Shown here: positions 1 through 31,361 of the stretch, piece after piece
Numbering within the stretch: the first letter of the stretch is position 1
How the letters are laid out: each line of letters starts with the position of its first letter
Virus record (IMG/VR): IMGVR_UViG_3300032260_000016
Span: 1-31,361 of that record
Length of the DNA: 31,361 nucleotides
Strand: one strand, 5' to 3'
Source: a virus
Lineage: Duplodnaviria; Caudoviricetes
Position numbers and translations under genes: made by a program
The notes under the pieces: generated by a model
Databases searched by the model: none
The model's input: only the letters and a program-made list of their open reading frames with translations
What the model was told of the DNA's origin: nothing

Positions 1-1
1 A

Positions 2-583
2 GCTTGGGAGAATAATATGACAGCTTTTAGAGAGAATTATGCCTCTCAGAGAACTCATGAAGATTTAGTAAAACTAGAGAATAGGATACAATACTTTCTC
101 TCTAGTGGTACTGATCCTAAGAGTTATGCGACTCTTGTAGCTAACTGGGCTAATAAAGCAGCAGAGTTTCCTTATCATAAGGAGGAATACTGGTGTAAGA
201 TTATACGCTCTTGCTTTAATGACTCTAAGATGTTCTCTACTCCTATAGCTGATATAAGAGAAGTAAAGGAGTACTGTGAACAGAACATAGAAGCAGGATC
301 TATATACTTCCATGCTCTTATGAGCACGCTGCGAGAAGGTTCGGCTAGACATACTAACTTCTTAGGTCTAGGTTCCACAGCATCTAATAGTTTAGGTTAC
401 ACTCTCTTACCTTCTGACACTACTAAAGATCAGACAGAGGTAGAAGCCATCATAGCTAAAGCTCCAGTAGAGGCTCCAATAAGAGCAGACTATGAATCTG
501 ATCTAGCCTTTATAAGAGCTAAACTAAGGTATAGAGTGGCAATCACGCATAAGAAATCAACATCTAATAATACAGGAAACTAA
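2..583 (+). CDS. Hypothetical phage protein, probably truncated at its 5' end
   Basis: 188-aa ORF from ATG 17; the frame stays open to the window edge (AWENN-M). Confidence 0.75.
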   Translation, partial: AWENNMTAFRENYASQRTHEDLVKLENRIQYFLSSGTDPKSYATLVANWANKAAEFPYHKEEYWCKIIRSCFNDSKMFSTPIADIREVKEYCEQNIEAGSIYFHALMSTLREGSARHTNFLGLGSTASNSLGYTLLPSDTTKDQTEVEAIIAKAPVEAPIRADYESDLAFIRAKLRYRVAITHKKSTSNNTGN

Positions 584-586
584 ACT

Positions 587-949
587 ATGAAACACTCTAA
601 CTACAGAGCACAAAACACACAATACTCTCTCCTTCCAGCAGCAGATGCACTTACCATTTATGGTGTACCTAAGTCTACAGCTATCTATATGAGTCAGAAT
701 TACTGGAGCATAGGAGAAGAATATAGAGATCTATTTAGTGACTATTATATCTTACGCTGGGCTGCTTCTTACTTTCAAGAGAAACTACATGAAGGTACTA
801 TAAAAAGAGAAGGTATAACCTATCAAGTAGTATACCATAGATGTAACTCTGCCACTATAGGTAGAGGTAATCAGCAACTCTTACTCTCTTTCAGAAAGCT
901 ACAAATTGAGTATAAAGCTCAAGCTGTAGTATTGGTGACAATAGCATGA
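587..949 (+). CDS. Hypothetical protein
   Basis: 120-aa ORF starting 3 nt after the previous stop, with AGGA upstream. Confidence 0.65.
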   Translation: MKHSNYRAQNTQYSLLPAADALTIYGVPKSTAIYMSQNYWSIGEEYRDLFSDYYILRWAASYFQEKLHEGTIKREGITYQVVYHRCNSATIGRGNQQLLLSFRKLQIEYKAQAVVLVTIA

Positions 950-1077
950 ATAAGCTAAGAGTGTGGGTACTCACATTAGAGTTAAAGTATTTATGCTTTA
1001 AGCTGGGCATTGTAATACTCAGACGTAAGTATTTACTAAGAAAGAAGAATGAACTTAAAAGGAAACTAGGATTATGA
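946..1077 (+). CDS. Small basic hypothetical protein, 43 aa (not in the ORF track)
   Basis: MNKLRVWVLTLELKYLCFKLGIVILRRKYLLRKKNELKRKLGL; ATGA overlaps with both neighbours. Confidence 0.6.
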   Translation: MNKLRVWVLTLELKYLCFKLGIVILRRKYLLRKKNELKRKLGL

Positions 1078-2846
1078 GTGTTATAAGTAAGAATAGAATG
1101 GCAGAATTATTAGCTAAGAGTAGAGAGAAGAAAGTACCAGAGATACCTCCAGAGGTTACTCCTCCTTCAGCTCTTGTTATGGAGTCTACAGCCCTAACAT
1201 TAGGGAGACTAAGAGCTAAGCTGTTAGCAGGGAAAGGTACTCCTGGAAGAGTAACTCCTCCAGCTTCTTCCCTTCCAGAACCAGAAACTCCTGAAGCTCC
1301 TGAAACTCCTACTCACACTGGCATGGATGGTAAGTTAGTAACTTATAACCAGAAACAGCAAGAATTTATATCTCTTGTAGCTTCTGGTAAGTCCTGCGTA
1401 CTCATTGGTGCGGCAGGCACAGGTAAGACTACTGCTACACAAGGAGCTAATCAAGCATTACTACAAACGGGTAAGGTTCCAATACTCCAAGGCTGTCAAC
1501 ATAAGCATCTTAAGGATGGTACGCCCGGAATACTTCTTATATCTTATACTCGTCGTGCTGTAAACAATATAAGAAAAGTACAATCTGATGAGCTTAAGAA
1601 TAACTGTATTACATCTCATAAGCTATTAGAGTATGCGCCGGAATACTATGAGATAGAAGATCCTATTACTGGTATACCTAAAAAAACTATGCGCTTTGAG
1701 CCTATGAGAAATGAGCATAACCCGCTACCTGCTACTATACATACCATAGAAGTAGAAGAAGGCTCTATGTTATCTACAGAACTGCATGCAGAAATTACCG
1801 CAGCATTAGGTCATGATATACAGTGGATCTTTATAGGAGATATAAACCAGTTACCTCCTGTCTTTGGTCCCGCTATCTTAGGTTTTAAGATGAATGAACT
1901 ACCTGTAATAGAGCTTACAGAAGTCTATCGCCAAGCTCTTGAATCACCTATCATAAGACTAGCTCATAGAATCCTTAGCGGTAAACCTATCCCTGTCTCA
2001 GAGTATGCTTCATGGAAAGAAGAAGGTAAGCTTACAATACACCCTTGGAAGAAGAAACTACACCCTGATATGGCCTTACAGACCTTAGCCGCATTCTTTA
2101 AAGCAGCTTATGATAAAGGCACCTATAACATAGAAGAGGATATGATACTTATACCTTATAATAAGTCCTGTGGAACTATAGAGCTTAATAAGCATATAGC
2201 TAATCATATAGCTAGGAAGAATCTATCCATCACCTATGAAGTAATGGCGGGGTTTAATAAGCATTACTTCTCTGTAGGAGATAAGGTCTTATATGATAAG
2301 GAAGATGCAGAGATACAAGAGATTAGACATAATAAGACTTATACAGGAGGTAGAGTACAGCCTGAATCAGATAGCTTAGACTACTGGGGTTATAACTCTA
2401 ATCCTGAAGCTGCTTATTCCTCTAAAGCTGGGGCTGATATGAGTGCAGAAGATGTAGACTTACTCTTAGAGCAGGTAGCTTCCTCTGAGGATAGAGTAAC
2501 TCAGGCATCCCATACTATAATTGTAAGGCTCCTAGATACAGGGGTAGCAGTGGAGATATCTAAGGCCGCAGAAGTTAATAACTTGCTTCATTCATATGCG
2601 CTAACCGTACATAAGGCACAAGGCTCGGAGTGGAGAAAGGTATTCTTCTGTCTGCACCAGTCTCATGCAACTATGTTACAGAGAGAGTTGCTATATACAG
2701 GAGTTACTAGAGCAAGAGAAGAGCTCTATGTAATATGTGAACCGGAGAGTTTTACTAAAGGTATAATAAGCCAGAAGATTAAAGGTAACACGCTGGCTGA
2801 GAAGGCAGAATTCTTTAAAGGTAAGGAAAGGAAGGAGAAAGGATAA
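1074..2846 (+). CDS. RecD2/Dda-like superfamily 1B DNA helicase
   Basis: GAAGTGKTT (Walker A), VEEGSM (Walker B variant), GDINQLPPV, LTEVYRQ, YALTVHKAQGSEW, RELLYTGVTRA; Pro/Glu-rich N-terminal extension. Confidence 0.93.
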   Translation: MSVISKNRMAELLAKSREKKVPEIPPEVTPPSALVMESTALTLGRLRAKLLAGKGTPGRVTPPASSLPEPETPEAPETPTHTGMDGKLVTYNQKQQEFISLVASGKSCVLIGAAGTGKTTATQGANQALLQTGKVPILQGCQHKHLKDGTPGILLISYTRRAVNNIRKVQSDELKNNCITSHKLLEYAPEYYEIEDPITGIPKKTMRFEPMRNEHNPLPATIHTIEVEEGSMLSTELHAEITAALGHDIQWIFIGDINQLPPVFGPAILGFKMNELPVIELTEVYRQALESPIIRLAHRILSGKPIPVSEYASWKEEGKLTIHPWKKKLHPDMALQTLAAFFKAAYDKGTYNIEEDMILIPYNKSCGTIELNKHIANHIARKNLSITYEVMAGFNKHYFSVGDKVLYDKEDAEIQEIRHNKTYTGGRVQPESDSLDYWGYNSNPEAAYSSKAGADMSAEDVDLLLEQVASSEDRVTQASHTIIVRLLDTGVAVEISKAAEVNNLLHSYALTVHKAQGSEWRKVFFCLHQSHATMLQRELLYTGVTRAREELYVICEPESFTKGIISQKIKGNTLAEKAEFFKGKERKEKG

Positions 2847-3028
2847 TGGCTTATACTTATTGTAGTAAGTGTGATAAAGAGTTAGATCAGCCATCTCCTA
2901 GAGAGATATTAGAGCAAGAGATAACATGCTCTTGTGGTAAGGTCTTTGAGATGAGTGACTATGAAAAGACAGAATTTCTCATAGAGTTAGAAGAAAGAGT
3001 AAAAGCTATAGAGGAGAGACTAGCATGA
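2846..3028 (+). CDS. Small zinc-ribbon protein with coiled-coil tail
   Basis: CSKC...CSC motif; AAGGA RBS; TAATG coupling to the helicase. Confidence 0.7.
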   Translation: MAYTYCSKCDKELDQPSPREILEQEITCSCGKVFEMSDYEKTEFLIELEERVKAIEERLA

Positions 3029-3165
3029 GACTATTTGATATAAGCTCTTGGGCATTACTCATTACATTAGCTACCTCCTTAGTCTATATGGAGATTCCCT
3101 ATGTATTTGGACTTCTTATAATGGTTATTGTAGGACACGCTATAGACGAGTTAGCTAGACTCTAA
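3025..3165 (+). CDS. Small membrane protein, 46 aa (not in the ORF track)
   Basis: MRLFDISSWALLITLATSLVYMEIPYVFGLLIMVIVGHAIDELARL; two hydrophobic segments; ATGA overlap. Confidence 0.6.
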   Translation: MRLFDISSWALLITLATSLVYMEIPYVFGLLIMVIVGHAIDELARL

Positions 3166-3184
3166 CCTAAGAACAAATCAGCGC

Positions 3185-3212
3185 TTGACACATACCAACA
3201 CCATGATACACT
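3185..3212 (+). promoter_or_regulatory. Sigma70-type promoter with extended -10
   Basis: Perfect TTGACA (3185-3190), 16-nt spacer containing TG at 3204-3205, then TACACT (3207-3212); intergenic and upstream of 3311. Confidence 0.75.
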
Positions 3213-3224
3213 ACCTACTCAAAG

Positions 3225-3298
3225 TTGCAGGATCTTTCCCTAAAACCTGCAAACAAACCTTACTAGCTAGTAAGATTTATATATAAATCTCTTATAAG
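3225..3298. repeat. Hairpin followed by three abutting perfect palindromes in the 5' leader
   Basis: TTGCAGG/CCTGCAA stem (3225-3252); CTTACTAGCTAGTAAG (3259-3274); AGATTTATATATAAATCT (3273-3290); CTTATAAG (3291-3298). Confidence 0.85.
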
Positions 3299-3310
3299 GA
3301 AAGTATAACA

Positions 3311-4072
3311 ATGAATGACAACACAGCACAAGACACAGAACTACAAGCAGAAACACCTAACCCTGTTGCTGCTACCGGCCCTGTAACTATCGTGGCCACT
3401 AACCCAACAGCGGAAGAAATGAAAAATCTCTGTGAAAACCTTAAAGTTAACCATGACTTCAAGGTAGATGTAAAGCCTATTCGCTTTAACTTTAAAAAAC
3501 AGAAAGACAAAAGTAGCGGTATCGAAACCATCCGTGAAGCTGTAGACTTAGCTCTGCCTGTACCTTCTGTCGAAGGTATCATCGATATCCTGCAAGCTAC
3601 AGATGAAGATGGTAAGAATAAGCAGCTTGAACTCCTGCAAGATGCTATCGAAGGCGTAATTACAGCTATTGCCCGTGATATCATCTCAGAAGATCATAAG
3701 ATCAATGCATCTAACTTTCCTATTGATAAAGTGTCCTGGAACGCTATCGCTAATATGCCTAAAGCACAGCGTCGTGGCGGCGGCATTCCTAAAGAAGTAT
3801 GGGAAGCTTTTGCACAAGATTACATCGAAGTCATGCCAGAAGTTACTGGTAAAGGTGTTGACCAGGTATCTCGTGCAGCGAGCTTATTCCTTAATAAGCT
3901 TTCTAGCGTTCGTACAGCAGAGCCTATTCTGCTACTTCTTATCGATCAGCTTGCCATCTATGCTGAAAACTCTCCTAACATTGAGGAATATAAAGAGTGT
4001 GTTGAGTTCTTACTGAACAAAGCAGACACTTTCCTCAATATCTCTCCTGAAGACCTGCTTGCTAATCTATAG
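3311..4072 (+). CDS. Acidic hypothetical protein, probably highly expressed
   Basis: 253 aa; TAAGGA RBS; own promoter; only ATC/ATT for Ile and CGT/CGC for Arg. Confidence 0.9.
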   Translation: MNDNTAQDTELQAETPNPVAATGPVTIVATNPTAEEMKNLCENLKVNHDFKVDVKPIRFNFKKQKDKSSGIETIREAVDLALPVPSVEGIIDILQATDEDGKNKQLELLQDAIEGVITAIARDIISEDHKINASNFPIDKVSWNAIANMPKAQRRGGGIPKEVWEAFAQDYIEVMPEVTGKGVDQVSRAASLFLNKLSSVRTAEPILLLLIDQLAIYAENSPNIEEYKECVEFLLNKADTFLNISPEDLLANL

Positions 4073-4085
4073 GGGTATAGATAAG

Positions 4086-4296
4086 TAAGAATCTTCAAGG
4101 TTCTTGTATTAGCTCCCGCCATCTGAATTTATTATATCCTCTTAGTCAGATAAGAGTATGTAGTAAAGGTGGGAGCTATCTTAAAAAGAGACTCTTTGTA
4201 TAAGATGACTACCGCTCCCCAGCTTCCCCGTCATCTAGTATAGCTAAGACCTCCCCTCTTAGTTGTATGCATGTACAGAGAGTCTCCCTTTAAGAT
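4086..4296 (+). ncRNA. Candidate structured non-coding RNA: bulged long hairpin plus three-way junction with C-rich loops
   Basis: Stems 4086-4094/4098-4106, 4110-4120/4168-4178, 4128-4144/4151-4167, 4177-4184/4289-4296, 4188-4202/4272-4286, 4203-4209/4230-4236, 4238-4249/4257-4268; nearly all non-Watson-Crick pairs are G-U on the + strand. Confidence 0.7.
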
Positions 4297-4358
4297 ACAG
4301 AATGATACAGATACAAAGTAGTAATAACACCAGTAACAACTCTTAGTAGCGAGGTAAT

Positions 4359-4610
4359 GTGAGACAGTATCAGCCCATATGGGAAGAGATTAAGAAAAAG
4401 AAGATGGCTACTATAGTAGCTCCTGCTTTCTCACATAAGAAGATAATACAAGCTGTAATGAAAGAACGCTGTGAAGATTTAGCTTTCCGTAACCTACTTA
4501 GAAAAAAGAATATAGTAATGAGATTAGAGAAAGAAGCAGATGCAGAGAAAGGACTTATAGAATTCAGATTAGTAGTCTTATATAGAGGAACACAAATAGA
4601 GGACTTATAA
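4359..4610 (+). CDS. Small basic hypothetical protein
   Basis: 83 aa, Lys/Arg-rich; GAGGT RBS just upstream of a GTG start. Confidence 0.75.
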   Translation: MRQYQPIWEEIKKKKMATIVAPAFSHKKIIQAVMKERCEDLAFRNLLRKKNIVMRLEKEADAEKGLIEFRLVVLYRGTQIEDL

Positions 4611-4612
4611 GA

Positions 4613-4945
4613 GTATGGTAGTGATTGATTATGTTACTGGATATACTGATACTACATGCACTAACATTGCTGCTTACTGTGATACACGGATAGTATCCAT
4701 CCGTGCCCTTCCAGCTCATATGTCTTACTCTCTACCTAAGTTAAAGATACCTATTCGTAAGGGGCCAAAACAAGACTGGTATATACCCCTATATGCGTTA
4801 CCAAAAGGCCAGTCTCCTAGAACTAACCGCCCTCTTCAGAGAGCTTCAAGTTATGGCTGACTACTCTAGCCCTCAGAAGTAACTGATATAGAGAAAGAGC
4901 TACCCTTATATGCGAGAGGGTTATGGTGAAGGGTAGCTCTTTTAT
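4613..4945 (+). ncRNA. Second candidate structured RNA region, overlapping the doubtful ORF 4615-4860
   Basis: Stems CACGGAT/ATCCGTG (4685-4705), CCCTT/AAGGG (4706-4763), AGACTGGT/GCCAGTCT (4773-4815) enclosing a CCCC-loop hairpin, CTAGA/TCTAG (4817-4869), and a 14-bp terminal stem. Confidence 0.45.
4894..4944 (+). terminator. Perfect 14-bp inverted repeat: terminator or RNA processing stem
   Basis: AAAGAGCTACCCTT (4894-4907) / AAGGGTAGCTCTTT (4929-4942), ending in a short T run. Confidence 0.55.
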
Positions 4946-4980
4946 AAGATATAATTTAGAAAATATAGGAGGTATAAATT

Positions 4981-5172
4981 ATGAGTAAGCCAGAAGATAC
5001 AATCATAATGAATAAAGCCAGCTTTACTAAAGCCATTGTATATGGTATAGGTAATGCAGTGCTTGTACCTTCAGATAAGATCGAACAATGGTATGAACAG
5101 AATGCACATAAGCATATGGCTTATGCTAATTACTTATTTAGTATAGAGCTTAAGAGACAAAGGAGTCTATAA
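4981..5172 (+). CDS. Hypothetical protein
   Basis: 63 aa; perfect AGGAGGT RBS. Confidence 0.75.
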   Translation: MSKPEDTIIMNKASFTKAIVYGIGNAVLVPSDKIEQWYEQNAHKHMAYANYLFSIELKRQRSL

Positions 5173-5175
5173 TCT

Positions 5176-5421
5176 ATGAACTGGAAACCTATAAGTACAG
5201 CTCCCAAGAATACAGCTGTTTTGCTCTTCTCAGAAGATTTCATCGATGAGGACTTTAACCCTACTGGAGTAGTTGATGGGCACTGGAGTGATGACACAGA
5301 ATGGACTATATGGCAATGGAATGGGTATCAAGACTGCTTTGATACTATTAATAATGTCAATCCTACCCATTGGGCACCTAAGCTCTCTCCTATAATAAAA
5401 GCAGAAGAGGATAATCTATGA
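5176..5421 (+). CDS. DUF551-like small phage protein
   Basis: N-terminal WKPISTAPK and C-terminal PTHW signatures. Confidence 0.8.
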   Translation: MNWKPISTAPKNTAVLLFSEDFIDEDFNPTGVVDGHWSDDTEWTIWQWNGYQDCFDTINNVNPTHWAPKLSPIIKAEEDNL

Positions 5422-5696
5422 GCACGCCAGCGCCTAATCAAGCATTCGCTATACAAGAGAAACTAGCAACCTTAGAGGAGGCTCTTACTAATAGCACTCC
5501 GGGCATAGCTACACTCTTACGAGACATACACTCTTCTCTTAAGAAAGATCCAGATGTAGTTACTCTCCTAAGCGAGGAAGAGTGTGAGATTCTGGTGCGT
5601 GGACTTAAGAAACAGACAAGTACAGAGATAGCTGTATCTGCTATGAAGAGTAAGGGAGCTAAGCCTCTTAAGAAAACTACACTGGATGACTTATAG
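5418..5696 (+). CDS. Hypothetical helical protein
   Basis: 92 aa; GAGGA RBS; ATGA overlap. Confidence 0.8.
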   Translation: MSTPAPNQAFAIQEKLATLEEALTNSTPGIATLLRDIHSSLKKDPDVVTLLSEEECEILVRGLKKQTSTEIAVSAMKSKGAKPLKKTTLDDL

Positions 5697-5698
5697 CT

Positions 5699-6013
5699 AT
5701 GGGTATGGCTGATACCCCTAATGATGTTTTTGATGACTCCCTTGGCACTGTAACCTTCATAGCTAAGAAACTCTCTAAGAGATTAGACTGTAATATAAAC
5801 ATAGGCAGGATAAAGAAAAAGACAAACACAGCTGTATTAGTAATAGCTTTATTTCATATAGACGGTGAGACTTGCTTAGACTCATTCACATTAGAGCTAG
5901 ATACAGAGTTCTTTAATGAGCTTGCAGCTAAAGACACTCTATTCACTCTAGTAGAGGATACATACCTACAGCTTATACAAGATGAGTCTGACCCTCTTAT
6001 AGACACGCACTAG
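5699..6013 (+). CDS. Hypothetical acidic protein
   Basis: 104-aa ORF tightly packed in the operon. Confidence 0.7.
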   Translation: MGMADTPNDVFDDSLGTVTFIAKKLSKRLDCNINIGRIKKKTNTAVLVIALFHIDGETCLDSFTLELDTEFFNELAAKDTLFTLVEDTYLQLIQDESDPLIDTH

Positions 6014-6021
6014 AATCAGAT

Positions 6022-6396
6022 ATGAATGCCTCTAGCCCCTCTAACTTAAGCTCCCGCTTGTCCTCTCTAAGAGAGAGTGTAAATACAAGTGTGCGTAGCG
6101 AAGTTAAGAGCTCTACACCCTTAGCTACATTCCTGCATATTTATAATAGTGCATGGAGAGAATGTTATACAGATTATATGGAGGGAGCAAAAGTATTAGC
6201 TTCCTTCTTAGCTCCAATAGAGATACCAAATACAAAGAGTGCTTATACTCCTCCTACTATGGTATGCGGTTATGAGATGACAGAGTTAGCTAAGCATCTT
6301 ACAGGCTATAGGATTAATAAAGACCTAGGAGCAGTAAGGAACGCAGAGAGAGCTATACTATTAAGTATATTAGAGAATTTAAGAGAGGGAGAATAG
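6022..6396 (+). CDS. Hypothetical protein
   Basis: 124-aa ORF with Ser-rich N-terminus. Confidence 0.7.
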   Translation: MNASSPSNLSSRLSSLRESVNTSVRSEVKSSTPLATFLHIYNSAWRECYTDYMEGAKVLASFLAPIEIPNTKSAYTPPTMVCGYEMTELAKHLTGYRINKDLGAVRNAERAILLSILENLREGE

Positions 6397-6398
6397 GT

Positions 6399-6488
6399 AT
6401 GATACATTATAGAACTTATATGCAGGCATTAAAAGCTTACGATGAGTATGTAAGATTAAACTACCCTCCCCGTGAATGGTTTAGATAG
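6399..6488 (+). CDS. Putative 29-aa peptide (not in the ORF track)
   Basis: MIHYRTYMQALKAYDEYVRLNYPPREWFR; fills the gap with 2-nt spacing on each side; GGAG upstream. Confidence 0.5.
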   Translation: MIHYRTYMQALKAYDEYVRLNYPPREWFR

Positions 6489-6490
6489 TA

Positions 6491-7519
6491 ATGAATAATT
6501 CATTAGATGATTTCCTAGGTTCAGATCTAATAGAATCAGAAGTCTATGAAGAGATAGAAAGATCTTACAGATCAGGCGAGTTAGCTACATTCTCCGGTAT
6601 CGATCCTCGGCTGCAACTTATCTCTCACTCTTCCAGAACTACTCTACATAAGTGTCCTCGTAAATTCCAACTCTATCGCCTGAACTCTAAAGACTCAGGT
6701 GAAGAAGATAAAGAGCAGGGAGTAACCTTTGCTTATGGTCATGCTGTAGGAGTAGGTATCCAGAGTGTATTAGAAGGTAAGACAGAGACTCAAGTATGTA
6801 TAGATATGCTCTTATCATGGGAAGTAGATCTCTTAGATAGAAATGATAGGCAGAAGAAGTCTTTCTGGGAAGCTATCTTTGCTATCCGCAGATTCGTACA
6901 CATGAGAGAGTCCGGCTATCTAGAAGATTATGAGCTTGTATATTATAATGGTAAGCCCGCAGTAGAGCTTAGTTTTGCAGTCCAGCTACCTGATGGATTT
7001 AGTTATAGAGGACATGTAGATGCAGTATTAAGGCATAAGATTACAGGGGCAGTAGTAGTCCTAGAGTGTAAGACTTCTAGCGGTCAGCCTAACAGCGCAC
7101 AATATAAGAATAGCGGACAAGCATTAGGTTATTCCATAGTATTAGATATTCTATTCCCTAAGCTCTCTTCTTACTCTGTATTATATCTCGTGTATTATAC
7201 AAAGGGCAGAGATTTTATAGAACTTAATTTTGACAAGAGTCTCTTACAAAGAGCGCTATGGTTACAAGAACTCCTTATAGACTCTAAGCATATAGAATTA
7301 TACGAAGACTTTGGAGCATATCCTATGCATGGTGAGTCTTGCTATGATTTCTTTAAGCCTTGTGAGTATCTAGGGTTATGCACACTGAATACAGAGAATC
7401 TGATTACTCCTCTTACTGTAGCTAAGTTAGCTGAGATAGAAGAGAAAGAAAAGAAGTATGAATTTATAGTAGATTTCTATGATCTTGTAGAAAGCCAGAT
7501 AGCTAAAGGAGAGGAATAA
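6491..7519 (+). CDS. PD-(D/E)XK exonuclease, Cas4/RecB-like, with probable Fe-S cysteines
   Basis: SHSS...CPRKF, G.A.G, VELSF, GHVDAV...ECKT, Q..GY, and C-terminal C-x6-C-x5-C. Confidence 0.88.
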   Translation: MNNSLDDFLGSDLIESEVYEEIERSYRSGELATFSGIDPRLQLISHSSRTTLHKCPRKFQLYRLNSKDSGEEDKEQGVTFAYGHAVGVGIQSVLEGKTETQVCIDMLLSWEVDLLDRNDRQKKSFWEAIFAIRRFVHMRESGYLEDYELVYYNGKPAVELSFAVQLPDGFSYRGHVDAVLRHKITGAVVVLECKTSSGQPNSAQYKNSGQALGYSIVLDILFPKLSSYSVLYLVYYTKGRDFIELNFDKSLLQRALWLQELLIDSKHIELYEDFGAYPMHGESCYDFFKPCEYLGLCTLNTENLITPLTVAKLAEIEEKEKKYEFIVDFYDLVESQIAKGEE

Positions 7520-7523
7520 GAAT

Positions 7524-7781
7524 ATGACAGATAGAATGGTACTACTCCCTGAGAACCCTGGAGTCTTAAGAGATACTCTTACTGATATTAACTATCATCT
7601 TGATAATACAGAAGAGGCTATGGCTATAGCAGGAATCATTAATGCTTGTCAAGAGATTATAACTAAACAGAATACAAGATTAAATGAGTCCCATAAGTTT
7701 GAGGCTATAGTTAAAAGAGATATTAAAGAAAAACAGCAGCGAGCTGGCACCTACCACGAGTATGACGAGGATGACTACTAA
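7524..7781 (+). CDS. Hypothetical protein
   Basis: 85 aa; GAGGA RBS. Confidence 0.75.
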   Translation: MTDRMVLLPENPGVLRDTLTDINYHLDNTEEAMAIAGIINACQEIITKQNTRLNESHKFEAIVKRDIKEKQQRAGTYHEYDEDDY

Positions 7782-7782
7782 T

Positions 7783-8760
7783 ATGGCTAAACTAAATACT
7801 AAAGCAGCATCTAAAACTCATAGAGTCTTACTCTTTGGTGGCCCAAAAACTGGTAAGTCACTCATTGCAGGACAGCTTGCTGAGTATTATAATCTAATCT
7901 GGGTAGATATGGAGAATGGGCATGAGACTCTATTCCAGCTACCTCCTGAATGGCAAGAGAAGATAGAGCTTATTAATCTTCCTGATACTCGCTCTTATCC
8001 TATAGCTATAGAGACCTGTCTTAAGATGGTTAAGGGGTCTGTATCTATATGCGAGCAGCATGGCAAGGTGGGATGTATGATATGTAAGAGGGTTCAGACT
8101 GATCGCTGTAAGAGTACAGATGATAGTATTAAGCATATAGAGATAGGTAAAGAACTCTTTACTGATGTAGATCTCCCTAACATGAATCATAACTCAGTAG
8201 TAGTATTTGACTCTCTTACCCAGCTCTCTAACTCCGCTATAGCTTTCATAACTAAAGACCAGCCTGATGATTATAAGCTAAACTATGATGACTGGGGTAA
8301 TCTGGGTAAGCTACTAGATATCTTTCTCTCTCATATACAGCAAGCAGGGTATAATGTAATTGTAATCTCTCATGAGATAGAAGCAGAGACAGAGGGCAAG
8401 AAGAAGACTCTCGTACCTGTAGGCGGGACAAGAAACTTCTCAAGGAATATAGCTAAGTATTTTGATCATGTAATCTATGCGGAACGGAAGAATAGGAAAC
8501 ATATATTCGCTTCCTCTACACAGTATGCCACTAACATACTTACTGGATCAAGAACTGATGTAAGAGTAGAAGATGCAGAGAAAGCATCGCTCTTAGCTAT
8601 ATTTAAACCAGAGTTATATCCTGAGACTGCACATAAGTCTGAGGCAGGGAAAGAAGGGAAGAAGACAGGAAAGGTAGGAAAGTTAGCAGCAAAAGCTACA
8701 AGCACAAGCGCTAGTAAGGCGGGTGATATACTAGCTAAATTGAAAGCTAAGCAAAAATAG
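7783..8760 (+). CDS. Sak4-like (AAA_24) RecA-fold ATPase / single-strand annealing protein
   Basis: GGPKTGKS (Walker A), D.E.G, VFDSLT (Walker B), DWG, VISHE, YFDHV; lies between the exonuclease and SSB. Start placed at ATG 7783 (track gives 7762). Confidence 0.85.
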   Translation: MAKLNTKAASKTHRVLLFGGPKTGKSLIAGQLAEYYNLIWVDMENGHETLFQLPPEWQEKIELINLPDTRSYPIAIETCLKMVKGSVSICEQHGKVGCMICKRVQTDRCKSTDDSIKHIEIGKELFTDVDLPNMNHNSVVVFDSLTQLSNSAIAFITKDQPDDYKLNYDDWGNLGKLLDIFLSHIQQAGYNVIVISHEIEAETEGKKKTLVPVGGTRNFSRNIAKYFDHVIYAERKNRKHIFASSTQYATNILTGSRTDVRVEDAEKASLLAIFKPELYPETAHKSEAGKEGKKTGKVGKLAAKATSTSASKAGDILAKLKAKQK

Positions 8761-8932
8761 GAGAAAAAGATGTTACTATTAAGCAAGGAGATAGTCAAAT
8801 AACCTGAGAGATAGAGTCGGTGTGACCTGCGCATTAGCTGTACGACTAAGAAAATATTATCAAGCTAATACTAGACCAATTGTTGCATGTCTAAAATAAG
8901 GATCGTACCTTACATATGGAAAGTAGTAGAAC

Positions 8933-8966
8933 CTACAATCTATTGAAAAACTCTACAATACTATTG
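8933..8966. repeat. Two direct, quasi-palindromic repeats 20 bp apart, followed by an AT-rich tract
   Basis: CTACAATCTATTG (8933-8945) and CTACAATACTATTG (8953-8966); TATAAT at 8971-8976. Confidence 0.6.
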
Positions 8967-9039
8967 CATATATAATACTATACATATCTATATGCTATCA
9001 TAAAATTATATACATATAAATCATATAAGGAAACATATC

Positions 9040-9450
9040 ATGTCAGAAACAGATGATCTACTAGACTCGACACTGGATGATCTTGAAGATCTACCGGAGT
9101 TTAAACCTTTTCCGCCGGGCGCTCATAGAGTATCGGTAAGCATGGAACTTAAGGAAGTCTCTGATAAGAAGTGTGTAGAGATGTCTCTTACTCACATTGA
9201 GACTCTTGAACTTTCTACTCCTACAGACACAGCACCAACTCCAGGAGATAGCACTAATGTACTATTCTTCCTGGATAATGAGTTCGGGAGAGGAAATCTA
9301 AAAGCTTGCGGTAAGCCTCTGGCTGAAGCTCTAGGTACTACTTCAATTAGAGATACGATTGAAGCTACTACTAATATTGAATGTCTTGTACTTACCTCTA
9401 ATGATAAGGATAAGAAGTATACCAATATTAAAGAGCTGAATGTAGTATAA
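9040..9450 (+). CDS. Putative single-stranded DNA-binding protein (DUF669-like)
   Basis: Acidic N-terminus, FKPFPPGAH motif, predicted beta/OB-type body; position after Sak4; TAAGGA RBS. Confidence 0.7.
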   Translation: MSETDDLLDSTLDDLEDLPEFKPFPPGAHRVSVSMELKEVSDKKCVEMSLTHIETLELSTPTDTAPTPGDSTNVLFFLDNEFGRGNLKACGKPLAEALGTTSIRDTIEATTNIECLVLTSNDKDKKYTNIKELNVV

Positions 9451-9527
9451 AGATCTAAGAACCAGGTCTAGAAAGACTCTTAGATTTAATATACCTTGCA
9501 GGTTAGACTACTGTGAGGTATATTTTG
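9451..9527 (+). terminator. Tandem hairpins after the SSB gene; the second is terminator-like
   Basis: AGATCTAAGA/TCTTAGATTT (9451-9487); AATATACCTTGCAG/CTGTGAGGTATATT (9488-9524) followed by a T run; G-U pairs favour the + strand. Confidence 0.65.
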
Positions 9528-9558
9528 TATGAGAAGTTTATTATAATAAGGAGACAGA

Positions 9559-11964
9559 GTGACTAGCCTAGCATCTCACATAGCTACCCTCAGAAAGAGA
9601 GAAGCATCTAAGCCTATCAAGGCTGATGATGTAATCCTTTACTGGGGTACGCTAGCTGATAAGAATTATCTCCACTTCCTTAAGCCATGTGTAGGTAGCG
9701 CTACTACATATATAAGAACTGAGACTGTAGAAACTCTTACTCAGGTATCAATGTATTGTGCTAAGAAAGGTATCACAAGAATAGTATCCTCTTCCACGTC
9801 CCTCCTTCAGAAGCTGCTGCATTGGGATAGGCGAGCAGCAGCTAAGCTAAGTAATTATGCAGGCTCTTACTTTACTATACCCACATTAGATAAGACAGAT
9901 GAGATAGAAATAGTATTTATCCAGCCATTAAAACAGTTGATTACTGTACCTTATGGCCCGTTTATGGCGACAAGAATCATATCTAAGCTGACTAAACCAG
10001 AGAGTTGGTATAAGGCTACACCCTTCCCCGGCTTTGATCTAATCACAGCGACTAATGAAGCTTCAGCCTTTCATCTACTAAGCAAGTGTTTTCTAATAGC
10101 TGTAGACATAGAGACATTCAGAGAGAATGCGACTATACGCTGTATCTCCTACACAGGATTCTTTGTTACAGAAGAAGGTAATATAAAATCCTACTCCACA
10201 TGCTTCCCTCTAGATTCCACTTATGCCTTAGCTACCATGCGTAAGTGGAACTGGCAACTTAAAGCACCAAAGGTATTTCAAAATGGAAAGTACGATAATG
10301 CTTATCTCTCCAGATATAATGCTCCTATATATAACTATCTCTACGATACTGCTAATATGTTCCATAGTTGGCTTAGCGAGTTACCTAAAGATCTTGGGTT
10401 CCTCAATTCATTCTTTATCAGAGAAGCTATGTATTGGAAAGATCTTGCTAATACTAATGATCTTCATGAGTATTATCGCTATAATGCTCTTGATACTTGG
10501 GGCACTGGGAATGCATTACTAGCAATGATTTTAGAGTTGCCAGATTGGGCAGTGCAGAATTACCTTACTGAGTTTCCTCTAGTCTTCCCTTGTCACATGG
10601 CAGAGATGACAGGAATAGAGAGAGATATGGATAAGCTAGCTATAGCTAGGGCTGAGGTGGATACTACTATAGCTGAGAAAGGTAAGAGCCTAGATAAGAT
10701 GCTAGGAGTTAAAGGATTCAATGTTAAGTCTTCTAAACAGATGAAGAGTTTGCTTAAAATCTTAGGCTGCGGAGATCTTAAGAGTGCAGATGAGAAGAAT
10801 CTTAAGAAGGCTAGATTTCGCCACCCATTCAATGCACGCATAATAAATTTGGTACTCGATATAAGAAGTGCTAGAACCATGAAAGAGAACTACCTCCAAA
10901 CAGGAGAGAAAGCTAAAGAGTTTCATCACCTTGACGGCACAGGTAATAGAATCCTTACAGCTCTTAATCCTCATGGTACTGATAGCTCTAGGCTTGCTTC
11001 TAAAGAGCATCATTTCTGGTGTGGTACTAACATGCAGAAGATACCTAGAGGGCCGGTAGTTAAGCAGACTATGAGAGCTGACCCTGGCTTTGCTCTAGCT
11101 GAAGTGGATCTAGAACAAGCGGAGTCAAGGGATACTGCTTACATCTCAGGCGAAGAAGCCATGATAGCAGCAGTGGAGCACTCTCCAGATTTTCATTGCG
11201 CTAATGCTTCTGCCTTCTTTGGTATTCCTTTTGAGCAGTTATATGATGCACTGACTCATTGTAAGCTGAATATACCTATAAGAGATCTAGCTAAGAATGT
11301 TAATCATGGAGCTAACTATAATATGGGAGCCTTTATCTTAGTAGAGACTATGGGTGAAGAGAATATAGTAAAGGCGAAAAAGCTGCTAGGGCTTAATAGA
11401 TTCTGGAGTTATATACAGGTGGCTGAATACCTGCTTGAGAGATTCCATAAAGCTTATCCTGGACTTAGAAAAGTATTCTATGCTGGAGTGATAGAGGAAG
11501 TATGTGAGACAGGGTTGCTAATGCATCATATTATGAGACGGCCAGCTACTTGGGATACTAAAAAAGACGGAGATAGTATCTGGGAGATTGATCCTAATAC
11601 ACTTACTAGAATGTGTTTCGGACACCCTGATAAGAATAAGCAACACCTAAATTCTTATATAGCTCATCCACCACAAAGTCTTAACGCACAGACATTGAAT
11701 AAGGCTTGGATGAAAGTATTTCATGAGGTAGCTATGCACCCTAAGCATGGCCCTAACTTTAAGCTAATAGCACAGATTCATGATAGCATCCTATTTCAAT
11801 ACAGGCTAGGGCATGAGTATCTATGTGAGGAAGTAAAGGAGAGGATGGAGATACCGGTAATGATTAGAGGTTATGATGATAAGGTAAGAACATTCACTGT
11901 ACCTGCTGGAATTAAGGCAGGGAAAGCAGGTAAGATTGCAACCTATTGGAGTGAGACAGAATGA
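9559..11964 (+). CDS. polA: Family A DNA polymerase with 3'-5' exonuclease and degenerate UDG-like N-terminal domain
   Basis: Exonuclease motifs VDIET, QNGKYD, YNALD; RLAS...NMQKIP; motif A DLEQAESR, motif B RDLAKNVNHGANY, motif C QIHDS; TAAGGAG RBS before GTG. Confidence 0.95.
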   Translation: MTSLASHIATLRKREASKPIKADDVILYWGTLADKNYLHFLKPCVGSATTYIRTETVETLTQVSMYCAKKGITRIVSSSTSLLQKLLHWDRRAAAKLSNYAGSYFTIPTLDKTDEIEIVFIQPLKQLITVPYGPFMATRIISKLTKPESWYKATPFPGFDLITATNEASAFHLLSKCFLIAVDIETFRENATIRCISYTGFFVTEEGNIKSYSTCFPLDSTYALATMRKWNWQLKAPKVFQNGKYDNAYLSRYNAPIYNYLYDTANMFHSWLSELPKDLGFLNSFFIREAMYWKDLANTNDLHEYYRYNALDTWGTGNALLAMILELPDWAVQNYLTEFPLVFPCHMAEMTGIERDMDKLAIARAEVDTTIAEKGKSLDKMLGVKGFNVKSSKQMKSLLKILGCGDLKSADEKNLKKARFRHPFNARIINLVLDIRSARTMKENYLQTGEKAKEFHHLDGTGNRILTALNPHGTDSSRLASKEHHFWCGTNMQKIPRGPVVKQTMRADPGFALAEVDLEQAESRDTAYISGEEAMIAAVEHSPDFHCANASAFFGIPFEQLYDALTHCKLNIPIRDLAKNVNHGANYNMGAFILVETMGEENIVKAKKLLGLNRFWSYIQVAEYLLERFHKAYPGLRKVFYAGVIEEVCETGLLMHHIMRRPATWDTKKDGDSIWEIDPNTLTRMCFGHPDKNKQHLNSYIAHPPQSLNAQTLNKAWMKVFHEVAMHPKHGPNFKLIAQIHDSILFQYRLGHEYLCEEVKERMEIPVMIRGYDDKVRTFTVPAGIKAGKAGKIATYWSETE

Positions 11965-12233
11965 AACTAGAACTTACAGTGCAGCTTAAAGGAGAGTATT
12001 GGAGAGGAGGAGCTATGGTAGAGATACCTGAACTCTTAGTAGAGTCTTTCCAGCCTATGAGAACTACTGATATACCTGAGATGACATACATAGCTGGAGA
12101 GCTTATAGCAGGCTCAGAGAAAAGTATGAAAGTTTTAAAGCTTCGTGAGGATGCAGCTAAGATCCTATCAGAGCATCTTACAAGAATGATATTAGATGAG
12201 ATGAGTAAGAAGGATACACATAATGGATACTAA
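11961..12233 (+). CDS. Hypothetical protein
   Basis: 90 aa; ATGA overlap with the polymerase gene. Confidence 0.75.
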   Translation: MKLELTVQLKGEYWRGGAMVEIPELLVESFQPMRTTDIPEMTYIAGELIAGSEKSMKVLKLREDAAKILSEHLTRMILDEMSKKDTHNGY

Positions 12234-12531
12234 TATACCTAAATCCTATACACCTACATACTTTACAAGAAGCGAAGGTACTCTCTGGCACAGATGGCCG
12301 GAAGATACTACAGTATCAGAAGAGCAGTTAGCAGCAGCATTACAGCCAGATTGCTTATTTGGTACGGTAGCTCTCAGAACTTCTGGTATAGCATTGTCTG
12401 TACACTCTCTGGCCTGGGGAGATCCAATAGGTACTCCTAGAGGAGGTTTTGCTAGATGGGATTGTATCAATGGCTGGACTTGTACTCTGGAAGAAGTAGC
12501 AGAACTTACTGATGGGGTTAAGAGAGTATGA
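12223..12531 (+). CDS. Hypothetical Trp-rich protein, apparent paralog of 12528-12803
   Basis: 102 aa; AAGGA RBS; WG...GTP...WDCINGW. Confidence 0.75.
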   Translation: MDTNIPKSYTPTYFTRSEGTLWHRWPEDTTVSEEQLAAALQPDCLFGTVALRTSGIALSVHSLAWGDPIGTPRGGFARWDCINGWTCTLEEVAELTDGVKRV

Positions 12532-12803
12532 GACTACCAGCTATAGATGCTAGTAATGTACTTCCTGTTCCTAGTCACTACTTGATAAAGAAAGGAGGTC
12601 AGTGGTTAAAGTCCTCGCCTAGCACTACAATATCCTTGGATCTGCTAGATGCTATGGTAGAAGCGGGAGCTAGACATTGTATAGTAGATGACAACTATAA
12701 CCACATATATGCATTTAAATGGGGTCAGCTAGAAGGTACTCCTATGTGGAACTATATAGATGGCTGGGTAATTAAGATACCAGAAGAAACTAATAAGGTA
12801 TAG
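12528..12803 (+). CDS. Hypothetical Trp-rich protein, apparent paralog of 12223-12531
   Basis: 91 aa; ATGA overlap; WG...GTP.WNYIDGW. Confidence 0.75.
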   Translation: MRLPAIDASNVLPVPSHYLIKKGGQWLKSSPSTTISLDLLDAMVEAGARHCIVDDNYNHIYAFKWGQLEGTPMWNYIDGWVIKIPEETNKV

Positions 12804-12812
12804 CTAACCCCT

Positions 12813-14123
12813 ATGAATAGCAGTAGTGAAGAGGATAAGGCAGAGGTGGATAAACCTGAAGACTTCTTCTCCTTATATCTAGAATATACATCTCATACTG
12901 AATGCCCGGTTTTCTTCCACCGTTGGTGTGCCATCACATGCTTAGCTGCATGGATAGGTAGGGACATATACTTTCCTTTTGGTCACTTTAAGATCCATGC
13001 TAATATGTATACCATGCTGGTAGGGTTAGCTGGAACTAAGAAGTCTACAGCTATTAAGATAGGAGTAAATCTTATGGAGGCAGCGGGCTACACTGATTTT
13101 GCTGCTGATAAGACCCGGCAAGAGAAGTTTCTAATAGATATGGCAGGAGGAGATGAAGCAGATTCAAAGGAATCAGCAGATGATATATTAGAAACTAACT
13201 TATTCGGAGGTGTGGATGCTAGTCTTCGTCCTCCAGCAGAATGCTTTGTAGCCTCCGATGAGATTAATAACTTCATAGGTGTAGGTAATCTAGAGTTTAT
13301 GAGTATACTGGGCGACTTCTGGGATAGAGACAAGCCTTTTAAGTATAAACTTAAGAACTCTAATAGCGTAGTGATACCTTATCCTACTGTAAATATCCTC
13401 GGAGGTAACACCTTTGTAGGACTTAATAGGCTCTTTCCTTCAGAAGCTATAGAGCAAGGCTTCTTTTCCAGACTTCTCTTTATTCATGCGGAGCCTACTG
13501 GAGTTAAGCATACTATTCCAGCAGACCCAGACCCAGCTATAAGAGACAAACTTATAGAGGCATTGGTTGCTATAAAGACTAATGTGCAAGGAAAGATTAC
13601 TATAACTCCTGACGGATACACTCTTCTTGATAGAATTTATAAGACCTGGGAAGGTATGAATGATATAAGATTTGATGCTTATGAGAATAGAAGATTACAG
13701 CATTTGATAAAGCTATGTATGCTCACTGCCGCCGTAAGAGTATCCAGAGAGATCTCTATAGATGATGTAATATATGCTAATACAATCCTTACCTTTACTG
13801 AATCTCTTATGCCTAAAGCATTAGGCGAGTTTGGTAAAGCTAGGAACTCTGATACTACTCATAAGATTATGCAGCTACTAGATGCAGCAGCGGAGCCTAT
13901 CTCATTCCAAACTCTGTGGAAGCAGATACATATAGATCTGGAAAGAAGAGATCAGTTAGCAGAGATCTTAGGTAGCTTAGACGCAGCAGGAAAGATACAG
14001 ACAGTGCAAGGGATTGGAGGTTCAGGAGGAGGGTACTTACCTATAAAGGCTAGAGTATCTGGAGGAGTGGAAGGAGCAGTAGACTGGAACTTACTTACAA
14101 CAGCAGAGAGAGATTTGCTATGA
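12813..14123 (+). CDS. DUF3987-like AAA+ ATPase, putative replicative helicase
   Basis: LVGLAGTKKSTA (Walker A variant), VASDE (Walker B), QGFFSRLLF (arginine-finger-like), C-terminal winged-helix-like region. Confidence 0.75.
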   Translation: MNSSSEEDKAEVDKPEDFFSLYLEYTSHTECPVFFHRWCAITCLAAWIGRDIYFPFGHFKIHANMYTMLVGLAGTKKSTAIKIGVNLMEAAGYTDFAADKTRQEKFLIDMAGGDEADSKESADDILETNLFGGVDASLRPPAECFVASDEINNFIGVGNLEFMSILGDFWDRDKPFKYKLKNSNSVVIPYPTVNILGGNTFVGLNRLFPSEAIEQGFFSRLLFIHAEPTGVKHTIPADPDPAIRDKLIEALVAIKTNVQGKITITPDGYTLLDRIYKTWEGMNDIRFDAYENRRLQHLIKLCMLTAAVRVSREISIDDVIYANTILTFTESLMPKALGEFGKARNSDTTHKIMQLLDAAAEPISFQTLWKQIHIDLERRDQLAEILGSLDAAGKIQTVQGIGGSGGGYLPIKARVSGGVEGAVDWNLLTTAERDLL

Positions 14124-14282
14124 GCATACTATTAGTAGTAAAGAGTGACAGAGTGACAGAGTGATGAAGGAGCTTTACCTTTGGTAAAGTATAACAGAGA
14201 TGGGATAGTTATACTGAGTCGCTGGTCGCTACTGAAGCTATTATTTAACGGAGCTTTAAGCACAGGAGAAAACAAGTTATGA
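14120..14282 (+). pseudogene. Small ORF disrupted by an 8-bp tandem repeat
   Basis: GAGTGACA x2 + GAGTGA at 14143-14164; removing 16 nt restores a 48-aa ORF with ATGA overlaps at both ends. Confidence 0.6.
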
Positions 14283-15211
14283 ATGAGATGAATGAGATGA
14301 ATGAACTAAACCCAGATGATAAGATTCTTATAGCCTACCATGCAAAGTGCATTGATGGATTTACATCTGCATGGGCTTGCTGGAGAGGACTTATAATGAC
14401 TACCTCAATCCTATCTGAGAATATAGACCTGATGGAAATGACTTATGGTAAGCTGGATGAAGTAGAAGAAGCAGCAGAAGTCTATGATAGGATCTATTTC
14501 GTAGACTTCTCTGCACCTATTGATGTATTGAATGGCATATCTATGGACTCTACAGTAGTAGTCATAGATCACCATAAGACAGCTATTGATATGTATGAAG
14601 GGTTTTCATATCTGAGAGATAGGATAAAGTTAGTATTAGATACCACAGAGTGCGGAGCTTCTCTAGTGTGGAATCATTTTCTACCTAACCAGTACCTCCC
14701 TCAGCTGATTAAATCAGTAAGAGACTATGACCTCTGGCAGTTTAAGCTACCTCATACCAGAGAGATTAATAAGTATCTAAGGGTACAGAAGAAAACTCTA
14801 GGTAACTGGTCTGCTCTAATGGAAGAGCTAGATAATAACATAAGCTATGAAAAAGCTTTCATCAAGGGAGCTGCAATAAAAGCCTACCATGATACTATAG
14901 TCTCTAGTCTGGTAGAGCAAGCAGAGCCTTGTGAGCTTAACAGACAGCAAGGACTTGTAGTTAATTGCTCTCCTCACTTCTCTAGTGATGTAGGTCATGA
15001 GCTAGCTCTTATCTCTGGAACCTTTGGAGCTACTTGGCAGCAAGAGCCGGGAGGAGAAGTTAAGTGGAGTCTGCGAAGTAATGGTGACTATGATGTATCC
15101 GCCATAGCTAAATCTTTTGGTGGAGGAGGTCATAAGAATGCAGCAGGATTTACTCTTAAAGCTCCTACTGAAGATGTAACTAAACTAGGGATAACCTTAT
15201 GGGCAAGCTAA
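14279..15211 (+). CDS. DHH/DHHA1 family phosphoesterase (nanoRNase-like)
   Basis: YH..C.DG, VDFS, IDHHKT, D.DLW, SLRS, GGGGHKNAAG; begins with (MNE)x3. Confidence 0.92.
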   Translation: MNEMNEMNELNPDDKILIAYHAKCIDGFTSAWACWRGLIMTTSILSENIDLMEMTYGKLDEVEEAAEVYDRIYFVDFSAPIDVLNGISMDSTVVVIDHHKTAIDMYEGFSYLRDRIKLVLDTTECGASLVWNHFLPNQYLPQLIKSVRDYDLWQFKLPHTREINKYLRVQKKTLGNWSALMEELDNNISYEKAFIKGAAIKAYHDTIVSSLVEQAEPCELNRQQGLVVNCSPHFSSDVGHELALISGTFGATWQQEPGGEVKWSLRSNGDYDVSAIAKSFGGGGHKNAAGFTLKAPTEDVTKLGITLWAS

Positions 15212-15483
15212 TAGTAGAGATGTTCCATGAGAATAGGATAGCACTACAAGTTGAGATTAAAAAGCACCCTGAACTTATGGAGCGCTTAGCTAATCACCAG
15301 CAGGATGAGTTTGAGATCTGCTTAGCTGAGATAGCTTCCTATTGTGATGTATTACTTCATGGAGATTATCTTCCTTCTGATCTGGATGGGCTGTGCGGAG
15401 TATTAGTTAAAAAGCTCATGGAGAAGAGAACGCCTCTGATATTAAGTAGTATCCCATCACCACCCCCACATAGTATTAATTAA
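15199..15483 (+). CDS. Hypothetical protein
   Basis: 94-aa ORF overlapping the DHH gene stop. Confidence 0.75.
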   Translation: MGKLIVEMFHENRIALQVEIKKHPELMERLANHQQDEFEICLAEIASYCDVLLHGDYLPSDLDGLCGVLVKKLMEKRTPLILSSIPSPPPHSIN

Positions 15484-15507
15484 TATCATAATACAGGAGA
15501 TATAAAT

Positions 15508-16212
15508 ATGATTAAATTATTAGATCATGGATTCATAAGACTAGTAGATCATATGGGCAGTGACTTATCTATTGTAAGAAATGCTAGAGTATCTTATGAT
15601 GCTGATTGGAGAGCTGGAGAAGATGAAGGGTCAGATGCTAGGCTTATAAAGTATCTATATAGTAATGGGCATAACACTCCATTTGAAGCTGTTGTATTTA
15701 CCTTCGATGTTAAAGCTCCTATATTTGTATTTAGACAGTGGCATAGACATAGGACTCAAAGCTATAACGAGCTAAGCGCTAGATATAGAGAGCTGCCTGA
15801 AGAGTTTTATGTCCCAGCAGTAGAACTTATAGGTGTACAGAGTAAAGATAATAAACAGATGCGTACATTAAGTAGTGAACCACTGACTGATATAGAGAAG
15901 CATCAAATAGGAATGTTACGTGGAACTATGAATACACAAAATAGAGAAGCTTTTCGTACATATAACAGACTGCTAGAGAGAGGAGTTCCTAGAGAACTCG
16001 CTCGCTCAGTCTTACCAGTAGCTACTTACTCTCACATGTTCGCTACTATGAATCTAAATAACCTATTCAAGTTCTTAGGAGAGAGATTACATATTCATGC
16101 ACAGTATGAGATACGAGTATATGCGCAAGCTATACTAGAGCTTATTGAACCTATAGTTCCAGTAGCAGTAGCTGCATTCAAAGCTGGTTTAGGTGATGGT
16201 TATGACAACTAA
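15508..16212 (+). CDS. thyX: Flavin-dependent thymidylate synthase
   Basis: ThyX signature RHRTQSYNELSARY; ARVSY, GH.TPFE, RELARSVLP, HAQYEIR; AGGAG RBS. Confidence 0.97.
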   Translation: MIKLLDHGFIRLVDHMGSDLSIVRNARVSYDADWRAGEDEGSDARLIKYLYSNGHNTPFEAVVFTFDVKAPIFVFRQWHRHRTQSYNELSARYRELPEEFYVPAVELIGVQSKDNKQMRTLSSEPLTDIEKHQIGMLRGTMNTQNREAFRTYNRLLERGVPRELARSVLPVATYSHMFATMNLNNLFKFLGERLHIHAQYEIRVYAQAILELIEPIVPVAVAAFKAGLGDGYDN

Positions 16213-16615
16213 GACTAAACCTTTAGGTTCTTTCAATACAACAGTAAAGGCAGAGTGGCTAGATAATAATGATCGTCGCATGTGTCTAATGGAAGACCTA
16301 AGATATACAGATCCTTCAGGTAAGGTCTGGGATGCGCCTGCTGGGTCTATCATTGATGGTGCTAGTATCCCTAAGTTTCTATGGCGTATACTAGGTTCTC
16401 CTTTTGTAGGCAGGTATAGGAGAAGCTCAGTAATACATGATGTGCAGTGTGAGGAGAAAGAGTATTCGAGTAAGGAAGTTCATAGGATGTTCTATGATGG
16501 TATGCTTACAGATAGTGTACCTAGATGGAAAGCTAGATTAATGTATTGGGGGGTCAAACTTGGTGGCCCTAAGTTTCCTGGGGTAATGAAAGAATCAAAA
16601 GAGGAAGGAGAATAG
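16202..16615 (+). CDS. DUF1353 family protein
   Basis: P.G...DGASIP..LW, IHD, A.LMYWGV..GG; start uncertain (16193, 16196 or 16202). Confidence 0.85.
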   Translation: MTTKTKPLGSFNTTVKAEWLDNNDRRMCLMEDLRYTDPSGKVWDAPAGSIIDGASIPKFLWRILGSPFVGRYRRSSVIHDVQCEEKEYSSKEVHRMFYDGMLTDSVPRWKARLMYWGVKLGGPKFPGVMKESKEEGE

Positions 16616-16617
16616 AA

Positions 16618-17040
16618 ATGGCTAGAAGAGAGATGATACCAGCACATAGGCAGCAAGAGTTAGCTGAGATGGTAAATAAAGATGGAGGAGGTGCTCTGCT
16701 GTCAACAACTTCTCCAGAGGAGACTAGGTTAGTAAATGACTTACTAAGACTAAGAAAGATCTCAATAGAGCCTGAAGGAAAACCTTCCGATGGCTCTTCA
16801 GCAGACTACTATAAGCTTCCATTTAATAGCTCACAGCTTCAGGATCTTATATCTTTCAGAGATATGAATGCGCAGATAGGAGAGATCTTTAGAGCTACTT
16901 TCCGCTATGGTCAGTGCCCACATTCTCCTAGAGAAAGAGAACTTAAAAAGATAATCTTCTATGCTCAAGCAGAGCTTTCTAGATTAGAGAAGTATGAGCA
17001 TGTAGCTAACCTAGGAGAGGAGAATAGAAATGACATATAA
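16618..17040 (+). CDS. Protein with a DUF3310-like C-terminal domain
   Basis: SDGSSADYY, IGEIFRA..RYG, ELKKIIFYA pattern. Confidence 0.6.
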   Translation: MARREMIPAHRQQELAEMVNKDGGGALLSTTSPEETRLVNDLLRLRKISIEPEGKPSDGSSADYYKLPFNSSQLQDLISFRDMNAQIGEIFRATFRYGQCPHSPRERELKKIIFYAQAELSRLEKYEHVANLGEENRNDI

Positions 17041-17293
17041 GAATAAAGGAAAAGAGATAGTAAGTGCAGAAGGTATCTTTCTAAGAACCTCTAAGACTGG
17101 AGCCTCTCATGTATTTGAATTTCTAGGTGCAGGAGTAGTGAATCTCCCTGTCTCTCAGTTTATTAAGGAAACAGAGATATCAGATATGGATAGTGGAGAG
17201 TGTACTGTATTTATCCCTCGCTGGTTAGCGGAGAGTAGAGGAATGAAATATAGTGATTATGCTATGGATGATGAAGAAGATGAAGGAGGTTAA
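17030..17293 (+). CDS. Small conserved-type phage protein with acidic tail
   Basis: LPVSQ...IPRWLAESRG pattern, common in small phage beta proteins; GAGGAG RBS. Confidence 0.75.
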   Translation: MTYKNKGKEIVSAEGIFLRTSKTGASHVFEFLGAGVVNLPVSQFIKETEISDMDSGECTVFIPRWLAESRGMKYSDYAMDDEEDEGG

Positions 17294-17299
17294 AACCTT

Positions 17300-20200
17300 T
17301 TATTCAGTAAAATCTCTTAACTCTCCGCCACCCATAATATCCTGCATACTCTGACTAAACTTACCATTCAAATCTTGGGATAACTTATTAGCCTGACTCA
17401 GGTTGGCTACCTTATACTGCTGTAAGAACCATCTATTAAACTGCTCCTGCTTACCTCCAGCCGCTGCATAAGCCTCTGCAAACTCCTCTATCTGCTCCTT
17501 TCCCGGCATCTTTCCTGCTATCATAGTTGTCTTAATAGCCTCTCCTAGCTTAGCTCTTCTCCTAGAATCCACCAGAGTATAAGCCTTATTCCTAAACATA
17601 GCATCAAGAGCTATAGCTTCATCAAGAGGTTTCCCTCCTACTATGCGCCCCAGATTAGCTAGAGAGAGCAGATCATTAGAAGCTATTACATTACCTCGGT
17701 TGCTAGTGCTATAAGATTGCCCTAAGGGATTCTCTAAACCTTCCAGAGTCTGCGCCAATCCAGCCAGAGGTCTTGACACTCCATTATGCTCTAAGCCCTG
17801 AAGTAGGGTAGTTACTACATCTCCTCCTGCCGTCAGCTTTCCTGCAGTTTCAAATAGATTAGCAAAGAACTTACCAGTTGCCTGTACTGCTGGAACCTGA
17901 GAAGGGTCAGTAGGTATAATGGTAAGGTGCCTAGGATTAATATCACCTCTTGTATATAGATTCACTTTAAGATCAGGGTGAAGAAACATATTAGATGCCA
18001 TACCATACATAAGCCAGTTGCCCGCCTGCTTACCTACTGCACCATAGGTAGCTGAGTATAGATCCTTATGCTCAGTATTACCTGAAGCTGTACCCACGAT
18101 ATGAGTATTAATAGCATTGAAAGCGGGTAAGCCGTTAGCTCCATGTATTGTACCTTGGAGAGCTAAGAGAGTCATAGCATCCTTAGAGCCTCCTTCACCT
18201 ATATGGCGTAAGAGTTGCTGCATGAGATTGAACTGATAGGTTTGGAAGAGACCTACAGCCTGACCTATCGGCCCCTGAAACATCATAGGTCTTTGGGCTG
18301 CTAGGTAGTTACCCTGAGTTCGATTAACAAAGGTATTGATATAAGCAAGCTGTTCTTGAGGAGTTATAAGACCTCTCTTTACTCCTATGTCTGTCATCTG
18401 CTTCATCACATCAGCAGCTACAAAGCGATTGAATTCTTCAGCTAATCTATTCCCTGTCCACTTCTCTCCTGTATTAGCAGCCTCTCTAAGAGTCTTTTGT
18501 ACTCCATCTACTCGTGAGTTCCAAGCAGATATACTCTCTGCTGGATTAAATGTCAGGTCATCAAGAGCTTTCTTATACTGATCGGAGATAGATGTCATGA
18601 AGCCATGTTTTCTATAGAACTGCATCTCAGGAATATCTTTCCCTTTCAAGTACTGAGGTAGGTTAAATTTCCTCATGCTATTAAATATCATCTTACCAGC
18701 AGCTAGGATAGATCGATCAGTTCCAGGTACTGCTATATGAGATAACTCTGTCCACTCACCCCAGACCTCATCTCCTCCTTTTCTGATAGATCTTATAATA
18801 GAAGCAGTCTCTGCACCTAAGAGCACATTGGCGCTTATGGCATTAACTACTGCGTTCATCTGATCCCAGCGCAAGACTACAGTAGCTATAACACTATTAG
18901 TTTTCTGCACTATATTAGTTAGCTCACCTCTGCGTGCCTGATGGTTAGCAAAGAGATCCATACTCTCATCATACGCTGCACCTTTATATCCTCCCTCTTT
19001 TAGCATTCTATTAGCTTCAAGAAGTTCTTGAGGGTTCTTAGCTCCCTCTACTGTATCAGATACTTTAGTAAGCAGTTTAGTAAAAGCTCGGTCTACTAGC
19101 TTGTTAGTCTCAACAAGGAAGGGGTAATCTGAGTACTTACGAAGTCCAAGAGAAGTCTTAATAAAATCTACATAAGGATTAGCTATCACATCATCAGCAT
19201 ACTTAAGGGTAGAGATGCCAGAGAACTGGGAAGTCTCTACTCGTGTAAAGTTATCCCCTAAGCGGCGCAATTCAGCAAAAGGAACTTCATACTTAACAGC
19301 TACAGCTTCTCTCACTAATCCAGCAGCTCTCTGCAAATGCCAATTAAGGACGTCATCTACAATTTTCTTAGGGTCAGTAGGTACAAGATAAGAAGAACTT
19401 ACACCTTTCCTATACATTGCTGCATCAAGATAGTTATCTGATAAAGTTTTTTCATATTCGAACTGACCTCTATCCTTATAGTACTTCTCTGCATCGCCTT
19501 TAAATCTGACAGTAAGATTAGGATTATTATCTAGTTTTCGCGCCATAACCTTAAGCTCATCAGCAGTAGAAGCATATAAGGTCTTAGTGTGCCCGGTTCC
19601 TGTGATAGATTTATCTTCTACAAGAGCAAAATGTTTATAATCTTTAGGATTTACAGGGATAGGATAATATGCTTCAGGGTCTCTAGTATAAGGGGTGCCT
19701 TGAGATGTACGTAAGATGCGATACTTTTCTATAGTCTTACCATTAAGCTCCATGTTCATAGCTATCTGCTGAGCTGCTTCTGCATTCTTAATAGGAATCT
19801 CTAATGGAGCATCTAATACTGTAAGTACAGGTCTCTTAGGTATAGCTTTACCTGTAGCTGTAGCTTTAGCTGCCGCAGCCTCCCAGCGTTTAATAGCTAG
19901 AGGAACCATAGCAGTTCTAGCCTCATTAAGGGTATAACTAACATCAGGGATGGAGCGTAATACATTATCCAGTGTAGCATACTCAATGGCAGCTCCTGTA
20001 TTCTGCCCGAGTTTATATAAGGAGGCTTCCATAGTCTCCATAACAGACTCCTTTGCCTTATCTATGACTCTTAGAGTAGTCTTCCCTATGTACTCAGTCT
20101 TTGCAGCAAGAGTTTTATAGTTACTAGAAGCAGCCCCAAATAGGGTAGCTCCAGACCCCATCCTATTAGCTTCCTCTTGAATTTCTCTAGCGCTTATCTC

Positions 20201-22303
20201 AGGGAAGTTCTTAGCTTCCTCTCCTATAGCTTCTCCAAAAGCATTATTAGTTCCTTGCATGTATAACTTCTGCTGCTGCTTGATTCTTACCATATTCTCA
20301 GACACATGGCCTTTACTAAGACCTGTAAGATCCTTAGCCTCATATGCTAGCTTAACTGTTTGAGGTACTTCAGTGAGATCCACTACACCAGCAGTTTCTT
20401 TTCTAATGCCTTTATCCACTAAGCCTTTTGTATAATCTCTAGCATAAAAGTCAAGAGCAAGAGCATCATCTGAGATACTTTGAGATCTTGTACCTGAGAG
20501 ATATCCGGGCCTCACATTAACTACAGCTTCAATCTCATCCTGAGAGAGTTGTACATTTAGTTTCTCTTGCCCTTGTTTCTTAGAAGCCTTACCCATCTTA
20601 GAGGTTTTACCTAGGCGCTTAGCCTGAGTCTTTACATCTGCTAAGTGTACTCCTACAGTCTGCTTAACTTCGAGAAGGTGGTTAAATAGAGACTCTGGAT
20701 CACTATAAGATATAAGATCTCCAGTCTCAGTCCGAACTTTTATAGAAGGTGAGAACTCTCTATATAACTTCTCCATCATAGGAATATCAAACTCATCTAC
20801 TATTACAGGCTTCTTAACTGTAGACTCAGGAAAAGCCTTAAGTTTAGAGGCCCATAGATATCTTGCATTAGCTTCTAAAGGATCAGCTCTAAGAATATTC
20901 CAAGGCTCTTTAGGAGAGAATTTCCAGGTCTGTTTTCCAGCAGATACATAAGTAGGCTCAATTATGATCTTCTGTCCTTTCTTAAGAGTATCCACTACAC
21001 TAGTGATTCTAGGAGCTGCATCAAATACTTCGCCAGCTCCAGCTCCCCAGATACGAGTGTGAGCTACATTAAGAGACAGGTTTCTTTCTGCTGCTTGCAA
21101 TGCCTCATCTCCTCCTCCAGCAGCAAGCTTACCTAGCTTAGCTATCTCTTTCTCTATATCAGTTACTTCAGCAAGCCTAGCTGCTCCTTTAAGACCCATA
21201 AAGGCACTAAGTCTTTTATCCGGTGAAGCGCCTCTTGAAGCTCTATATACTGCCTCAGCTACAACCTCATCTCCTTTAGCTATCTTCCCTAGATTCATAC
21301 GGATGTCACCTTCTATCTTAGTGATCTTTTCCTTAGCATAACCTGCAAGAGTCTCAGCAGTTATGATTGTATCTTCTGCTCCTGCCTTGATTCCGGCGGC
21401 TGGTATCTTAGGCATAACCTTAAGCTGATCCAAATCTATAGCTATGGCTTCATAAGGATTAGATTTACCAGCTGGAGACCCTAGATACTTCCAAGGGGAA
21501 GCTACTCTATCAGCAGCAGTAACTGCCTTCCTTGCTGTATAGAAGCTTTTAATTGCACTGACTCCTCCGCCTATACCTCCGAATAGTCCTGCGCCCCATA
21601 AGATATTAGATGTCATATCTCCTAGATCTTTACCCTCAAGGATAGGAGAGCTAGACATGGTAGCAGATATAGCTATTTCGAAAGCAGCCATCTCATAAGT
21701 AGCTTGACCTAAACCAGATCCAGCAGCAGCTAATACATTCCTATTTATAAGAGATGGTACAGAGTCTCCATTGACTGCTTCGGAAAGAGCCTTAGCTAGA
21801 TGTCTCTGCTTATTAGGAACGAGGAGACCTAGAGCTTTAGATGTATTAGCTCCAAACTTATTAGCAGCAAGTGCCCCCTTAAGAGCTGACTGCCCTGCAT
21901 GAAGCGCCTTAATGCCTGCCATACCTGGAATCCAAGAAGAGGCAAGGAAGCCTGTTAGATCTATTCCTTCCTTATGCTCTTGGTAATAGTCTCCAAGATT
22001 TGAATCTAACCCTGCTATAAACTCTTCTGGCCCGGATACATCATAGTCACCGCCAAACATATTACCTATACTAGCAGGTATATTATATAACTGATTAGCC
22101 CCAGATATAATAGAGAGACCTACGAACTTAGGTACACTATCTACTGTATCAGCAACAGACTCAGCAAAGGTCATATTACCATTTGCTAGATTATGGCTAT
22201 CAGTAGCTACCATATAAGAAGGCATCATGACTGGACGGTTATCTTCCTCTTCTCCCTGTCGTAGCAAGGACTCTTCATAAGCTGTTCTGAAAGCTGTTGA
22301 CAT
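17300..22303 (-). CDS. Large internal virion / DNA ejection protein (T7 gp16-like position)
   Basis: 1667 aa, Ala/Gly/Lys-rich, essentially Cys-free, helical; last gene of the virion operon. Confidence 0.7.
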   Translation of the reverse strand: MSTAFRTAYEESLLRQGEEEDNRPVMMPSYMVATDSHNLANGNMTFAESVADTVDSVPKFVGLSIISGANQLYNIPASIGNMFGGDYDVSGPEEFIAGLDSNLGDYYQEHKEGIDLTGFLASSWIPGMAGIKALHAGQSALKGALAANKFGANTSKALGLLVPNKQRHLAKALSEAVNGDSVPSLINRNVLAAAGSGLGQATYEMAAFEIAISATMSSSPILEGKDLGDMTSNILWGAGLFGGIGGGVSAIKSFYTARKAVTAADRVASPWKYLGSPAGKSNPYEAIAIDLDQLKVMPKIPAAGIKAGAEDTIITAETLAGYAKEKITKIEGDIRMNLGKIAKGDEVVAEAVYRASRGASPDKRLSAFMGLKGAARLAEVTDIEKEIAKLGKLAAGGGDEALQAAERNLSLNVAHTRIWGAGAGEVFDAAPRITSVVDTLKKGQKIIIEPTYVSAGKQTWKFSPKEPWNILRADPLEANARYLWASKLKAFPESTVKKPVIVDEFDIPMMEKLYREFSPSIKVRTETGDLISYSDPESLFNHLLEVKQTVGVHLADVKTQAKRLGKTSKMGKASKKQGQEKLNVQLSQDEIEAVVNVRPGYLSGTRSQSISDDALALDFYARDYTKGLVDKGIRKETAGVVDLTEVPQTVKLAYEAKDLTGLSKGHVSENMVRIKQQQKLYMQGTNNAFGEAIGEEAKNFPEISAREIQEEANRMGSGATLFGAASSNYKTLAAKTEYIGKTTLRVIDKAKESVMETMEASLYKLGQNTGAAIEYATLDNVLRSIPDVSYTLNEARTAMVPLAIKRWEAAAAKATATGKAIPKRPVLTVLDAPLEIPIKNAEAAQQIAMNMELNGKTIEKYRILRTSQGTPYTRDPEAYYPIPVNPKDYKHFALVEDKSITGTGHTKTLYASTADELKVMARKLDNNPNLTVRFKGDAEKYYKDRGQFEYEKTLSDNYLDAAMYRKGVSSSYLVPTDPKKIVDDVLNWHLQRAAGLVREAVAVKYEVPFAELRRLGDNFTRVETSQFSGISTLKYADDVIANPYVDFIKTSLGLRKYSDYPFLVETNKLVDRAFTKLLTKVSDTVEGAKNPQELLEANRMLKEGGYKGAAYDESMDLFANHQARRGELTNIVQKTNSVIATVVLRWDQMNAVVNAISANVLLGAETASIIRSIRKGGDEVWGEWTELSHIAVPGTDRSILAAGKMIFNSMRKFNLPQYLKGKDIPEMQFYRKHGFMTSISDQYKKALDDLTFNPAESISAWNSRVDGVQKTLREAANTGEKWTGNRLAEEFNRFVAADVMKQMTDIGVKRGLITPQEQLAYINTFVNRTQGNYLAAQRPMMFQGPIGQAVGLFQTYQFNLMQQLLRHIGEGGSKDAMTLLALQGTIHGANGLPAFNAINTHIVGTASGNTEHKDLYSATYGAVGKQAGNWLMYGMASNMFLHPDLKVNLYTRGDINPRHLTIIPTDPSQVPAVQATGKFFANLFETAGKLTAGGDVVTTLLQGLEHNGVSRPLAGLAQTLEGLENPLGQSYSTSNRGNVIASNDLLSLANLGRIVGGKPLDEAIALDAMFRNKAYTLVDSRRRAKLGEAIKTTMIAGKMPGKEQIEEFAEAYAAAGGKQEQFNRWFLQQYKVANLSQANKLSQDLNGKFSQSMQDIMGGGELRDFTE

Positions 22304-24159
22304 TAGAATAGATCCCTCCCAAATAGAGAAGCTTTAACCGCTATAAGCTTAGTTAGTGCATTCATAATCTCAACTCTCTTTGTGCTATCTACCAAAGGGT
22401 AAGGCTCTGGTACTATACCAGTGATATAAGAGCCTAAGTAAGCAGCACTGCCGACTGCTGCTACCGAAGCTGCTACTGGGGCGGCCGCTACTGCTGCAGC
22501 ACTTACTCCTAGCGCAGCTCCTCCAGTAGCTCCTGTTGTGCGCTCTGAAAAGAGAGGAGGCTCTACAATCTCAGTGATATAAGAGTCTTGTGCTAGCAGA
22601 CCTGCACGAGTAAACATCTCAGTCTCATTATTGTGATCTACAGCTCCATCAAATATAGTTTCTAATCCTAGCGCTGCTTCTTCCATAGTAATAGCTTTAG
22701 ATGCTATGCCAGCCACAGCAGTCTCATAGAGTAACTTAGCGTTAAACTCTTTCATCTCTGCAAAAGCTGGAACCTTCTGGAATAGAGCTGAATCTCTTAC
22801 TGCTTTACGCTTAATAAGTACAGCCATTGGAGGAGCTTGAAAAGGATTACTAGCATCTCCTGCCTTAATCTCTCTTCTCCATGCAGAGATTATAGGCTTA
22901 GCATGAGCGTCAAGTTCTTGATTATAAGCAATCTGCGTTTTAGGTACCTCTCTCTGAGGGTCAGAGGTCACAGTTCTCTCATAATCCTGCCTAAGTTTTA
23001 CTATCAATTTCACTGGAGGTAATGAAGGATCTGCACCAGTAATACTAATAGTTTCATTAGCATCTCCTACAGATAAGCCAAAAGCATTATCTTCTCGCTG
23101 CCCTATTTGCTGGAGCTTCTCTATCTTAAGCCTCTCTTTTACAGTACCTGCATTCATCTTTCTATCTATAACAACTTCAGCCTCATCTATAGGATTACCT
23201 GTAACTGCCTGACCTATCTGTACATTAGTAGCATATATAGCCTCTACTCTCTTATCAGATTCTATATCTCTTAGTTCCTTATCTATCTTAGCCTGCCGGA
23301 GCTCTCTCCTCTTAGGATCTTTTATATTTTTAAGATCCTCTTGTGCTATCTCAAGAGCTACAGCTCTAGCTGCTGCCCCTGATTTATAATTCTTCATAGT
23401 CTCTTCATGGCGCTGCTGTGTAGCCTTAGCTTCAGCTTCCCTAGCTTTCTGGTTAGTGACAGTATTCTCTAACCTTACCAACTCAAGTTTAATAGCTACC
23501 TGCTGTGCATCAGCAGTCATGCCAGAGCGTAGTGCTGTAGCATTATCTCTTATAGCCTCAAGCTTTATCTCAGCTGCATCTATATTAGCCTGCTCAGCAA
23601 CACCTCTACGACCTGCATCTATAGTTGCTGTATTCACAGTCTTCTTAGTAGTAGTCACAGCTCTTGCTATAGATTCTTGTGCAGCATTGATACCAGCAAT
23701 AGTCTCACCTATATCATCTCTCTTATCTTCTATACCTTCTGCCTTATAATAAGCTTCATTTACTTTAGTGAGATTACTAAAATAACTAATTAGTCCAGTA
23801 GTCGGTACATCTCTTGCAGCTTCTAGTTCTTTATTAGCATCAATGAGCTCCTTACCCGCTGACACATAAGCTGTCATAAGTTCTTTCTGGAAGTCAATAC
23901 CGCCAGCAGCCTCATACGTAGCTATCTTAGAGTTCTGCGCCTCCAGCTCAGCTAGCCCAGATACCATATCTATAAGCTGTACATCTTTAGCCTTATTTTG
24001 TATAGACTCCTGTATGTATTCAGAAGTTGTAGCTATCTCTGCTGTACTTTTAGTTTGCGCAGCAATAGCCACATCAGCTTTAACCGAAGCTCTCTCTACT
24101 GCTGTTCTTGCAGCGGCTAATATGGGATTGACAGCTTTCTGTGAGTTAGGGGTCGGCAT
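22303..24159 (-). CDS. Internal virion / ejection protein (gp15-like position)
   Basis: 618 aa, Ala-rich coiled-coil; GGAG RBS; coupled to the 1667-aa gene. Confidence 0.65.
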   Translation of the reverse strand: MPTPNSQKAVNPILAAARTAVERASVKADVAIAAQTKSTAEIATTSEYIQESIQNKAKDVQLIDMVSGLAELEAQNSKIATYEAAGGIDFQKELMTAYVSAGKELIDANKELEAARDVPTTGLISYFSNLTKVNEAYYKAEGIEDKRDDIGETIAGINAAQESIARAVTTTKKTVNTATIDAGRRGVAEQANIDAAEIKLEAIRDNATALRSGMTADAQQVAIKLELVRLENTVTNQKAREAEAKATQQRHEETMKNYKSGAAARAVALEIAQEDLKNIKDPKRRELRQAKIDKELRDIESDKRVEAIYATNVQIGQAVTGNPIDEAEVVIDRKMNAGTVKERLKIEKLQQIGQREDNAFGLSVGDANETISITGADPSLPPVKLIVKLRQDYERTVTSDPQREVPKTQIAYNQELDAHAKPIISAWRREIKAGDASNPFQAPPMAVLIKRKAVRDSALFQKVPAFAEMKEFNAKLLYETAVAGIASKAITMEEAALGLETIFDGAVDHNNETEMFTRAGLLAQDSYITEIVEPPLFSERTTGATGGAALGVSAAAVAAAPVAASVAAVGSAAYLGSYITGIVPEPYPLVDSTKRVEIMNALTKLIAVKASLFGRDLF

Positions 24160-24183
24160 AGTATATACTCCTAAAGAGCTAAA

Positions 24184-24663
24184 TCAGAACCAGTTAAGAG
24201 GGTTTAACTTAGTATCAAGCAAACCTCCCTCTTCTTGAGCCTGAGTCTGAACTTCTTCCGAGGTAGTTGTACCAGCTTCTTCCTCTACTAGATCTCTAGT
24301 AGATACTTTCTTAGCTGTGAGTTTAGCTATCTCTCCAGCTAGGTTAGCTAGTAGATTACCAGAGGCCTGACTAGCTACAGAGGAACTATATATACCTGCT
24401 ATATTTTCCTCAGAGAAGATGCTAGCTAACCCTTGCTCAGAACCTAAGATGTCTTGGATGATTCTTTGTACACCAGCCTCATCTATCTCTAACTGCTCAG
24501 AGATAGTACCTCTCTGTGTACCAACTTTAGCTGTAGTACCAGAGCCAGTACCTCCAATAGTGGTACTACTACTACCTCCGAAGATATTTCCCAGACCCTC
24601 AGTGATATCTAAGAATCCTGAGCCTCCTGCTGATAACTCTTGTCCTGCGCCTGGTGGTGGCAT
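24184..24663 (-). CDS. Small internal virion / ejection protein (gp14-like position)
   Basis: 159 aa, Gly/Ser/Thr-rich; GAGGAG RBS. Confidence 0.6.
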   Translation of the reverse strand: MPPPGAGQELSAGGSGFLDITEGLGNIFGGSSSTTIGGTGSGTTAKVGTQRGTISEQLEIDEAGVQRIIQDILGSEQGLASIFSEENIAGIYSSSVASQASGNLLANLAGEIAKLTAKKVSTRDLVEEEAGTTTSEEVQTQAQEEGGLLDTKLNPLNWF

Positions 24664-24730
24664 AATATATCTCCTCTTAAATTATCTCTATTCTATAATA
24701 AGATTACTATAGCATATTCTATACTGTAGA

Positions 24731-25498
24731 CTAGGTAGGAATTACATGCTCAATACCATCAAAAGAGCCAGAGGCAAAGGTGTTATTAGCTTCTGCTGTG
24801 ACTGTAAGTTTGATATCAGAACTCCCGGGTACGTATAAGGGAAGTATATAATCTTTATTAAATACATCGCCGGTCTTAAAATGGTGGCGATCTCTCCACC
24901 CAGATTCAGATCCTAATATATTCTCTCTAACTCTGAGTGAGCCCTCTAATGGCTTAGCTGCACCATCAGTAGTAACAGAGGTATGCGTTATGTATAGCTC
25001 CTTATTACTAGGTACAGTATATATAGCCTGATGCGTCTGCCCCTGAGTTGCTGCTATAGTCGCATATGTGAGAGTCTCATCATCAGGATGTCCTGCTGTA
25101 GCTGTTCCTGTATAGATATGGATACTCCCAGCATTCTCTTCACCGCTACCATAGGTAGCTACATAAGCTCTATTAATTCTATGGTATTGGTTAGCTGTAG
25201 TTACTATAGTCTGTCCATTTAAGGAGATAGTCTCACTCTGCTCAAGGAGATCGGCATCTAAGCCTTCTATGTATAAGGTTCTTGCTCCTGTACCAGCTGA
25301 AGTATCATTAACATCTCCTGAAGATACATTCATAGTAAGAGCGGAGGCAGGCCAACCTACTGTACCTCCATGCTCCCATATATCTTCAGTTCCTATATCT
25401 ACATCTATATTAGAGCCAAACTTATGTAAGGTTGAGAGACCTGGAACAGATCCTCTAGCTACTTCAAAGAAGAAGTTACTAAATGCGAAAGCTGTCAT
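24731..25498 (-). CDS. Putative virion structural beta-rich protein
   Basis: 255 aa, Thr/Gly-rich; DTSAGTGART..IEGLD pattern; inside the structural operon. Confidence 0.6.
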   Translation of the reverse strand: MTAFAFSNFFFEVARGSVPGLSTLHKFGSNIDVDIGTEDIWEHGGTVGWPASALTMNVSSGDVNDTSAGTGARTLYIEGLDADLLEQSETISLNGQTIVTTANQYHRINRAYVATYGSGEENAGSIHIYTGTATAGHPDDETLTYATIAATQGQTHQAIYTVPSNKELYITHTSVTTDGAAKPLEGSLRVRENILGSESGWRDRHHFKTGDVFNKDYILPLYVPGSSDIKLTVTAEANNTFASGSFDGIEHVIPT

Positions 25499-25530
25499 AA
25501 TATAGAATTCCTATATGTATAAGGGTGATG

Positions 25531-26505
25531 TTATGGAGAGATCTCATCTATCTTCTCCACCAGAATCTCTAAAGCTGAATGAATCTGAAGTAGTGCTGCA
25601 TATACTTCTGGGTCTTCTACCTCTGGGACATTACCTAGATTAAGGTTTATAGCACTATTGATTGTAGCTATAGGCGCAGTGTTAGGTAGACCTAAATCTA
25701 TTGTTGCTACTCTAGGAGTGATAACTAAGGAGTCTGTAGTAGCAGTTACATTTACATCAAGAGATATAGTAGCTACATTCTCTGTGAGATTTAAGAGATC
25801 TACAACAGTAAGTATATTAGTGCCAAAAGCTACTGTGGCTACATTCTCTGCTAAGGTGAGTGCATCAGTAGTGACTGCTATATCGCGATCAAGAGCTATC
25901 TCTGCAGCATTAGGAACTAAGGAGAGAGCATCTGTAGTTACTGCTACATTATAGCCTATGTCTATAGATGTTGTATTAGCTGTTATAGTAAGTGCGTCAG
26001 TTGTAGCAGTTACGTTCACACCGAGAGTGATTGCAGCCGCCTGCTCTGCTAAGGTGAGAGCTGCTGTAGTGGCTAGTATACTTATATCATTAGCTATAGA
26101 CGCAGCTTGAGGAGTAAGTGTAAGCGCGTCTGTGACGGCTAGAACATTCCTATCTAATATGATTGTAGCTGTATTAGCAGTGATAACTAATGCATCGGTA
26201 GTAGCTGAGATACTTATATCTAATGCGACTGATGTAGCATTCTCTGTGAGTGCAAGAGCATCTGTAGTTGCTATAACATTTGTGTCGCCTGCTGAGAGAT
26301 CTACAGTAGCTGCATTCTCAGTAAGAATGAGAATATCAGTAGTGGTTGTTATAGATATATCTAAAGCTATTGAGGCTGTAACTTCTGTTAATACTAACGC
26401 ATCAGTGGTAGCTGTTACAGAAGTGTCTCCAGTAGCCTCTTGCTTCTCTATAGCTCCTCTATCTATACCGCTCTTCTGTATAGCGCCCCGGTCTAGGAAG
26501 CTCAT
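25531..26505 (-). CDS. Fibre-associated repeat protein with 11 repeats of about 22 aa
   Basis: Consensus approx. xNVxATTDALTLTENxATIxLD repeated 11 times; helical C-terminal domain. Confidence 0.8.
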   Translation of the reverse strand: MSFLDRGAIQKSGIDRGAIEKQEATGDTSVTATTDALVLTEVTASIALDISITTTTDILILTENAATVDLSAGDTNVIATTDALALTENATSVALDISISATTDALVITANTATIILDRNVLAVTDALTLTPQAASIANDISILATTAALTLAEQAAAITLGVNVTATTDALTITANTTSIDIGYNVAVTTDALSLVPNAAEIALDRDIAVTTDALTLAENVATVAFGTNILTVVDLLNLTENVATISLDVNVTATTDSLVITPRVATIDLGLPNTAPIATINSAINLNLGNVPEVEDPEVYAALLQIHSALEILVEKIDEISP

Positions 26506-26687
26506 CTCGGACGCAATCTATTCTTTTCTGTATAAGAGTCTTCCGCTAACTCAATCAGTGCATTGTATACAGCTCTGTTAGCATCTTCAGTAGTACATTG
26601 ATTCCTTATGCGAAAATCAGCTATCAGTGTATCCAGTGAGTTAGTAATAATTGTAGCTTCTGCTGCTGGTATAATTAGCTTATTCAT
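26502..26687 (-). CDS. Small hypothetical protein, possible assembly chaperone
   Basis: 61 aa; translationally coupled on both sides; GGAG RBS. Confidence 0.6.
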   Translation of the reverse strand: MNKLIIPAAEATIITNSLDTLIADFRIRNQCTTEDANRAVYNALIELAEDSYTEKNRLRPR

Positions 26688-27691
26688 TAAGGGAGGTCTC
26701 CTGCGTCTACACCATTATCAATTGGGGCACTTGCAGCAGCTAGTGTGTAATCACGAGTCGCTGAATTAGTGAATGGATCACTATTAGCAGTCTCGTCACT
26801 AACACCTTGAGTAATCTGAGAGATGGAGGTCGCACAACTAACAACATCATTATAATCACTAAGATTTATAGAATCAGAATCAACGCCATTGCCACTATTA
26901 CCAGCATCAAGTATACCGATGACACAATCCATAACAATATTATTAATAGCAAAGAATGGGTGAGAGGTAGACGAGCTTTGATGTAACCCTTCAGTGCCCG
27001 CTGCATCATCTCCATCCACAGTACAACGTATGTGACCGCCAGACCCAGTAAACCTAATTTGACCATTAGTATTAGCATAAGCAATACATGAGACAGCTAT
27101 GCCTGCATTAGCTAACCAGCCATGGCCTGTATTAGTATGAAACTTACAAACTAGAGCATAACAATCATTATCTACATCAATACCACCAGCACCATTATTA
27201 TCAGCAGTGCATAGATAAAATAAGTGCAGGTTATCGCCCTGTAGCCCATAACTATCATTATTATCAAATCTGCAGCCTACCCAAGTACAGCTATCCCCAG
27301 TAACTCCCATATCAACACCAGTACCACTACCTCCAGTGAATCTAAATCCTTTGAATAAGTGATACCAAGCTACTGATCCAGACATTAGCATTGCATTAGT
27401 CAGTGTATTAACATTAGCATCAAGTATAACAATAGGCCCGTCTACTGGACTCCAGTCACCTATAGTAGTTGTGTAGGCTTCATAGGTAACCGGTGACGAA
27501 TGTGTAGCTGTAGTTAAGGAGATATTGAGTACTGCGCCTGTAGCACCATCTTGGTCTGAATATGTTCCTGCTTTCACCCATACTTTATCTCCCGCTACTA
27601 CATTATCAGCAGACTCAGCAAGAGTAAAAGGGTCTCCAGACGTTCCAGCTCCTCCACCAGCAGCGCCAGCAGTTACATAGTATTGAGACAT
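26687..27691 (-). CDS. Right-handed parallel beta-helix (pectin-lyase-like) protein, putative adhesin or depolymerase
   Basis: YYV...GTSGDPF...AGDKVWVKAGTY N-cap, repeated C.F..N...G coils, C-terminal DPF...DYTL....PIDNG; AGGAGG RBS. Confidence 0.8.
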   Translation of the reverse strand: MSQYYVTAGAAGGGAGTSGDPFTLAESADNVVAGDKVWVKAGTYSDQDGATGAVLNISLTTATHSSPVTYEAYTTTIGDWSPVDGPIVILDANVNTLTNAMLMSGSVAWYHLFKGFRFTGGSGTGVDMGVTGDSCTWVGCRFDNNDSYGLQGDNLHLFYLCTADNNGAGGIDVDNDCYALVCKFHTNTGHGWLANAGIAVSCIAYANTNGQIRFTGSGGHIRCTVDGDDAAGTEGLHQSSSTSHPFFAINNIVMDCVIGILDAGNSGNGVDSDSINLSDYNDVVSCATSISQITQGVSDETANSDPFTNSATRDYTLAAASAPIDNGVDAGDLP

Positions 27692-27718
27692 TGCTAACCT
27701 CCTAGACTGCTGTAACTA

Positions 27719-28156
27719 TTAAGTAATAGTAAAGAGACCACCAGCGCCCCAAGTGACAGTAAGCGCACCAGCGCTCATATCCACTGGCCCACCTAACTCT
27801 ATGAAGCATAGTGCATCTTTACCTGCATCTGTAAAGTTATATACTATACCCCAGTAAGCATCCACATCATTAGAAGCATTTTGTGCCCAGGTAGGGTTTA
27901 CCGTAGAGTCAAATGTCATAACTCCAGCAGCTTCTGAGACTAAGGTGCTTAATGCGCCAAGTGATGTACCATTAGCTACATAAGAGCCTGCTGCCCCTAC
28001 TTCTGTAAAGTCACCAAATACTGGAGTTGCTGTAGCTGCCGTAGGTATTGTAGTATTATCCATAATAGCTAGATAGAATACATCAGTAGAAGCCCAATCA
28101 CCAGCTAGCATCTTAGCCTTGGCTTCATCAAACACAATCAGATCACCTGTAGCCAT
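27719..28156 (-). CDS. Small beta-sandwich virion fibre subunit
   Basis: 145 aa; EV...GSY..NG..L, TFD....TW, G.LTVTW..GGLFTI pattern seen in phage fibre-type proteins. Confidence 0.65.
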   Translation of the reverse strand: MATGDLIVFDEAKAKMLAGDWASTDVFYLAIMDNTTIPTAATATPVFGDFTEVGAAGSYVANGTSLGALSTLVSEAAGVMTFDSTVNPTWAQNASNDVDAYWGIVYNFTDAGKDALCFIELGGPVDMSAGALTVTWGAGGLFTIT

Positions 28157-28159
28157 TTT

Positions 28160-29653
28160 CTATCTCCTTCCATTAAGAGTGTATGTAATAAATAAGGTAG
28201 ATAAGCTAAACTTACCTATGAGTAATAGTGAGTGAGTCTTAGCTGTAGTATGGAAAGCATATTTTCTCATATTATCCACAGAAGATACCAGAGTTCCGGC
28301 AGCTTTACTAGAAGTAGTCTTGCCATTAAGAGAAGCTAGATCGGTTATAGAAAAGGTAGAAGCTGTCTCCACATTCTCAATCTCTACTCCTTGTAATGTG
28401 GTCATCCTATTTCTAGTAAACTGAAGCTTACCAAATATAACTACTCCATTAGAGGTAACTGAGGGAGAGGAGAAGTCTAAAACTTTAACTTCTCCTGTCT
28501 CCAATAAGAAAGCTATAGACTCCTTACTTACCTCAACTTGTGCCCCTACATACTCAAAACAATCTACATGAGTTACCTTGAGCTTGCCTAATCTCTTAAG
28601 AGTAACATCATATACAAGAGCATGAGTGAACTCTGTTATCCCATAGCTTATAACAAGATACCTAGAAGCTATGAACTTAACCTTCTTAAGCATAGTAGTA
28701 GTAAGGTCAGTGACTGTAAAGTCTGTAGTACCTTCATCAAAGTCTTCGAATCTCTTACCTGCGAGGAAATCTGTAGCTTCTGGAAGTATAAGATCAGCTT
28801 TCTGAGAAGTTATAGACTGCACTCCTGCTTTTGAATAGGAAAACTGAGATACACTATTAGCTTCATAAGCTACAAGATCTAGAGAGATCCCTCCTTTAGA
28901 TGAAGCTACCTCTCTTAGTTTAAATGGGTACTGAGTATTACCAGTATATGCGCCTGATACATTATTAGTTTCAGTGTAGAATATGACTCCTAGAGAGTTA
29001 GCTAATGCGAAGACTATCTCCCCTCCTAAGTTAGATACACTGCCTCCTCCAGCACCAGTAACAGTACTTGGAACGAAATCTGTTGGATCTATCGTACTAC
29101 TCCAAGCCATGTCAAATACAGTGTAGCAGATTAGGTGGCCAGAGGAAGCTACTACCCCTATAGTATTTACTAGATTTATACCAGTAAGAGCTATTGAATC
29201 TATTGTATCTGTAGCCTCATTATAGATATAACAGCCTACAGATTTATAATATATATAGGATACTCCATTCACTGTGCCTACTGTTATATCATTTACAGGA
29301 GTAGCAGTAGTAGAGGCTAGCTTAAGCCATACAGAAGTCCCAGATTTAATTACATATATGTCGCCATCAGAGGTGAATCCAAGATATAATCTAGTTCGTA
29401 CATTACCATAGATTACCCTGACATCAGAGAAAGTAACTACTGCTGGTGCTGGCGCAGGGATAGTAGATAGATAGCCTACTGACTCTAAGCCATCAATCGA
29501 AGGCATTACATTATGGCAGTAATAAGCTCCCGGAGCCTCAATAGATCCAGGTCTAGTCTTATCTGAGCCACCTATGATAGTTCTAGGCTGCTGCTCAGAT
29601 AAGAGAGGAAAGGTAATATCCTTTATAGAGAGTGTATAGTCTCTTAGTGCCAT
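28160..29653 (-). CDS. Tail nozzle / DNA stabilisation protein (P22 gp10 / T7 gp12-like beta-propeller)
   Basis: About 497 aa, beta-rich; HNVMP...G..SVGY and AWSS..DPTDF patterns; position between tail genes and ejection proteins. Start placed at MALRDY. Confidence 0.7.
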   Translation of the reverse strand: MALRDYTLSIKDITFPLLSEQQPRTIIGGSDKTRPGSIEAPGAYYCHNVMPSIDGLESVGYLSTIPAPAPAVVTFSDVRVIYGNVRTRLYLGFTSDGDIYVIKSGTSVWLKLASTTATPVNDITVGTVNGVSYIYYKSVGCYIYNEATDTIDSIALTGINLVNTIGVVASSGHLICYTVFDMAWSSTIDPTDFVPSTVTGAGGGSVSNLGGEIVFALANSLGVIFYTETNNVSGAYTGNTQYPFKLREVASSKGGISLDLVAYEANSVSQFSYSKAGVQSITSQKADLILPEATDFLAGKRFEDFDEGTTDFTVTDLTTTMLKKVKFIASRYLVISYGITEFTHALVYDVTLKRLGKLKVTHVDCFEYVGAQVEVSKESIAFLLETGEVKVLDFSSPSVTSNGVVIFGKLQFTRNRMTTLQGVEIENVETASTFSITDLASLNGKTTSSKAAGTLVSSVDNMRKYAFHTTAKTHSLLLIGKFSLSTLFITYTLNGRR

Positions 29654-29657
29654 AGTA

Positions 29658-29909
29658 TTAGTGCCACTTCCCATCTATGAAGAAAGCCCATAATGCAGCT
29701 AGAGCAAGAACAAAACCAGTACTCCACTTAACAAAACGAACTAAACCATTAGCTGTTCTCCAAGCAGTAACTAGGCCAGCTACATTATCTGTAAGATGAT
29801 CTATTTTTTCTTCTAGATTCTGCAGACGTAATTCATAATGATCAGGAGATCTACGCTCTGGGCCATGATATGAAGGGGCAGGTTTAGATTTAGGTTCTGA
29901 AGTATCCAT
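29658..29909 (-). CDS. Holin-like membrane protein (coiled coil plus C-terminal TM helix)
   Basis: YHGPERR motif, heptad region, hydrophobic WSTGFVLALAALWAFF. Confidence 0.55.
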   Translation of the reverse strand: MDTSEPKSKPAPSYHGPERRSPDHYELRLQNLEEKIDHLTDNVAGLVTAWRTANGLVRFVKWSTGFVLALAALWAFFIDGKWH

Positions 29910-31132
29910 TAGTTTATCAAGAAGCTGCCAGAGATATAGAAGCTAGCTGCAGCTGTAAGCTTATCTACATGCATAGCACTAACTCCAGTTGTTGCTGTCC
30001 ATTGAGATAGAGATAGCTTATCGGTGCCCCCTCCCATAGTACACTCTACGGCATCTTTTGCAGCAGGGAGAGCCATCCCACTAAAAGCGACGAACGAGCC
30101 TGGAGAGTTCATGCCAGATCTAGCTATCACTGGAAAGTTACCTATATGTGCAGGATCAGTGCCTACTAAAGTGCCCAAGCTAGACATTGTCATCCAGATG
30201 TCATAAAAGAATCTATTCTCTATAATACTATACCAGCCTTGCTGTACACTATATGTAGGATCTGTAGCTACCCCTACACCTAATTTAGAGTCCCATAATT
30301 CAGGGAGAAAAGATCCTCTAGTTCCATTAGCATATACAATATCTGTACCATCACAGCGTAGAAGTATCTCTTCTCCTGCAGCTATAGATACTAATGGAGG
30401 TAGTGAAAGATAAGGAGTCAGTATTTGAGCTGTACTATTCTTCATATAGAATAATCTCTCAACAGAACCTATTTCAATATTGGTAGATCCAGTAAGTAAA
30501 GCTCCTGTATCTGTAATCTCCAGATTAGGGTAAGTGTTCTGCAAGTCTGTAAGAGTATAGGCTCCTCCACCAGGATCAGCAGTCATGTTATGAGCTATAG
30601 ATTTAATCACAGGCTGTTCTTGAGTTCTCACCCAGCCAATAGTGCCATCTCCTCCAGTTGGACGTAAGATTGTAAGATCATCATCCACATAGGTTCCAAT
30701 AGCTGCACCAGTAAACTTCTGAAAGAAGTTCTCTCCTGTGTCACCCACAGTAGTTTTACCTTGTGCAAAGAGTAAAGTCTCAGTACCAGCATAATCTCTA
30801 ATAGCTTGGTAATTAGTCACAAAGATATCAGTGTCTCTTACATCTACTGTGCCTGTGATACCAGTGTAACCTACGACTACAATCTTATCATTAAGGGTAG
30901 CAGGTACTACAAGACTAAAAGTGCTCGTAGTACCTTCAGTGAAATCAACTCCAAGTTCCATGTGTACGCCATTCTTAAATACCTCTAAGGCTCCAGTACC
31001 TAGAGCATAAGTGAATCCAACAATGGTAAATAGAGTCTGGTTAGCTGTAGCTGTAAAACTCTCAGTAACTCTCTTTGTGTCAGCAATAAGATCTACTAAA
31101 GATCTTGGCTGCCAAACATTAGCTTCACCCAT
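29909..31132 (-). CDS. Tail fibre / tailspike-like protein
   Basis: FTATANQTLF...LEVFKNG N-terminal module, G....GD.G..F...DD....GWVR module, beta-sandwich tip; GAAGGAG RBS before ATG 31132. Confidence 0.8.
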   Translation of the reverse strand: MGEANVWQPRSLVDLIADTKRVTESFTATANQTLFTIVGFTYALGTGALEVFKNGVHMELGVDFTEGTTSTFSLVVPATLNDKIVVVGYTGITGTVDVRDTDIFVTNYQAIRDYAGTETLLFAQGKTTVGDTGENFFQKFTGAAIGTYVDDDLTILRPTGGDGTIGWVRTQEQPVIKSIAHNMTADPGGGAYTLTDLQNTYPNLEITDTGALLTGSTNIEIGSVERLFYMKNSTAQILTPYLSLPPLVSIAAGEEILLRCDGTDIVYANGTRGSFLPELWDSKLGVGVATDPTYSVQQGWYSIIENRFFYDIWMTMSSLGTLVGTDPAHIGNFPVIARSGMNSPGSFVAFSGMALPAAKDAVECTMGGGTDKLSLSQWTATTGVSAMHVDKLTAAASFYISGSFLIN

Positions 31133-31155
31133 AGTAGGCTCCTTCAAATAAAGAT

Positions 31156-31361
31156 TTAATATCCAACATCAGATAGTCCTGACATTCTAAGTAATACATA
31201 CTCTTCTGCTACAAGTCTCTCATAAGCAGAAGACTGTTCATCAAATCCAATAGTTTTAAATATAACTCTAGCAGCTTCCTTTATAATAGCATATGGATGC
31301 TGCTCAGCTACCCAGGAAGCATACCCTGTGTCTGTCACTATAGGTAATACATAGCATCCTA
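31156..31361 (-). CDS. C-terminus of a putative tail adaptor (tubular protein A-like), truncated by the window end
   Basis: Frame open to the edge (GCYVLPIVTDTGYASWVAEQHPYAII...); lies immediately upstream of the tail fibre. Confidence 0.6.
   Translation of the reverse strand, partial: GCYVLPIVTDTGYASWVAEQHPYAIIKEAARVIFKTIGFDEQSSAYERLVAEEYVLLRMSGLSDVGY

Follow-up and report, generated by a model that had tools for sequence, protein, structure and literature searches.

The RNase III sites of bacteriophage T7 are simple hairpins with an internal loop. For T7 early mRNA five RNase III signals were described in a precursor of ~7000 nt (PMC3867540, excerpts), and R1.1 derivatives of this phage were studied in PMC1540722 (excerpts). 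An RNase III substrate comprises 22 bp with two box sets (PMC3867540, excerpts), and the consensus for the E. coli enzyme reads WNAGWGNNCWUNNN^NAWGNNCWCUNW, with the proximal box at -4 to -6 and the distal box at -11/-12 (PMC4357697, excerpts). According to the excerpts of PMC1540722, coaxially stacked helices can serve as substrates, a single box set is enough to specify a site, a G-C pair at position 2 of the proximal box inhibits binding of the E. coli enzyme, and internal loops can limit the enzyme to one bond, leaving protective 3' hairpins. In vivo, E. coli shows a preference for G-C pairs at the two positions that lie between the cuts (PMC6212723, excerpts). RNase III rules vary with the host, because the Aquifex enzyme ignores the sequence of the distal box (PMC3074117, excerpts).

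RNase III sites in phage mRNAs and C-rich sRNAs matured by RNase III are already known, each separately. RNAIII and RsaE are sRNAs with C-rich loops able to pair with G-rich or Shine-Dalgarno (SD) sequences. DicF of prophage Qin is reportedly an sRNA made from an operon transcript via termination and processing by RNase III as well as RNase E; it belongs to a defective prophage and has a fixed sequence and a known target. The pRNA of phi29 is a phage RNA of ~120 nt in which a closing helix carries two arms, the loops of which are complementary to each other. 6C RNA binds its targets through C-rich loops (PMC6486639, excerpts), and the icaR 3' UTR contains the motif UCCCCUG (PMC3868564, excerpts). 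The list of known phage sRNAs is short and comes mostly from temperate phages and prophages (PMC12197685, excerpts).

Here we studied a stretch of 31,361 nt of the virus record IMGVR_UViG_3300032260_000016 (in the following the window, GC content 37-45%). Behind the stop codon of a conserved gene for a 253-aa protein it contains an RNA element (Table 1) consisting of a hairpin (H1) and a long closing helix (H2), which encloses two hairpins with C-rich loops, in the following called the cargo. This element is real and conserved, and it is apparently undescribed. We read it as a composite RNase III site, formed by H1 and H2 in an early mRNA and harbouring exchangeable cargo, and assign to this reading, which was derived from sequence comparison, a probability of roughly 0.7.

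Compared to the known systems the element shows a mixture of shared and deviating features. The T7 sites are likewise intercistronic RNase III stems in the early transcript of a lytic phage and follow the same box consensus, whereas here two stacked helices, often a terminator and a closing stem, would share the site, which surrounds variable folded RNA of up to ~110 nt. Unlike DicF, it belongs to a family of apparently lytic phages and its cargo is variable. With the phi29 pRNA it shares size and three-way layout; however, interlocking of the loops as in pRNA is ruled out, both loops being C-rich, and the element has no Rfam match. As in 6C, RNAIII, RsaE and icaR, C-rich motifs are left unpaired in the loops, and these could bind G-rich or SD sequences. 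In contrast to 6C, RNAIII and RsaE, the element is without an Rfam match and its motifs are not conserved family-wide, and unlike icaR the loops do not pair with the start region of their own gene. By layout the closest analogue is the sRNA CJnc190 from Campylobacter jejuni, which by its description resembles H1, H2 and the C-rich cargo (PMC8687705, excerpts). As far as these excerpts go, CJnc190 is chromosomal and has its own promoters and an antisense partner, whereas the present element sits behind a gene within a phage mRNA; CJnc190 can dispense with its 5' hairpin, while H1 seems to contribute a recognition box; and in the phage element, unlike in CJnc190, the cargo is exchangeable. A literature search, which covered few subscription papers, revealed no report of the window's element, of a distal box donated by a terminator, or of a phage processing stem that is conserved while its cargo can be exchanged, and five short motifs were absent from the searched supplements of a catalogue of viral structured RNAs (PMC10690425, excerpts).

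Table 1. Features of the RNA element and its surroundings (window coordinates; functional labels of RNA boxes and promoter are predictions).
Feature	Position	Strand	Remarks
Sigma-70-type host promoter	3185..3212	+	TTGACA-16-TACACT with TG extension; 10/12 matches
253-aa gene	3311..4072	+	conserved; the RNA element sits 3' of its stop codon
Hairpin H1	4111..4177	+	abuts H2 without gap (0-nt junction); terminator in most relatives having H1
AG, predicted lower distal box	4174..4175	+	at -12/-11, paired within H1
H2 5' arm	4177..4202	+	lower helix with proximal box CUUA 4180-4183; A-C loop 4186-4187; upper-helix distal box CU 4194-4195
Cargo hairpin A	4203..4236	+	7 bp; C-rich loop 4210-4229 with weak 3-bp inner helix
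Cargo hairpin B	4238..4268	+	12 bp including 3 G-U; loop CCUCCCC 4250-4256
H2 3' arm	4272..4297	+	distal box AG 4279-4280; internal-loop CC 4287-4288; conserved UAAGA 4291-4295
Next gene, 83 aa	4359..4610	+	GTG start; position usually conserved
Second stem	4894..4951	+	shorter; 14 perfect pairs 4894-4942; z -3.34

The phage encodes in the window a Dda-like helicase, Sak4, DNA polymerase A, a primase and ThyX. Aeromonas phage P5 has a polymerase with 33% identity to the one encoded here, and for the PaP2/PaMx41 group the identity is 25%. The phage, a member of an uncultured family, has a size of about 44 kb, the longest contig with a homologue of the protein upstream of the element measuring 43,804 nt. 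This 253-aa protein has 560 homologues, the closest being 65-73% identical, and a structure model with a pLDDT of 77.6, is without a Pfam or PHROG family and without a clear fold match in PDB, and a search of a structure atlas gave a single viral match, which is unnamed. Neither the protein (TBLASTN) nor the intergenic region (BLASTN) gave a match among cultured phages, and with a profile of the protein a homologue was not found in Aeromonas phage P5, Polaromonas phage Tiera and Pseudomonas phage PaMx41. The family is abundant, a stretch PKxxRxGxG looks invariant and the strong promoter is conserved. A motif of the following gene (R.Y[QE].[IL]W) can be found at most 700 nt downstream in 55 of 98 related loci. 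No tRNA was found in the window, and a single DNA sequencing run that we examined, which may be the one the window came from, showed no variants. Degenerate repeats with a period of 66 nt lie at 25700-26430 inside a minus-strand gene, which probably encodes a repetitive structural protein. Three related loci from genome collections (L140, L141, L142) are on contigs of 7-44 kb in bins labelled Coxiella, Thermoprotei and Anaerolineae; these labels give no host, because the contigs are probably co-binned phage.

The region 4177-4296 folds at -47.1 kcal/mol (z -9.27) and none of 200 shuffles was as stable, which bears out the three-way junction of the original prediction. H2 is the strongest stem of the whole window (score 18; runner-up 14). 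It had been described as 8 + 15 bp; the helix as such was found, but a 2x2 AA/CC loop had been overlooked and the lower helix has nine pairs and extends to 4297. Thus 4177-4185 pair with 4289-4297 and 4188-4202 with 4272-4286 (9 + 15 pairs), with 4186-4187 opposite 4287-4288 in the internal loop. On the minus strand this loop would form two G-U pairs, which corrects the earlier argument from the non-canonical pairs, and the minus strand of 4177-4296 also folds (-42.9 kcal/mol, z -5.16). Selection on a plus-strand RNA is nevertheless supported by the covariation described below and by the G-U bias across relatives: their stems contain 51 G-U against 26 A-C, and the plus strand is the more stable one in 33 of 40. 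In the window's fold five G-U pairs are formed on the plus strand.

The three C-rich motifs are unpaired in the window with probabilities of 0.84-1.0. Of the three UCCCC motifs, all of which had been regarded as unpaired, two are so, while the U of the first is paired in a mini-helix inside loop A (4214-4216 with 4221-4223). The A of ACCUCC (4249) forms the closing pair of hairpin B. A comparison with Rfam had also been proposed, and no Rfam family matches the fold, neither in the window (Rfam 15, E up to 5; one weak unrelated match elsewhere) nor in 20 relatives at gathering score, which gave two tRNAs only. The exact 17-mer of loop B occurs in none of the viral contigs searched. The stem pattern of H2 gave 11 loci in viral contigs, none with the 253-aa gene, and these were treated as chance.

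To compare the locus, 142 loci were fetched, 139 of which have the stop codon and 115 of which are distinct. After removal of near-duplicates and of loci with less than 200 nt downstream, 98 were kept, including the window's own copy (L060). Behind the same gene 40 of the 98 loci have a stem with a score of at least 15 on a strand-neutral scale; the closing-stem element is not universal, because 58 loci are without such a stem. Its position is fixed: 35 stems with a score of at least 16 lie within 250 nt of the stop codon (24.5 kb), versus 11 in the other 406 kb of flanks. In 13 stems hand-picked from the 40, 16 of 22 pairs of H2 change on both sides and 88% of the cells are paired, with one alignment column unpaired in 10 of the 13. 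The covariation check thus turned out positively for the closing helix. Among the 40 stems the length of the H2 insert varies between 3 and about 110 nt, no sequence can be aligned with the window's insert, and the sequence of hairpin A is not conserved in any relative. Therefore the conserved part is the closing helix and not the C-rich arms.

Two of the inserts, those of L049 and L050, have a common scaffold CUGGUAA ... UCAAAGCAGAAA around differing hairpins, one of them with a CCCUCCUUUUU loop, as if a module had been exchanged. A second stem in L097 encloses a tRNA gene (L097:3388-3497; Ile according to ARAGORN), the acceptor stem being extended into the long stem, and with 12.5/15 this stem has the best RNase III fit of the set. 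Three other tRNAs among the 142 loci are not enclosed by a stem.

The structure starts further upstream than the position 4177 given originally, with H1 preceding H2. This abutting arrangement is present in 31 of the 98 loci versus 5 of 196 shuffles. In 23 of the 31 abutting relatives a U-tract follows H1 and doubles as the 5' arm of H2; behind the window's H1 there is no U-tract, so this hairpin does not qualify as an intrinsic terminator. Within the window's H1 the internal-loop sequence AUCUGA (4121-4126) is complementary to UCAGAU in the apical loop (4147-4152), and an alternative pairing is possible. The H1 loops of eight relatives in which H1 is a terminator (L070, L072, L074, L076, L082, L083, L090, L113) have a UUCCUU-like motif in common, which is complementary to ribosome-binding sites of the AAGGAA type; many of these loci have a short H2 insert.

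As scoring consensus that of E. coli RNase III was used, which may not be that of the host. Over the 40 stems the fit is 8.65, whereas the pairs in permuted order reach 7.45 +/- 0.13, with no null mean above 7.79; the tRNA-enclosing stem of L097 was scored in this test and its first stem in the later ones. For the window's stem alone the fit is not significant (8.5/12, p 0.23); the signal lies at the level of the family, the members of which are not independent. A mismatch at +1 is found in 15 of the 40 stems, with 3.3 expected. Circularity is avoided by a test on those 23 of the 40 stems in which a single mismatch alone fixes the register. Here register 0, with the cut just 5' of the mismatch, reaches 0.63, and other registers 0.28-0.52. 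AG at -12/-11, the lower distal box, occurs in 17 of the 23 (background 0.089, p 8e-14, uncorrected for relatedness), the upper distal box in 16 and both in 15; the window has both. At -5 a pair of the A-U type is present in 22 of the 23 stems (U-A in the window), and the proximal box of the window's lower half-site agrees with the substrate rules, having no G-C at this position.

A second test free of circularity used the 31 abutting cases. When positions -6 to +12 alone determine the register, the AG at -12/-11 belongs to H1 in 15 of them (p 1.7e-5), and no other offset gives more than 7. Therefore H1 appears to complete the 22-bp footprint (PMC3867540, excerpts). In the window a helix of ~22 bp would be available from the 9 + 15 pairs of H2 around the 2x2 loop if the abutting H1 stacks on it. 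The upper half-site is different: G-C at +3, an antideterminant position, is found in 14 of the 23 stems including the window, so that the upper proximal box is not permissive. The positions between the cuts are paired but mostly A-U, and the preference of E. coli for G-C pairs there, which is not a requirement, is not followed. The G-C at +3 bears on efficiency and on single versus double cutting, not on membership among the substrates. RNase III cutting stays likely, as a single box set is able to define a site; since the upper half-site is weak (A-C at +1, G-C at +3), it is also possible that the second cut is slow or that only one strand is nicked. From the comparative signal the RNase III cuts can be predicted to the nucleotide, in the window after 4185 and after 4290.

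The proposed course of events would be as follows. Host polymerase would transcribe from the promoter at 3185-3212, the likely source of the transcript through the RNA element, and pass through the 253-aa gene. H1 and H2 would then stack coaxially into a 22-bp stem arranged like an RNase III site, and host RNase III would cut the early transcript beside the A-C loop. A double cut would free a stem-protected piece of 105 nt (4186-4290), the upstream mRNA would keep H1 as a hairpin-protected 3' end, and the downstream genes would gain a new monophosphate 5' end. After a single nick or with a slow second cut the junction would stay attached to one mRNA. In relatives whose H1 acts as a terminator, the RNase III site would be confined to read-through RNA. 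With regard to the promoter, a site with at least 10/12 matches is found upstream of the 253-aa gene in 59 of the 84 relatives with enough DNA, and downstream of the stop codon in 3 of the 84.

The cargo had originally been seen as a silencer of ribosome-binding sites, and conservation of its loops in relatives had been named as a test. What recurs in the close relatives L142, L062 and L016 is the C-rich character, in the form of single-stranded stretches on arms unrelated in sequence to those of the window, but not the exact motif, CCUCC in the inserts being at chance level family-wide (3 vs 2.3). A quick protein tree with 54 rows places the window beside L142 and L062 (support 96), and L016 and L025 join this group with a support of 89. 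At least two unpaired CUCC/UCCU/UCCC motifs are present in three of the four clade relatives versus 3 of 20 stem-bearing rows outside the clade (Fisher p 0.035), a test which left out L039, too short for the quick tree and of ambiguous placement in a C-terminal tree. The insert of L025 has no anti-SD-like motifs. L039 (68% identity over the part covered) also has an insert without such a motif, and its H1 loop reads AUUCCCC.

Across the family these 4-mers are modestly enriched in the inserts of 31 relatives (25-100 nt), with 44 versus 26.1 +/- 4.3 in dinucleotide shuffles, or 37 versus 23.3 +/- 4.2 (1.6-fold) in the inserts of 26 clusters; upstream of the stem the count is 64 versus 54 +/- 6.2. 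Unpaired anti-SD motifs occur in 18 of 32 inserts, with 10.9 expected. In 89 hairpin loops UCC is as frequent as in within-loop shuffles (26 vs 25.7). The loops can therefore be called C/U-rich without a fixed seed, because CCUCC is at chance level and UCC equals the shuffles. As a possible target AGGAGGT (4967-4973) had been proposed, and this suggestion was not supported: its start region takes the 13th place among the 38 of the window, or the 6th when loop B is considered by itself. The own gene's start region ranks 33rd of 38 and shows no covariation with the loops (28 loci, p 0.60), and neither does that of the next gene (12 loci, p 0.72). On the basis of these ranks and the lack of covariation, the own gene, the next gene and AGGAGGT were rejected as favoured cis targets. 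Judged from its sequence, the window's cargo, if released, would likely be able to pair with ribosome-binding sites.

What becomes of the cargo is the point on which the alternatives differ. RNase III could nick one strand, or bind with little cutting, so that the junction stays as a stabilising end of an mRNA and the C-rich loops are passive C/U-rich filler or act from the 3' UTR. We consider this a serious alternative, though short of an even chance: the asymmetry with a mismatch at +1 and G-C at +3 is conserved in 14 of 23 stems, internal loops can restrict cleavage to one bond (PMC1540722, excerpts), and the loops at the locus are generally C/U-rich. On the other hand one box set suffices (PMC1540722, excerpts), both distal boxes are present in 15 of 23 stems, and L016, L039, L097 and L105 are without the mismatch. 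Alternatively, and as an extension of the processing-site reading which does not exclude it, the site could release a stable trans-acting sRNA of 105 nt that blocks ribosome-binding sites of the host or the phage. C-rich unpaired stretches kept on unrelated stems in the window's clade, the surplus of anti-SD 4-mers and of unpaired motifs in the inserts, the five G-U pairs that maintain the window's fold, the tRNA as cargo of a similar stem in L097 and the precedent of CJnc190 (PMC8687705, excerpts) speak for it. However, no seed is conserved, most inserts are without the motifs and some have only 3-10 nt, none of the 38 start regions of the window is a favoured target, C/U-rich loops also occur in H1 and other loops at the locus, the clade test was done without L039, and the weak upper half-site may prevent excision. 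We therefore hold the release of such an sRNA to be possible but somewhat doubtful, and regard with the same reserve the idea, taken from CJnc190, that in the window's clade the cargo might silence by pairing its C-rich loops with G-rich ribosome-binding sites. Rather unlikely is the further generalization to a modular small-RNA cassette of a widespread lytic phage family. In such a cassette a terminator hairpin and a closing stem would stack behind a strongly promoted early gene, and RNase III would excise the cargo much like the cropping of microRNA hairpins. The cargo would be swapped between lineages (a tRNA in the second stem of one relative, anti-SD loops in the window's clade) and provide a rapidly evolving antisense weapon against the host's translation. 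Should the cargo act in trans, the known phage sRNAs would gain a member from a lytic phage that works generally against ribosome-binding sites; if it does not, the element would be a compact terminator-plus-processing device which sets expression steps in an early operon.

Two other explanations dispense with RNase III. H2 might be an antiterminator or attenuator that sequesters the U-tract, or a DNA structure such as a cruciform or an origin, its RNase III likeness being incidental. The U-tract of H1 is indeed the 5' arm of H2 in the 23 cases mentioned, but the 3' arm would be made 25-110 nt past the termination point and thus too late to compete, H1 is not disrupted, and the window keeps the stem without having a U-tract. 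The G-U bias favours a single-stranded plus-strand RNA over a DNA structure, and neither accounts for the constant distance of the two boxes from the mismatch, which makes this explanation improbable. Still less probable is what the original prediction implied, a stand-alone sRNA gene equipped with a promoter and a terminator of its own. Its fold is very stable and self-contained; however, we found no sigma-70 site in 4073-4180 (the type searched for), no terminator where the fold ends on its 3' side and, as noted, hardly any promoters downstream of the stop codon in the relatives. Moreover, H1 passes without interruption into the 5' arm of H2, which in many relatives is the U-tract of H1, the conserved core is a closing helix of the RNase III type, most relatives are without C-rich cargo, and some loops are shorter than 10 nt.

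Further stems were noticed in the window and in cultured phages. The 3' flank of the second stem in the window (Table 1) resembles the 3' arm of H2, its RNase III consensus score is poor (3/8), and it is possibly a damaged copy of an H2-type element. A stretch of 27 nt on the plus strand (4876-4902) is a 26/27 copy of 21143-21169 on the minus strand, which is the coding strand of a gene for a 1667-aa virion protein (E 4e-5), and 90 nt further an exact match of 18 nt to the same gene follows (4991-5008 vs 21361-21378). The 27-nt copy reaches into the base of the 4894-4942 stem, the lower 5' arm of which may have been overwritten by it. The distant relatives PaMx41 (L145) and P5 (L143) have isolated intergenic stems of 20-28 bp enclosing 27-69 nt, with a weak to modest fit to the consensus and a conjectural homology to the element, among them those at L145 29716-29794 and L143 30801-30896. 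A 22-bp stem with an insert of 60 nt in PaMx41 (42480-42583) fits the consensus poorly (6.5/11, p 0.9), and the stem at 4979-5087 in P5 shows a modest fit (8.5/11, p 0.03), with the best register at its own mismatch.
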